Shown: positions 1 through 59,506 of the stretch, piece after piece | Layout of the letters: every line of letters begins with the position of its first letter | Position numbering within the stretch: the first letter of the stretch is position 1 | Virus record (IMG/VR): IMGVR_UViG_3300005758_000046 | Span: 1 to 59,506 of that record | Reading direction: 5' to 3' (one strand) | Length of the DNA: 59,506 nucleotides | DNA from: a virus | Taxonomy: Duplodnaviria; Caudoviricetes | The notes under the pieces: generated by a model | What the model was told of the DNA's origin: nothing | The model's database searches: none | Seen by the model: only the letters and a program-made list of their open reading frames with translations | Position numbers and translations under genes: made by a program

Positions 1-2
1 TC

Positions 3-3000
3 ACTTTGTATGAAAGTAAACATATTGGTTAAACTTATGTTTCTATGTTTGAACAAAGGTCCTACATAAATCTGTTCATTTAATGCACGAATAATAAATC
101 TAGTTTCTGTTGAGGGGAAGAAATCAAATTCATTGCTGTCAAAGCCCACACCAAAACCAGTTCCGTATTTTTCATAGTCCCATAACTTGTCAGAAAACTT
201 AATAGTTCCGTTTTGAACACCTATTCTATTCCAATTTTGGGTTTCATAAATGTAAACTTCGCGGTTGCCTTGACCGTTGCTTGCTACTCCCACTATCAAC
301 CCATCGGTTGCGGTTAATGTTAATAAATCGGTGTATGTAGCTACTTCTAAGAACGTTCTAGTATTATCATCGTACCCATCTGCCCACCAATAAATATTTT
401 CCCAATAGTTAGAGGTGTCTGCAAATTGATCTTGTATACTTAAGAAATTAATATTACCAAATTCATTTATTGGATAGGTAGATACTACGCTATTTGCATA
501 TTCTAAGTAGTTTTTAAGAGCAGATAATCTGTTGTTAAAGAAACTCTGTCTAGGTCTAACACTTATCCCTGTTCTTAACAATTTAGGAAGAGAATAATCT
601 GGCACGCTAGCACCAGTTTCATCTACCCCTGCAAAACTATCCAATAATCTGTCATATAATCCAGTAGGATCATTATATCCTTTATTAGGATTCGGGAACC
701 CTACTAAAAAGTCTTCCGGATAATTAGTTCTAATTAATTGAAAGTCCAAATGTCCGGTGGCTGCATTCGAATTGTTGCCAAAACCTAAATGTAAGTTAGT
801 ACTAGTATTATTGATATATTCATCTACATTATAAAATGCATAGACATTCGATTCAATTGGAGCAAAAAATGCAATTCCTGAATTCTTAGGATCAGTGATG
901 TACTGTTCAATGATAGTATCACTTAGTGTTTTTCCTAAATTAACTGAAATAATATTAGTGTTTCTAACCCAATAATAATATTTTGCTACTAAATTATTAT
1001 TGCTATCTGTTGTATAAGTTATCGAATATTTTGCAGTGTCGTATGGGGTGCCTACGCCATCATATAACGAAGGTATAAAATCACTTTCTACCCAAGTATA
1101 CACGGTGACATCGCTGCCTTCAAAAACAGCACCCCAGTTTTCACTATTATAAACATTGTCATCTTGTCTATAATTTACAAAACGGGTATTCGACGGATTG
1201 AACCAAATTTTACCCACATGCATATTAGTCCAAACAATGTTTCCAGTACTGTTGTCTGGTGCATTATATCCTGCAGGATCTGTAGGTGTCACGTAGTCTA
1301 AGTTTTCTACTACTGCTCCTAATAATTTGCCCTGCAACGGATCTATGAAATCAAGTCCTATAATAGTTTCATCTGTTTTATTGTCGTACAGAGAAACTTT
1401 TTGTATTTTTTCTACGTCAACCGCTAAATTTGGTTTTCTGTAAATATGCCAGTTATCAGTAGATGAATTATTCTGCCATACTAAAACTTTTCCACCTTCG
1501 GTTGTAGGCTGATAATTTGGAGTACCTATAACTACTACAGAATCATTGAAAGAAACTGCGGTTCCATACATAGGTTGTGATCCATAGTTTTGATCCACAT
1601 CATTTAATGACTGTGCATATGCATACTTTCCGATATTAGTTAAACTTTCATCGAATGAAGGTATGTAATCATACATATATGCTGCTCCTGCATTCGAATT
1701 TACCTCTTCAAAAGTAGTTAAATTGTTATCGAATACAGTATCGTTATGAATATTGTTGTCATTAGAAAAATCAAATGTAGTATTGATGTATCTATTTGCT
1801 ACTGGAGCAGTAACCACATAACTATTGTTTTCATTGTACTTTATAGCGTATCCAAATTGAGTTCTAGTTTGTGAGTGCGGATCTTGAATTACCTGAGATT
1901 TTATGTAATCAGTAAATCCCATTTCATACAAATAATTTCCATTAAACACACTTATGTTTAATTTATTATTAGTAGGACCTAAGTTTATGTCTCTCAATCT
2001 AATTACTAATCTTCCGTCTTCGGTCGCATATGCAAATACATTGGTCACCCCGGCTTCATTTATAGCGTTTGCTAATGTAGCTGCGTTGCCCGCTGGCATA
2101 TAAACTCTATAACCGTTTATTAGTAAGTAAGTATCCTCACTTAGATTAGCTGCAATCAAGCCGGTCATAGTTCCAAATCGTTTACCCTCATTGGTAAATC
2201 TATATACTGCACCCTCAGTCTGAACGTTATTAATAACATCAAATGGTGCGCCAATTAACAATTCACTACCAAATGTATTAGTGTCTAACGAGAAGCCAAA
2301 CAATTCACCTTGACGTAAATCGCCGGTATTATCGAACCCGTATATTTGTTGAGTTAATACGAATTGCGCACTACTTACAGTAATTATGTCACCCGCAAAA
2401 AGTCCAATGGTGCCTATCACAATAACGTTTAATATTACCACATATTTGCTAGTGCTTAATAATTCACCATTTACATAAATTCGTGTTTGATTAGTTGGGA
2501 CGAAGGCTAAAATAATTAACAACGGATCAGTGGGTCGTTGATCATATTGCACTTCAATATTTTCAACTAATCTATCATACAAGTATACTATACCAGTATT
2601 TGACAAGTTGCCACTATAATCCGTATACGGAGCACCAACAAATAACTTACTTCCATCATAGTTAGTAGATAAGCTAAATCCAAACTTATCTCCTACTTGA
2701 GCCATTGGAGGACTGATGGCACCAACTAAGCTAAAGTTCACACTAGCAATGTAGATATTAGAACCGGTGGGCGCAGTATACTGAATTGGCTCTAGTGTAT
2801 AAAAAGTAGTCGTGTTGGCGCTAACGTTATAAGTTCCGGTAATTACAGTTACTGAAGCATCATCACTAAAGGTAACTTTGTATATGTTCGCTCCCGCTGG
2901 AATCTCTGCAAATATCATTTCTACAGTGTAGAACGTTGTTCTATCTGTTCCTGGATCGTATGCTTCGTTTGCGATGGTATATAATCTAGAACTAAGTGGG

Positions 3001-6000
3001 CCGGTATTGGTAAACGCAACTTTATCACCATGTGCCAACTTACTACGTTGATCACCGGCACATCTAAACAAATACGTTCCTTCTTCTGCTGCAAATAAAG
3101 TGGTAGCTCCTATCGCAGAATAAGCCGTCACAAAGTTTACTGATTGTCCCTCATTAATAAACGTTAGTCTATTACCCGAAACCGTAAATTGTTTTTGATT
3201 TACTACTGTAGCCGAAGCTAGCTCTATGCCAGCACTAGCATAGGTTAACTCTTTGTCTCTTTGGAAACCCAACACTGTCTCGTCGTTTTGTGCTCCTAAA
3301 TACAGTAAATTACTGTCGCCGGATATATCCATAGCATCACCTACTCTGCCGCCGATGATGGTTATAACCTGCTCTTGAACTATACTGTTTATATTACTAC
3401 TTGGTGGAATCTTATAAACAAATATTTGACTTATTAAATCATCAGGTTTCGAGATGATCAATAAATCTTGGCTATACGTAATAGACTTGCCAAAATCTCC
3501 ACCTTTGGTGATAGTGTTTTTTAGATAAAATAGACCATTGGGACTTATTGCATAATGATACACTGTACCTTCAGCAACATCGCTGATGAAATACCCAATG
3601 TTTGGTACATACGCGACTGCTGAACCAAACTCACTAGTGGTAATTATTGAATCTACTGTAGATACTTGATAATTATTAGTTTTTTCATAGACTACCCAAT
3701 TACCATCTACGTTATTATCTATCCAAACTTTGTTGGTTGCATACTCTGCATTCAACAACGGCAGATTATCAACATCTCTGGCAGTAGATAAGCGTTGGCT
3801 TTGAAGTAGATATACTAATCCTCTTCCATTAAGCACATTTACTTGACTATCTAGATTTAAAGAAATTAGTATGGATTGAATAGAAATAATATCTTCTACT
3901 CTGTAGAAACCATTAATTCTTTCATCGAAGTTTAAAACTCCAATTAATTGATTTTTTAGTAATCCATGTGGCTTTTCAAATACTAAAGTTACATTGCCAT
4001 TTAAATTGTTATAGACCGTGTTTAATATAGATTTCACAGACACCGGTGTATATATTTGCCACGTGTTATCTTTATCTGCTAACCAAATATAATCATTTTT
4101 GTAGATATCATTAATATCTACTGATTGTAATGCATTAACATTATAGGCGCTGGCTCTAACATCATTCTTGTTGACAAACCCCGCACTGGCTAATTTTTCG
4201 GTATACGAACCAGTGATGGTAGGAAGTATGTTAGAATTAGATATTGGTCTTCCGTAATTTTTTATATTGTATAAAGTAACTTCTTGTTGAGTTCCATTTT
4301 TTGATTCATCTTTTACGATTCCTAAAATACTAGGATTACCGGTTAGCTTTGATTCATCCAAAGTGACTTCGATGAAGTTTTGATTCATCAATCCACCGTA
4401 TTCCCCTGTTTTTATAGCCCAGTTTTCGAAAACATTATAATTCAACTGGTTTTGTTGTATGTTTATTCCCTGCAGTTTAGTTATGCTATCTACTGTTCCC
4501 TTGCTAGTTATCATGTTTTTATAAACATTGATTTGTGTAGCATCAGTAAAGTTAGCATCTGCAAAATACTGTCTAGGTCTAAATCCTATTAATGATGCGC
4601 TTAAAAGATCGCCGTCATTTTCTAAATTAGGATTAGTTGTATTGTAGAATAAGGTAGCCTCATATGCTCTGGTGCTGGGATTAGGTAATAATCCTTTTTG
4701 TATATCATCATATGATGTTTTTAACCATTCATTATAATCAAACGAATCCTTAGGCAATATTACGGGTTTGTTAGCTATGTAAAACTCATTCTTGAATTTT
4801 ACGATTACTCCCTTAACGTATTTTATATTAGGAACCCATTCTTCTATATTATCTTGATTTAAAATGAACCCAGCGGCGTTTAATGTTCCGTTCCATTCAG
4901 CCGATTTAGTACCAGATACTAATATCCTTTGCTGACGCAATCCGGTTACTAAATTATATATAATATCATTGAATGATGTAACATTGTCAAAGACAATAAC
5001 ATGCTCTATTGAATTCAAATTTGCTTTAAAGAAAGAAATTGAATCACCTTCGTTTAATGCCTTGACACTGAACTCAGTACCGTTTCTGTTAATAAACATG
5101 TCGCTAATAGATATTGGTATTAAATTTTGATTTAAAACAAAATTATCCTTAGACAACGTTAGTGGTTGAACGATAGTATTTTCTTTATTAATAACTACTT
5201 TTCTTGCATTAGGGTTTACGTTAATTGTGCTGCCTACTTCCCATCCAGTATCTATCCAATAAAGTAATTCGTATGTGATTTGATCCCAGTTAACTTCTAT
5301 GCCATTTTCGACATTTTCGAATCTAACGCCCTGAGCAACCAAGTACTTTCCATAACCTCGGATAAATGTACATAATAAGTCAACCGAACTGAACTCATAT
5401 CCATATGGAGTAACGATTGTGTCTGTTGTGTAGTTTTGCGGTATCTTAGCCGTTGTTTTATCTACCGTAAAATTATCTAATAAACCGTTATTAAATGGTG
5501 CATACGATAAAAAATAAGTTTTATTTTGACTGTTGCCAAATACCTTCCAACCATTTTGTGTTTTCTGAACAATAATAGAACTATAAGTTATAGTATCAAC
5601 CGGTTGGTTATCGTATAATAAAACACTGTAGTTGTCATCCGGAATCATTAATGAATTATTTTTACTATTCGTTGATCCCTTCTCTACGTAGAATTTTAAC
5701 AAATCTTTATCACTAAATCCAGCAAGGCGGTATGCTAATCTAACATCTAAATTACCAACCAAATCAGTTATAGTAGTCGTGCCGTCAATTCCGAACTGGT
5801 TTAGATAATCCACTATCCAATTTATGTAACTATGGGCAGCAACACCGTTACCATAAATTTTAGAATTTGCAACAGTGTTTCTATATCTATTATCGTATAG
5901 ATATTGATTAAACTCTTCGTTATATTTGTACCTATCTAAATCAAAGCTTAGTCCAAACAATTTAGCAGGCTTTAATAAAGCCATAATTCTTACTAAATCA

Positions 6001-9000
6001 AATGGCCAATTGCTGCTTTTTAAATATGCATATTCTGCTGGGCCTACATCACCTTGAGTCCACAAATTTTTAAATTTGTCAACATTGTATGACGATAATA
6101 AAAATTCAAATGGACTTTTTAATTTACCCATTGAATCAACTGGTATTATGTTTAGTAAATTTGGCCTAATTGCATTATTATTGATATAGGGATCGCCGTT
6201 ATTCCAAACATATCCGTTAGCTAAATCTTCCCATAAATAGGTATTATCACTAGTATACGGAGCTGCCCCGTATCTGTTATCCCACCAATTTGGTTTGTCA
6301 GTTAATCCTAACATTTCCCAAGGTGCGGTATCGGGGTTGCAGGTGTCATATAACCAAAGGTAAATTCCTCTCCAATTTCCTTTTTGTATTTTCTGATTAT
6401 TGAAAATAAAATTACTATCTCTATAGTTATAGGTTAGTGGTTTAGAAGAATCATAGAAATGCTCTTGATAATCAATACGATTTAGCCCAACCCAATTTAA
6501 AAATTGATAGTTATAAATTTCCTGATAGTTCTCATAACTTATACCTATATTTCTGAACTGACCCGGAGTTATTTCTTGCGGTTCTATTGGTAGTTTAGCT
6601 TTTACTTTTAAGTTATTATAAATTCTTAATTCAAATTCTAAAAGAACTCTATCTCTATAATCAGTCAATGATCCATTAATATAGTCGCCGTATAATTTAT
6701 TATACGAACCGTCATGACCTACAATGAAGTATGTGGGTGTTAAAAAGGTATTATCTAAAATAACCTTAGGCAGTGTGTTAGGATATAATCCTAACTTTGT
6801 TGGTGTGCTAGGTACATAACTGCCATAGGTCTGATCGTATTCTTTAATAACTATTAGATCGTTATTTTTTAAATTTTTAGTTATAGTTAATGAAGGTTCT
6901 ATATCCGAAATTATGTAATCTACACCTTTTACCAACTGAATTGTTTCTAAGTTTCCAAAAGAATTTCTAGTAGTTAAGTATACTAAAACGCTTTCGTAAT
7001 TAGCATTAGAAAAATCATACACCTTGCTTAGTGTGAACACATTGGTGCTTAATTCTAATTTAAACACATAAGAACTGGTTACTTTAGCATTTTTAGATGG
7101 TAACATATCAGTCCAAAAGAAGGGACTTGTGTTTAACTTAGGTTTAGTAATCCTATCTAAAACGTCATCTAAAATAAATGCAGGTGTCTGTAAAGAATTG
7201 TAATCGCTGTTAGTCAGTGTTTCGATTAACAATCCCTTAAACTTTGTATATTCATTCGAACTGTAATTTAATGCGTCAAAGAAATTATTATTTGTATTTC
7301 TTAAAAACGGAGCGCAGTTAATTAGTGATGCACTGTTTTGAATTATTTTTGTGCCATATGCAGTAACACTACCCAAATCTCTATAATTATTAGGCCCAAA
7401 TGCCGCACCTACTAAATTGGGTACATTGTTGCATATACTCTTATAATGACCTCGTATGTCTCCTAAGTTAATAGTAGACATGTTTTCATTAAAAGGATTA
7501 TGATCCAAATTGTTTGGTATTTGATAATATCCTATTTTAGAAATTTGATCACTATACAATAATATTGTTATTTGGTCATCTGCACTTAATGGTGAATCAA
7601 ACACAATAGTGGTTGTATTTTCAGTGAAGGTATATATGTATTCGTCTGTACTCAACCTAGTGTTATTAACGTACACCACTGTCACTGGCCATTTTGTTTC
7701 GCTTTGTGGTTTTACTTTTACATCACAAACTACTCTAGAATTCATAGTCTCCAAATATCTGATATCAAATACCTGATATTGAAAACTAGTATCAACCGCT
7801 GTTTGCCATCCTATTAATCTTTCGTAAGCGTTAATAGAAGTGTAATTGTGAACATAACCATCAGTTAAAGACTTTGATCTTACTTGAGAGTTATCCACAA
7901 AATTAAATTTTTGCGAATTTAACGTGACATTAAATTGAATATCGCTGTAATTTGTTGCCGAACTATACTTTATAGGAAATAGTAAAACTGGATCGTCTTG
8001 TCCTGTTCCGGTAGCGTACTCAAACAGAGTGCAACCTGAAAAATCAGAACCGGAATAAAAATCATTGTCGCTATAACTGATTCCATTATTATCGAATATA
8101 TCAAATAAAGGAGGTTGGTTTACTCTAGTTTTTTCCTGCGTTTGGTTCCAATTGGTTCCATCAAAATAGAAAGTTTTCCCTATATAATTTTCTCCGGCGC
8201 GGATAGCAGTTTGACTACCGGCTGCTACTTCTCCGTTAGGAGCTACTGTCAGCGTTATTATCGGGACTTCTGAATCAGATACCGCCTCAAAGGCCACTTT
8301 CCAAATTTTATTTTTAACATTTGGATTCAGATCTCCTGCAAATATAATAGTAGCGCCATCGTAAAGATAAGAGCTGCTACCATCTGGAGAGAACGCAGGT
8401 TGTCCAGCAACTTGTGTAAATGCATCAGTAACTGTGTAATTTATAAAAGCAGTGCTAGTAATTGAATATGTACCTGCATTAAACAACTTTAAGTTAGGAT
8501 AAAATTCTATAATAGGTCTTTTTGCTCTGTTATTTGGATTACCTAATGCCTCTGTAGTAATGGGACTAACTGTAGTATTTTCAATAACAGTGTTGAGAAC
8601 ATCTATATGGAACCATCTGTTTCCCCTACTCCATGCGTTTTTATTTAGGCTATTTCTAGCTATTAAAATGTAGTCCGGATCTTTGGGATAATACAAAGTA
8701 TCATCCCAAGGAAAACTATCATACGCAGTAGAATCATACGGAGTAGTCAGCGGTGTACCAAAAAGTTCCGGAGTTTGGAAATCTCTTACCGACAGTAATT
8801 GTATGCCTGTACCTACATTTTCAACATAGTACTGATCTGTTTTGTATTTTTCTGGTACCACGTTGCCGGAAAACTGGACTTTAAGTCCATTAGTAAATTT
8901 TATTCCATTTGGACTAACATATGATGTTTTATTTAAAATGTCATTTTCTACATCAATTATGACGCCAGCCGGCTCGTCTACCAATTTTATAATACCTACT

Positions 9001-10721
9001 CTTTGTTCGTTTTCTCCATCTTGATAGTATAGTGTATCAAGTCCGGCAGTTAAAATTGGAATCAAAAATATTTCTGCTAGTGAATTCTTGACAAAATTTC
9101 TACCTATATAGAACGAGCCAAACTTTATAGTTATATTAGTGTTATCAGGTAAATTCCCAGCTTCGGTTAATCGAATAACATAATCATTATTTCCCGCACT
9201 GATTAAAGATATTCTGTAATAGTGCTTGTTTATTTCGCTAGGAACCTGTTGTTCGAACAGCCCTTGGTCCACTATTGCAGTCATTGATCCCGTACCGTTA
9301 GACAATTCTACAATAGAGCCATTTGGTTCTGTTGACAGTGTAAATGTAGTGTTGCTAAGTATCTCTTTAACGTAATACATTCCGCCATAAAACGCAGCAG
9401 AAATAGTAGTAGTAGCATTCGCAGTTATATCTAGTTCTGGTCCATTTGGAGTAGCACTTATAGTAAACTGTGAGTTATCTACAATAGATTTTATGTAGTA
9501 TTGAGTACCAGCAACGATTCCGGAAACAGAAGAAGCGAATGAAACCGGTTGATTCACTGAGAAACCAACAGTGCTTGCAGTAACCAATCTATTATTAGAA
9601 GCAATTACTGCTGATACAACAAACGTTCCACCGGTGGTTATGCCACCAAATGTAGGACCGGTAAAGTTTACTCCTTCGTTGACACGCAAATTAGCAGTAG
9701 AAGCGCAGGTCAATATATTAGTGCCAGCAGCAGTATTAGTAACAGTAATAGTAGCCGAGGGAGTCAATGCTGTATCGTTTGTGTCAAACCCTTGACCCTC
9801 GTAAAATTGTCCGATGTTGCCAAACACACCGGGATTGGTACCATAAAACAATAATGTTTTGTTGTGTAATTCTGTGATACCGTCAATGTTACCTATACTA
9901 GACAACAAACTTCCATTAAGTTCGTTAAATGTTTTCGTTGTGACTAAATCTATATCTAAGTTTCCGGGATAAATCCATTCGTTTTGGTCTTCTGCTAACG
10001 GGACATTAAATGTAACTACCCCTTGGCTAATACCGTTAAAATCTACTCCGTATACGGATCTAGTTGTAATGTTTGGTCTTGCGTTATTGGTGCCATCTGT
10101 GCCGGGTTCAGTTTGAATCCAAAACGGAGAATTTTGATTTACTATAAATCTGTACGTACCACCACGAACTAGAGTTAAGGTAGGATTACTACCTTGCAAC
10201 GTAACGCCGTTTGTAGAAAAACCGAAGAGAGAATTATTAATACTAACATCATATGTTAAGTTGTTAAAAATCGTTTCGGCGGTAATCGTAACTGGATCCG
10301 GGCCGTTGGGTAGCCAATAATATTGAGAATAATTAATTAACTTATCTAGATCACAAAAGCTATCCCAAGAATAGAACTGGTTCGAGAACAAATTACTATT
10401 ATTATCCGTATAACTATTTTCATTTGATAATGAATCTAGCATACCCGGATAGGTAATTAAATCTACTGCACGTGCAGTGTCTTTTTTCTTAAAGATGACT
10501 GCAGGCTCTAATTGATAATCTGCACGAATCTTAGAAGGTTCTACCAAATATTTGTCATTACGATTTATTCCATAGCCAAATTTACTACCAATATAACCCT
10601 GTATTCTAGTAAAGTTAGGCTGTTGAACTAATTGGTCTAACGTAACAGACAAAAATTGTTCATTGGTTTTTGTTTTGAAAACATCCGGCAAAAAATCGAT
10701 TGTTCTAACTCTTGTTACCAT
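3..10721 (-). CDS. Giant baseplate wedge/structural protein (gp7-like position), at least 3573 aa, 3'-partial; contains FG-GAP-like beta-propeller repeats
   Basis: ATG at 10721 gives MVTRVRTIDFLPDVFKTKTNEQFL. Manual translation at 9300-9780, 2700-3250 and 3-60 stays open in the same frame, and the track lists no minus-strand ORF here, consistent with no internal stop. Repeats such as FGFSLSTNYDGSKLFVGAP and FGFSLDTNTFGSELLIGAP are present. Lies directly downstream of gp6. Confidence 0.85.
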   Translation of the reverse strand, partial: MVTRVRTIDFLPDVFKTKTNEQFLSVTLDQLVQQPNFTRIQGYIGSKFGYGINRNDKYLVEPSKIRADYQLEPAVIFKKKDTARAVDLITYPGMLDSLSNENSYTDNNSNLFSNQFYSWDSFCDLDKLINYSQYYWLPNGPDPVTITAETIFNNLTYDVSINNSLFGFSTNGVTLQGSNPTLTLVRGGTYRFIVNQNSPFWIQTEPGTDGTNNARPNITTRSVYGVDFNGISQGVVTFNVPLAEDQNEWIYPGNLDIDLVTTKTFNELNGSLLSSIGNIDGITELHNKTLLFYGTNPGVFGNIGQFYEGQGFDTNDTALTPSATITVTNTAAGTNILTCASTANLRVNEGVNFTGPTFGGITTGGTFVVSAVIASNNRLVTASTVGFSVNQPVSFASSVSGIVAGTQYYIKSIVDNSQFTISATPNGPELDITANATTTISAAFYGGMYYVKEILSNTTFTLSTEPNGSIVELSNGTGSMTAIVDQGLFEQQVPSEINKHYYRISLISAGNNDYVIRLTEAGNLPDNTNITIKFGSFYIGRNFVKNSLAEIFLIPILTAGLDTLYYQDGENEQRVGIIKLVDEPAGVIIDVENDILNKTSYVSPNGIKFTNGLKVQFSGNVVPEKYKTDQYYVENVGTGIQLLSVRDFQTPELFGTPLTTPYDSTAYDSFPWDDTLYYPKDPDYILIARNSLNKNAWSRGNRWFHIDVLNTVIENTTVSPITTEALGNPNNRAKRPIIEFYPNLKLFNAGTYSITSTAFINYTVTDAFTQVAGQPAFSPDGSSSYLYDGATIIFAGDLNPNVKNKIWKVAFEAVSDSEVPIITLTVAPNGEVAAGSQTAIRAGENYIGKTFYFDGTNWNQTQEKTRVNQPPLFDIFDNNGISYSDNDFYSGSDFSGCTLFEYATGTGQDDPVLLFPIKYSSATNYSDIQFNVTLNSQKFNFVDNSQVRSKSLTDGYVHNYTSINAYERLIGWQTAVDTSFQYQVFDIRYLETMNSRVVCDVKVKPQSETKWPVTVVYVNNTRLSTDEYIYTFTENTTTIVFDSPLSADDQITILLYSDQISKIGYYQIPNNLDHNPFNENMSTINLGDIRGHYKSICNNVPNLVGAAFGPNNYRDLGSVTAYGTKIIQNSASLINCAPFLRNTNNNFFDALNYSSNEYTKFKGLLIETLTNSDYNSLQTPAFILDDVLDRITKPKLNTSPFFWTDMLPSKNAKVTSSYVFKLELSTNVFTLSKVYDFSNANYESVLVYLTTRNSFGNLETIQLVKGVDYIISDIEPSLTITKNLKNNDLIVIKEYDQTYGSYVPSTPTKLGLYPNTLPKVILDNTFLTPTYFIVGHDGSYNKLYGDYINGSLTDYRDRVLLEFELRIYNNLKVKAKLPIEPQEITPGQFRNIGISYENYQEIYNYQFLNWVGLNRIDYQEHFYDSSKPLTYNYRDSNFIFNNQKIQKGNWRGIYLWLYDTCNPDTAPWEMLGLTDKPNWWDNRYGAAPYTSDNTYLWEDLANGYVWNNGDPYINNNAIRPNLLNIIPVDSMGKLKSPFEFLLSSYNVDKFKNLWTQGDVGPAEYAYLKSSNWPFDLVRIMALLKPAKLFGLSFDLDRYKYNEEFNQYLYDNRYRNTVANSKIYGNGVAAHSYINWIVDYLNQFGIDGTTTITDLVGNLDVRLAYRLAGFSDKDLLKFYVEKGSTNSKNNSLMIPDDNYSVLLYDNQPVDTITYSSIIVQKTQNGWKVFGNSQNKTYFLSYAPFNNGLLDNFTVDKTTAKIPQNYTTDTIVTPYGYEFSSVDLLCTFIRGYGKYLVAQGVRFENVENGIEVNWDQITYELLYWIDTGWEVGSTINVNPNARKVVINKENTIVQPLTLSKDNFVLNQNLIPISISDMFINRNGTEFSVKALNEGDSISFFKANLNSIEHVIVFDNVTSFNDIIYNLVTGLRQQRILVSGTKSAEWNGTLNAAGFILNQDNIEEWVPNIKYVKGVIVKFKNEFYIANKPVILPKDSFDYNEWLKTSYDDIQKGLLPNPSTRAYEATLFYNTTNPNLENDGDLLSASLIGFRPRQYFADANFTDATQINVYKNMITSKGTVDSITKLQGINIQQNQLNYNVFENWAIKTGEYGGLMNQNFIEVTLDESKLTGNPSILGIVKDESKNGTQQEVTLYNIKNYGRPISNSNILPTITGSYTEKLASAGFVNKNDVRASAYNVNALQSVDINDIYKNDYIWLADKDNTWQIYTPVSVKSILNTVYNNLNGNVTLVFEKPHGLLKNQLIGVLNFDERINGFYRVEDIISIQSILISLNLDSQVNVLNGRGLVYLLQSQRLSTARDVDNLPLLNAEYATNKVWIDNNVDGNWVVYEKTNNYQVSTVDSIITTSEFGSAVAYVPNIGYFISDVAEGTVYHYAISPNGLFYLKNTITKGGDFGKSITYSQDLLIISKPDDLISQIFVYKIPPSSNINSIVQEQVITIIGGRVGDAMDISGDSNLLYLGAQNDETVLGFQRDKELTYASAGIELASATVVNQKQFTVSGNRLTFINEGQSVNFVTAYSAIGATTLFAAEEGTYLFRCAGDQRSKLAHGDKVAFTNTGPLSSRLYTIANEAYDPGTDRTTFYTVEMIFAEIPAGANIYKVTFSDDASVTVITGTYNVSANTTTFYTLEPIQYTAPTGSNIYIASVNFSLVGAISPPMAQVGDKFGFSLSTNYDGSKLFVGAPYTDYSGNLSNTGIVYLYDRLVENIEVQYDQRPTDPLLIILAFVPTNQTRIYVNGELLSTSKYVVILNVIVIGTIGLFAGDIITVSSAQFVLTQQIYGFDNTGDLRQGELFGFSLDTNTFGSELLIGAPFDVINNVQTEGAVYRFTNEGKRFGTMTGLIAANLSEDTYLLINGYRVYMPAGNAATLANAINEAGVTNVFAYATEDGRLVIRLRDINLGPTNNKLNISVFNGNYLYEMGFTDYIKSQVIQDPHSQTRTQFGYAIKYNENNSYVVTAPVANRYINTTFDFSNDNNIHNDTVFDNNLTTFEEVNSNAGAAYMYDYIPSFDESLTNIGKYAYAQSLNDVDQNYGSQPMYGTAVSFNDSVVVIGTPNYQPTTEGGKVLVWQNNSSTDNWHIYRKPNLAVDVEKIQKVSLYDNKTDETIIGLDFIDPLQGKLLGAVVENLDYVTPTDPAGYNAPDNSTGNIVWTNMHVGKIWFNPSNTRFVNYRQDDNVYNSENWGAVFEGSDVTVYTWVESDFIPSLYDGVGTPYDTAKYSITYTTDSNNNLVAKYYYWVRNTNIISVNLGKTLSDTIIEQYITDPKNSGIAFFAPIESNVYAFYNVDEYINNTSTNLHLGFGNNSNAATGHLDFQLIRTNYPEDFLVGFPNPNKGYNDPTGLYDRLLDSFAGVDETGASVPDYSLPKLLRTGISVRPRQSFFNNRLSALKNYLEYANSVVSTYPINEFGNINFLSIQDQFADTSNYWENIYWWADGYDDNTRTFLEVATYTDLLTLTATDGLIVGVASNGQGNREVYIYETQNWNRIGVQNGTIKFSDKLWDYEKYGTGFGVGFDSNEFDFFPSTETRFIIRALNEQIYVGPLFKHRNISLTNMFTFIQS

Positions 10722-10738
10722 GTAATTCTACCTATAAT

Positions 10739-13700
10739 TTATGTTGTTAATGTTTGTAATTCAGTTGGTGTTAAAGCTGATATAACTACAATATCAGTCG
10801 CTTGTGCTGCATTGACGAAAATTTCATAAGGAGTACTTCTTATCTCATATAAATCCCCAAATGTCATAGTAGGATCATTGGGAACCAATACCGCTGAGCT
10901 AATCAAATCACCCACTTCTGAATGTAAGTATGCGCTTAATTCGCTAAAGTAAAAAGTGTCTCCAAAGGTCCAATTGTCGATACTAAAATATTGATTCATT
11001 GCATTAAGTACGCTTGTTCTTATTTCACTATCGCTAGCGGTTGTGCTGCTAGATTTTATTACCTTAATTGTTGCTCTAAGCTTTGGTTCTGCCTTAGACC
11101 CAAATAACGGTTTAAAGATAGCACTATTCATAACTACGCTATCTGATAACATTTTGTATTCATTAATTTTTGAAAACTCAACTGAAAGTTCTGAAACAGT
11201 GGGTTTAACTGGTTCCTGAACGGTCCCCGTTGTATCCCTAATCCAATTTTGATATTGATTGTAATAGCTCTGTGTCAGTAGATACAAATCGATAATATTT
11301 GATGTGCCTGGATTAACTCTAGTTGTATCAGATGAAATGTGCCTATATTGGAAATATAATCCCTGCCTACCTGTTTTAACTACATAGTCAGATAATAGTT
11401 CTAGATTAACTATGTTAGCGGAAGTAGTATCATTTACTGATTTATAGAATTTTCCTTCCAATACTGCATAATATACTTGCCCAACTGGATATTCGTATTT
11501 AACGATTGCTATGTCGGCTTGAGTACCATATGCATATACTATATCGACAGAAGGAACCATTTCAAATCGTGTTAATAAATTTGCATCGGTTACTCTTCTG
11601 AAAAAAACAAAGTTATTGAAATTTCTAGTTCCCGGAATATAACCAGTAACGTCTATGAAAAAATCTGGGTTCTTGTATGAACCAACCGTAGTTAAGTCGG
11701 CGGCGCTTACTTCTACTGAAAAATCATCTACGTAGCCGTCACTTTCTGTAGTTTGTCCAATAACATTCAATACTATATCACGAGGATAAGGAAAATTATA
11801 ATTAGCCTGTGTATTAGATTTTAGTATGCTGATAAAATCTTGAAGTAGTTTTCCGGTGCTAGGATCATAAACTATTTTATCTCTGTCAAACGTAAATCTA
11901 ACATCGTACACACTGCCAAAATAATATGCTACACTGCGCCATGTGACCAAATATCTATTAGAGCCTAAACTTTGAAATCTAACAAAATAATTAGGATCAT
12001 TATATGTACTAGTTGACCATCTTTCTTGATTTGCTAACAGTGCATTATCAAAAATTAGACTAAAATTTTGATTTAATCGTATTTTAGTAACACATTCTGT
12101 AACCAACGCATTACCTAAAATGTTGGTTAAATTAGGGATAATAACACTCAACACTGCTCCATCCGGAATAGCATTGGTTAATCTCACTGGTCCTAACCCG
12201 TTATCTAAATTTCCTTCTCCGCCGTTATTACCGCCACCCACAACTAAAGAGACACTGGTCCACAACGAGGTTTGATCGCTAGGTAAAGGTAATCCAGCAA
12301 CTAATCTATTATCACTACCAAAATAATAACCCGGTGGCGCAGTAAATCCTAATAACGCCCCTTGAGTAATGTATTTTACATCATTGGTAGTAAACACTCC
12401 CACACCTAACGGAAAATTGTTTTGTACAAAATAACCAGTACTCTCACCGTTGATATTATTTGTTTGATTCCATGTTATATTTTCATCCGAAACTACATAT
12501 CTTGGATATGCTTGGGTGTAATATTGTTGTACTCTTTGGCTTCCCAAAATACTGGGAATGTTTTCTGTTAAGAAATTTATAATATCGTTATTGGTGTTTG
12601 CAGTAAAAATAGTAAAGCCATCGTTTAAATCTTGATACAACCCACCGTCGTCCGCAAAATCATTAGTGCTTGAATATTTTGCGCTGGGGTCCAGTAAATC
12701 AAAATTTCTGCTGGTACCTACACTGGTACGATTGATAGCTTTACTTTTAATTATGGAGCTATACAATGTGTAAGGGAAGTTATTATAATCTTCACCATTA
12801 ACCATACGATTTTGAGTGTAATAACGTTGTGGTGCCCTAGTTTTTATATTAGCTAAAGTTTCTCTTGCTTGTGCTGTGGTCACTGGCAATTGTAAATTCA
12901 AAGTTACAGTCAGCGTTTCTTGACGATTCGTTCTGCTTATATAAGGTATAGTTATAGTAACATTTTGAAATTCACTAGGGTCGATTGTGTATGTTAGCCC
13001 GTTACTTGATCTTACATAACTAGCAAAGGTTCCAATTGGAATGGCACTGAATACTCCATCACCAAATACGTATGTAACTTGATCGTTGGTTCTTGAATTT
13101 ACGCTGAATACTTTTTTTTCCGATGTTGCTTTTTGTAGATTAGCATTAGCATAAACACTTTCAACTTGCTTCCATTCGATCAATTCGTTAGTGGTAGTGT
13201 TTACCTCATATAGCCATGTATCAGTATTATTAATTCCTTGAATATCAATAGCTACTGTTTGATTCGTGACTTGTTCAGGTACCGTAAAATTAAAAGTTTG
13301 CAGTTGGCCCTGTTTAAAATACAAGAAGAATCCAGTGTTTGGACTAGCGAACCCCAATCTATCATTTCTATATAAAATATTGAAAATATTACTATTAGCG
13401 GGAGGTATTTCGTATAAAGATTCGCTATCTAAGCTAGTCATGCTAACACATTCAAAATTCATAGATGTGCCATCTACTGTTATAGAAAATGGTATAACAG
13501 GAAGCGTGTCTTCTGACAAACGAACAGAGTATTCGTCTGTTTTTACTCCTAATAATGTCTTTGAATTTCCGGGGCTACCAACACGTTGTGAGTCCACAAA
13601 AGCGGCATTTAAAATAGTATTAAACTGTTCTTGCCAATTGGGATTAGCAGGGTCGTTCCAAAGTATTGTCAAGCCACTTAAGTTTAAATTAGTATAATCT

Positions 13701-14089
13701 AAAAGCTGCTCCGAAGTACTAAGAGAAGTTATTTTAGCAAAGCCTTGACCTGCTATATTTCTTTTAGGTGTATAACCGACTAGGTTGGCTAGTTTAATAA
13801 CACTATCTCTTCTTTCAGCAGTGTCTATGAAATTTTCTCTAGCGTTTAAGTCTCCCCTAAAACTCAATGCCTGACCCATAAAGGCCATAACATCCATTAG
13901 CGCGATAAATTCGCTACTTTCGACGTAATCATTAAATGTTTCGGGATAGGTTAATCGTAAATAATCGACAAATGTTTTACGTATAGTTTCAAAGTCATAG
14001 CTTTGTAAATCCGCTTGACTGTAATTTTTGTATAATGTTTTCCAGTCATTTACACCAAAAACACTAGTTTGTCTTGAACTTGTAGCCAT
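10739..14089 (-). CDS. gp6: Baseplate wedge subunit, T4 gp6-like
   Basis: N-terminal motifs YDFETIRK..FNDYVESS..LMDVMAF..ENFIDTAERRDSVIKLANLVGYTP and ETLANIKTRAPQRYYTQNRMVNGEDY are typical of gp6/baseplate J. Confidence 0.85.
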   Translation of the reverse strand: MATSSRQTSVFGVNDWKTLYKNYSQADLQSYDFETIRKTFVDYLRLTYPETFNDYVESSEFIALMDVMAFMGQALSFRGDLNARENFIDTAERRDSVIKLANLVGYTPKRNIAGQGFAKITSLSTSEQLLDYTNLNLSGLTILWNDPANPNWQEQFNTILNAAFVDSQRVGSPGNSKTLLGVKTDEYSVRLSEDTLPVIPFSITVDGTSMNFECVSMTSLDSESLYEIPPANSNIFNILYRNDRLGFASPNTGFFLYFKQGQLQTFNFTVPEQVTNQTVAIDIQGINNTDTWLYEVNTTTNELIEWKQVESVYANANLQKATSEKKVFSVNSRTNDQVTYVFGDGVFSAIPIGTFASYVRSSNGLTYTIDPSEFQNVTITIPYISRTNRQETLTVTLNLQLPVTTAQARETLANIKTRAPQRYYTQNRMVNGEDYNNFPYTLYSSIIKSKAINRTSVGTSRNFDLLDPSAKYSSTNDFADDGGLYQDLNDGFTIFTANTNNDIINFLTENIPSILGSQRVQQYYTQAYPRYVVSDENITWNQTNNINGESTGYFVQNNFPLGVGVFTTNDVKYITQGALLGFTAPPGYYFGSDNRLVAGLPLPSDQTSLWTSVSLVVGGGNNGGEGNLDNGLGPVRLTNAIPDGAVLSVIIPNLTNILGNALVTECVTKIRLNQNFSLIFDNALLANQERWSTSTYNDPNYFVRFQSLGSNRYLVTWRSVAYYFGSVYDVRFTFDRDKIVYDPSTGKLLQDFISILKSNTQANYNFPYPRDIVLNVIGQTTESDGYVDDFSVEVSAADLTTVGSYKNPDFFIDVTGYIPGTRNFNNFVFFRRVTDANLLTRFEMVPSVDIVYAYGTQADIAIVKYEYPVGQVYYAVLEGKFYKSVNDTTSANIVNLELLSDYVVKTGRQGLYFQYRHISSDTTRVNPGTSNIIDLYLLTQSYYNQYQNWIRDTTGTVQEPVKPTVSELSVEFSKINEYKMLSDSVVMNSAIFKPLFGSKAEPKLRATIKVIKSSSTTASDSEIRTSVLNAMNQYFSIDNWTFGDTFYFSELSAYLHSEVGDLISSAVLVPNDPTMTFGDLYEIRSTPYEIFVNAAQATDIVVISALTPTELQTLTT

Positions 14090-14137
14090 AGTAATATCTC
14101 TTTTATGTATTTATCAATACAAAAAATGGTGTTTTTA

Positions 14138-14629
14138 CTATCTAGGGACACCTGGCATAATCATTCGATTACTATTTGATTCGGCTGGGCTGGCTCTACC
14201 GGTTTGTTGGTCAAAGTTTATTGCAAGTTGCTGAACATAATTAAACGGACTTATGGCCAATTCAACTTCGATTAGTACTCCATTGTCATATGGATAGCTA
14301 ATCACACTGTTCATTATTATTCTTGGATCTAAACTAGCTACTCGTTTTATTTCTGTTTCTATTGCAGCCTGCAGATCCGGTGTGTTAGGTTCGAATACGA
14401 AATCCCAAAGAGTGGTTCCGTAATTTGGTCGACCTGGTTTAGCGCCTTGTGGAATGTTCAATGCATTCAAAAAATCTTGTATTACCAATTCAGAATCAGT
14501 TATTCTAAACTTTTTGTTTGGTCTAACCGGATTAGTGACTGATCCGCTACCCCCGTCTATACCTGAAGGTATTTGACTTGTTTTTACTTCCTCTAAATGT
14601 AATGTGCTGAATCCTGTATATGTAGCCAT
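14138..14629 (-). CDS. gp25: Baseplate wedge subunit / sheath initiator, gp25-like
   Basis: QGAKPGRPNYGTTLWDFVFEP..EIKRVASLDPRI matches the GPW/gp25 pattern; adjacent to gp6. Confidence 0.85.
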   Translation of the reverse strand: MATYTGFSTLHLEEVKTSQIPSGIDGGSGSVTNPVRPNKKFRITDSELVIQDFLNALNIPQGAKPGRPNYGTTLWDFVFEPNTPDLQAAIETEIKRVASLDPRIIMNSVISYPYDNGVLIEVELAISPFNYVQQLAINFDQQTGRASPAESNSNRMIMPGVPR

Positions 14630-14662
14630 ATCTAATCCTTATTTTTATATTTAATCGCTTTA

Positions 14663-17527
14663 TTATGCTCTGTCCAATGGATTAGGAATTTTAGGATTCT
14701 CTAGTAATTGGTCAGTTTGTTGTTTAATTTCTTCCATGTTAAAAGTATTAACAGCAACAGTAGGGACTTTAATATCCACTGCACCGGGCGTACCTGATGC
14801 TGCAATTTGCGTTTCTAAAGATTGGATAGCATCTTCACTAAGACCCAATGTGGCGTAAGCATTGATTGTTCCTCCGTTAGATCGAACCTGCTGTTCTAAA
14901 GTAGCAACTTCTGATTTAACATTCTTTTTACCTTTGAAAATATTAGAGGCTACATTTTTAATTTTTTCCCCTATCTTACCTGTTACCTCTTTTACCTTTT
15001 GATTATTCAAAACATTGCCTGCTACAAACAATCCGCCGGCAATTGTTGCTAACCGTTCAGAAGATTTTCCTGTAGTAAACAATGATGCGGCCCCTAACGC
15101 AGAAGCAACATCTTTGGTTGTTAAATTGCTTACGCTATTTTTAACTTTATCTATGAATGTGTTTGATGAAGCTACTGAGGGGGCAGCAACCGTATTTAGA
15201 CTTTGCGTGTTTTCTGAATTTATTGCTGTTAAGTTCTGTGGCTTGTTTGGTGTCAACTTTTTAAATGCTCCGGTTATTTTTTCCCAAACACTGGCTGCCG
15301 CACCTTTTATAGAATTTCCCGTATTTTTTATCAGTGCTCCCAATCCACTATTTTGTTTATCCGCAATATTAGCTGCTACATTTCCGGATGCTATTAATTC
15401 CTTTGCCGATTTGCTAGACGCATTTAACATACTATTTGTTCTTTCACCTATGCCAATAGTTCCGGTTCCAATAGCGGATTGCTTTAGTGCATCTAGAGTA
15501 GGTGTAACTCCTATTGTTGCAGCAGACAATATTAATCCACCGGTTTGTGTTGAACTTTCATTCCCCATCATTGCGCCGGCGGCAATTAATTTTCTTTCGC
15601 TATTTCCTAAAACCTCTGCCGCCGCGGTTGCTTGTACAGAGGAATTGTTTATCAAGTCATTAACCGACCCTACACCATTTTTACCGGTAAACACATTAGG
15701 TGGTAATGAATCTTCTATGGATTTTCCCCTATTAACATTTGCATTCACTGTTGCCGAACTTCCAGGCTTTAGATACCCGGCCTCTTCTAGCTGCTGGGGA
15801 GTTAATCCAATAGTACCCACACTAATAATTTTTTGTCCATTGACATTTGTTATTGCGGCTCCCTCAAGTGATTCGTTTGTTGTTGCTCCGGTGCTTGCGT
15901 TGACTGCCATTTGAGAAACTAGTGCTGCGGTAGTTACCTTATCCAGTGGGTTACCAACCGAATTTAAGTTAGGAACTGTAGCAATAACTGCAGGGGTTGT
16001 AGCATTTACTGCAACACTAGCAACTGATTCATTCGTCTGCCTTAATGCGGTGTTTGGCGTAGAGGGGAAGTTTGCTGATGCAGACAAGTTTGTTTTAACA
16101 TCAACCCCTTGATTAGCATTAGCCCACGGTTGGTGTGCAGGTGCGCGGCTTACGATACTTTTTAATTTACCAGGTGCAGGAGCATAGCCCTTCGATGAGT
16201 CATAAAGTGTGTCAGTGTGTGCTATAATGGGAAGTTGTTTCACCTCTTGCGGAACCAATGAGCTTGATCCGGTGTTTAGATGGACGTTTGGACCACCGTT
16301 TAAATAATTAGTTTTGTCGCTTTTAATGCTGCTATCATCTTTACTATATAAACTCATTTTAGAGTTTACCTTAAGTGTATAATTACCTTTGGTAAAACCT
16401 TTATATGTCGTACCTACAAATTGATTGGTAGCCTTTATACTTTCTAAGTTGATATTGTCAGCACTAATGTTTAAATCTTTTTTAGCATTAATATTAATAT
16501 TATTGTCTGCGTGTAAATTTAAATCCCCTTGAGTTCTAATATTGACACTATTAGTGGCATACATATCTATTGTGCCTTCTTTGCCCAATTCTATCCATGA
16601 CCTACCGTTCGCGTGTATAATGAATAATGTTTGAGCCGAGTCATTCATTAAAATCATATGACCATTAGAAGTTCTTAATCTAATTAGTTTGTCATTTCCG
16701 TTAATGTCACCGTCGTCTAAAATAAATGTATGACCACCTGTTCTACCAATGACTGTAAACTGGTCGTCTGGTATATTTGAATCAGTAACTGCTTCATTGA
16801 TGGGCTTATTATTTTTACCGTTAAATCCACCGGCATATATAGGATTTCCGGGAGTACTTAATCCGAATACTTTACTAGGACTTTCACGCATGGCGCTACT
16901 GGATATTGTTCCTCGTACCGCATCACGTATCAGCCCCTGCTCATTTAGTATTGCAGCCTGATAACTATGAACCGGTCTAGCCAAACTGTTAAGCTCTTCG
17001 CTATTTTCATATTTTGTGTTAGCGTCATTAATTTCAGTTACCGGTAGACTAGTGGCGCCGCCGTAGCTATTTGCTTCTCCTGTGTTTGGTATAATTGCGG
17101 GCGCCGATCCTATTCCGGGAACCATATGTATTAAGGTAGCAGGAGGGATCGATGCTATGTAAAATCCTAAATCCGGTTGACCATTAATGAATACGCATAT
17201 TACTTCAGTGTTTATGTCGGGCGGTGTGGCCCAAAATCCATAACTATTTCTATTACCCACAAAACTGCCGTCAGAGTTTTCGCTTGCAGTGTTTCTGGTA
17301 TATCCAAAAAACGGGCTAGCATAATTTACCCATGTCCAATTATTAGGGTCATCTTCATTAGCTGCGTTTAAACGATTTAGAAATACTTGAATTTTTCCTG
17401 AACGCAAAGGATCTATATTATTTTTTACTATGCCTATAATAGGGTGCGAGTATAACGGATTACCCCCTCGCTCATCTTCAAATATTTTGAATGATCCCCG
17501 TTGTTTTATTATATCTTGATTTGCCAT
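14663..17527 (-). CDS. gp5: Baseplate hub / central spike protein, gp5/VgrG-like
   Basis: N-terminal OB-fold motif IGIVKNNIDPLRSGKIQV..YGFWATPPDINTEVICVF; beta-helix segment GHTFILDD..RLRTSNGH..SWIELGKEGTID. Confidence 0.75.
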   Translation of the reverse strand: MANQDIIKQRGSFKIFEDERGGNPLYSHPIIGIVKNNIDPLRSGKIQVFLNRLNAANEDDPNNWTWVNYASPFFGYTRNTASENSDGSFVGNRNSYGFWATPPDINTEVICVFINGQPDLGFYIASIPPATLIHMVPGIGSAPAIIPNTGEANSYGGATSLPVTEINDANTKYENSEELNSLARPVHSYQAAILNEQGLIRDAVRGTISSSAMRESPSKVFGLSTPGNPIYAGGFNGKNNKPINEAVTDSNIPDDQFTVIGRTGGHTFILDDGDINGNDKLIRLRTSNGHMILMNDSAQTLFIIHANGRSWIELGKEGTIDMYATNSVNIRTQGDLNLHADNNININAKKDLNISADNINLESIKATNQFVGTTYKGFTKGNYTLKVNSKMSLYSKDDSSIKSDKTNYLNGGPNVHLNTGSSSLVPQEVKQLPIIAHTDTLYDSSKGYAPAPGKLKSIVSRAPAHQPWANANQGVDVKTNLSASANFPSTPNTALRQTNESVASVAVNATTPAVIATVPNLNSVGNPLDKVTTAALVSQMAVNASTGATTNESLEGAAITNVNGQKIISVGTIGLTPQQLEEAGYLKPGSSATVNANVNRGKSIEDSLPPNVFTGKNGVGSVNDLINNSSVQATAAAEVLGNSERKLIAAGAMMGNESSTQTGGLILSAATIGVTPTLDALKQSAIGTGTIGIGERTNSMLNASSKSAKELIASGNVAANIADKQNSGLGALIKNTGNSIKGAAASVWEKITGAFKKLTPNKPQNLTAINSENTQSLNTVAAPSVASSNTFIDKVKNSVSNLTTKDVASALGAASLFTTGKSSERLATIAGGLFVAGNVLNNQKVKEVTGKIGEKIKNVASNIFKGKKNVKSEVATLEQQVRSNGGTINAYATLGLSEDAIQSLETQIAASGTPGAVDIKVPTVAVNTFNMEEIKQQTDQLLENPKIPNPLDRA

Positions 17528-17545
17528 GCTAAAGACTCATTTATG

Positions 17546-20179
17546 TTATCGACCACTATCGTCATCTGCTGTTCTGTTATTTCCCTGAGTACTGTTTGAA
17601 GGGGTTAAATTGTTTGTTTTTGTTTGAACGACTACTGCATCTTTTTGTATTGTAGCCAACACATCTGCCCTCGTCTGCTCTAAATTACTGGTCTTTTCTC
17701 TAGATTTATTTAAGGGAGTTTTTAATGCAAAGTTTGGTATAACTGTTTTTAAATCTTGTGTAAAAACTCCGTTACTAAGCCTGCTAGTGACGTTAGTAAC
17801 CATATATACCATTCTTCCCTTAGTCTGTGCCTCAATATCTTCTGGATAATTCCAAAATTTTATGTTATTTTTAGGCTCTAACAATCCTGTACTTTTACTA
17901 TAGTCTATGACTTCATTAAACCCTATTTCTATAAAGACTTGACCTGTATTAGCATTTATAGAAAAGCTAGGACCATACCATTTAGCTAACATATCAGATA
18001 AACTTCCGGATTCTACCGGCATTATAAAATCCGGATCGCCTAATATTTTTATATTAGCTTTAATTTGTTCAGATGGACTGTACAAATATGTTTTAACTGT
18101 ATTCTGTAATTCCAAACTTCCAGGAAGTTTTCCTGCAGGAGAAGAATCAGTAGATGGTAAAATACCAACCGGAGCAGTATCGTTAGATTCAACTATTCCT
18201 CCTTCGGTACTTAATATTCGTGTATTGAAATAAAGTAAGTTATAGTTTACTTCATATGAAAGTACTTCTGTATTTTCGCCGGTATACCAGTACTGATATA
18301 TTTTGTGTGGACCGTGATATCCGGTTTGATATTGTAACATCAATGATCTTATATATGGCACTCTGTATTTTTGTATCACATATGTTACATCGTATGCGTA
18401 ATCATTTTTAGAAAAATCATAATCAATTATTTTTACCAGTGGTCTAACAATATACCATTCGAAATCTTTAGATTGTTGATTTTGCCCGTTAGCTGTATCT
18501 GCAACTAATGAATCATTGGTATTAGTTGGCTGAAGTTTTTCTTCATCAAAATATACCATAGCATCTCTTATGTAAGTGCTTTGACCGATAATTTGATCTA
18601 TCGCCGATAGTATTGATGTTCCGGGGGCCAAATTAATTATTCTTTTTTGCTTTTCTATTTTGGCTCGTTTAAAATATGCTGTCCTATCATTTACTTGATT
18701 AACATTAGTTACCGGTACCGTAGGTGCGTAATATTTACTATAGAAATCTTTATCGACTATCAGCGCACTTCCCACTTTACTATCACTGTCGATTACTATC
18801 GAATATTTGTCTGGGATTTTTTGTTTGGCTTCACCTTTACTGGGATTGGTGAGTTCAACAGTTTGTAAGTTATTAAGTGCATCAATTAATCCATTACTTG
18901 CATTCTTGTTTTGTATGGTTGTTAAAATATCTGCATTGGTACGACTCAATGAACTAACACTTTGCGTAGCGGCGGATACTTTTTTTGCACCTAGCGCGTT
19001 TTCTACAGTGTCTGCTGATATAGCAATAGATTTTGGAATCACCCCTCGTTTTAATCCATATGCTACTTGTTCATTTAATAATCTAGCTTCAATATTATAT
19101 ACCGTAGTTGTTCTTTCTAGCTTGAATGACATTTTAGTTATAACTATGGGGAATGCTCGCTCAAACGCTGCATCAACATCGGTTTTTCCATAGTCTGCGG
19201 TGTCCGGCATATCAAATGGTTTTGATACTACGTTGCCCTGATTATCATACCCGTAGAATCTAAGAACCAACAAATAAGGACACAATAATGCCATAGATTG
19301 GTCAGTTACTGGTCTTTTAATTTTAGATTTTTTTTGTGCTACTTCTTGAGCAGCTACCAATCTACTAGGAAACGACATAGCGTATGGCTCAAAAATTTGA
19401 AATCGTATTAAAGTCATATTGCTAGCTACTCTAGTATCTTTTCCATTTGTAGCCGTAGTGATTTCTAAATTGTCTATATAAAAATCCAAATCAAAAAATT
19501 GATTGCGGGGATTGTTAGGCGAGTTTGCAGGGGCGCCTGCGCTTTGTATTAAAAGGTCTAAATCTTTTAAAATCCACTTACCGTTAACAAAATAACTGTT
19601 ATATGAATCTGCGGATAACGCATACAAACTTATTCTATATGTGCTACTACTAAATTTACTTAACGGATTATACTGTCTTTTGTTTGGAAACTTATCTCCC
19701 AAATCTGCACCACCTGATATTGCAATAACCGGAGCACTAGTAGATATCGAATTAGTGGTGCTACCTGCAATAGATTGGTCATCTAGTACTGAATTTTCTG
19801 AAACACCCCCGGATATCTCAATTATGTCGGGGAAGCCACTCGTTGCTGATGTTTGAGCGATGGCCGGATCTTCTGTGGTTTCATTTCTTGTTGTAGGTTC
19901 ATTAGAACTAGTTTGATCGGGGGTAAAGCCAATTAAAAGTGGATTAGTGGGATCAACCGCATATAATTCATTCTTTAGTTGATTTACTCTAATCCGCTGA
20001 CTTTCCACCTTACTAGTAAGTCTAGCAATATTAGTGTATATGTCCGGAGGTATTAGTTCCGGATTGTCTCTGTTTCTCCGTATAAAATCTTCGTCGATTG
20101 CTATTTCATTCAAATCTGCTTTTATAGTAGCTTCGTATTCGACTATAAGAATTTCAGTATTAGATAATTGGTTGGCCAC
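17546..20179 (-). CDS. Putative baseplate hub protein (gp27-like)
   Basis: 877-aa ORF between gp53-like and gp5-like genes; C-terminal IKILGDP..YMVTNVTSRLSNGVFTQDL resembles hub proteins. Confidence 0.55.
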   Translation of the reverse strand: MANQLSNTEILIVEYEATIKADLNEIAIDEDFIRRNRDNPELIPPDIYTNIARLTSKVESQRIRVNQLKNELYAVDPTNPLLIGFTPDQTSSNEPTTRNETTEDPAIAQTSATSGFPDIIEISGGVSENSVLDDQSIAGSTTNSISTSAPVIAISGGADLGDKFPNKRQYNPLSKFSSSTYRISLYALSADSYNSYFVNGKWILKDLDLLIQSAGAPANSPNNPRNQFFDLDFYIDNLEITTATNGKDTRVASNMTLIRFQIFEPYAMSFPSRLVAAQEVAQKKSKIKRPVTDQSMALLCPYLLVLRFYGYDNQGNVVSKPFDMPDTADYGKTDVDAAFERAFPIVITKMSFKLERTTTVYNIEARLLNEQVAYGLKRGVIPKSIAISADTVENALGAKKVSAATQSVSSLSRTNADILTTIQNKNASNGLIDALNNLQTVELTNPSKGEAKQKIPDKYSIVIDSDSKVGSALIVDKDFYSKYYAPTVPVTNVNQVNDRTAYFKRAKIEKQKRIINLAPGTSILSAIDQIIGQSTYIRDAMVYFDEEKLQPTNTNDSLVADTANGQNQQSKDFEWYIVRPLVKIIDYDFSKNDYAYDVTYVIQKYRVPYIRSLMLQYQTGYHGPHKIYQYWYTGENTEVLSYEVNYNLLYFNTRILSTEGGIVESNDTAPVGILPSTDSSPAGKLPGSLELQNTVKTYLYSPSEQIKANIKILGDPDFIMPVESGSLSDMLAKWYGPSFSINANTGQVFIEIGFNEVIDYSKSTGLLEPKNNIKFWNYPEDIEAQTKGRMVYMVTNVTSRLSNGVFTQDLKTVIPNFALKTPLNKSREKTSNLEQTRADVLATIQKDAVVVQTKTNNLTPSNSTQGNNRTADDDSGR

Positions 20180-20223
20180 TGTATATGTATTAATAAGTAA
20201 AAATAGATTGATAGTTGTTTAGG

Positions 20224-20523
20224 TTAAAACCCTAAAGCATCTTTCAACACCGGTAGTTGCGGAATATAAATCCACTTTCCGGCAATAAAATCAAACAACG
20301 GGTCAGGCAATGAATTGGGGTTTCGTTGCGCAAATACCCACCACAGTTCGCTGTTTCCGTATAAATCGTATGCCAATAAATCAGGACGTAAATGATATGT
20401 TTGATTTATTTGCCAATATTTATCCAACGGATTAGCCGGGATGGGCCTATTTACCATAACATCTAAGAATTTATTATCAAAGATAGGAGTTTGATAGTAT
20501 GGACTTGTTTGCGGATATGGCAT
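20224..20523 (-). CDS. gp53: Baseplate wedge protein gp53-like (LysM-like fold)
   Basis: RPDLLAYDLYGNSELWWVFAQRN motif; likely ATG at 20523 overlapping the upstream stop (TAATG). Confidence 0.75.
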   Translation of the reverse strand: MPYPQTSPYYQTPIFDNKFLDVMVNRPIPANPLDKYWQINQTYHLRPDLLAYDLYGNSELWWVFAQRNPNSLPDPLFDFIAGKWIYIPQLPVLKDALGF

Positions 20524-22163
20524 TACCAAAATCCTCCTCTATATAGTTTACCGGTTGCATAATCTGCTACACTGAATATTCTTGTAGTATCATACCGAGT
20601 TACGATAGGTATACAAGTAATAGATACTGACAATTTAGTAGGCAAATATGTGTTATCCGGGTTAGCTAACCTAGTAGTAAAATTAGGTTCGTCTGAAATG
20701 CCGCCCGGATTAAGACCACTATTTCTCACCCTAAGAATACTTTTTATCGCTCCTGAAAATGTGCCATTATTTGCATTAACAGTTTCTTTAGACTTATAAA
20801 AAGCATTGGTCTGCCCTTCGTATAAAGACGGGGTGCCGGCTCTAATATAATCCACGTTATCAGGCAAAGTATACGAAAACTGGCTTATCAATAACGGATG
20901 ATCTTTGTATTGGTTGGGACCAAACCCAAACAAGTAGCACAGTGGAGGAGGAGTTCCTGCAGGAGGACCAATTGATGCAGTGTCTTGACCGTAAAACATT
21001 TTTGTTACTGTTCTGAAGAAATGTATCACAGCCAACATATAATTAGCCTCGGTTGTGCTTTGAGCCGTAAAAGTTGCTGTTATTTGAATTTCATCTACTG
21101 CACTGTTTCTGTAAAAGTACTGTTTATAATTAGTGTGAACTATTTCAGAGGGTTCATAATTTGCTCTATATGAACTAGTAATCTGCGGGGTATACGGAAA
21201 TATTACGCCGCCGGTTGCCTTTAATGGATACAACAGATCATTTTCTTGTGCAACGTTGTAAAGATAATTAGCGTTAGGAGCCAATGATAATTTTACTCTC
21301 CAATCTACACCTTGCGATCTTCTATCAATATTATTAGTAGATCCGGAGGTTCTAGCCGCATCAATACTGCCAGCAGTAGTTCTACCCCCCACTGTATCCG
21401 GTAGAGGGACATTGTTGAATGTGGTTGAATCAGTTCCGCTAGCAGCCTGTAGATTTGCTACCTCAGTATTTTGAACCGGTTTTGGATTAAAGGCAAATTC
21501 CCCTGAAGGTTCTGCTTCTGATGCTGCTTGTGCGGAAGAGACTTCGCTGCTTAGCACAGGACGAGGAGTACTACTTATCGTTCCAAATTGAGTAGTACCT
21601 AACCCATCTGCCCCAGTAGGCGGCTCTTGATCAATCGCCGATGGTTGTTGATTCTGAATGCCAGGTGTCTGTTGAACGCTGCTGGTTGGCGGTGCTACTT
21701 GAGTAGCAGGTGTAGCTACTCTAGTTGCAGGGGCGGTTACTGTATTCTGTACTGATGCAGGTTGCACATTGGGGCGGGAGGTCGCCGGAGGAGGAACTGC
21801 ATTCCGTATATTAGGGTCATTTCTTTCCGCTTCTCCATCTGCTGCTGCTTGTTGTCTGGTAAAATTCAACGTTTGCAAAGACTGTTGATACCTAGCGTCT
21901 GCGTTTGCCAACGCTTGTTTGGAGTTTTCTACCAATTGTAGTTCTTGCTGGTATCTTAATCTTTCTTGCTCCAACACTGCTAAATTTACTCTAGTAGGGT
22001 TTCTATTGTATTCCTGTTCTGCATTTCTGACCAATTTTTCTACACCAGGTAATCCCCTTTGTAGGTTAGCCAATTCGGTACCCACAACCAGTAATTCTTT
22101 TTCTGATTCGGTTACATTTAGTTGTGCATTGGCTATAGCCGCAATCCAGTCGTTAGAAGCCAT
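20523..22163 (-). CDS. Baseplate tail-tube cap/initiator, gp48/gp54-like, with N-terminal coiled coil and low-complexity linker
   Basis: GVIFPYTPQIT..IQITATFTAQ..AVIHFFRTVTKM..GTPPPLCYL motif; first gene of the baseplate operon. Confidence 0.6.
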   Translation of the reverse strand: MASNDWIAAIANAQLNVTESEKELLVVGTELANLQRGLPGVEKLVRNAEQEYNRNPTRVNLAVLEQERLRYQQELQLVENSKQALANADARYQQSLQTLNFTRQQAAADGEAERNDPNIRNAVPPPATSRPNVQPASVQNTVTAPATRVATPATQVAPPTSSVQQTPGIQNQQPSAIDQEPPTGADGLGTTQFGTISSTPRPVLSSEVSSAQAASEAEPSGEFAFNPKPVQNTEVANLQAASGTDSTTFNNVPLPDTVGGRTTAGSIDAARTSGSTNNIDRRSQGVDWRVKLSLAPNANYLYNVAQENDLLYPLKATGGVIFPYTPQITSSYRANYEPSEIVHTNYKQYFYRNSAVDEIQITATFTAQSTTEANYMLAVIHFFRTVTKMFYGQDTASIGPPAGTPPPLCYLFGFGPNQYKDHPLLISQFSYTLPDNVDYIRAGTPSLYEGQTNAFYKSKETVNANNGTFSGAIKSILRVRNSGLNPGGISDEPNFTTRLANPDNTYLPTKLSVSITCIPIVTRYDTTRIFSVADYATGKLYRGGFW

Positions 22164-22174
22164 AAAGTTATCCT

Positions 22175-22192
22175 TGATAAATATATTTATCA
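22175..22192. promoter_or_regulatory. Perfect palindrome carrying late-promoter boxes (GATAAATA) on both strands
   Basis: TGATAAATATATTTATCA between the divergent baseplate operon and gp55; resembles the T4 late consensus TATAAATA. Confidence 0.65.
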
Positions 22193-22223
22193 GTCAAAAA
22201 GTCACCATTTTTTACCATTTATC

Positions 22224-22253
22224 TTGTCTTTCAGATAACAATTGAGTTATCAT
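22224..22253 (+). promoter_or_regulatory. Possible sigma70-type promoter for gp55
   Basis: TTGTCT-18 nt-TATCAT upstream of the GGAG RBS and ATG 22279. Confidence 0.35.
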
Positions 22254-22278
22254 TACTTCAACAAAAATACGGAGAAAT

Positions 22279-23169
22279 ATGAGCATAGCCACAAAAAAAC
22301 CAGTCAATTACTTAAACAACAAAGACATTCTTAAAGAAATTCATTTAAGTAAAAATACCTACTGTAGTTATAAAAACCCAGACAAAGATCACAAATACGA
22401 TTACATCATAGACTTACCTCAAGAAACATTAAAAAATTGCTTTGCAACCGCACTTCAGCCTGAAGTATTACAGACTGCAAAAGAAAATCATGCTGCTAGA
22501 ATATTTTTAGAAACAGGCACAAAGGTAGACCCAAATACAATTGATGAAACCGAACTTACTTTTAGAATAATGACATGGGATCATATTCCAGTAGCACCAA
22601 AGCAACCCAGAAAAATCGACAAAAAGAAAACAGCCAAAGACATTTTTGAATTTGAGGATGACACTGAAGAGTTCGAAGATTTGGAAGATCCATCACTTAA
22701 AGGGGATGTTGATGACATGGTTCATGTTAAGGTTAACTTTCCTCCGTTTCAACACTTTAGAATGGACAAAAATAGAACATTTAGATGTGTTGGAAAAAGC
22801 CATTGGATAGGTAACATGTCTGATGGAGAATTTAGTAAAGATCACGGAAACATTACCAATAAATTAGCCAAAATGTATATTATGATGTGTGAAAAATATG
22901 CAATGAAGTTTAATTGGCGAGGGTATACCTACAATGATGAGATGCGCAACAGTGCTATTCTTCAATTAACTTATGTAGGACTTAGGTTTAATGAAGCTAA
23001 ATCACAAAATCCATTTGCATACTACACTGCTGCAATAACTAATAGTTTTTGTCGCGTCTTAAACTCCGAAAAACGAAATCAGAATATACGCGATGATATT
23101 TTAGAAATGAATGGTCTAAATCCTAGTTGGACACGTATGGGTCAGATGAGTATGACTTATGAAGAATAA
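22279..23169 (+). CDS. gp55: Late transcription sigma factor, gp55-like
   Basis: NYLNNKDILKEI, FNWRGYTYNDEM and FNEAKSQNPFAYYT motifs; gp55-gp47-gp46 order as in T4-like phages. Confidence 0.88.
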   Translation: MSIATKKPVNYLNNKDILKEIHLSKNTYCSYKNPDKDHKYDYIIDLPQETLKNCFATALQPEVLQTAKENHAARIFLETGTKVDPNTIDETELTFRIMTWDHIPVAPKQPRKIDKKKTAKDIFEFEDDTEEFEDLEDPSLKGDVDDMVHVKVNFPPFQHFRMDKNRTFRCVGKSHWIGNMSDGEFSKDHGNITNKLAKMYIMMCEKYAMKFNWRGYTYNDEMRNSAILQLTYVGLRFNEAKSQNPFAYYTAAITNSFCRVLNSEKRNQNIRDDILEMNGLNPSWTRMGQMSMTYEE

Positions 23170-23178
23170 CCATATTAG

Positions 23179-23207
23179 TTGATATTCATACAATTAGTTC
23201 ATATAAT
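23179..23207 (+). promoter_or_regulatory. Sigma70-type promoter, probably giving a leaderless gp47 mRNA
   Basis: TTGATA-17 nt-TATAAT; ATG at 23214 lies 6 nt after the -10 box and there is no SD. Confidence 0.65.
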
Positions 23208-23213
23208 AGTGGT

Positions 23214-24227
23214 ATGACTAACCTATTTAAAAAAGCAGCCGTATTTACCGACATTCATTTCGGTTTAAAAACAAATAGCCTACAACACAACCAAGACTGT
23301 GAGAAATTTGTAGATTGGTTCATTTCTGAGTCAAAAAAAGAAAATTGCGAAACTTGTTTCTTTTTGGGAGATTGGCATCATCATAGAGCCAGTATCAATC
23401 TACATACCTTACAGTTTAGCCTGCAAGCAATAGAAAAGCTTAGCAAAAATTTCGACAGAGTTTTTTTCATACCTGGCAATCACGATCTTTATTATCGTGA
23501 TCGTAGAGATATACATTCCGTAGAGTGGGCAAAGCATTTACCTAATATCACACTAGTAAATGATTGGCATATGGAAGGTGAAGTTGTAATTTCCCCGTGG
23601 TTGGTTCAGGATGATTATAAAAAATTACAAAAGCTTTCCGGAAAATATTTATTTGGTCATTTTGAATTGCCACACTTCTATATGAATGCTATGGTAGAGA
23701 TGCCCGATCACGGTGAGCTGAATGAAAACCACATGAAGGGATTCGATAAAGTATTCAGTGGTCATTTTCATAAGCGCCAAGCAAGAAAGAATATTTGGTA
23801 TATAGGAAATGCGTTCCCACATAATTACGCAGATGCAGGTGATGATGCACGTGGCATGATGATTTTAGAATGGGGCAATGAACCTGTATTCCGAGCTTGG
23901 CCTAGACAACCACTTTATAGAGTATATAAACTAAGCGAAGTTTTGGAAAATCCAGAAGGGTTGTTATTGATTGACAGCCACGTTAGAGTACATTTAGATA
24001 TTGATATCAGCTATGAAGAAGCGAATTTTATTCGGGAAACATTAATACCCGAACACAAATTGCGAGAAATGACACTTATTCCAATGAAGCTAGAGCAAGC
24101 AGAGCAACAGGGGTTAGACGGACTTAAGTTTGAATCGGTCGATCAAATTGTCATCGACCAAATAAACTCTATTGAATCTAACGCATTTGACAAAAAAATT
24201 CTGTTAGACATATATAACAACCTATGA
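23214..24227 (+). CDS. gp47: Recombination endonuclease subunit gp47 (Mre11/SbcD)
   Basis: Metallophosphoesterase motifs DIHFG, LGDW, GNHD, GHF, SGHFH. Confidence 0.92.
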   Translation: MTNLFKKAAVFTDIHFGLKTNSLQHNQDCEKFVDWFISESKKENCETCFFLGDWHHHRASINLHTLQFSLQAIEKLSKNFDRVFFIPGNHDLYYRDRRDIHSVEWAKHLPNITLVNDWHMEGEVVISPWLVQDDYKKLQKLSGKYLFGHFELPHFYMNAMVEMPDHGELNENHMKGFDKVFSGHFHKRQARKNIWYIGNAFPHNYADAGDDARGMMILEWGNEPVFRAWPRQPLYRVYKLSEVLENPEGLLLIDSHVRVHLDIDISYEEANFIRETLIPEHKLREMTLIPMKLEQAEQQGLDGLKFESVDQIVIDQINSIESNAFDKKILLDIYNNL

Positions 24228-25987
24228 TTCTATTAAAAAATATAACTCTTAGAAACTTTTTAAGCACCGGACAAGTCACTCAAGCAATTGATTTAAACAA
24301 GCAAGAACTAACGTTAATATTAGGTGAAAATCTTGATTTGGGAGGAGACGGTGCGCGAAATGGTACCGGAAAAACTACGTTAATTCAAGGACTTAGCTAT
24401 GCATTGTTCGGTGTGCCCATAAATGACATAAGAAAAGATAATTTGGTAAACAGGACCAACGGTAAGGGCATGTTGGTTACATTAGAGTTTTCAGTTAACG
24501 GCGTAGATTACAAAATAGAGCGCGGCAGAAAACCTAACATACTAAGATTTTATGTAAACAATGATTTACAGAAATCGCAAGATGACGCTCAGGGCGAAAA
24601 TAAAGAAACGCAACATGCGATAGAAAAAGTTATTCACATGAGCAGGGACATGTTTACTCATGTTGTTGCGTTAAACACTTATACTCAGCCGTTTTTAGCC
24701 TTAAAGTCCAACGAACAACGAGCTATCATAGAGCAACTTTTGGGTATTACGCTGCTATCTGAAAAAGCTGAATCTATCAAACTCCTAATAAAAGACACCA
24801 AAGATGAAATTCAACAAGAAGAATTTAGAATAAAAGCAGTTGAAGAAGCCAATAAAAGAGTTAAAGAGCAAATAGACGCTTTGAAGAGGCGACAAAAACT
24901 ATGGATTAATAAGCGTGATGAAGATGTTTCTAATCTAAAATCCAGTTATGACGAGTTAAGCAAAATTGATATTACCACTGAATTACTGTTGCACAAAAAG
25001 TTAACCGAACATGTACAACTTGTTAAGGATTACAATGATTTAAAAAAACTGTTAACTAGGTGCGAAATAGATTTAGACAAAGAAACTAAGTTAGTAGACA
25101 AACTCAAAAAAGAAATAGAGTCACTAAAGAAACATGAATGCTATGCATGTGGACAATCTTTACATGATGCAAAGCACGAAGAGGTGTTGCTTCTAAAAGA
25201 AAAATCGTTGAAGGATGCATCCTTACAGGTTATAACAACGGTAGGTGAAATGCAAGAATTGAATCTTGCATTAAAAACAATCGGGGAGCCAGGGCCAGCG
25301 CCTAAACCCTTTTACGATAAAGAAAGTGATGCAATCGAACACAAAAGCACGATGACTAACATAACACAAATGTTAGAAAGCAAATTAAAGGAAGTTGATC
25401 CGTATCACGAGCAAATTTCAGAAATGGAGAGTCAAGCCCTACAAGAAATCAGTTTTGATCAAATTAATAAGTTAACTAAAAAAATGGAGCATCAAAAATT
25501 TTTGCTAGACCTGCTAACTAGCAAAGATAGTTTTGTTCGTAAAAAAATTATTGATCAAAATCTGAGTTATCTAAATGCTAGATTGACACATTACTTAGAC
25601 AAAATTGGTTTACCTCACCAAGTTGTTTTCAAGAATGATTTGCAAGTGGAAATTACTGAACTGGGTCGAGAGTTAGATTTTGACAACTTATCTAGAGGTG
25701 AAAGAAATAGATTAATATTGGGGTTAAGTTTTGCTTTTAGGGATGTGTGGGAAAGTTTGTATACTTCTATTAACACATTATTCATTGATGAACTTATCGA
25801 TTCTGGTTTAGATACATTGGGTGTAGAAAACAGTATCGCTATATTAAAGGACATGAGTAGGCGCCGACAAAAATCTATTTGGTTAGTTTCACATAGAGAA
25901 GAATTGTCCGGTCGGGTACCTAGTGTGTTAAAAGTTATTAAAGAAAATGGATTTACCTCATATAATACTGCGGTGGATATCGAATGA
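24224..25987 (+). CDS. gp46: Recombination ATPase gp46 (Rad50/SbcC)
   Basis: Walker A RNGTGKTT, zinc hook CYAC, signature LSRGE, Walker B LFIDE, H-loop VSH. Confidence 0.93.
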   Translation: MILLKNITLRNFLSTGQVTQAIDLNKQELTLILGENLDLGGDGARNGTGKTTLIQGLSYALFGVPINDIRKDNLVNRTNGKGMLVTLEFSVNGVDYKIERGRKPNILRFYVNNDLQKSQDDAQGENKETQHAIEKVIHMSRDMFTHVVALNTYTQPFLALKSNEQRAIIEQLLGITLLSEKAESIKLLIKDTKDEIQQEEFRIKAVEEANKRVKEQIDALKRRQKLWINKRDEDVSNLKSSYDELSKIDITTELLLHKKLTEHVQLVKDYNDLKKLLTRCEIDLDKETKLVDKLKKEIESLKKHECYACGQSLHDAKHEEVLLLKEKSLKDASLQVITTVGEMQELNLALKTIGEPGPAPKPFYDKESDAIEHKSTMTNITQMLESKLKEVDPYHEQISEMESQALQEISFDQINKLTKKMEHQKFLLDLLTSKDSFVRKKIIDQNLSYLNARLTHYLDKIGLPHQVVFKNDLQVEITELGRELDFDNLSRGERNRLILGLSFAFRDVWESLYTSINTLFIDELIDSGLDTLGVENSIAILKDMSRRRQKSIWLVSHREELSGRVPSVLKVIKENGFTSYNTAVDIE

Positions 25988-26490
25988 GTACATTGTACTT
26001 GGACATGGACGGAGTAGTTGCAGATTTTGATGCCTATGCGTACCAAACACTAAGGATTGGTCCTTCAGAGGGTGTTTATCCTAGTAATGAATGGAGAAAA
26101 TTAAAAAGTAATCCTAGATTATATAGAGATTTACAAAAAACACCATATGCTGACGAACTTGTTTTCCAATGCAGTATTTTTGCAAAACGAAATAATTTTC
26201 AACTTAAGTTTTTAACTGCAATACCAAAAAATAACGACTTACCGTGGGCGTTTCATGATAAAGTTAAATGGGTAGAAAAAAACGGGTACGGTTCTATTCC
26301 AGTTATGTTCGGACCTTACAGCAAAGATAAACACATGCACTGTGTGCCCGGAGACATTCTTATAGATGACAGGACCAGTAATATTGATGAATGGAACAAA
26401 GCCGGTGGTTATGGAATACTACACAAGAATAGTTACGAAATCACATTAGAGAAATTATTTGCATATGAAAATACTATTAACCGGATATAA
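25984..26490 (+). CDS. HAD-family 5'(3')-deoxyribonucleotidase
   Basis: YLDMDGVVADF and ILIDD..NIDEW..AGG.GILH motifs. Confidence 0.8.
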   Translation: MSTLYLDMDGVVADFDAYAYQTLRIGPSEGVYPSNEWRKLKSNPRLYRDLQKTPYADELVFQCSIFAKRNNFQLKFLTAIPKNNDLPWAFHDKVKWVEKNGYGSIPVMFGPYSKDKHMHCVPGDILIDDRTSNIDEWNKAGGYGILHKNSYEITLEKLFAYENTINRI

Positions 26491-27292
26491 AGGATTTATT
26501 GGGCAAAATATGCTCAAATATATCAAAAACAATACTGATTGGGAAGTTGATACCTTTGAGTGGGGAGAGTACTGGCCCGGAGTATTTGGTTATGATTGGG
26601 TAATTCATTTAGGTGCTATAAGCAGTACAACAGAAAAAGACATAGAAAAGGTGTTGCATCAAAACTATGACTTTTCTAAAAAACTATTTGACGAATGCAA
26701 AACTTTTGGCGTTAACTTACAATATGCTAGTTCGGCTAGTGTATATGGACAACTTACAGAATTTACTGAGGACAGTAATTTAGATCCAATAACTCCATAT
26801 GCTTGGTCAAAATATCTTTTCGAAAGATATGCGTTAGATCACGAATCTGGTAACATTGTGCAGGGATTTAGATATTTTAATGTATACGGAGATCATGAAG
26901 ATCACAAAGGCAATCAAGCCAGTCCGGTGCATCAGTTTGTAAAGCAAGTTAAAGATACTGGAAAAATTAAAATATTTGACGATAGTGAAAATTATTTTAG
27001 AGATTTTATATGTGTCGAAGATGTATGTAGAATTCATGTAGAGTTTATCGAGCGTATTACTGATTCGGGTATTTGGAATTTAGGCACCGGTAAGGCAACA
27101 AGTTTTGCAAAAGTAGCTGATTATGTCATAAAAAATTACGGGGGAAAAATAAAGTACGTAATGATGCCCGACAATTTAAAAAGAAGCTACCAATATTATA
27201 CATGCAGTGACAATACTAAATTAGAAGACACTTTAGGGAAACAATATTGGATTTCAATAAAAGATTTTTTAAAAGATAAAACGAAAGCATAA
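26465..27292 (+). CDS. hldD: NAD-dependent epimerase, ADP-L-glycero-D-manno-heptose 6-epimerase-like
   Basis: GYKGFIG Rossmann motif, HLGAISSTTE, YASSASVYG, YAWSK, FRYFNVYG..E.HKG.QAS. Confidence 0.75.
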   Translation: MKILLTGYKGFIGQNMLKYIKNNTDWEVDTFEWGEYWPGVFGYDWVIHLGAISSTTEKDIEKVLHQNYDFSKKLFDECKTFGVNLQYASSASVYGQLTEFTEDSNLDPITPYAWSKYLFERYALDHESGNIVQGFRYFNVYGDHEDHKGNQASPVHQFVKQVKDTGKIKIFDDSENYFRDFICVEDVCRIHVEFIERITDSGIWNLGTGKATSFAKVADYVIKNYGGKIKYVMMPDNLKRSYQYYTCSDNTKLEDTLGKQYWISIKDFLKDKTKA

Positions 27293-27300
27293 GTAGTCAC

Positions 27301-27867
27301 ATGCCCAGCTCACAAAAAAATAAAGGATCCAGTTTTGAAAGAGAAGTTGCTAAATTTCTTTCGGATTTGTACGGAGAAAGTTTTATTAGAGCACCTGGTT
27401 CAGGTGCATATGTGGGCGGGGTTAATCAAAGCAGAAAGCAATTTTTACACGAGGGTCAAATACGTAGTTTTAAGGGAGACATTGTTCCAGGACAAAGTTT
27501 TTCTAAATTTAATGCGGAGTGTAAAAGTTATAAAGACTTTCCATTTCACCTCCTTCTTACGGGTGAAAGCAAACAGTTTGACCAATGGCTATCTCAAATG
27601 TTAGATGTGGCTGATGACGGCGACTTGAACATCCTATTCATGAAATTTAACCGAATAGGAAGATATGTAGCCGTACAGCCAAAGCTAACTTGGGTACTAG
27701 ACAATTATACTTTTTATTCTAGCGAAAAATACGGTGATTGGATAATCGCAGAATTTGACAGCTTTTTTAAATTCAACAAAGACTTAGTTAAAACTTATTC
27801 AGGCTCAACAGACACAAAGTCATCTTTTTCACAATTTACCACTTCAAATATACAATTAGACGGCTGA
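27301..27867 (+). CDS. Holliday junction resolvase-like PD-(D/E)xK nuclease
   Basis: KNKGSSFEREVA..R.PGSGA..GDIV..AECK (Hjc-like pattern). Confidence 0.75.
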   Translation: MPSSQKNKGSSFEREVAKFLSDLYGESFIRAPGSGAYVGGVNQSRKQFLHEGQIRSFKGDIVPGQSFSKFNAECKSYKDFPFHLLLTGESKQFDQWLSQMLDVADDGDLNILFMKFNRIGRYVAVQPKLTWVLDNYTFYSSEKYGDWIIAEFDSFFKFNKDLVKTYSGSTDTKSSFSQFTTSNIQLDG

Positions 27868-28212
27868 GTTGTCAGTCCTCCTTGAGAAAGTACGGGTAGT
27901 GCTGTGCTGACGGATCTGGAGTATGCATGTCAGTAATGACATGGAATGTCGAGAGGGCAATCTTGGATAGGGAACCCTCAATGAGTCTATATCTCACTCT
28001 GTTTTGCGGATATAGAACATGCGTTGCCGAAGAACTAAATTATAAAAGTTTAGTAGCTTCACTACAGTCCCATAATACTTACCGGGCAACCGACAGCGTA
28101 TAGCAACAAAAAGAGTTAGCTATTCGGGGAATAAACAGCAAATGGATGACGGGCATGGCAAGTTTCCAATTGGTAGTGCTGAATAGCACTACCATGGCTT
28201 CAAAGCGGCAAT
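27868..28212 (+). ncRNA. Candidate large structured non-coding RNA of unknown class
   Basis: ORF-free, richer in GC than its flanks, with many stems including G-U pairs and a GUAA tetraloop (see findings). Confidence 0.5.
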
Positions 28213-28252
28213 GTATTTAAAAACAAATAAAATTACTTGTTAATAACAATCC

Positions 28253-28312
28253 AATTCCGAACAATACGAACGAAGTGAGTATGTGAAGGAATTAGATGAA
28301 CGAAGTTCATCT
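28253..28312 (+). other. Two hairpins with C-GAA-G triloops, the first with tandem GA mismatches (ssDNA-type structure)
   Basis: AATTCC-GA-AC(A)ATAC-GA-AC-GAA-GT-GA-GTATGT-GA(A)-GGAATT and AGATGAAC-GAA-GTTCATCT. Confidence 0.55.
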
Positions 28313-28350
28313 TTACTGTTCAATTAAAGTTTCAATTAAATCAACCAAAG

Positions 28351-28587
28351 TTAGAAGAAAGGTAGTTTGGTATTCTTTGTTGTTTCTAAATTTTCTTCTA
28401 TAATTTTGCCTATGGCTTGCCGTTCATGCACACTCATGTTTAGTATATCTGTATAAGATATACCTCCCCTCATATACCAAGCCATTTTTATTGCTGTTTC
28501 TTTAATGTCTTGGCAATCTTTTTCCATTTCGTCTATCAACTTCTTGACTTCGTGAGGTTCGAGAGTAAGAAGTCTTAATCGAAAAAA
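28351..28587 (-). CDS. Baseplate hub/tail assembly chaperone extension (gp51-like), probably reached by -1 frameshift from the gp26-like gene
   Basis: The -1 frame is open from slippery T TTT TTC (28587-28581): FRLRLLTLEPHEVKKLIDEMEK..WYMRGGISYTDILNMSVHER. Confidence 0.65.
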   Translation of the reverse strand, partial: FFRLRLLTLEPHEVKKLIDEMEKDCQDIKETAIKMAWYMRGGISYTDILNMSVHERQAIGKIIEENLETTKNTKLPFF

Positions 28588-29402
28588 TCTGAGATGTTTA
28601 AATCAAAGGGCTGTTGATACTCGTGAGTACAGCTTTGGCATTTTATTTCTAAAGGTTTTATTTCCGTTTCTTGTTTTAGAGCAATTGATTTATCTCTAAT
28701 GAATTCGTACTCTTTTTTGGGAATGTTAAGCAAATACTCTTTAATAAATTCTCTATCTAAAACTAGATCGGTTGGAGTTTTTACATACTCTATCATCTCT
28801 AACGTTAGCTTCGATGCCAATTCGGTCATGTCCTTAACCAATCCACTGGTTTTAGTTTCTTTCTCTTTCTCATCAGTTGTGTCCTGAATACGTCTAAATG
28901 TCTGTTGCAATGAAAACTGCTCTTGACTGATTTTATTCAACGTTCTATAGGGAACAGATTTATACTTTATTGCTATATCAGAGTTAACTGGATGTAACTC
29001 GTTGTATTTTCCTGATTGTATAGAATTTAACATACCCACTAAGTCTACGTCATACTTGTGAGATTCACCACATTTTGGGCATACAGTATCTACTTCTGCT
29101 GTACTACCTTTAGTGGCAATTTTTATGGACAGTAGTAACGGGTCCAAATCTATTTGAGGTATCACCCATGGGTCTAATATATTAGGGGCACAACTACGTA
29201 TAAGTTCAACAACTGCAACACCGTTGAATAGTGCATCTGGGGTTCTAGCGGTTATTTCATCTAATGCAGTCATTGGATATATTGGTATTTCTCCGTTTTC
29301 GGGTAGGTTCAATGATCCTTCAGGATATCCCATGCCCTTACTAGGTAAGGAAAAATATAAAGCAGGTCTTCTAAAATAGTTACTTAACGGGTTGTTTAGC
29401 AT
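28575..29402 (-). CDS. gp26: Baseplate hub assembly chaperone, gp26-like
   Basis: RBS GGAG before ATG 29402; LPSKG..YPMTALDEI..DLDPLLLSIKIATKG, CPKC and CQSC zinc motifs, C-terminal DFFD. Confidence 0.72.
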   Translation of the reverse strand: MLNNPLSNYFRRPALYFSLPSKGMGYPEGSLNLPENGEIPIYPMTALDEITARTPDALFNGVAVVELIRSCAPNILDPWVIPQIDLDPLLLSIKIATKGSTAEVDTVCPKCGESHKYDVDLVGMLNSIQSGKYNELHPVNSDIAIKYKSVPYRTLNKISQEQFSLQQTFRRIQDTTDEKEKETKTSGLVKDMTELASKLTLEMIEYVKTPTDLVLDREFIKEYLLNIPKKEYEFIRDKSIALKQETEIKPLEIKCQSCTHEYQQPFDLNISDFFD

Positions 29403-29423
29403 GTTTTCTCCAAAAACAGTAGT

Positions 29424-29445
29424 CATAAATATAGATATATTTATA
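29424..29445. promoter_or_regulatory. Pair of late promoters for the tape measure gene (+, CATAAATA) and gp26-like gene (-, TATAAATA)
   Basis: CATAAATA at 29424-29431 (+) and TATAAATA at 29445-29438 (-) in a 52-nt divergent intergenic gap. Confidence 0.6.
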
Positions 29446-29454
29446 GGTAAAACT

Positions 29455-32178
29455 ATGTCCGAAATAAATACTGCCCAAATTAACGAAGAATTAGCCAAAT
29501 TGTCCGAAGCATTGCGTTCCGCTAGCGGTGGAATGTATCAGTCATTAGCAGAAGTTGAAAAAGAAGATTTAAAGACTCAGCGTAAAAAAAATGCACAGGA
29601 TTTTGTTGAAGCATTAAAACAAACATCCAAACAATTGGGTTCAGCCGGAGTGCAGTTTGTGCAAACTATGCATAGTTCTCAACAAGGTATGCACAAGTAT
29701 GCTGGAAGTATAACAGCCGCCGGATCAGCTATTTCAGACTTTGCTGGAAAATTTGGAATCTTAGGTAAAATTGTGGGCGGTGTTGCTACTGTTTTTACTA
29801 AACTTTTTACATCAGCACTAAAACAAAATGATGAGTTAATTAGTAGTTTTAATGAATTAAGCAGTTTAGGTTCATTAACTTCAGGGGGTATTCAAGAATT
29901 AAACAAGCAACTACTTTCTATTGGATTAACCTCTGAAACTGCTGCAACTTTTGCAAAAGTAATAAGCAGAGTAAATTCTGAATTAGCGGTGTTTGGTGTA
30001 GGTGCAAGCGAGGGTAGAAAAAAGTTAGTAGGAATTACCGAACCATTTTTTGCTTTAGGTAGCAAGTATGAATTTGAATTAGCTAGATTGGGTTATTCTA
30101 CCGATGAGATGCGTGAAGGTGTAGCATCTTACATATCAAGCCAAATAAAAATGGATCATGCACAAAAAAGATCCACTAGTGATTTAGCAAAAGAAGCACA
30201 AAAATATATGGTTACTCTAAAACAATTACAAGAGTTAACTGGGTTGAGTGCAGATGAACAACAAAAGGCAATTGAACAAGCGCAAGCAGATGCTAGGTTC
30301 AATATGATGTTGAGCACAATGGACAGAGAAGAGGCTGAAAATTTAAAACTATTAATGCCTATCTTGCGAGAATTTGGTCCTACAATTACTAAAGGTGTTC
30401 AAGAATTTTTATATAGCGGTGGGTCTATTGTTAGCGATGAAGTAGCAACAGTGTTTAGATCATTTCCTAACATTGGACAAGAATTGCTAAACGTTCAGAG
30501 AACCGGTGCAGAGGGAATAGCCAAATTTACTAAAAACTTTTCTTCCAGTATGATGGAAGTATTTGGTCCTAATGGCCCATTATACAGTAGTATAATGGTT
30601 AGTACCGATGCGTTTGACACACTAACCGGTGGGCATCAAGCAATGAATACGGCGATGAAGTTCAATCAAATGTCGTTGAAACAAGCAGTCGATGCCACTA
30701 AAAAGGCTAACGATCTTAAGGGTAAAGAAAACAAAGAAGTAGATGAAGCAGTAAAAGCAAGACAAAAAGAAAGATCATTAATTCAATCTTATCAAACTAT
30801 GCTACAAAAAGTTTCGGGATTTTTTGTTGCCATTATGGAAAAGGTTCAAACGGTGATGTTTCATTTTGGTAAGTTTCTAGCAACTATGATAGAAAAGTTT
30901 GGTCCAAAAATTGGCATTGATATTAAGCCCGGTGAATTAACTAATTTTTTTAAAACTCCGGAAGAATTATCAAAAGATTTAGCTGCACAAATGGAAAAAA
31001 CTTCCGCAATACAACAAAAAATAGATGCTAGACAGAGAGAACTTGAAGGCATAAAATCAGGAACTATAACAGGTGATACTTATAAAAAGTTAGCCAATGA
31101 AGCTAAAAAAGATATTCAAAAATTACAGGATGAAGCAATAATTTTTGCAGACAATCCATTGTATGATTTTGAAAAGGCACAAAAACAGCTAAAAGAATTA
31201 AAAAATGCTGAAAAAACCTATGCCGACTTGTCTAAGCAATCGTCAGAACAACAGTATGCCAGCAGAAAAGAAGCATTAGAACGAGAAATTAAATTATTAG
31301 AAGAACAAAAAAAGCAAGAAAAAGAAATAAGCGATATAGTAAACCAAAGAGTTTCACTTACCGACACTAAACGACTAGCTCCCAATGTTCAATACAGTAC
31401 TACCAGCATTGGCACAAGAGCCCCTGAAGAAGTGATTGCAAGTAGACAGTCTGCACAAAAAGAACTAGCAACATTAGGTGCAGGTAGAGAAAGTACAATA
31501 CTCAAGTCGTTGAACTTAAAATCACCCGAAAGTATAGCCGGCGGAAAAGCAGAGCCGCAAACTTTAGCAATGGCTGAAAAGATACAAAATAAATTTGCTG
31601 AATTGGGCAAAACGGTTAAATTTACTGCGTTAAATGATGCATTCCATAAACAGCAATATCCTAACAGCAAGCATACTATAGGCAAGGCGTTAGACTTTGC
31701 AATAAGTCCTGCTCCCGCTAATATAGAAGAAGCTAAAGTATATAAAGAAATATTAAAAGATTTAGGTGCTTACAAAGTATTGGATGAATATTTTGAAGAC
31801 AAAAATGAAAAAACTACGGCAGGTCATTTTCACGTAGAAGTAGCTAAATTTGGTGGTAAATTTTCAGGCCCCGAAATGGGCTATCCGGTTATGCTTCATG
31901 GAAAAGAAAGTGTTTGGCCTGAAAAAGAATTATCATCATTGTTAAATGAAGTCAAAAAATCTAGTCTAACACAATACAAAGAAGAGTTATTGGCGGAAGT
32001 AAAAAATCAAAATACTACGACACCAATGGTATCTGGGATAACCAATAATCAATCTTCTTTGAGTGATATGATAGGTAGATCATTTGATGATTTTGGTAGA
32101 AAGTTAGATGTAGTAATAGGTGTATTGGAAAGAACGCACAATGTTCAAGACGAATTATTAACATACACCAAAGCTTAA
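29455..32178 (+). CDS. Tail tape measure protein with C-terminal Zn-peptidase (M15-like) domain
   Basis: Long helical Ala/Gln/Lys-rich ORF next to the tail chaperone; SKHTIGKALDF..GHFHVE peptidase motif; GGKFSGP..GYPVMLHGKE tail motif. Confidence 0.7.
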   Translation: MSEINTAQINEELAKLSEALRSASGGMYQSLAEVEKEDLKTQRKKNAQDFVEALKQTSKQLGSAGVQFVQTMHSSQQGMHKYAGSITAAGSAISDFAGKFGILGKIVGGVATVFTKLFTSALKQNDELISSFNELSSLGSLTSGGIQELNKQLLSIGLTSETAATFAKVISRVNSELAVFGVGASEGRKKLVGITEPFFALGSKYEFELARLGYSTDEMREGVASYISSQIKMDHAQKRSTSDLAKEAQKYMVTLKQLQELTGLSADEQQKAIEQAQADARFNMMLSTMDREEAENLKLLMPILREFGPTITKGVQEFLYSGGSIVSDEVATVFRSFPNIGQELLNVQRTGAEGIAKFTKNFSSSMMEVFGPNGPLYSSIMVSTDAFDTLTGGHQAMNTAMKFNQMSLKQAVDATKKANDLKGKENKEVDEAVKARQKERSLIQSYQTMLQKVSGFFVAIMEKVQTVMFHFGKFLATMIEKFGPKIGIDIKPGELTNFFKTPEELSKDLAAQMEKTSAIQQKIDARQRELEGIKSGTITGDTYKKLANEAKKDIQKLQDEAIIFADNPLYDFEKAQKQLKELKNAEKTYADLSKQSSEQQYASRKEALEREIKLLEEQKKQEKEISDIVNQRVSLTDTKRLAPNVQYSTTSIGTRAPEEVIASRQSAQKELATLGAGRESTILKSLNLKSPESIAGGKAEPQTLAMAEKIQNKFAELGKTVKFTALNDAFHKQQYPNSKHTIGKALDFAISPAPANIEEAKVYKEILKDLGAYKVLDEYFEDKNEKTTAGHFHVEVAKFGGKFSGPEMGYPVMLHGKESVWPEKELSSLLNEVKKSSLTQYKEELLAEVKNQNTTTPMVSGITNNQSSLSDMIGRSFDDFGRKLDVVIGVLERTHNVQDELLTYTKA

Positions 32179-32194
32179 TTGATAAATATAAATC

Positions 32195-33964
32195 ATGTCA
32201 TATAAAAAACGTTTTTCTAATCTTACCGGTCAACTAAGCCCAATATCAGGGGGGAATAGCAACGGAGGCGCCTGGAATAGTGCAGGCTACAATCAAGGTC
32301 CAACCGGTGGATGGAATAATACCGAATTTGGGTATAAAAATTATCAAAGCAGATTGCCGGAAGTATACACTGGCCACCCCAATAGGATAGAGCGTTACAA
32401 TCAATACGAAATGATGGATGTTGATGCTGAAATTAATGCATGTTTAGACATCATTGCAGAATTTAGCACTCAAAAAAATTTACAAAACAATACACCATTT
32501 GAAATAGAATTTCATGAAGATCCCACACCGCATGAAGTAGAATTAATTAAAAAACAATTACAGCAATGGTGTAAATTGAACGAGTTTGATACTCGGGTTT
32601 TTAAAATTTTTAGAAATACAATAAAGTACGGAGATCAAGTCTTTATAAGAGATCCTGAAAATTTTAAGCTTTATTGGGTAGACATGACTAAAGTTAGTAA
32701 GGTCATTGTAAATGAAAGTGAAGGTAAGTTACCTGAACAATATGTAATTAAGGACATAAATCCAAATTTACAGAATTTAAGTATAGCAGAAAAAACTACT
32801 ACAGATTTTCAAGCACAACCACCAACCGCAGGCTATTCAGCACCGTATAGCTATACTGTACCAAATGAACCATATGGAACAACTGGTAGCAGATTTAGTT
32901 TAGGTTTAAATGAAGCTGCGATTGATGCTAAACATATTGTGCATTTAAGTTTGACCGAAGGCCTAGATAGATATTGGCCTTTTGGTCAAAGTATCTTAGA
33001 AAATGTTTTTAAAGTATATAAACAAAAAGAATTACTAGAAGATGCTATTCTTATCTATCGAATAAGCAGAGCACCTGAACGTAGAGTATTTAAGATTGAT
33101 GTTGGTAATATGCCAAGTCATATGGCTATGGCTTTTATCGAAAGAATTAAAAACGAAATACACCAAAGAAGAATACCCAGTATTCAAGGTGGCCAATCAG
33201 TATTAGATGCCACATACAACCCGTTAAGTATTAACGAAGACTATTTCTTTCCGGTAACCGAAGGAGGTAGAGGAAGCGATGTTACTACTTTGCAAGGCGG
33301 GCAAAATTTAGGTGAAATTGATGATTTGCGATATTTTAATAATAGATTGGCTAGGGGATTAAGAGTACCTAGCAGCTACTTACCAACCGGTCCTGATGAT
33401 AATACAACCCCTTTAAGTGACGGTAGGGTAGGTACTGCAATGATTCAAGAGTATAGATTTAACGAATATTGCAAAAGATTACAAAATTACATAAGTCAAA
33501 AGCTCAACGATGAATTTAAATTATTCATGCGTTGGAGAGGTCTTAATATTGATAGCGCACTTTTTGATATCAAATTTGGCGCTCCTCAAAATTTTGCAGC
33601 GTACAGACAAAGTGAACTAGACTCTGCTAGGGTTACTGTATTTCAAACTATGGAAGCTTTTCCTTATATTAGTAAGCGTTTTGCTATGCAACGCTTTTTA
33701 GGTTTGAGCGAGGAAGAAATTGCAGAAAATAGCAAACTGTGGTTTGAAGAAAGAGAAAAACCTGATGAGTTCGAGCCTGCCGGCGCCGATCTAAGAAGCA
33801 TTGGTATTAGTGCGGGTGATATAGAAACGGATAGTGAAGCGGCAGAAAATATTCCTAATGAAGGAACACCTGAACAAATGCCGCCTGAAATAGGCCCGGC
33901 CGTTGCTGGACCCGAAGCAGCGCCTCCGGCGGGTCAAACTCCGGCGCCCCCTCCCGTGGCATAA
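32195..33964 (+). CDS. gp20: Portal protein gp20
   Basis: LLEDAILIYRISRAPERRVFKIDVGNMP, EDYFFP..GRGSDVTTL.GGQNLGEIDDLRYF..L..GLRVPSS. Confidence 0.95.
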   Translation: MSYKKRFSNLTGQLSPISGGNSNGGAWNSAGYNQGPTGGWNNTEFGYKNYQSRLPEVYTGHPNRIERYNQYEMMDVDAEINACLDIIAEFSTQKNLQNNTPFEIEFHEDPTPHEVELIKKQLQQWCKLNEFDTRVFKIFRNTIKYGDQVFIRDPENFKLYWVDMTKVSKVIVNESEGKLPEQYVIKDINPNLQNLSIAEKTTTDFQAQPPTAGYSAPYSYTVPNEPYGTTGSRFSLGLNEAAIDAKHIVHLSLTEGLDRYWPFGQSILENVFKVYKQKELLEDAILIYRISRAPERRVFKIDVGNMPSHMAMAFIERIKNEIHQRRIPSIQGGQSVLDATYNPLSINEDYFFPVTEGGRGSDVTTLQGGQNLGEIDDLRYFNNRLARGLRVPSSYLPTGPDDNTTPLSDGRVGTAMIQEYRFNEYCKRLQNYISQKLNDEFKLFMRWRGLNIDSALFDIKFGAPQNFAAYRQSELDSARVTVFQTMEAFPYISKRFAMQRFLGLSEEEIAENSKLWFEEREKPDEFEPAGADLRSIGISAGDIETDSEAAENIPNEGTPEQMPPEIGPAVAGPEAAPPAGQTPAPPPVA

Positions 33965-33979
33965 TAGATAAATAATATT

Positions 33980-34204
33980 ATGAATCTACACGAAATGTAC
34001 AGCGCACCAGTTCAAGGATACCAAGATCCCAAAGATGATCAAAGTAAGTATAAATGGACTGAAACAAGAAAAACAAAGCTTACGTTAAGACAACTACGTA
34101 AGTTAAGAAAAATGCTGGATGTACGAAATTACGAACAAGCAAAAAATTTAAAAAAAATTCGTAAACAATATACTCCCCCTTCAACAGAAACGCCCGGAAT
34201 TTAA
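33980..34204 (+). CDS. Small basic head-module hypothetical protein
   Basis: 74-aa ORF with its own late promoter (GATAAATA 33967-33974), between portal and core genes. Confidence 0.6.
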   Translation: MNLHEMYSAPVQGYQDPKDDQSKYKWTETRKTKLTLRQLRKLRKMLDVRNYEQAKNLKKIRKQYTPPSTETPGI

Positions 34205-34307
34205 TAATTTACCACCAAAAGTGCAAAAAAATAGCACTTATTGCAGCATTTTCCCGTCTTTGGTGTAAATATAATACAAAGCCATTTTTTATCAGGAGAA
34301 AAAAACA

Positions 34308-35162
34308 ATGGATAACAAAAAATTTGAACAACTTATTGATTTAATAATCAATGAGGATGAAGATAAAGCTCGTGCCTTATTTCACGATATCGTAGTAGAA
34401 AAAAGTCGTGAAATTTATGAATCCATGATGATGGATGAAGAAATGGTCGATAGCCCAGTAGAAGGTTTATTGGATGAAATTTCTGCGGAAGAAGAAGGTA
34501 TGACAGAAGCAGAAGACGAAATGGTCGATATCGAAGTTGATGACGATATGGGCGCCGAAGATGAAATCGAAATGGATTCCGATGAAATGGATTCTGACGA
34601 AGAAGGTGATCTAGAAGATCGCGTCGTTGATCTAGAAGACAAATTAGATGAACTAATGGCAGAATTCGAAGAATTAATGAATAAAGACGAAGACATGTCA
34701 GACGAAGAATCTGAAGAAGATTCTGACGAAGAAGACATGATGGAAGCAAAGCATGACGAAGACGATGAAGAAATGTCAGAGTCAAAGCATGGTGAAGATG
34801 ACGAAGAAGAAACTTTAGAAGAAGCTATTCAACTACAAAAAGTTTCAGTTACCCATGGGGACAACGGTCAGTATACAAAAAGCCCAGTAAGCAATGGTCC
34901 TAAAGTTTCCGGAAACGGTGCTAGTGCAGCAAATATTGCTAAAGGCGGAGATGCAGGAAAGGGCGGAACACAAGGTGGTCTATTAAATCCAGCTACTAAA
35001 GATTTGCCTCACGCAGGTAAGTTTAAGAATGCACCTGGTGCAGGAAAGTTTAGTGAAACAGGCGAAGCAGCACCTAAACCAAAACACGGTGACGATGGTG
35101 TAAATGCGAAAAGTCCAGTTGCAGAATCTAAAAAAGCAACTAAAAAAATTATCAAGAAGTAA
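34308..35162 (+). CDS. Acidic prohead core protein (gp67-like position)
   Basis: Strong RBS AGGAG; very D/E-rich; upstream of the protease; late box TGTAAATA at 34264. Confidence 0.6.
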   Translation: MDNKKFEQLIDLIINEDEDKARALFHDIVVEKSREIYESMMMDEEMVDSPVEGLLDEISAEEEGMTEAEDEMVDIEVDDDMGAEDEIEMDSDEMDSDEEGDLEDRVVDLEDKLDELMAEFEELMNKDEDMSDEESEEDSDEEDMMEAKHDEDDEEMSESKHGEDDEEETLEEAIQLQKVSVTHGDNGQYTKSPVSNGPKVSGNGASAANIAKGGDAGKGGTQGGLLNPATKDLPHAGKFKNAPGAGKFSETGEAAPKPKHGDDGVNAKSPVAESKKATKKIIKK

Positions 35163-35181
35163 AATAGGAACCTGAGAATAA

Positions 35182-35817
35182 ATGGCTTTATATCTCACAT
35201 CGCAGGAAGAACGCTTGAGTGCTACCACTCAAGCGTATCTGTACAAATGGACTCACGTACCTAGTCAAAAATGGTACGTGGGATCACGTACCGCGGCAGG
35301 ATGCCATATTAATGACGGATATATTTGTTCTAGTAAGACAGTAAAACCGATGATTGTAGAAAATGCATCTGAATGGCATAGAGATATTTTGTGTATCGCT
35401 GACCCATCTTATATTTTAGAATTAGAATTTAAATATTTAAGTAATTTGGATGCAAAGAATGACCCAATGTGTTTTAATAGACACAACGGCGATGGCAAAT
35501 TTACATCGACTGGTAAAACAGTTTCAAAAGAAACTAAAACAAAAATGAGCAAATCTAGAACTGGTGTTAAAAAAACAGAAGATCATAAATTAGCACTTAG
35601 TTTGGCTCACAAAAATGCAGAATACTTATTAACAAGAGAACCAAAGTTTGGGGAAGAAGCTCCTAGGTTCGTTGGGTATTATGTTGCGCCAAATGGTGAA
35701 AAATTTTCGTCAGCCTACAATGCAGGTGATGCAATCGGAGTATCTGCGCCGACTATACGCAAATGGTCTAAGAATAATTTAAATGGTTGGAAATTTCAAC
35801 CTAAGGTAAAAGTATAA
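35182..35817 (+). mobile_element. Free-standing GIY-YIG-like (Seg-type) homing endonuclease with NUMOD3-like motif
   Basis: AYLYKW..WYVGSRT..Y.CSS (GIY-YIG variant); SKETKTKMSKS and KTEDHKLALS NUMOD3-like segments; inserted at the start of the protease gene. Confidence 0.75.
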
Positions 35818-36452
35818 TGGCACTCTATTTAAAAGAGAATCTAACTTTCGACCGCGCACAAATGGTGGTCGAAAGTGAAGGTGAGGGAAATAAAAAGAAC
35901 CTTTACATGAAGGGCATTTTTATTCAAGGCGGGGTCAAAAACGCAAATGAGCGCATTTATCCGGTTAATGAAATAGAAAAAGCTGTTGTAACTCTAAACG
36001 AACAAATCAGTGATGGTCTTTCAGTATTGGGGGAAGTCGATCACCCGGATGATTTAAAAATCAATTTAGACCGAGTAAGTCACATGATAACAAATATGTG
36101 GATGGACGGAGCTAATGGTTTTGGAAAGTTAAAAATTCTTCCGACTCCTATGGGTCAGCTAGTGCAAACTATGCTAGAAAGTGGAGTCAAACTAGGTGTT
36201 AGTAGCAGAGGAAGCGGAAACGTTGATGATGCTACCGGTAAGGTTAGTGACTTTGAAATAGTCACTGTGGATATTGTCGCACAGCCTAGTGCCCCAAATG
36301 CTTATCCTAAAGCTATCTATGAAGGCATGATGAACATGCGTCATGGTCATCGATTATTGGGTATAGCAAAGGACGCACAAAACGACAAAAAAGTACAGAG
36401 ATATCTAAAGGACGAAGTAGTTCGTCTTATTAAGGATCTCAAGTTAAGATAA
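35817..36452 (+). CDS. gp21: Prohead core protease gp21
   Basis: GIFIQGGVKNANERIYP, GEVDHP, LDRVSH, ILPTPMG, LGVSSRGSG, DIVAQPSAPNA. Confidence 0.93.
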   Translation: MALYLKENLTFDRAQMVVESEGEGNKKNLYMKGIFIQGGVKNANERIYPVNEIEKAVVTLNEQISDGLSVLGEVDHPDDLKINLDRVSHMITNMWMDGANGFGKLKILPTPMGQLVQTMLESGVKLGVSSRGSGNVDDATGKVSDFEIVTVDIVAQPSAPNAYPKAIYEGMMNMRHGHRLLGIAKDAQNDKKVQRYLKDEVVRLIKDLKLR

Positions 36453-36464
36453 GGGGAAGTAAGC

Positions 36465-37568
36465 ATGTTTGATGCTATAAAGCCATTACTTGAAAGCGGA
36501 ATCATCAATGAAGAAACCAGCCAAGCTATTAATGAGGCATGGGAATCTAAGTTGAATGAAGCGCGTGAGCAAGTACGTGCAGAATTACGTGACGAGTTTG
36601 CACAACGTTACGAGCACGATAAAAATATAATGGTCGACGCCCTAGACAAAATGGTAACAGAAAGTTTGTCAGCAGAAATAGAAGAATTTAATGCTGAACG
36701 ACAAGCAATGAACGAAGACCGAGTTAAAGCGAAGCAAAAACTACATGAAAATGCAGTCAAGTTCAATAATTTTATGGTAGAAAAACTATCAGAAGAAATT
36801 AAAGAACTACGTGCTGAGCGTAAACTACAGCTTGAAAGTCAAGCTAAGCTAGAACAATTTATTGTTCATGCATTAGCTCGTGAAATTAAAGAATTTGCAC
36901 AAGACAAACAAGCAGTAGTAGAAGCAAAGGTTAAGTTAGTTGCTGAAGGACGTAAACAACTTGAAGCACTAAAACAAAAATTTGTTACAGAAAGTGCAAA
37001 GAGATTGAACGTCGCTGTTGCATCTCAGTTAAAGGGTGAAATTAGTCAATTAAAAGAAGATATCAAAATTGCACGTGAAAATGATTTTGGTAGAAAAATC
37101 TTCGAATCTTTTGCAAGTGAATACAGTGGCACTTATTTAAATGATAAGGCTGAAACACGCAAGCTACTAGCACAAATGCAAGAAAAAGAAATTCAATTGG
37201 CTGAAGCCATTAGCAAAGTAAATGAAGCTAAGAAATTAGTGGAATCAAAAGAACGTGAAGTTCGTATTATTAAAGAAAATAACCAACGTCAGAAGGTTAT
37301 GGATGAGTTGCTATCTACATTAAATGAAGAAAAGGCAACAGTAATGCGTGACTTACTAGAAAGCGTCCAAACACCTCGTCTACAGGCCGCTTTCGATAAG
37401 TATCTCCCAAGTGTTTTAAATGCAATTTCTGAAAAGAAAGAGGCCAAAAAGCCAGTTCTAACCGAAAGCATAAAAGAAATTACTGGGGATAAGACTGCCG
37501 TGACACAAAAAGTTGAGAGCGAAGAGCGTGATAACGTTATTGAGCTTAGACGTTTGGCAGGGCTTTAA
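36465..37568 (+). CDS. gp22: Prohead scaffolding/core protein gp22-like
   Basis: Coiled-coil E/K-rich protein between protease and major capsid gene. Confidence 0.75.
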   Translation: MFDAIKPLLESGIINEETSQAINEAWESKLNEAREQVRAELRDEFAQRYEHDKNIMVDALDKMVTESLSAEIEEFNAERQAMNEDRVKAKQKLHENAVKFNNFMVEKLSEEIKELRAERKLQLESQAKLEQFIVHALAREIKEFAQDKQAVVEAKVKLVAEGRKQLEALKQKFVTESAKRLNVAVASQLKGEISQLKEDIKIARENDFGRKIFESFASEYSGTYLNDKAETRKLLAQMQEKEIQLAEAISKVNEAKKLVESKEREVRIIKENNQRQKVMDELLSTLNEEKATVMRDLLESVQTPRLQAAFDKYLPSVLNAISEKKEAKKPVLTESIKEITGDKTAVTQKVESEERDNVIELRRLAGL

Positions 37569-37601
37569 TACAAAAGACATAAAATTTTAGGAGAAATATA
37601 A

Positions 37602-38798
37602 ATGTCACAAGTTCTATTAGAAAGCCGTTGGGACGAGACCAAAGAAGCCCTACTTGAAGGTCTTAAAGGTACTCGCCGCTCAACAATGGGTGTAATTTTA
37701 GAAAACACCCGCAAACAGTTACTTTCAGAAAGTACTGCAGGTACAACAACTGCCGGTAATATCGCAACACTAAATCGCGTTATTCTACCAGTCATTCGTC
37801 GTGTTATGCCAACCGTTATTGCTAACGAATTAGTTGGTGTTCAACCAATGACAGGACCAGTTGGTCAAATTCACACACTACGTGTTCGTTATGCACAGTC
37901 ACTAACTGACAACAGTGCAGCACAAACAAGCGTAACAGCAGGTGAAGAAGCACTAAGCCCATTCAAGATTGCTCAGGCTTATTCTCGTACAGCGCAGTCA
38001 GTAGGAACTACATCTAGCTACACAGCAGCAGATACTGCTAGTCTAGAAGGTAACGGCGGTAAGCAGATTTCCGTACAAATCTTACGTCAGGCGGTTGAAG
38101 CTAAGTCACGTAAACTACAAGCTCGTTGGACATTTGAAGCAGCACAAGATGCTCAATCACAGCATGGTATCGATGTTGAAGCAGAAATTATGGCTGCATT
38201 GGCACAAGAAATTACTGCTGAAATTGATCAAGAAATTCTATTAAGCCTATCAACATTGGCTTCAACAGAGTTTACATACAACCAAGCTACTGTTTCAGGT
38301 ACTGCTACATTCGTCGGTGACGAACACGCTGCACTAGCGGTTCTAATTAACCGTGTTGCAAACTTGATCGCTCAACGTACTCGTCGTGGTGCCGGTAACT
38401 GGGCTGTTGTTTCTCCAGCTGCACTAACTGTTCTACAGTCAGCAACAACTTCAGCTTTTGCACGTACAACTGAAGGTACATTCGAAGCTCCAACCAATAC
38501 TAAGTTTGTTGGTACACTAAATGGTGCAATGCGTATTTTCGTTAATACCTATGCTCCTGATACACAACCAGTTCTAGTTGGTTACAAAGGTACAAGTGAG
38601 ACCGATGCAGCAGCATTCTACTGCCCATACATTCCATTAATGAGCAGCGGTGTTGTTCTAGACCCATCAACATTCGAACCAGTCGTGAGCTTCATGACTC
38701 GTTACGGATATATCGAATTAACGAACACTGCAAGTTCGTTTGGTAACGCGGCTGACTATTTAGGCGAAATCGCAGTCAGCAACTTGACATTCCAGTAA
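37602..38798 (+). CDS. gp23: Major capsid protein gp23
   Basis: RRVMPTVIANELVGVQPMTGPVG, VEAKSRKLQARWTFEAAQD, AAFYCPYIPL, TRYG. Confidence 0.96.
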   Translation: MSQVLLESRWDETKEALLEGLKGTRRSTMGVILENTRKQLLSESTAGTTTAGNIATLNRVILPVIRRVMPTVIANELVGVQPMTGPVGQIHTLRVRYAQSLTDNSAAQTSVTAGEEALSPFKIAQAYSRTAQSVGTTSSYTAADTASLEGNGGKQISVQILRQAVEAKSRKLQARWTFEAAQDAQSQHGIDVEAEIMAALAQEITAEIDQEILLSLSTLASTEFTYNQATVSGTATFVGDEHAALAVLINRVANLIAQRTRRGAGNWAVVSPAALTVLQSATTSAFARTTEGTFEAPTNTKFVGTLNGAMRIFVNTYAPDTQPVLVGYKGTSETDAAAFYCPYIPLMSSGVVLDPSTFEPVVSFMTRYGYIELTNTASSFGNAADYLGEIAVSNLTFQ

Positions 38799-38821
38799 AA
38801 TATTATTTTACCAATGTAAAG

Positions 38822-38847
38822 AGAAAGGGCACTTAAGTGCCCTTTCT
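38822..38847. terminator. Intrinsic terminator after the major capsid gene (perfect palindrome)
   Basis: AGAAAGGGCAC-TTAA-GTGCCCTTTCT followed by a T-rich tail. Confidence 0.75.
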
Positions 38848-38874
38848 TATTGTATAACCTAGAATAAATGATAG

Positions 38875-38882
38875 TATAAATA
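38875..38882 (+). promoter_or_regulatory. Late promoter for the endonuclease gene
   Basis: Exact TATAAATA 18 nt upstream of ATG 38901. Confidence 0.6.
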
Positions 38883-38900
38883 CATTACAGGATCAAATGT

Positions 38901-40490
38901 ATGACTATCAAGCAAGAAATTCACAGTATCATTATAAACAACCCCAAACATTTCTCTAAGATAATAAGAAAAAATTCAACTTTGTGTCAATGGGTAGAAG
39001 CAAATTCATCTACTAGCGATATAAATTTTGCTGCAAAAATATATTCGGCGTTGTATTCAGATTCAGGGACGTGTACCGTTGGCAATCATAAAAAATTTCG
39101 TAGTATTAACGATGGGTTTGGATTTTGTGGCAAATCTTCAGTATGCCAATGCAACCGACAATCTGTGTCTGAAAAAGTATCTACTACTAAATCATCGAGA
39201 ACAAAAAAAGAAGTAGAATCGGAAAATATTAAGAGGGTGAACACTAATTTGGCTAGATATGGGGTCACCAACGTTGGGCAAACCATGTCTGCTAAATTGG
39301 GACATGATTCTTTATATAAAAACATTGATAAGGTAGCTGAAATAACAAATAAAATAAAAAAAACTAAATTAGATCGGTACGGCACTTCGGGGTTTAATAA
39401 CAGAAAGAAAGCAACATCTACTAACTTAGCCAAATACGGCGTACAAAACACCTGGTCACTGAACGAAAACAAACAAAATCCAAATCTAGAAAAACTAAAA
39501 AATAAGGAATTACTGCAAGAGCTATTCCCTAAATATTCAGTCGAACAAATAGCATTGCTTTTGGGAGTACATGCTCAAACCGTTTATTATTATTTGGGTA
39601 TGCATGAGTTACGAGAACCATATAAATCTACATTCGAACAGGAAATTTTACTGTTTCTTAAAGAAAACGGTATAACCAATGTTTTCACTAATACTAGAAA
39701 AATTATAGGTAAAGAGTTGGATATTTTTATTCCAGACGCTAAATTGGCTATAGAATATAACGGTGAATACTGGCATCACCAAAATGTCCCCCATATCAAT
39801 AAAACCTATCACTATGATAAATTTTTAGAGTGCGAATCCAACGGGATCACGTTGCTTACTATATTTGGTAATTCATGGAAACACAAAAAAGATATATGGA
39901 AACAAAAAATATTAGCTAAGTTGGGGTTAGCCGCACACCGGGTATACGCTAGAAACACTACCGTGGTTGAATTGCAGGCCAAAGATACGAAAAAGTTTTT
40001 AAATGACTACCATATTCAAGGATACTGTACATCGCAACTGTGCTATGGACTGGAAGAGAAGGGTACACTAGTGGCAGTAATGACCTTCTCAAAAAACAGG
40101 GCAGGAATAGGAAAAAATAGAGGAGAAGATACGTATGAGTTGGTTAGGTATGCTACCGCAAAAAACGTAGTGGCAGGTGCATCTAAGCTGCTGCATCATT
40201 TTATAAAAACACAAAAACCTAAAATTATAATATCGTATTCGGATAATTTATATAGTACGGGTAGCATGTACAAAAAGTTGGGGTTTGCTTTAGAGGGAGA
40301 GAATAAAGTAGGGTATTGGTATTATGATCCCAAACATAAAAAACAATATCATAGGTATAACTTCACAAAACATAAATTGGTTTTAGCTGGATTTGACCCT
40401 ACGAAAACTGAAAATCAAATAATGAGTGAACGAGGATTTTTGAAGATTTGGGACTGTGGTTCTAGAACTTGGATCAAACAACTGACTTAG
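38901..40490 (+). mobile_element. Hef-like homing endonuclease (Vsr/PD-(D/E)xK domain plus C-terminal GNAT-like domain)
   Basis: TNL.RYGV repeats; ELDIFIP..KLAIEYNGEYWH; FLNDYHIQG, YELVRYA..VVAGASKLL, ISYSD, IWDCG. Confidence 0.75.
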
Positions 40491-40502
40491 GAGTAAATTA
40501 AA

Positions 40503-40805
40503 ATGGTAGATCGAATAGCGGAAGTATTAGAAGACGGGACCGTTTATTGTTTTGACATGGACAAGTGTGCCAATGAAGCAGAGCGAATACTAGAGGAATT
40601 ATATCATAAAGAAGATACAGAGTTAGAGTTGGATTATACAGCGACTGTATATAGTTTGTTTATTAATGCAGTGCATATTTTGTCAATTTCAGGTTGGTCA
40701 ACCGAAGAATTAATTGAGGAAGTATTAACTCATTCAAACGCGGATAATATTTCCGATGATTATTTGATAAAAATCCAGCTTTACGATAAATACTACACAG
40801 TATAA
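40503..40805 (+). CDS. Hypothetical acidic protein
   Basis: 100-aa ORF with RBS AGGAG. Confidence 0.55.
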   Translation: MVDRIAEVLEDGTVYCFDMDKCANEAERILEELYHKEDTELELDYTATVYSLFINAVHILSISGWSTEELIEEVLTHSNADNISDDYLIKIQLYDKYYTV

Positions 40806-40858
40806 TCAATTCTCAATCGGGATGGGAAGGCAAAAAAGCAGGCTAGCCTGCTTTTTTG
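40797..40858 (+). ncRNA. Candidate ~60-nt late small RNA
   Basis: Late box GATAAATA at 40785-40792, hairpin TTCTCA-ATCGGGA-TGGGAA, then a terminator; no ORF start in between. Confidence 0.35.
40831..40858. terminator. Bidirectional intrinsic terminator
   Basis: Perfect palindrome CAAAAAAGCAGGCTAGCCTGCTTTTTTG. Confidence 0.75.
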
Positions 40859-40927
40859 TTGGTTGCCAAAACTACAATTGTCAAAAAATGATAAATAACT
40901 AATAAAAGAAAATATTTGGAACCATAC

Positions 40928-41617
40928 ATGGCAGCAGATCCATTCAACAGTAAAAGCGGTTACACAGTAGGCATCCCTCCTTATACAGTTATTGATGCTA
41001 ACGGTAATATATACGCTAATTTCGCAGAAATAGGAAACGTAACAATAAGTGGTGATCAAGTTGTTACTGGTACGATATCGGCTAATTTGTTTACAGGCAC
41101 ATTTGAGGGTAACATAACAGGTAACTTTGTTGTTCCTGGATTGAACACTTGGGTAGTTTATAATGATAATGGTAACGCTAATGCCAGTCAATATTTTACA
41201 TTTGATAGCACAGAGAGATTAGTTACTATTGACGGGGATTTAGTGGCCAATTCTATAACATTGGGGTCTCAGTCATTAGAGTTTTCTACACAGCGTGTAT
41301 TCTTCGCTACAACTTCAAGTAATGCACCTGATCAGGTTTTATATACAGTAGATGCTAGTACAATCATTTCAATAGATTTTACTATCATCGCAACTGATAC
41401 AGTAGGCAATAACAGACAAACAAGTAAATTATTTGCTAGTATATTGGGAACAGAAGTAGGATATTACGAAATTGCCACAATTGATGTGCCTTATTTAGGC
41501 CCGGGTGTAGGTGATTTTGTAGTAAGATATAATGCAGGAAATATTGAACTCACTGTTCAACCTGTAACCGCTTCATTAGTTGACTATCGTATTATGGTAA
41601 CAAGTTATAAAGAATAA
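40928..41617 (+). CDS. Virion fibre/structural protein (short member of the family)
   Basis: Late box at 40890; shares the N-terminal FNSxxG and C-terminal beta-sandwich pattern with downstream fibre genes. Confidence 0.6.
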   Translation: MAADPFNSKSGYTVGIPPYTVIDANGNIYANFAEIGNVTISGDQVVTGTISANLFTGTFEGNITGNFVVPGLNTWVVYNDNGNANASQYFTFDSTERLVTIDGDLVANSITLGSQSLEFSTQRVFFATTSSNAPDQVLYTVDASTIISIDFTIIATDTVGNNRQTSKLFASILGTEVGYYEIATIDVPYLGPGVGDFVVRYNAGNIELTVQPVTASLVDYRIMVTSYKE

Positions 41618-41629
41618 GGAAAAATAAAA

Positions 41630-43786
41630 ATGGCAATTAGAACCTTTAACTCAGTTGGTGGATTTTCAGTAGGAGAAACACCTACTACGATTATTCTATC
41701 TAATGGAGACATTACTACTGCTAATGGTACTTTTACTGCTAATGTTTCTGCATTAAGAGTTAGAACCGATAATCTATTATATGCTAACGGAGTTCCTTGG
41801 GACTTCCAACAAGCTGCGGGTACGGGTAATTATCAAATACAATATAATAATAACAATGATTTTGGTGCTAGTGCTAATTTTACATTTGACCCAACTACAA
41901 ATTTATTGACAGTAAGCAACGGTAGTGCAATTGTATCAGGAAATGTGACTGCATCTGCATTTTTTGGTAATTTTTCTGGTAACATAGTAGGAAACATAAC
42001 AGCCGCAGGCACCAATACACAAGTTCAATTTAATAGTAATGGTATATTAGCAGGTAGTTCTGCGTTCACATTTGACTCTTCTGCTAACACATTAACAATT
42101 GGTGGAAATTTAACTTCAGGTAATGCTAATTTAGGTAACGTAGCAACGGCTAACTTTTTAACAGGAACACTAACTACTGCCGCGCAACCGAACATTACTA
42201 GTTTAGGTACATTAAGTAGCATAAGTGTAGCTCCTACGGGTATAATTACCGGAGCTAACTTAATAAGTGCTAATTTTGTAACAGGCACGTTAACTACTGC
42301 GTTGCAACCTAACATTACACAAGTTGGGACATTGGGTAGTTTAAGTGTTATCGGTAACGCATTAGTGGGTAATTTAACTGGTGCAAATATTGTTGTAGGT
42401 AATTTCTTGCAGGGAACACTAACTACTGCTGCTCAACCTAATATCACCAGTTTAGGAAATTTAACTAGCTTAACCGTTACAGGTAATGGTAATATTAATG
42501 GTAATATTAATGGTGGTAATTTAGGTGTATCAGGCAGAGTCATAACATCGTTAGTTCCGGCTCCCAATGATACATTAACATTAGGTAATACAGGCAATGT
42601 TTGGAACAGTTTGTTTGTAAGTAATATTAACATAGGCACTACATTTATAAGATCCAGTGCTAACGTTATACTAATGGATTCTGCTAACATTGGTAACAAT
42701 CTATCCACACAAACACTTACTGTTAGAGATAGTGGTACGGTTCAAGGCAACTTGACAGTAGCAGGTTCGTTAACAGTTTCCGGTAACACAACATACATTA
42801 ATGTTACTAATTTAGATATTTCTGATCCGCTTATTGGTTTAGGTGGAACGGGTAATGGTGGAAATGCTACATCATATGACGGTAAAGATCGTGGTATGAT
42901 ACTTTATAACTACTATGCTAATAGTAGTGGCCCAATTAATCAAGCATTTGTTTGGAAAACAGGAAGTAATGAATTTCAGGCAATATCGCAAATAGATACA
43001 ATCACTAATGAAGTTATAACCGCAAGTGCGTATGGAAATGTTAGGGGTGACACATTCATAGGTAACTTGAGTGGCACCATACTAACTGCTGCACAGCCTA
43101 ATATTACTAGTTTGGGCACACTAGCCAATCTAACTATTAGTGGTAATTTAAGAGTTAACACTACTGCTAACGTAAATTCGTTAGTTGCAGGTGGGCTAAC
43201 ATACCCGGTGGTTGATGGATCCACATCGCAAGTATTGTCAACTTACGGTAACGGACAACTCTACTGGGCTACAATTAGCACCAGTAGTTTAGCTAACGGT
43301 AATAGTAACATTGTCGTTTATTCTAGTGGAAACGTTGCTATTAGTGCTATAGGAACCGCTAACGTACTTACTGTATCTAATACTACAGCACGTGTTAACG
43401 GCATATTAAATGTAACCGGAAACCTAACATCGGGTAATGCGAACGTAGCTAATTTAATAATTAGCAATTCCACAATTCGTTCAGTTACAGTAACCACAAC
43501 TAGCACGGGTGCGAATCAAACAATAGCAACTGTTTCTACAACCGGTGTGCGTGGAGCAATTTTTGATGTTACTGGTCAAGAAACCGCCGGAGGTAAATAT
43601 AGTATTGCAACGGTGTATTGTGTACATGATGGGGTAAATGTAGATTACTCTGTTTCAGGTACAGTATTATTAGGTGGAGCAACAGGAAGTTTATTGGTTA
43701 ATTTAATTGGATCTAATTTATTCTTAAGCGTAACCCCCACAAGTAGTAATCTTACTACATGGACAACACAATATAGAACAATTTAA
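41630..43786 (+). CDS. Repetitive Asn/Thr/Gly-rich fibre-like virion protein
   Basis: AQPNITSLG repeats, NTQVQFN motifs, DGKDRG module. Confidence 0.65.
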   Translation: MAIRTFNSVGGFSVGETPTTIILSNGDITTANGTFTANVSALRVRTDNLLYANGVPWDFQQAAGTGNYQIQYNNNNDFGASANFTFDPTTNLLTVSNGSAIVSGNVTASAFFGNFSGNIVGNITAAGTNTQVQFNSNGILAGSSAFTFDSSANTLTIGGNLTSGNANLGNVATANFLTGTLTTAAQPNITSLGTLSSISVAPTGIITGANLISANFVTGTLTTALQPNITQVGTLGSLSVIGNALVGNLTGANIVVGNFLQGTLTTAAQPNITSLGNLTSLTVTGNGNINGNINGGNLGVSGRVITSLVPAPNDTLTLGNTGNVWNSLFVSNINIGTTFIRSSANVILMDSANIGNNLSTQTLTVRDSGTVQGNLTVAGSLTVSGNTTYINVTNLDISDPLIGLGGTGNGGNATSYDGKDRGMILYNYYANSSGPINQAFVWKTGSNEFQAISQIDTITNEVITASAYGNVRGDTFIGNLSGTILTAAQPNITSLGTLANLTISGNLRVNTTANVNSLVAGGLTYPVVDGSTSQVLSTYGNGQLYWATISTSSLANGNSNIVVYSSGNVAISAIGTANVLTVSNTTARVNGILNVTGNLTSGNANVANLIISNSTIRSVTVTTTSTGANQTIATVSTTGVRGAIFDVTGQETAGGKYSIATVYCVHDGVNVDYSVSGTVLLGGATGSLLVNLIGSNLFLSVTPTSSNLTTWTTQYRTI

Positions 43787-43810
43787 TTGAAGGCCGTATA
43801 ACGAAATATT

Positions 43811-46800
43811 ATGGCAATAACGAAATTTAACGTAGTTGAAGGTCTTTCAGTAGGCGACATTGTTAGATACGATGTTATCGACAATGCCGCAAATGTAAGC
43901 GCCAACAACCTAACCGTAACTGCTAATTCTAATTTAGGCTCTGTTAGTAATGTAAAAATATCCGGAGGAGTTAGTGGTTATATATTACGTACTGACGGAA
44001 CCGGAAACTTGTCATGGATAAATCCCGGCACCGCAGGTTTAGCAGGTTCCAACACACAAATTCAGTTTAATAATAATGGTGTTTTTGGGGCTAGTACAAA
44101 CCTTACGTTTAATATAGGAAGTAACGTATTAACTACCACTAATATAGACGTAGTTGGAAATTTAACTTCAGGTAATGCAAATTTAGGAAATTTAACAATT
44201 TCGTCTTCTGCTAATTTTAATTTAGCATCAGATGTAAATTTAGGTAATATCAGTAACTTACACATATCGGGTGGAAACGCAGGATATGTTATTAAAACAG
44301 ACGGTACTGGTAATTTATATTGGGGAATAGATACTACTGCCGCCGGAGGGTCTAACACACAGGTTCAGTTTAATGACGGCGGCACACTGAGCGGAAATTC
44401 AAATTTTACGTTTGACAAAAATACAGCGTTGTTAAACGTAGTCGGAAATATAAATTCATTAAATGCTAATTTAGGAAATTTAGTAAGTGCCAACTTCTTT
44501 GAAGGGAACGGCAGTTTATTATCTAGCATAACCGGTGCTAATGTAACCGGTCAAGTAGGTAATGCTTTGATCGCCGGAACAGTATACACAAATGCACAAC
44601 CCAATATTACTAGTCTAGGTAATTTATCTACCTTAAACGTAGTAGCAAACATTACGTCCGGTAATGCAAACTTAGGTAATATAGCTAGTGCAGCTTTTTT
44701 TAGTGGCAATGGGTCTTTACTAAGTTCAATAACCGGTGCTAATGTAACCGGTCAAGTAGCCAATGCATTAGTTGCGGGTACAGTGTACACAGGGGCTCAG
44801 CCAAATATTACTAGTTTAGGTACGCTGACTGAACTAACAGTAACAGCAAATACAACTACCGGAAACTTAAAAACAGATAACATACTGTATGCAAATGGTA
44901 CTCCCTATAATTTTACAACAAATGCAGCAGGTGGCAACACTCAGGTTCAATTTAATGATGGTAATAGTTTCGCCGGCGCAAGTAGCTTTACTTTCGATAA
45001 AGTAACAAATACCTTAAATGTAACTAATTTCACAGTATCAAATGTAACAGCTAATGCAAGAGTTGAATTAGGAAATGTTTCTAATGTAAAGATTTCGGGC
45101 GGCACCCCAGGGTACATACTAAGCACTGACGGATTAGGAAACTTAAGTTGGGAAGCAGCAGGCGGCGCAGGATTTGTTGGAATTGTTAAAGACAATTTTG
45201 TGGGAGATGGCTCAAACACTGCATTTAACTTATCTACTACTGCAACCGGCGAAGAAGCAATAATCGTTAATATAGATGGTTTGGTGCAACAAGATTTCGT
45301 GTATACTGTAGCAGGCAGTGTACTAACATTTAGCTCTCCTCCTACATTTGGGGCTAACATTGAGGTGACTATATTTGGTGCATTGTCATTATCTCAATCA
45401 AATACGCAGATTTTATATTTAAGTGGTAATAATTTAGCAGGTAGTAACAATTTTGTTTTTGATGATACTACTAATACATTAAGTGTAAACAATATTTCTT
45501 CTGTAAGTAATGTATCAGCAGGTAACGTCAAAACAGACAATTTGTTGTATGCAAATGGCACTCCCTATAATTTTACAACAAATGCAGCAGGTGGCAATAC
45601 TCAGGTTCAATTTAATGATGGTAATAGTTTTGCCGGTAGTGCAAACTTTACATTTGACAAAGCTACAAATACGTTAAGTGTAACCAACATAATAGGTAAC
45701 GGCGCTGGCATAACTTATATCACTGGTAGTAATGTAAACGGTCAGGTAAGCAACGCATTGGTTGCAGGGACCGTTTATACCAACAATCAACCAAACATAA
45801 CTAGTTTGGGTAATCTAAGCAGTTTAAATGTAGTAGGAAATGCAAGTTTAGGCAATTTAATAGTAACAGGAAATGTATTGGGATCCTTAATTCCTGATGC
45901 AAATGTAATCTACGATTTAGGATCCAATACACATCGCTGGAATGATTTATATTTATCCGGTAATACTATATATTTGGGTGAGACCGTCCTAACATCTGAT
46001 AGTTCAGGTATAACAGCCGCAGGTAATATCAATGCTAGCAATGCTAATTTAGGTAATTTAGTTAGTGCAAATTATTTTGCAGGAAACGGCTATCTACTAA
46101 GCAATTTAAACGGTAGTAATGTCAGCGGGCAAGTAAGCAATTCTTTAATTGCAGGTACAGTCTACTCAGCAAATCAACCTAACATCACTAGTTTGGGATC
46201 TTTATCTGATTTGTCAGTTAGTGGTAATACTACTATTGCAGGTAATCTAACTGTATCAGGTACTACCGTATATGCAAATGTAACTACTCTTAATGTAAAG
46301 GACCCCGTAATAGAATTAGGAGGTACCGGCAACAATGATCCGCTAACTAACAATGACGGCAAAGATAGAGGAACGTTATTACATTATTACACCACATCAC
46401 CTGTTGATGCATTTATGGGTTGGGATAACTCAAATGGCGAGTTTGGGTTTGGTAGTAATGTTTCAATAACCAATGAAGTAGTTACGTGGAATACATATGG
46501 CAATATACGAGCAGGTTATATTTATGGTAATGGTGCATTTTTAACTGGATTACCGGAGCAATACTCAAATGCCAATGTAGCCAATTATTTGCCTACATAC
46601 ACTGGTAATTTAACTGCGGGCAATATCACCGGTACCAACTTAATTAGCGCAAACTATTTTCAGGGCGATGGTAGTTTATTAACTAATCTTAATATCGCTA
46701 ATGCTAGTGTGGCTAACGCTAATTACGCAGCCTTCGCCGGAAACGTTACTATAGCAGCGCAACCAAATATTACTAGCTTAGGTACACTAAGTTCATTGAC

Positions 46801-48853
46801 AGTAAGTGGATTAATAACTGCAACGGGTACCGGAATAAAAACGGCCAACATATACGACAGTAGCACCACATTGACCATTGAGACTAGGTACAATAATATA
46901 TCAGGTGACGCAGGTATTTACGGAAATTTGACAGTAGGTACGAGCGGAACAGGTAATGTTACTGCGTACAATGCTAACTTAGGCAATTTAGTAACTGCTA
47001 GCTATTTTTCAGGAAATGGCTCATTGTTGAGTTCACTCACCGGTGCCAATGTAACTGGGCAAGTAAGTAATTCTCTAATATCTGGCACTGTATATACAAA
47101 TGCGCAACCCAATATTACTAGTTTGGGTAACCTATCGTCATTAGTGGTTGCGGGTAATGCTTCTTTTACTGGGTCAAACGTTTTTATCTCTAATGTTGCC
47201 AATTTAAAAATTCCGGGCGGCTTAAATGGATATGTCTTAAAAACAGACGGCACCGGCAATCTAAGTTGGGGATTAGATACCACCGATTATAGCAATGCTA
47301 ATGTAGCAAATTATTTGCCTACCTACACAGGATTGATATCCGGAACATTAACAACCGCTGCACAGCCCAATATAACAAGTTTGGGTACACTTACTTCGCT
47401 AAGCGTAACAGGCAATACTACGTCTGGTAATTTACTTACATCAGGTAATGTTATAGCCAGCACATTGATTAGTAATGTTTCTACCGGAACCGCCCCGTTT
47501 ACAGTATCTAGTACCACTAGAGTAAGTAACTTAAATGTGAGTTATTCGAATGTCAGTGATTACTCTAACGTAATGCAGCAGTCATCTGGTAATGTGTATC
47601 CAGTATTCATTGATAATTTTGCAAATGGTAATTATGCATTAGGAGTTAATAGTTCGATTTCTCTAAATGTAAGTAATGGTGTATTGACTGCGGGTGGATT
47701 CCAGTCAGGTTCCGGAAGCGGAGGAAATGTCACTGGTGCAAATTACGTAATTGCAAACTACTTTCAGGGCGACGGTAGCTTACTTACAAATTTAAGTATC
47801 GCAAATGCTAGTGTAGCCAATGCAAATTACGCTGCATTTGCGGGAAACGTCACGTTAGCAGCACAGCCCAACATTACTAGTTTAGGTACGTTAACTACTT
47901 TATCGGTTACCGCTAACATCACTGCGGGCAATGCTAATTTAGGTAATTTAGCTACTGCAAACTTTTTCACCGGTAATGGATCACTGTTAAGTTCGATCAC
48001 AGGAGCCAACATAACCGGACAAGTGGGTAATGCTTTGATTGCCGGCACCGTCTACACAAACGCACAGCCTAATATTACTAGTTTGGGTACATTAACTTAC
48101 CTAACTGTTACCGCTAATATCACTTCGGGCAATGCTAATTTAGGTAATCTAACTATTGCAAACTTCTTTAGTGGCAACGGGGCATTGTTAAGCTCATTAA
48201 CAGGAAGCAACATAACTGGACAAGTAAGCAATGCATTAGTGGCAGGCACAGTGTATACAAATGCACAGCCTAATATTACTAGTTTGGGTAATCTATCTAC
48301 ACTTACTGTTGTGGGTAATGCAACCGCCGGAAACTTAAAAGCTGTTAACGGAGTTGTTACACTTGATACTGGTATCATTACGGTATCTTCAGGAAATGCA
48401 GGTATATTTACAGTAGGAATAGGTAACATCAACATAGGTCTTGCTGGAAATGTAACGTTGGGAAGTCCAACGGGGAATGTAATTGTTCAGGGTAATTTGT
48501 CAGTTGCAAATGATACTACAATTACTAATTTAAAAATCAACGATTTATACAGCAATAGGACTCCTATTTCTGTGTCCACTGGAACCGTTATAGATAGCTT
48601 CAGTATAACCAAATACAGGTCAGCTAAATACACTATGCGTGTAAATAGCGATGCTGGGTATCAAGCGGTAGAGGCGTTGTTAATTCACGACGGTATAAAC
48701 AGCTACGTGACTATATATGGAAGTTTATCTACTATAGGTACTGATATTATTACGTTAGCAACAGATATTAATTTAGGGAATGTTAGAATGTTGGCTTCCA
48801 CTACATCGGCCAACACTACAGTAAATTTATTAGGAACGTATGTAGCAGACTAA
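43811..48853 (+). CDS. Long repetitive fibre-like virion protein (1680 aa)
   Basis: Many AQPNITSLG, ANFFSGNGSLL and VLKTDGTGNLSW repeats; C-terminal YRSAKY domain. Confidence 0.7.
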   Translation: MAITKFNVVEGLSVGDIVRYDVIDNAANVSANNLTVTANSNLGSVSNVKISGGVSGYILRTDGTGNLSWINPGTAGLAGSNTQIQFNNNGVFGASTNLTFNIGSNVLTTTNIDVVGNLTSGNANLGNLTISSSANFNLASDVNLGNISNLHISGGNAGYVIKTDGTGNLYWGIDTTAAGGSNTQVQFNDGGTLSGNSNFTFDKNTALLNVVGNINSLNANLGNLVSANFFEGNGSLLSSITGANVTGQVGNALIAGTVYTNAQPNITSLGNLSTLNVVANITSGNANLGNIASAAFFSGNGSLLSSITGANVTGQVANALVAGTVYTGAQPNITSLGTLTELTVTANTTTGNLKTDNILYANGTPYNFTTNAAGGNTQVQFNDGNSFAGASSFTFDKVTNTLNVTNFTVSNVTANARVELGNVSNVKISGGTPGYILSTDGLGNLSWEAAGGAGFVGIVKDNFVGDGSNTAFNLSTTATGEEAIIVNIDGLVQQDFVYTVAGSVLTFSSPPTFGANIEVTIFGALSLSQSNTQILYLSGNNLAGSNNFVFDDTTNTLSVNNISSVSNVSAGNVKTDNLLYANGTPYNFTTNAAGGNTQVQFNDGNSFAGSANFTFDKATNTLSVTNIIGNGAGITYITGSNVNGQVSNALVAGTVYTNNQPNITSLGNLSSLNVVGNASLGNLIVTGNVLGSLIPDANVIYDLGSNTHRWNDLYLSGNTIYLGETVLTSDSSGITAAGNINASNANLGNLVSANYFAGNGYLLSNLNGSNVSGQVSNSLIAGTVYSANQPNITSLGSLSDLSVSGNTTIAGNLTVSGTTVYANVTTLNVKDPVIELGGTGNNDPLTNNDGKDRGTLLHYYTTSPVDAFMGWDNSNGEFGFGSNVSITNEVVTWNTYGNIRAGYIYGNGAFLTGLPEQYSNANVANYLPTYTGNLTAGNITGTNLISANYFQGDGSLLTNLNIANASVANANYAAFAGNVTIAAQPNITSLGTLSSLTVSGLITATGTGIKTANIYDSSTTLTIETRYNNISGDAGIYGNLTVGTSGTGNVTAYNANLGNLVTASYFSGNGSLLSSLTGANVTGQVSNSLISGTVYTNAQPNITSLGNLSSLVVAGNASFTGSNVFISNVANLKIPGGLNGYVLKTDGTGNLSWGLDTTDYSNANVANYLPTYTGLISGTLTTAAQPNITSLGTLTSLSVTGNTTSGNLLTSGNVIASTLISNVSTGTAPFTVSSTTRVSNLNVSYSNVSDYSNVMQQSSGNVYPVFIDNFANGNYALGVNSSISLNVSNGVLTAGGFQSGSGSGGNVTGANYVIANYFQGDGSLLTNLSIANASVANANYAAFAGNVTLAAQPNITSLGTLTTLSVTANITAGNANLGNLATANFFTGNGSLLSSITGANITGQVGNALIAGTVYTNAQPNITSLGTLTYLTVTANITSGNANLGNLTIANFFSGNGALLSSLTGSNITGQVSNALVAGTVYTNAQPNITSLGNLSTLTVVGNATAGNLKAVNGVVTLDTGIITVSSGNAGIFTVGIGNINIGLAGNVTLGSPTGNVIVQGNLSVANDTTITNLKINDLYSNRTPISVSTGTVIDSFSITKYRSAKYTMRVNSDAGYQAVEALLIHDGINSYVTIYGSLSTIGTDIITLATDINLGNVRMLASTTSANTTVNLLGTYVAD
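44870..45640 (+). repeat. Near-identical ~100-bp direct repeat inside the 1680-aa fibre gene
   Basis: Copies at ~44870-44977 and ~45530-45637 (TGTATGCAAATGG.ACTCCCTATAATTTTACAACAAATGCAGCAGGTGGCAA.ACTCAGGTTCAATTTAATGATGGTAATAGTTT). Confidence 0.8.
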
Positions 48854-48866
48854 AAGGGCATTAAAA

Positions 48867-51401
48867 ATGACAATTAAATATTTTAACGTAAAACAAGGTA
48901 TTACTACTGGTAATATCGTTATAGACGCGGCATCAGGCAATATATCTAATATTGGTAACATAACTTTATTAGGAGCTACTACTGCTAATTTAGGTAATTT
49001 AACTATATCTAATTACTTTCAAGGCGATGGTAGTTTACTATCTAGTTTAACTGGTGCTAATGTAACTGGGCAGGTTGGTAATGCATTAATTGCTGGCACG
49101 GTTTACACAAATGCACAACCTAATATTACTAGTTTAGGTACACTATCCTCTCTATCAGTGACGGGAACCACTACTAGTGGAAATGTTTATGCGAATTCAG
49201 GTACTATCGGTGCGTCATTGCTAACCGGTACGCTAACTACTGAGGCACAACCTAATATTACAAGTGTAGGTACTCTTTCTAGTCTAACTGTTGGAAACAG
49301 CACCGCTAACGTTCAAATTTCTGTAGGCATTAACGGTACATTAACCGCAACCGCTAATATTACCGCACCGTACTTTATAGGTAACGTTCAAGGTAACATC
49401 AGTGGTAACATTGTAGTTCCGGGAAACAATACCGCGGTACTATTTAATGATGGTGGTAACGCAGGTGCTAGTGATGCTTTCACATTCAACAAAGCTACTA
49501 ATGTTGCTACAATTAGTGGTAATTTAACAACAATTAATGCAAATTTAGGAAACTTAGTAGTAGCTAACTATTTCGAAGGAAATGGTTACTTATTAACTAG
49601 CGTAAATGGTAGTAACGTTTCCGGTGATGTAGCAGGAGCCAACCACGCGAACGTCGCTGATGTTGCAAACAGTGTGTCAGGTAGCAATGTTTCCGGTCAG
49701 GTAGCCAATGCATTAGTTGCAGGCACTGTTTACACAAATGCGCAACCTAATATTACTAGTGTTGGTACATTAACAAGTTTAGTAGTTACCGGAACAGCAA
49801 ATACAGGCGATGCATTAATAAGTGGTAACGCAACTATAACAGGTAATTTAACTGTTCAGGGTAATACAGTTTATGCTAATGTAGAAACATTAGTAGTAGA
49901 AGATCCTGTTATTGAATTAGGCGGTGGCCCTAATGGTGCACCATTAACTACCAATGACGGCAAAGACAGAGGAACATTACTTCATTATTATACTACTGCA
50001 CCAGTAGATGCATTTATGGGTTGGGATAACTCAAACGGTGAGTTTGCGTTTGCTAGTAACGTAACTAACACCAATGAGGTAATGACCTTTAACAGTTATG
50101 GTAATGTCCGTGCAGAATACTTTTTAGGTAACGGTAGTCTCTTAACTGGGGTTGCGTCATCTAATACGGCAATTACAGTTACTGGAAACGATCAGCCAAA
50201 CATTACTAGTCTTGGAACATTATCTACTTTAAGTGTTTCGGGTAATGTTACTTCAGGTAATGCAAGTTTAGGTAATTTAGTTACTGCAAACTACATTAGC
50301 GGCGACGGAAGTTTATTAACAAATATCACAGGTGGAAATGTTACTGGGCAGGTAGGTAATGCATTAATTGCAGGCACTGTTTATACAAATGCGCAACCCA
50401 ATATTACTAGTGTAGGTACATTAAGTAACTTATCTGTTACTGGAAACGTGACGGCTGGTAATGTATTAACAAACAATTTATTATATGCAAACGGACAGCC
50501 TTATGATATCGTAACAGACCCTGCAGGCGCAAACACACAGGTTCAATTTAATGACAACGGGGTGTTTGGTGCAGTTGCAAACTTTACCTTTAACAAAGCA
50601 ACTGATACTTTATTTGCTACGAATATTTCAGGTAATGGTTCTGGATTATCCAGTATCACCGGTGCTAACGTAACGGGTCAAGTAGGAAACGCATTAGTTG
50701 CGGGCACTGTTTATACGAATGCACAACCCAATATTACTAGTGTAGGTACATTAAGTAGCTTAACTGTTTCCGGATTGATAACAGCAACCGGCACTGGCAT
50801 AAAAACAGCTAACATTTATGACAGCACATCGACTCTTACTATCGAAACTAGATACGGTAATGTAGCAGGTGATGCGGGTATATATGGAAACTTAACCGTC
50901 GGTACAAGTGGAACCGGAAACATTACAGCATACAATGCTAATTTGGGCAATTTAGTAGTTGGCAACTTCATACAAGGAACACTAACTACAGGTGCACAGC
51001 CTAATATTACAAGTGTCGGAACTCTCACGTCGTTAAACGTTAGTGGAAATACGACTACCGGAAATCTTCGTCTGAATGGTGGATTAACGAGCAACAGAAG
51101 TAATGTAAGTGTTTCTACCAATACAGTCATTGATCAGTTTAGTCCAAGTACTTATAGAACGGCAAAATATATTATTAGTGCAAGTGGAGATGATGGATTC
51201 CAATCAGTTGAAACATTGCTAGTCCATGATGGTACTAATTCATACATAACAATTTATGGTAGCATATGCAGTAATAATACCGCAGATATTATCGATTTGT
51301 CTAGTAATATCAATGGGGTATCTGGAAATGTGAGTGTATACGCGACATCTAGTAGTGCTAATGCAAAGGTAAACGTGGTTGTAACTTATATAAACACGTA
51401 A
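48867..51401 (+). CDS. Repetitive fibre-like virion protein (844 aa)
   Basis: Same repeat families; C-terminal YRTAKY domain paralogous to that of the upstream gene. Confidence 0.7.
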   Translation: MTIKYFNVKQGITTGNIVIDAASGNISNIGNITLLGATTANLGNLTISNYFQGDGSLLSSLTGANVTGQVGNALIAGTVYTNAQPNITSLGTLSSLSVTGTTTSGNVYANSGTIGASLLTGTLTTEAQPNITSVGTLSSLTVGNSTANVQISVGINGTLTATANITAPYFIGNVQGNISGNIVVPGNNTAVLFNDGGNAGASDAFTFNKATNVATISGNLTTINANLGNLVVANYFEGNGYLLTSVNGSNVSGDVAGANHANVADVANSVSGSNVSGQVANALVAGTVYTNAQPNITSVGTLTSLVVTGTANTGDALISGNATITGNLTVQGNTVYANVETLVVEDPVIELGGGPNGAPLTTNDGKDRGTLLHYYTTAPVDAFMGWDNSNGEFAFASNVTNTNEVMTFNSYGNVRAEYFLGNGSLLTGVASSNTAITVTGNDQPNITSLGTLSTLSVSGNVTSGNASLGNLVTANYISGDGSLLTNITGGNVTGQVGNALIAGTVYTNAQPNITSVGTLSNLSVTGNVTAGNVLTNNLLYANGQPYDIVTDPAGANTQVQFNDNGVFGAVANFTFNKATDTLFATNISGNGSGLSSITGANVTGQVGNALVAGTVYTNAQPNITSVGTLSSLTVSGLITATGTGIKTANIYDSTSTLTIETRYGNVAGDAGIYGNLTVGTSGTGNITAYNANLGNLVVGNFIQGTLTTGAQPNITSVGTLTSLNVSGNTTTGNLRLNGGLTSNRSNVSVSTNTVIDQFSPSTYRTAKYIISASGDDGFQSVETLLVHDGTNSYITIYGSICSNNTADIIDLSSNINGVSGNVSVYATSSSANAKVNVVVTYINT

Positions 51402-51432
51402 TTTAGCGTTAGCTAAATAACAATTTGAGAAT

Positions 51433-51451
51433 ACAGGGATAATGGAACTGT
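51433..51451 (+). promoter_or_regulatory. Hairpin overlapping the RBS and GTG start, downstream of late box GCTAAATA (51412-51419)
   Basis: ACAG-GGATAATGGAA-CTGT pairs with the first bases of the GTG codon. Confidence 0.35.
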
Positions 51452-52661
51452 GACATTTAAGTATTTTAACGTTAAGAACGGCTTAACGACCGGCAATATT
51501 ACTTTAAATTCAAGTAATAGCAATGTAACGGCAAATTATTTTAGTGGCACAGGAGCTGTATTAAGTGGTAACGTAACCGCCAACTACTTTATAGGAGATG
51601 GCGGTTTTTTATCCAATCTAAGTGTATCTACTGGTAATTCGCTAGTTAATGGCAATAGTAATGTTTCTGTTTCTGCTAATGGAAATGTATCAATAAGCGT
51701 TGCTGGCACTGCAAATGTGGCAGAATTTACATCTAGTAATATGTTTATTACCGGAAATATAATACCGGCGGCCAACGTTACATATGATTTAGGAAATAAT
51801 ACTCGTAGATTTAAAGATTTATATTTAAGTGGCAACACATTACAAATAGGCGGCGGGACAATTACCATTGACGCTAATTCTATGGTGTTGACTAACCCGC
51901 AAGGCGGTACCTTTGTAATAGACGGAAGTAATGCCGCTTTTGCTAGTCTAGCTAGTTATGTAACAGAAGGCAATCAATCTAATATTACTAGTGTAGGCAC
52001 GTTATCTAATTTAACAGTATCGGGTAATGTATCTTTTACGGGTAACAATGTAAGTTTAGGAAGTGTTGCCAATCTAAAAATACAAGGAGGATCCAGTAAT
52101 CAATTCTTGCAAACAGATGGTACTGGAAATCTAACGTGGGCTACTGCAAGTACCGGTAACTTAGTTAACACTATTACGGTTGATACCTTTACTGGGAACG
52201 GCAGTCAAACCTCGTTTACATTAAGTGTTTCCCCGTCAAGTGTCAATGACACCACCGTTAATTATAACGGCGTTACTTTACTACGTCAGTCATATACTAT
52301 ATCTGGTGCAAATATTATTTTTGACAGTGCCCCAGCAAATGGATCACAACTTGAAGTAACTACGGTACAACTAGCTGCTTCGGGTCCCGGAAGTTTTACA
52401 ACTCGGACGTTTACTGGAAATGGCTCACAAACTAATTACACTGTTACATCAGGATGTACTGCTAGCAGCGTGGTGGTTGCATTAGACGGTGTCATGCAGG
52501 TTCCCCTGACGGATTACACAGTAGACGGAACCACATTGACATTCGCCGAAGCTCCTGCAAATGGAGTTTCAATACAGATTAGAGAATTAGGAGTAGCAAC
52601 ATCGCTTACTTCAGTGACCACAGGAAAATCTATTGCTATGGCAATAGTTTTCGGGTTTTAA
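51450..52661 (+). CDS. Fibre-like virion protein with two FTGNGSQT small beta-domains
   Basis: GTG start; FKYFNVKNGLTTGNI paralogous to 48867; C-terminus TTGKSIAMAIVFGF. Confidence 0.65.
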   Translation: MTFKYFNVKNGLTTGNITLNSSNSNVTANYFSGTGAVLSGNVTANYFIGDGGFLSNLSVSTGNSLVNGNSNVSVSANGNVSISVAGTANVAEFTSSNMFITGNIIPAANVTYDLGNNTRRFKDLYLSGNTLQIGGGTITIDANSMVLTNPQGGTFVIDGSNAAFASLASYVTEGNQSNITSVGTLSNLTVSGNVSFTGNNVSLGSVANLKIQGGSSNQFLQTDGTGNLTWATASTGNLVNTITVDTFTGNGSQTSFTLSVSPSSVNDTTVNYNGVTLLRQSYTISGANIIFDSAPANGSQLEVTTVQLAASGPGSFTTRTFTGNGSQTNYTVTSGCTASSVVVALDGVMQVPLTDYTVDGTTLTFAEAPANGVSIQIRELGVATSLTSVTTGKSIAMAIVFGF

Positions 52662-52670
52662 GGAAAGAAC

Positions 52671-53030
52671 ATGGCAAATCCAAATATAGTAAACGTAACA
52701 ACAATTAATGGCAACACTGCGGTTCAAAACATAACTACAACACCTACAGCCATTGTTACTAATTCTGCGGCTAGCGGAAAAATATACAAGGTGAACGTAT
52801 TAGTAGTATCTAATATAGACACATCAAACTCGGCTACGTTAACTGTAGACTTATTCAGAAGCAGCTCAGCATATCCTATTATTAATAATATTACGGTTTC
52901 TATTAATACCGCATATACACCTATTGATAAAACACTGTGCTTATATCTCTTAGAGGGTGACAGTATTAGATTAACTGCCAACGCAAATAGTAGATTAACC
53001 GCAGTTTGTAGTTGGGAGGAAATAAGCTAA
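52671..53030 (+). CDS. Small structural/adaptor protein, paralog of 58040-58396
   Basis: MANPNIVNV..LYLLEGDSIR..SWEEIS. Confidence 0.6.
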   Translation: MANPNIVNVTTINGNTAVQNITTTPTAIVTNSAASGKIYKVNVLVVSNIDTSNSATLTVDLFRSSSAYPIINNITVSINTAYTPIDKTLCLYLLEGDSIRLTANANSRLTAVCSWEEIS

Positions 53031-53984
53031 ATGTTTAACAGCGGGTTAAGAGGAAAAAGAGCTCCGGATAATTTTGGTACAGTTTCTTCTCAAACACAGT
53101 TTGTGCAGCAAGAGTCACCTCGCCCTAACATAACTAGCTGGACTCACGTGGCACTAGTTAGATCCGGCACCGGATCAAACCAAACAATGTGGTACATAAA
53201 CGGAACACTCTCCGGTACGTGGACTTATAGCGTAAATGTTAACGAAAACTCTTCACTGTTTATTGGCGGAAGCAGTGGATCACTATCGTTAAATGCTTAT
53301 TTGTCAAATTTGAGATTTGTTATTGGAACAGTATTATATAGTTCTTCGTTTAGTCCACCTGTCGCCCCGCTAGATCCAATAGCAAATACAGTGTTATTAT
53401 TAAATGGTTCTAATTGTGGAATTATAGATTATACAAGTAAAAACAATTTAGAAACAGTGGGCAATATTCGAATACGAAATGATATCAAAAAGTACGGTGC
53501 CGGATCTATATTTTTCGATGGGAATTCATCATTAGTCTCGATAAATTCAACTACGCTATCTTTTGGAACAGCGGACTTTACGGTAGAATTTTGGATTTAT
53601 CCATTAGCCGGCGGAACAGTTCGATATGTATGCGGTAGCGTTGGTGCAACTGATAATTTTTTAGTTTATCTGTTCAATGGTACGGAACTTTCAGTTCTTA
53701 TTAATGGTTCAGTAATTAATCCATCTGCATCCGTAACATTAAATGCATGGAGTCATGTCGCAGTAACACGAGCCAATGCAGTTGTGCGTATATTTTTAAA
53801 TGGAAATCAAATTGGATCTGGAACTAATAGTGGGTCAATTACTGCTACTAGGGTTACTATCGGCAATGGAGTGCAATTCACAGGACCATTTAATGGATAT
53901 ATGGATGATCTGCGCATTACTCAAGGTACAGCAAGATATACTAGTAATTTTACTCCGCCCACTAGCGCATTCATAACATTTTAA
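53031..53984 (+). CDS. Concanavalin A-like lectin/LamG-domain protein (putative receptor binding)
   Basis: DFTVEFWIY, WSHVAVTR, FNGYMDDLRIT..ARYTSNFTPPT motifs. Confidence 0.75.
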   Translation: MFNSGLRGKRAPDNFGTVSSQTQFVQQESPRPNITSWTHVALVRSGTGSNQTMWYINGTLSGTWTYSVNVNENSSLFIGGSSGSLSLNAYLSNLRFVIGTVLYSSSFSPPVAPLDPIANTVLLLNGSNCGIIDYTSKNNLETVGNIRIRNDIKKYGAGSIFFDGNSSLVSINSTTLSFGTADFTVEFWIYPLAGGTVRYVCGSVGATDNFLVYLFNGTELSVLINGSVINPSASVTLNAWSHVAVTRANAVVRIFLNGNQIGSGTNSGSITATRVTIGNGVQFTGPFNGYMDDLRITQGTARYTSNFTPPTSAFITF

Positions 53985-53995
53985 GAGAGAAAAAA

Positions 53996-54358
53996 ATGGC
54001 ACATTTTGCAAAATTAAATGAAAATAATATAGTATTAGAAGTTCACGTAGTACATAACAATGAGTTGCTTGACGAGAATGGTCAAGAAAGCGAACAAAAA
54101 GGAATCGATTTTCTAACGAGTTGGTCAGGTGGATACACTAACTGGAAACAAACAAGTTACAATGGTAATTTTAGAAAAAACTACGCAGGAATAGGTTATA
54201 CTTATGATAGTGTACGTGATGCATTTATACCGCCTAAGCCATTCAACAGTTGGACGTTGAATGAGAATACCTGCCTGTGGGAAAGTCCGGTTATGTATCC
54301 AACCGACGGAAATGCTTATAGTTGGAATGAAAGTACATTGAGTTGGGATAAAATTTAA
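53996..54358 (+). CDS. Hypothetical phage protein associated with fibre-tip genes
   Basis: MAHFAKL..WKQTSYNGNFRKNYAGIGYTYD..DAFIPPKPF.SW pattern. Confidence 0.65.
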   Translation: MAHFAKLNENNIVLEVHVVHNNELLDENGQESEQKGIDFLTSWSGGYTNWKQTSYNGNFRKNYAGIGYTYDSVRDAFIPPKPFNSWTLNENTCLWESPVMYPTDGNAYSWNESTLSWDKI

Positions 54359-55248
54359 TGGGAATAGAAATTGGTTCAGGCATAACAATAGGATCTGGAA
54401 TACAAATAACAGATAGTAGTCCCACAACCGTTTCGGTTGAATACCTAATTGTAGCGGGCGGAGGTGGCGGCGGAGTAGGTGATAGTAGTTATTTCGCCGG
54501 CGGAGGCGGCGGCGCCGGCGGTATGCTCTCTAGTAATGCAACTTCTTTATCTATAGGAACAACATATACCATAACAGTCGGAGCCGGTGGATCAGGATCT
54601 ACTACTGCGGCTAGTAGAGGCAGTAATGGAAGTTCGTCATCTATAGATACTATAGCCACTGCAACCGGCGGTGGCGGTGGCGGATCAAGAAATACTGCTC
54701 CAATTGGTCAAGGGGCATCAGGTGGATCAGGCGGTGGTGCCGGCGGTAATGGCACAGGATTATCAGGCGGTGCCGGAATCGCAGGTCAAGGCAATAACGG
54801 TGGCAACTCAATATCGGATGGATTCCAATGCGGCGCCGGCGGTGGCGGCGCAGGGCAAGTAGGTCAACAGACGACCGGATCCGGTGGTTCTACCGCAGGA
54901 GGAAATGGGGGCAACGGACTTCAATGGCCTTCCGGTTCAGGTACCTTTTATGCAGGAGGCGGTGGCGGCGCCGGATATTTGTCCGGCACTGGCGGCAATG
55001 GCGGCGGAGGCCGAGGCCGCGGCACCAGCACTACTGGAGCTTCGGGTACTACTAACCGCGGCGGGGGAGGCGGTGCCGGCATTCTATTTTATTCTGAAAA
55101 TGGATGGGCAGGTGGATCAGGTGTAGTAATTATTAGATATTTGGATAGTTTTCCGGCAGCCTCTTCTACTACGGGAAGTCCAACCTACACAGTCTCAGGG
55201 GGATATAGAACATACACATTCAATGGTAATGGATCTATAACCTTCTAA
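54358..55248 (+). CDS. Glycine-rich domain virion protein (putative fibre tip/adhesin)
   Basis: VEYLIVAGGGGGG..YAGGGGG..GGSGVVIIRY. Confidence 0.7.
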   Translation: MGIEIGSGITIGSGIQITDSSPTTVSVEYLIVAGGGGGGVGDSSYFAGGGGGAGGMLSSNATSLSIGTTYTITVGAGGSGSTTAASRGSNGSSSSIDTIATATGGGGGGSRNTAPIGQGASGGSGGGAGGNGTGLSGGAGIAGQGNNGGNSISDGFQCGAGGGGAGQVGQQTTGSGGSTAGGNGGNGLQWPSGSGTFYAGGGGGAGYLSGTGGNGGGGRGRGTSTTGASGTTNRGGGGGAGILFYSENGWAGGSGVVIIRYLDSFPAASSTTGSPTYTVSGGYRTYTFNGNGSITF

Positions 55249-55278
55249 AAGCTAAATACTACTATAACAAAAAATATT

Positions 55279-58038
55279 ATGGCAATTACATTATTACAAC
55301 CTTTTAACTTAGATACGTCGGGTAATTATACTTTCAACACCCTTACGGCTAATATTAAAACAGATAACTTAATGTATGCTAACGGTAGTCCATATGTTTT
55401 TAGTGGTATTCCAGCCGGATCTAACACGCAAATACAATTCAATGACTCTAATGTATTTGGTGCCAGTAATGCCTTTACCTTTAATAAATCTACTAATACA
55501 TTATTAATTGCGGGAAATATTACTAGTAGTAATGCGAATTTAGGAAATTTGGCAATTGCTAATTTTCTTAGTGGAACTCTGATTGTATCTAACCAGCCAA
55601 ACATAACTAGTGTGGGTACATTAACTAGTGTATCAGTAACCGGTAACGTCAGTGCCGGCAATATACTAACAAATAACTTGTTATATGCAAATGGAAGTCC
55701 TTGGAATTTAGGGGGTGCTTACTCTAATACAAATGTGGCAGCTTATTTGCCCACACATACAGGTAATGTAAGTGCTAATTTTTTCATAGGTAACGGCAGT
55801 CAACTGACAGGCATATCTGCAACGGTCGCACAAACAGTTAGTAATGCTGCGCAACCAAATATAACCAGTACTGGAACTTTAAGTAGTTTGACCGTTTCCG
55901 GATTGATAACAGCAACTGGCACTGGAGTAAGAACAGCTAATATTTTTGATAGTACCGGTACGTTAACTATAGAAACTAGATATAGTAATAAAGTAGGTGA
56001 CGTTGGTGTCTACGGAAATCTAGTTGTAGGAACAAGCGGTACTGGTAATATTACGGCATTCAACGCTAATTTAGGCAATTTAGTAATAGGTAATTTTTTA
56101 CAAGGAACGTTAACTACAGGATCACAGCCTAATATTACCAGTATAGGTACGTTAGTTAGCCTAGCAGTTTCATCAAACATAACTTCGGGTAATGCAAGTT
56201 TAGGTAATTTAGTTACTGCTAATTTTTTTAGTGGAAATGGGTCACTGTTAAGTTCGATTACTGCGTCCAACATATTAGGACAAGTGAGTAATGCATTAGT
56301 ATCGAGCACGGTTTATACTGCGGCTCAGCCTAATATTACCAGCTTAGGAACATTGTCTAGCATTACAGTAAGTGCCAACACGACAACTGGGAATTTATTA
56401 ACAAACAATTTATTATATGCAAATGGTGCGCCGTGGAATTTAGGCGGTGTCTATTCAAACACTAACGTAGCTGCCTATCTGCCCACATATACAGGTAATG
56501 TAAGTGCAGGCAACGCTAACTTAGGCAATGCAGTAACTGCAAATTTCTTTATAGGTAATGGAAGTTTATTAACTGGAATATCAGGAACGTACGGCAACAC
56601 TAATGTAGCAAATTATTTGCCGACGTATACCGGTAATTTTACAGCAAATAATATTTCTGTATCGAATGCCATAACAGCAAATACAATTTCAACTTCGGGT
56701 TCGTCGGGTAATATAACCGGAGCAAATTACATCATTGCTAATTTGTTCAGTGGTAATGGATCTTTACTAAGTTCAATAACCGGTGGCAATGTAACTGGTC
56801 AAGTAGGAAATGCATTAGTTGCAGGTACCGTATACACAAATGCCCAACCAAATATAACTAGTGTAGGTACGCTAACAAGTCTAACAGTAACTAGTAACGT
56901 CAGTGCCGGCAATATACTAACAAATAACTTGTTATATGCAAATGGAAGTCCTTGGAATTTAGGGGGAGTTTATTCAAACACTAATGTAGCTGCCTATCTA
57001 CCGACGCATACTGGTAATGTGAATGCTAATTTCTTCATAGGTAACGGCAGTTTATTAACAGGAATTACAGGAACATATAGTAATGCTAATGTGGCAAATT
57101 ATTTGCCCACACATACCGGAAACGTTGCAGCAAATAATATTTCTGTATCAAATGCACTTACTGCCGGATCCATAACAACTACCGGAGTATCAGGTAATAT
57201 CAGTGGTGCAAACTATGTAATCGCTAATTTGTTCAGTGGTAATGGATCTTTACTAAGTTCAATAACCGGTGGCAACGTAACCGGTCAAGTAGCTAATGCA
57301 TTAGTTGCGGGAACTGTCTATACGAATTCTCAACCAAATATAACTAGTGTAGGTACATTGGCGAATTTAACTGTTTCAGGTAATGCACAGTTTAACGGGG
57401 CTAACACTTATTTTAGTAATATATCTAATGTAAAAATACCAGGCGGAAGTGCTAATTTTGTAATAACAACAGACGGCACTGGCAATTTAAGTTGGGCAGC
57501 ACAATCGGGTAGTGGAAGTGGATCTCCGGGCGGCACCGACACACAAATGCAGTTCAACGATTCGGGAACCTTTGCAGGTGCGGCTAATGTAACATACAAT
57601 AAAACCACAAACACCTTTAGCGTAACCGGAAATGCATCCTTTACCGGAGCTAATGTAAGTTTGGGGAATGTATCAAATTTACGCATTCAGGGCGGGTCAG
57701 CAAATCAATTTTTATCAACAAACGGCTCCGGACAGCTAAGTTGGGCAACAGTAAATTCAGCAAATATAGTAGTTGATTCGTTTACTGCCAATGGTACTAC
57801 TAGTTCCTTTACGTTGTCTACTACTCCCATAAACGAGTCTTACGTACTAGTTAATGTCAATGGAGTTTTTCAGTTTAGATCCGCATATAGTGTTGCAGGA
57901 AATGTGCTAACTTTGGGAAGTACTCCGGTTAATGGAAGTTTGGTAGAAGTGAGCACAATGAATGTCGGCGCCACTTCCGGCGGCGGAGGAACAGATAAAT
58001 CACTAGTGTATACTATGGGTATAATATTCGGAGGATAA
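55279..58038 (+). CDS. Repetitive fibre-like virion protein (919 aa)
   Basis: Late box GCTAAATA at 55251; YSNTNVAAYLPT and AQPNITS repeats; C-terminus YTMGIIFGG. Confidence 0.7.
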   Translation: MAITLLQPFNLDTSGNYTFNTLTANIKTDNLMYANGSPYVFSGIPAGSNTQIQFNDSNVFGASNAFTFNKSTNTLLIAGNITSSNANLGNLAIANFLSGTLIVSNQPNITSVGTLTSVSVTGNVSAGNILTNNLLYANGSPWNLGGAYSNTNVAAYLPTHTGNVSANFFIGNGSQLTGISATVAQTVSNAAQPNITSTGTLSSLTVSGLITATGTGVRTANIFDSTGTLTIETRYSNKVGDVGVYGNLVVGTSGTGNITAFNANLGNLVIGNFLQGTLTTGSQPNITSIGTLVSLAVSSNITSGNASLGNLVTANFFSGNGSLLSSITASNILGQVSNALVSSTVYTAAQPNITSLGTLSSITVSANTTTGNLLTNNLLYANGAPWNLGGVYSNTNVAAYLPTYTGNVSAGNANLGNAVTANFFIGNGSLLTGISGTYGNTNVANYLPTYTGNFTANNISVSNAITANTISTSGSSGNITGANYIIANLFSGNGSLLSSITGGNVTGQVGNALVAGTVYTNAQPNITSVGTLTSLTVTSNVSAGNILTNNLLYANGSPWNLGGVYSNTNVAAYLPTHTGNVNANFFIGNGSLLTGITGTYSNANVANYLPTHTGNVAANNISVSNALTAGSITTTGVSGNISGANYVIANLFSGNGSLLSSITGGNVTGQVANALVAGTVYTNSQPNITSVGTLANLTVSGNAQFNGANTYFSNISNVKIPGGSANFVITTDGTGNLSWAAQSGSGSGSPGGTDTQMQFNDSGTFAGAANVTYNKTTNTFSVTGNASFTGANVSLGNVSNLRIQGGSANQFLSTNGSGQLSWATVNSANIVVDSFTANGTTSSFTLSTTPINESYVLVNVNGVFQFRSAYSVAGNVLTLGSTPVNGSLVEVSTMNVGATSGGGGTDKSLVYTMGIIFGG
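55644..57275 (+). repeat. Identical 50-70-bp direct repeats inside the 919-aa fibre gene
   Basis: TAACGTCAGTGCCGGCAATATACTAACAAATAACTTGTTATATGCAAATGGAAGTCCTTGGAATTTAGGGGG at ~55644 and ~56895; GCTAATTTGTTCAGTGGTAATGGATCTTTACTAAGTTCAATAACCGGTGGCAA at ~56737 and ~57223. Confidence 0.8.
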
Positions 58039-58039
58039 T

Positions 58040-58396
58040 ATGGCAGCACCAAACACATTAAATTTAAGTAACGTAACATTAAGAACATCTTTAGCTGTGT
58101 TATCGACAGTTACAGGCAATATTATAACTAATAATGCAGCAAGCAATGTAGTAGATAAAATAAATGATATAATCATCTGTAATTATTCTGCTGCAACTAT
58201 TACAGCGAATGTAATGATAAATCGTAGTTCAACTACCTTTTTCTTAGCCGGAAATATAAGTGTTCCTGCAAATTCAACATTAGTTGTTTTGGGAAAAGAT
58301 ACTTCAATATATCTAGAAGAGGGCGATGTGTTACAGGCTAATGTCTCTGCAAATACATCAGCGCATATTTCAGCAGCATATGAATTGATAACATAA
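58040..58396 (+). CDS. Small structural/adaptor protein, paralog of 52671-53030
   Basis: MAAPNTLNL..IYLEEGDVLQ..AYELIT. Confidence 0.6.
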   Translation: MAAPNTLNLSNVTLRTSLAVLSTVTGNIITNNAASNVVDKINDIIICNYSAATITANVMINRSSTTFFLAGNISVPANSTLVVLGKDTSIYLEEGDVLQANVSANTSAHISAAYELIT

Positions 58397-58397
58397 C

Positions 58398-59381
58398 ATG
58401 CCTAGACAAAGACCAAACTATGGTATAATAGGAACTGAACAAACTCTTAGCGGTGCATCAAGTTCCGGATACTACACTATAATTGATGCGCAAATAGCAA
58501 AGGGCGCAAATAAGTGGCCACTGCCTTCTGTCCCCATTGAGTATTTGGTAGTAGCAGGCGGTGGCGGCGGCGGCTGTGCGGAGGGCGGAGGCGGTGGTGC
58601 CGGCGGCTATAGAACAGGCAACGCGCAATTAGGTTATGGCATCGTAGCATCAATAACAGTAGGTGCAGGCGGTGCAGGTGGTGCGGCTATAAGTAGTCAG
58701 CCTCCCGGTGACAATGGGAACAATTCTATTTTAGCTGCATTAAGTACTATAACCGCAACCGGAGGAGGAGGCGGCGGAGGTGGCTCGGCCAGTGGGCCTT
58801 CCGGACAGGCAGGTAAAAACGGGGGATCAGGCGGGGGAGCAAATAGACTAAGCACGACAATCGGATTAGGCAACACTCCTTCTACTAGTCCTAGTCAAGG
58901 TAATAATGGTGGTCAGGGCATCAATAGTGGAACCGTAGCAGGTGGCGGTGGAGGAGGCGCAGCCGGCGTTGGTGCTAATGGTACTAGTGGACAGGGCGGC
59001 AACGGTGGCACTGCCGCAGTATCTTCTATAACTGGTACTGCTGTTTACTATGCTGGAGGAGGAGGTGCCGGCTCCGGAGGAGGCAGTGCAGGTTTAGGTG
59101 GAGGAACTTCTACTGCAGGGCAAAAGGGCGGAGCAGCTAATGGATCAACTTCGACGACCACACCTTCAGCCGCATCCGCAAATACCGGCGGTGGCGGTGG
59201 TGGTGGTGGTGGTGGTGGCAGCTTCGGCGGCGCGGGAAGTGCGGGCGGTTCAGGAATAGTTGTTATTCGTTATCCGGATTCATACCCATTAGCTTCCTCT
59301 ACTACTGGCTCTCCTTCTATAACAACTGCCGGTGGGTACAGAGTGTACACGTGGACCGGTAACGGATCGATTACAATGTAA
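58398..59381 (+). CDS. Glycine-rich domain virion protein, paralog of 54358-55248
   Basis: IEYLVVAGGGGGG..GGSGIVVIRYPDSYPLASSTTGSP. Confidence 0.7.
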   Translation: MPRQRPNYGIIGTEQTLSGASSSGYYTIIDAQIAKGANKWPLPSVPIEYLVVAGGGGGGCAEGGGGGAGGYRTGNAQLGYGIVASITVGAGGAGGAAISSQPPGDNGNNSILAALSTITATGGGGGGGGSASGPSGQAGKNGGSGGGANRLSTTIGLGNTPSTSPSQGNNGGQGINSGTVAGGGGGGAAGVGANGTSGQGGNGGTAAVSSITGTAVYYAGGGGAGSGGGSAGLGGGTSTAGQKGGAANGSTSTTTPSAASANTGGGGGGGGGGGSFGGAGSAGGSGIVVIRYPDSYPLASSTTGSPSITTAGGYRVYTWTGNGSITM

Positions 59382-59392
59382 AGAGCAAACAC

Positions 59393-59506
59393 ATGACGGC
59401 TATAACAAAGATCACATCCATTGCATTAGATGAAACAGGCAACTATACAGTAAATGCCATTAGTGTTTCATCTAATATAACTTCGGGTAATGCCAACTTA
59501 GGAAAC
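59393..59506 (+). CDS. Next fibre-like protein, 3'-partial
   Basis: MTAITKITSIALDETGNYTVN..NITSGNANLGN resembles the N-terminus of 55279 (LDTSGNYTFN). Confidence 0.6.
   Translation, partial: MTAITKITSIALDETGNYTVNAISVSSNITSGNANLGN

Follow-up and report, generated by a model that had tools for sequence, protein, structure and literature searches.

Results

A structured RNA gene behind the nuclease gene

The window analysed here is a stretch of 59,506 nucleotides, positions 1 to 59,506 of IMG/VR record IMGVR_UViG_3300005758_000046, and it comes from an uncultured giant T4-like phage. Behind the last plus-strand gene of this region, which encodes a nuclease, lies an RNA with a core of about 350 nt. 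It stands at the convergent junction with the late tail genes, and its other neighbour is one or more baseplate hub genes (PF12322, T4 baseplate). We are all but certain that a large structured non-coding RNA is genuinely encoded, by a single-copy gene, at positions 27862 to 28212 of the plus strand. No second copy of its H10 module is present in the window. The features of the locus are listed in Table 1.

An earlier note on this DNA had described an ORF-free, GC-rich stretch of about 345 nt, and this description holds. The GC content is 0.42-0.44 against 0.29-0.40 around it (0.44, 0.44 and 0.42 in 200-nt windows across 27800-28199, and 0.285-0.395 in the flanks), and only chance ORFs of 31-58 aa overlap the stretch. 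The RNA starts about 6 nt further upstream than that note had stated (27862 instead of 27868), and sequence conservation ends 3-4 nt past W2 (28205-28212). Among 110 unique family members, each plus-strand frame contains 6.4-7.9 stops, the longest open stretch has a median of 62 aa compared with 60 aa in shuffled sequences, and 3-base periodicity is absent (entropy by codon phase 0.77/0.78/0.72). Stops in all frames, the lack of periodicity and the shuffle-like open length exclude a protein-coding gene or small ORF, and the locus carries no coding signal. The plus strand folds with a minimum free energy of -112.3 kcal/mol (z = -3.75), which none of 100 shuffles equalled, and the minus strand folds with z = -2.90 (1 of 100 shuffles equally stable).

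Table 1. Features of the RNA locus, with window positions and pairing in the aligned relatives
Feature	Positions	Strand	Observation
Upstream neighbour, PD-(D/E)XK 'resolvase-like' nuclease gene, 188 aa	27301..27867	+	Pfam PF24608, E = 3.4e-26; PHROG 244 'RusA-like Holliday junction resolvase'
Conserved A-rich motif, TATACAAT in the window	27849..27856	+	(A)TAAAAAT(T) in the family; putative -10 promoter element or site of RNase E-type processing
H0, 5' hairpin GGCUGA/GUUG/UCAGUC	27862..27877 (stem 27862-67/27872-77)	+	over the resolvase stop codon TGA (27865-67); covariation
Ha, CUCC/GGAG helix enclosing Hb	27878..27921 (27878-81/27918-21)	+	99.8% paired, n = 144
Hb, hairpin inside Ha	27886-88/27909-11 and 27890-95/27902-07	+	82.8% paired; 8/9 compensatory (n = 144)
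Hc, peripheral hairpin, GUAA (GNRA) loop in the window	27926..27943	+	7/7 pairs compensatory (56 sequences)
Four-way junction domain	27947..28095	+	closed by long-range H4; encloses H5, H6 and H7
H4, long-range helix	27947-51/28091-95	+	98.9% paired (144 sequences)
H5	27953-57/27975-79 and 27961-63/27971-73	+	100% paired (144 sequences)
H6	27981-83/28018-20 and 27986-93/28009-16	+	99.1% paired; 11/11 compensatory (144 sequences)
PK1 5' strand, CUGUUU, in the loop of H6	27999..28004	+	pairs with 28133-28138 (AAACAG)
H7	28023-28/28085-90	+	96.1% paired (144 sequences)
H8, hairpin with A-rich loop	28097..28126 (28097-28107/28115-28126)	+	92.4% paired; 10/11 compensatory (144 sequences)
Joining strand, GGGGAAU-[PK1 3' strand 28133-38]-CAAAUGGAUGACGG	28127..28152	+	nearly invariant columns
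W1, first copy of the co-varying word (GCAUGGCAA)	28153..28161	+	changes with W2 by identity
Near-invariant module, 10-bp H10 (28171-80/28185-94) then UGGCUUCAAA	28171..28204	+	144 sequences
W2, second copy of the word (GCGGCAAU)	28205..28212	+	end of the conserved core
A-rich linker	28213..28263	+	poorly conserved
Hx, hairpin with conserved GAACGAAGUGA top (tandem G-A, 2 bp, GAA loop)	28264..28282	+	78% paired; 4/4 compensatory (144 sequences)
Hy, hairpin AGAUGAAC-GAA-GUUCAUCU with T-rich tail	28294..28320	+	96.2% paired; 8/8 compensatory (144 sequences)

Covariation of the fold

The fold was examined in the alignments A1 (56 sequences), A2 (106) and A3 (144) (<95% identity, MAFFT). In A1, 92 pairs were 94.8% paired compared with 31-46% for slid partners, 60 of them showed compensatory changes, and none of 500 shuffles scored as high. 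A2 gave 59 pairs that were 93.1% paired, with 49 compensatory. In A3, 89.4% of the cells of 112 proposed pairs were standard, compared with 33-44% for slid partners, and 88 pairs were compensatory, again with no shuffle out of 500 as high. Covariation in all three alignments excludes chance folding, and nearly all of the top mutual-information pairs belong to the proposed structure. Across all 144 sequences 46 columns are invariant, many of them in junction strands. G-U occupies 6.4% of the cells and A-C 1.9%, and this excess favours the plus strand, as the earlier note had read it.

Six of the seven stems named in that note are borne out by covariation in the relatives. These are CATGTCA-GTAA-TGACATG (27926-43), GAGGG/CCCTC (27953/27975), TCTATATC/GATATAGA (27986/28009), GTTGCC/GGCAAC (28023/28085) together with its inner variable hairpin, ATAGC/GCTAT, which is part of a longer hairpin at 28097-28126, and the 10-bp hairpin at 28171-94. 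The remaining one, the first stem TTGTCAGT (27869)/GCTGACGG (27906), is not supported: H0, which covaries, takes up its 5' half as loop and 3' strand, and the hairpin at 27886-27911 takes up its 3' half. H0 itself, the long-range H4, the 6-bp PK1 and the downstream terminator pair were missing from the earlier list.

In the 5' part, of 96 unique sequences 83 have H0 as a perfect 6-bp stem immediately ahead of CUCC and 93 have a stem of at least 4 bp; the set carries 56 different hairpin sequences. In A3, where this region is gappy, H0 is 67-85% paired and 5 of its 6 pairs are compensatory. Three of the four pairs of Ha show rare compensatory changes in the 144 sequences, for example CUCU/AGAG. 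The anti-Shine-Dalgarno-like CCUCCUUGAG lies within Ha/Hb and is therefore base-paired and not free. A free anti-Shine-Dalgarno site was rejected, because CCUCC pairs with GGAG with these rare compensatory changes. The inner 4 bp of Hc are 95.9% paired in 56 sequences. The length and loop of Hc vary by clade, and the alignment-based pairing drops to 61-79% in the 144 sequences because some clades have a different loop or up to about 80 nt of inserted sequence. Accordingly, the GUAA loop reported earlier is present in the window and is not a universal trait of the family.

Within the four-way junction, H7 carries a variable hairpin on its inner side (28029-60) and invariant single strands, ACUAC (28061-65) and UA..G..AACCG (28080-92). 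Position 28095 covaries both with 27947 (136 standard pairs in 144 sequences) and with 28078 (142/144), and 28077-78/28095-96 form a second covarying contact. The 6-bp pseudoknot PK1 is 100% paired in 56 sequences and 97.6% paired in 144, with 5 of 6 pairs compensatory, and its pairs rank among the top mutual-information pairs.

The 3' module and its duplicated word

In the 3' part, the word W1 and the word W2 form a direct repeat of 8-10 nt, and the two copies change together by identity through about a dozen word forms across clades. The hairpin between them stays unchanged while the word forms vary. In H10, the pair 28173-92 is GC in 144/144 sequences and 28172-93 is GC in 142 and AU in 1, and at the ends of the stem 28180-85 is UA in 113, AU in 24 and UG in 5, and 28171-94 is UA in 133/144. 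The strand that follows H10, up to 28204, is almost identical across the 144 sequences. To our knowledge, a duplicated co-varying word of this kind has no precedent.

Variant words have no complementary partner within the RNA, and no complement of W1/W2 was found within the 4-10 kb flanks examined. In the 59.5-kb window, the sole complement of the 9-nt W1 word is a single chance-like match at 17521. Trans complements of the conserved single strands in the window were only the sites themselves or chance-level matches. A trial helix 'H9' (28154-57/28193-96) was rejected, as none of its pairs is compensatory, it breaks down in the clades with variant words, and 28193 belongs to H10.

Predicted ends of the transcript

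The A-rich motif lies a fixed 4-5 nt before H0 in 96 unique upstream sequences, with a position-wise conservation of 0.7-0.9, and outside this motif the upstream region is unconserved. The motif shares sequence with the final codons of the nuclease gene or with its stop codon, and in many relatives the overlap with the stop is partial. The earlier note proposed that the RNA is co-transcribed with the recombination operon. The motif may act as a promoter for the RNA alone or as a site of RNA processing. In the window it contains TACAAT, a sigma-70-like -10 element, at 27851-56, which is part of a sigma-70-like match, TTCACA-17-TACAAT, at 27828-27856; the region holds 6 such matches compared with 6.4 expected from shuffles. 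The evidence for reading it as a promoter is the -10-like motif itself. The T4-type late promoter TATAAATA occurs before the hub gene (29445, minus strand) and at 38875, and not before the RNA.

Downstream, Hx and Hy constitute a conserved terminator pair (28264-28312). The inner pair 28270-76 of Hx is AU in 88 and GC in 52 sequences. Considering that Hx is T-rich on its minus-strand side, it would be a probable terminator of the convergent late genes. Hy is the only terminator-like site in 26900-28800 in the consensus scan, and has the features of an intrinsic terminator, with an imperfect T run (TTACTGTT). Under a strict rule, a hairpin with a T-rich tail follows the core at a median distance of 81 nt in 55 of 94 unique downstream sequences. 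From these sequence features, Hy is the probable intrinsic terminator of the RNA's transcript.

Occurrence in related phages

The element is present, directly behind the nuclease gene, in all 80 related viral-contig loci fetched via the nuclease protein. In these 80 loci its nucleotide identity is 70-93%, compared with 69-84% for the nuclease protein. By motif scan, it was recovered in 84 of 120 viral-contig loci and 115 of 120 metagenome loci. The nuclease gene lies upstream of the RNA in 148/149 viral-contig loci (a count in which the window was entered twice, as 'window' and as L081) and in 82/82 metagenome loci with enough flank. These locus counts contain duplicates, and some contigs fetched by both routes were counted twice; there are 110 unique full-length core sequences and 184 with flanks. 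Such strict synteny would also fit a role in cis. One contig, L186, lacks the nuclease gene and has a GIY-YIG-like ORF upstream. The RNA is still present there, indicating independence from the neighbouring gene.

Among named phages, the element found no blastn match in 50,697 phage records. The covariance model R1, a core model of 214 positions (out of 349 at full length), was run on the whole records of SCTP-2, PA5oct and Phosso and gave 0, 0 and one 10.7-bit match (E = 0.685), respectively; in these three phages a CDS follows directly after the nuclease gene. In 185,579 genomes of prokaryote species, a motif scan, which as a pattern-level search would miss diverged copies, yielded 3 stretches, of which R1 confirmed 0. 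The RNA family is specific to one clade of uncultivated T4-like jumbo phages, and it was previously uncatalogued.

Comparison with known RNA families

At gathering score, none of the 4227 models of Rfam 15 matched anywhere in the window or in any of 13 diverse members (99,544 bases). At E<=10, three matches were obtained on 27700-28400, with 20, 17 and 14.9 bits compared with cut-offs of 60, 50 and 91. ARAGORN found 0 tRNA or tmRNA genes in the 59.5-kb window, and Rfam likewise gave no tRNA or tmRNA match. The bacterial and archaeal RNase P RNA models, and those of GOLLD (RF01998) and ROOL (RF03087), did not match at gathering score or at E<=10. The earlier proposal of an undescribed large structured RNA of no recognisable class, without tRNA, tmRNA or RNase P hallmarks, thus agrees with the strong covariation and conservation among the relatives and with the lack of any Rfam 15 family at gathering score. 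A HEARO/omega RNA of IscB-TnpB was rejected, as the neighbours are PF24608 and PF12322 and Rfam gave no match.

Group I introns show similarities in architecture. On the one hand, they too have a GNRA-capped peripheral hairpin, then a long-range helix with stacked hairpins inside it, a further hairpin immediately after the 3' strand of that helix, and a pseudoknot that crosses the helix; in group I introns this order is P3 ... P7 ... P3' - P8 - P7'. On the other hand, the 5' strand of the pseudoknot in our RNA lies in a hairpin loop, the extra domain H7 separates the pseudoknot from the long-range helix, and no conserved G-binding helix or terminal G was recognised. RF00028 gave no match at E<=10, although the single model that Rfam has for group I introns lacks sensitivity for some intron subgroups; the order of strands around the pseudoknot is similar, and the P7-equivalent helix varies freely. 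A group I intron that interrupts a gene was excluded, because the element starts at the nuclease stop codon and there is no downstream exon. Downstream of the element lie the A-rich linker, the terminators and convergent genes.

GOLLD and ROOL are likewise large multi-helix pseudoknotted phage-carried non-coding RNAs that were found by comparative genomics and have no known job. They are 600-800 nt long and often lie beside tRNA genes in phages or prophages, whereas the core here is about 350 nt, has no adjoining tRNA genes (0 in the window) and occupies a fixed syntenic position in one phage clade. GOLLD and ROOL are reported to be able to form RNA-only assemblies (10.1101/2024.12.08.627333). 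A survey of structured RNAs in IMG/VR also took intergenic regions as its source and covariation as evidence, and it gives 8,495 candidates of 29-151 bases with a mean of 67 (PMC10690425). Judging by this size range, the whole 350-nt RNA is not among them, and fragments could be in the supplementary tables of that survey. Full-text searches and passages of the survey contained no description of the RNA.

Discussion

Large RNAs with intricate conserved tertiary folds are rare, and those whose role has been established have usually proved to be ribozymes or the cores of RNA-protein machines. As far as sequence comparison reaches, the invariant junction bases, the two pseudoknot-type contacts and the strict fold argue for a scaffold or ribozyme over a simple R-loop primer, roles that the earlier note had all offered. 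We tentatively favour a trans-acting scaffold or guide-like RNA, a reading to which we give somewhat less than even weight. In this view, the RNA would form a separate transcript of about 450 nt that starts at the A-rich motif, or is cleaved immediately behind it, and stops at the hairpin terminator (28294-28312). Its tertiary fold may let it serve in trans as a scaffold that binds a protein. The 3' module would present one word of 8-10 nt twice (W1 28153-61, W2 28205-12), flanking an invariant hairpin, and the two copies might pair with a co-evolving nucleic-acid partner outside the RNA, an idea that arises because no partner in cis was found. In a more specific form, which we consider rather doubtful, the RNA would represent a new type of programmable guide or scaffold: a conserved tertiary core of 300 nt would hold a protein or be catalytic, H10 would present the word twice, and a matching site elsewhere in the phage or host genome would co-evolve with it as a clade-specific 'address'.

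A ribozyme is unlikely in our view, and we regard a cis-acting 3' UTR as unlikely to the same degree. As a ribozyme, the pseudoknotted core would be catalytic, acting in self-processing or on another RNA, and the words would be two equivalent substrate or cleavage sites, where two identical words would suit one guide. The size is suitable, and so are the long-range helix with an H-type pseudoknot, the GNRA-capped peripheral hairpin, the invariant single-stranded bases ACUAC, AACCG, GCGUU and CCGA, and the order H4 5' ... PK1 5' ... H4 3' ... H8 ... PK1 3', which is like P3/P7/P8 of group I introns. However, no known ribozyme family matches even at E<=10, no internal guide is complementary to the words, and the pseudoknot helix varies freely and holds no conserved active-site sequence. 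As the 3' UTR of the recombination operon, the element would shield the SbcC-nuclease mRNA from 3' exonucleases or insulate it from the convergent late tail genes. Its place directly after the last plus-strand gene, at a convergent junction where two hairpins stand back to back downstream of it, the near-absolute synteny and the inclusion of the stop codon in H0 are consistent with this role. Nevertheless, a stabiliser or insulator needs stems and not 46 invariant bases, two tertiary contacts and a pair of co-varying words; moreover, L186 has kept the RNA without the nuclease gene, and the conserved motif before H0 suggests a separate 5' end. We consider a two-state switch quite improbable, in which W1 and W2 would compete for one strand and the sensing of a ligand or protein would control terminator read-through into late-gene antisense. 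Covariation by identity is the expected product of competition for a shared partner, a terminator lies downstream, and in 66/141 sequences the H7 5' strand (28024) is able to pair with the canonical word. However, a shared partner should covary with the words and none does: the H7 5' strand covaries with 28085-90, the variant words find no complement in the RNA, and the terminator stands about 80 nt past W2 across an unconserved linker.

Two further explanations carry very little weight. In transcript-primed replication, which is the model for oriF and oriG of T4, a transcript hybridised to an AT-rich unwinding region primes DNA synthesis. The A/T-rich unconserved linker of about 50 nt after the core would suit such a replication-origin or R-loop primer RNA, and so would the location near hub genes, since the T4 baseplate hub genes lie near oriF(uvsY). 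Yet a primer can do without a conserved tertiary fold, terminators stand at this convergent junction, and the cumulative GC skew has only a small dip at the gene-strand change with no large-scale switch, which makes this role very unlikely. Least probable of all is that a small element once inserted here and left the H10 module (28162-28204) as its relic, with W1 and W2 as the target-site duplication. Direct repeats of 8-10 nt do flank a hairpin-bearing segment of about 45 nt, but a one-time duplication would diverge, while these copies stay alike through about a dozen word forms, and the supposed insert is the most conserved part of the RNA, with no second module copy in the window.

Our fold model, boundaries and alignments make the RNA directly testable. 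Hundreds of uncultivated jumbo phages, which come from lakes and other waters, keep the RNA at a single locus, and its conservation equals that of the neighbouring proteins.

Genomic Context and Distribution

The candidate RNA (the element) follows a run of four plus-strand genes, from the SbcC-like gene to the resolvase-like nuclease gene, which terminates at 27867. Between the nuclease gene and the convergent 62-aa ORF there are only chance ORFs of 31-58 aa, and the GC content is 0.42-0.44 at 27800-28199 vs 0.285-0.395 around it, in agreement with the ORF-free, GC-rich stretch described in the earlier note.

Features of the candidate RNA and its locus, in window positions
Feature	Position	Strand	Description
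SbcC-like gene	24224-25987	+	upstream gene group
5'-nucleotidase gene	25984-26490	+	
Nucleotide-sugar epimerase gene	26459-27292	+	
PD-(D/E)XK "resolvase-like" nuclease gene	27301-27867	+	PF24608, E = 3.4e-26; PHROG 244
H0	27862-67/27872-77	+	helix spanning the stop codon
Ha	27878-81/27918-21	+	CUCC/GGAG; encloses hairpin Hb
Hc	27926-43	+	hairpin, GUAA loop
H4	27947-51/28091-95	+	long-range helix closing four-way junction with H5, H6, H7
H5	27953-79	+	four-way junction arm
H6	27981-28020	+	four-way junction arm
H7	28023-28/28085-90	+	four-way junction arm
PK1	27999-28004/28133-38	+	pseudoknot from H6 loop
H8	28097-28126	+	
Conserved strand	between H8 and W1	+	GGAUGACGG at its end
W1	28153-61	+	word
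H10	28171-94	+	10-bp hairpin, then UGGCUUCAAA
W2	28205-12	+	word
Hx	28264-82	+	GAACGAAGUGA top; T-rich on other strand
Hy	28294-28312	+	T-rich tail after; 8/8 pairs compensatory
62-aa ORF	28351-28539	-	convergent from right
T4 gp26-like baseplate hub gene	28575-29498	-	PF12322; convergent from right

Of the 371 relatives that the nuclease protein has among viral contigs, the best 80 (69-84% identical; contigs up to 360 kb) were fetched. The element lay directly 3' of the nuclease gene in 80/80, with 70-93% nucleotide identity; 58 of the 80 copies were distinct, one was truncated at a contig end, and two were interrupted by insertions. A degenerate motif built from the invariant core allowed copies to be searched for without the nuclease protein. 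Among the stretches listed, true copies numbered 84/120 in viral contigs (nhmmer) and 115/120 in metagenomes; the other 36 viral-contig stretches were chance matches by nhmmer and were likewise rejected by R1, a 214-position covariance model of the core. The RNA family exceeds these counts of at least 84 viral-contig and at least 115 metagenome copies.

Among the loci listed, the nuclease gene was upstream in 148/149 from viral contigs and 82/82 from metagenomes (flank of at least 650 nt), and the hub gene was convergent downstream in 143/143 and 78/78 (flank of at least 1800 nt); these figures count loci rather than phages, with the window entering the viral-contig set twice and some contigs fetched twice. 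The synteny of nuclease gene, RNA and hub gene is thus nearly absolute. Unique sequences numbered 110 at full length and 184 with flanks. The sole viral-contig exception upstream, L186, which is the most divergent family member, nevertheless kept the RNA. There, a 147-aa ORF with a GIY-YIG-like N-terminus and the look of a homing endonuclease (6718-7161, +) and two further small ORFs stand upstream in place of the resolvase-like gene.

R1 matched the window once, at 212.9 bits. Among named phages, the nuclease is most similar (44-45% and 40%) in Salicola phage SCTP-2, Pseudomonas phage PA5oct and Sinorhizobium phage Phosso, each of which has a CDS directly 3' of the nuclease gene; on their whole records, R1 found no copy in the first two and only a 10.7-bit match (E = 0.685) in Phosso. 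The motif scan of prokaryotes (185,579 species, one genome each) gave three stretches, none of which was confirmed.

Exact T4-type late promoter boxes, TATAAATA, occur only twice in the window, at 29438-29445 (-) and 38875-38882 (+). The listed hub ORF starts at TTG (29498) and has one of these boxes inside its 5' end; an ATG 16 nt past this box is therefore the probable start of the hub gene. On the minus strand, a TTTTTTC slippery run (28587-28581, in the 28575-28590 region) stands 4 nt ahead of the hub ORF stop, and the 62-aa ORF comes after. Neither Pfam nor PHROG gave a match for a 928-aa ORF (29392-32178, +) that overlaps the hub gene start on the opposite strand; judging from its position and coiled-coil-like composition, it might encode a length-determining protein of the tail or hub.

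Secondary Structure

The plus strand folded better than 100/100 shuffles (z = -3.75), and the minus strand more weakly (z = -2.90; 1/100 shuffles equally good). From 56 sequences, RNAalifold derived a model of 61 pairs, of which 40 had compensatory change; this model was refined by eye and by a helix scan, which also revealed the pseudoknot. We evaluated it on three alignments of relatives: A1 (56 sequences, 92 pairs), A2 (core; 106 sequences, 59 pairs) and A3 (viral and metagenome sequences below 95% identity; 144 sequences, 112 pairs). Pairing was 94.8%, 93.1% and 89.4%, vs 31-46%, 32-43% and 33-44% when pairing partners were slid, a control that somewhat flatters the model because the structure was partly built from the same sequences. 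Compensatory pairs numbered 60, 49 and 88, respectively, with 0/500 shuffles as high in each case. Double changes occupied 2388 cells in A3 vs 797 in shuffles, a large number; the top pairs of an independent mutual-information ranking were nearly all model pairs, which leaves little doubt about the fold.

H0, Hc and the H7 inner hairpin, all variable and peripheral and poorly aligned by MAFFT, account for the lower pairing figures; the core helices were 96-100% paired. Since G-U cells (6.4%) exceed A-C cells (1.9%), the plus-strand reading pairs more than the minus (89.4% vs 84.8%). Six of the seven stems proposed in the earlier note were recovered; the bases of its first stem (27869/27906) belong instead to H0 and Hb. 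CCUCCUUGAG looks deceptively like an anti-Shine-Dalgarno sequence, as its CUCC pairs with GGAG in a helix that shows rare compensatory changes, e.g., CUCU/AGAG.

Position 28095 covaries with 27947 and also with 28078, and 28077-28096 is C-G in 135/144 sequences, which suggests that 28077-78/28095-96 may form a base triple or a second small pseudoknot. The GNRA hairpin Hc is a typical variable peripheral element: in L122, L030, L015, L186, L277, L279, L264 and L147, some clades have insertions of about 40-80 nt in its place, and a divergent clade has a short hairpin of the UGUGUUACACA type. In the H5 internal loop, 27959-27960 form a linked two-base polymorphism, AA in 99/144 and UC in 43/144, switching jointly while nothing else changes.

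Boundaries

An A-rich motif, (A)TAAAAAT(T), is conserved 4-5 nt ahead of H0 (TATACAAT, 27849-56 in the window), with no conservation upstream of it. In the window, it coincides with the -10 box in a sigma-70-like match, TTCACA-17-TACAAT. Because such matches are no commoner in the region than in shuffles, the motif is only a candidate promoter or RNase E-type cut site. A T4-type late promoter was rejected for the RNA: TATAAATA precedes the hub gene and is absent before the RNA.

Conservation ends downstream of W2, and an A-rich linker of about 50 nt leads to the conserved hairpins Hx and Hy. Hy, the region's sole terminator-like site, would terminate the RNA; Hx, because it is T-rich on the other strand, would terminate the convergent late genes. 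The tops of both (28268-28278, 28299-28307) have the same AC-GAA-GU, or GCGAAGC in some relatives, and recall the GCGAAGC mini-hairpin, which is unusually stable in single-stranded DNA.

Coding Potential and Known RNA Classes

A protein-coding reading is ruled out: the 110 unique sequences have 6.4-7.9 stops per plus frame, a longest open stretch (median 62 aa) close to that of shuffles (60 aa) and no codon periodicity in column entropy. The earlier note had recognised no known class, and Rfam 15 at gathering scores likewise gave 0 matches in the 59.5-kb window and in 13 diverse relatives. At E<=10, the three matches were far below threshold, and none was an intron, RNase P, tmRNA or large-RNA family. 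ARAGORN found no tRNA or tmRNA, and blastn against 50,697 phage records found no match to the element. The RNA is like GOLLD and ROOL, the orphan "ornate" phage RNAs, in kind, and its strand topology is partly like a group I intron core, but none of the defining features tested for GOLLD and ROOL was found and, for a group I intron, neither a family-model match at E<=10 nor an interrupted gene. A full-text literature search found no description of the RNA; candidates in the 2023 IMG/VR survey (PMC10690425) span only 29-151 bases, and fragments of the RNA might stand in its supplementary tables.

The W1/W2 Word Pair

By mutual information, 28153 and 28205 change jointly by identity (GG 76, UU 33, CC 11). 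The whole words W1 and W2, which flank the H10 module, form direct repeats and remain similar to each other across about 12 forms: GC(AU)GGCAA/GCGGCAA, UC../UC.., CC../CC.., GGUAAUGA/GGUAAUAA, AGUAAUGA/AGUAAUAA and GAUAAUGA/GAUAAUAA, and ..AGCAA, ..GACA.., GCAAGUA, UUGCAUGAU or GUUGAA in both. The sequence between the two words, hairpin and strand alike, is almost invariant. Two words that pair with one partner would be expected to covary by identity in this way. No complement of the variant words was found within the RNA, nor of the words in the 4-10 kb flank per locus. In 66/141 sequences the H7 5' strand could pair with the canonical word, but this strand covaries with 28085-90 instead. A trial helix, W1/28193-96, was dropped for want of compensatory support.

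Discussion

We are highly confident that the element is a real RNA gene. Several readings of how it may work were weighed. A ribozyme, which the earlier note had raised, is unlikely, and a cis-acting 3' UTR element is about equally so. A two-state switch would be somewhat less probable than either. An R-loop primer, also raised earlier, appears very improbable, and a relic of an insertion would be the least probable of all.

In summary, the element is most likely a stand-alone, stable, trans-acting structured RNA. For its mechanism, we tentatively favour a role as scaffold or guide-like RNA, in which the duplicated word would address an external nucleic acid.
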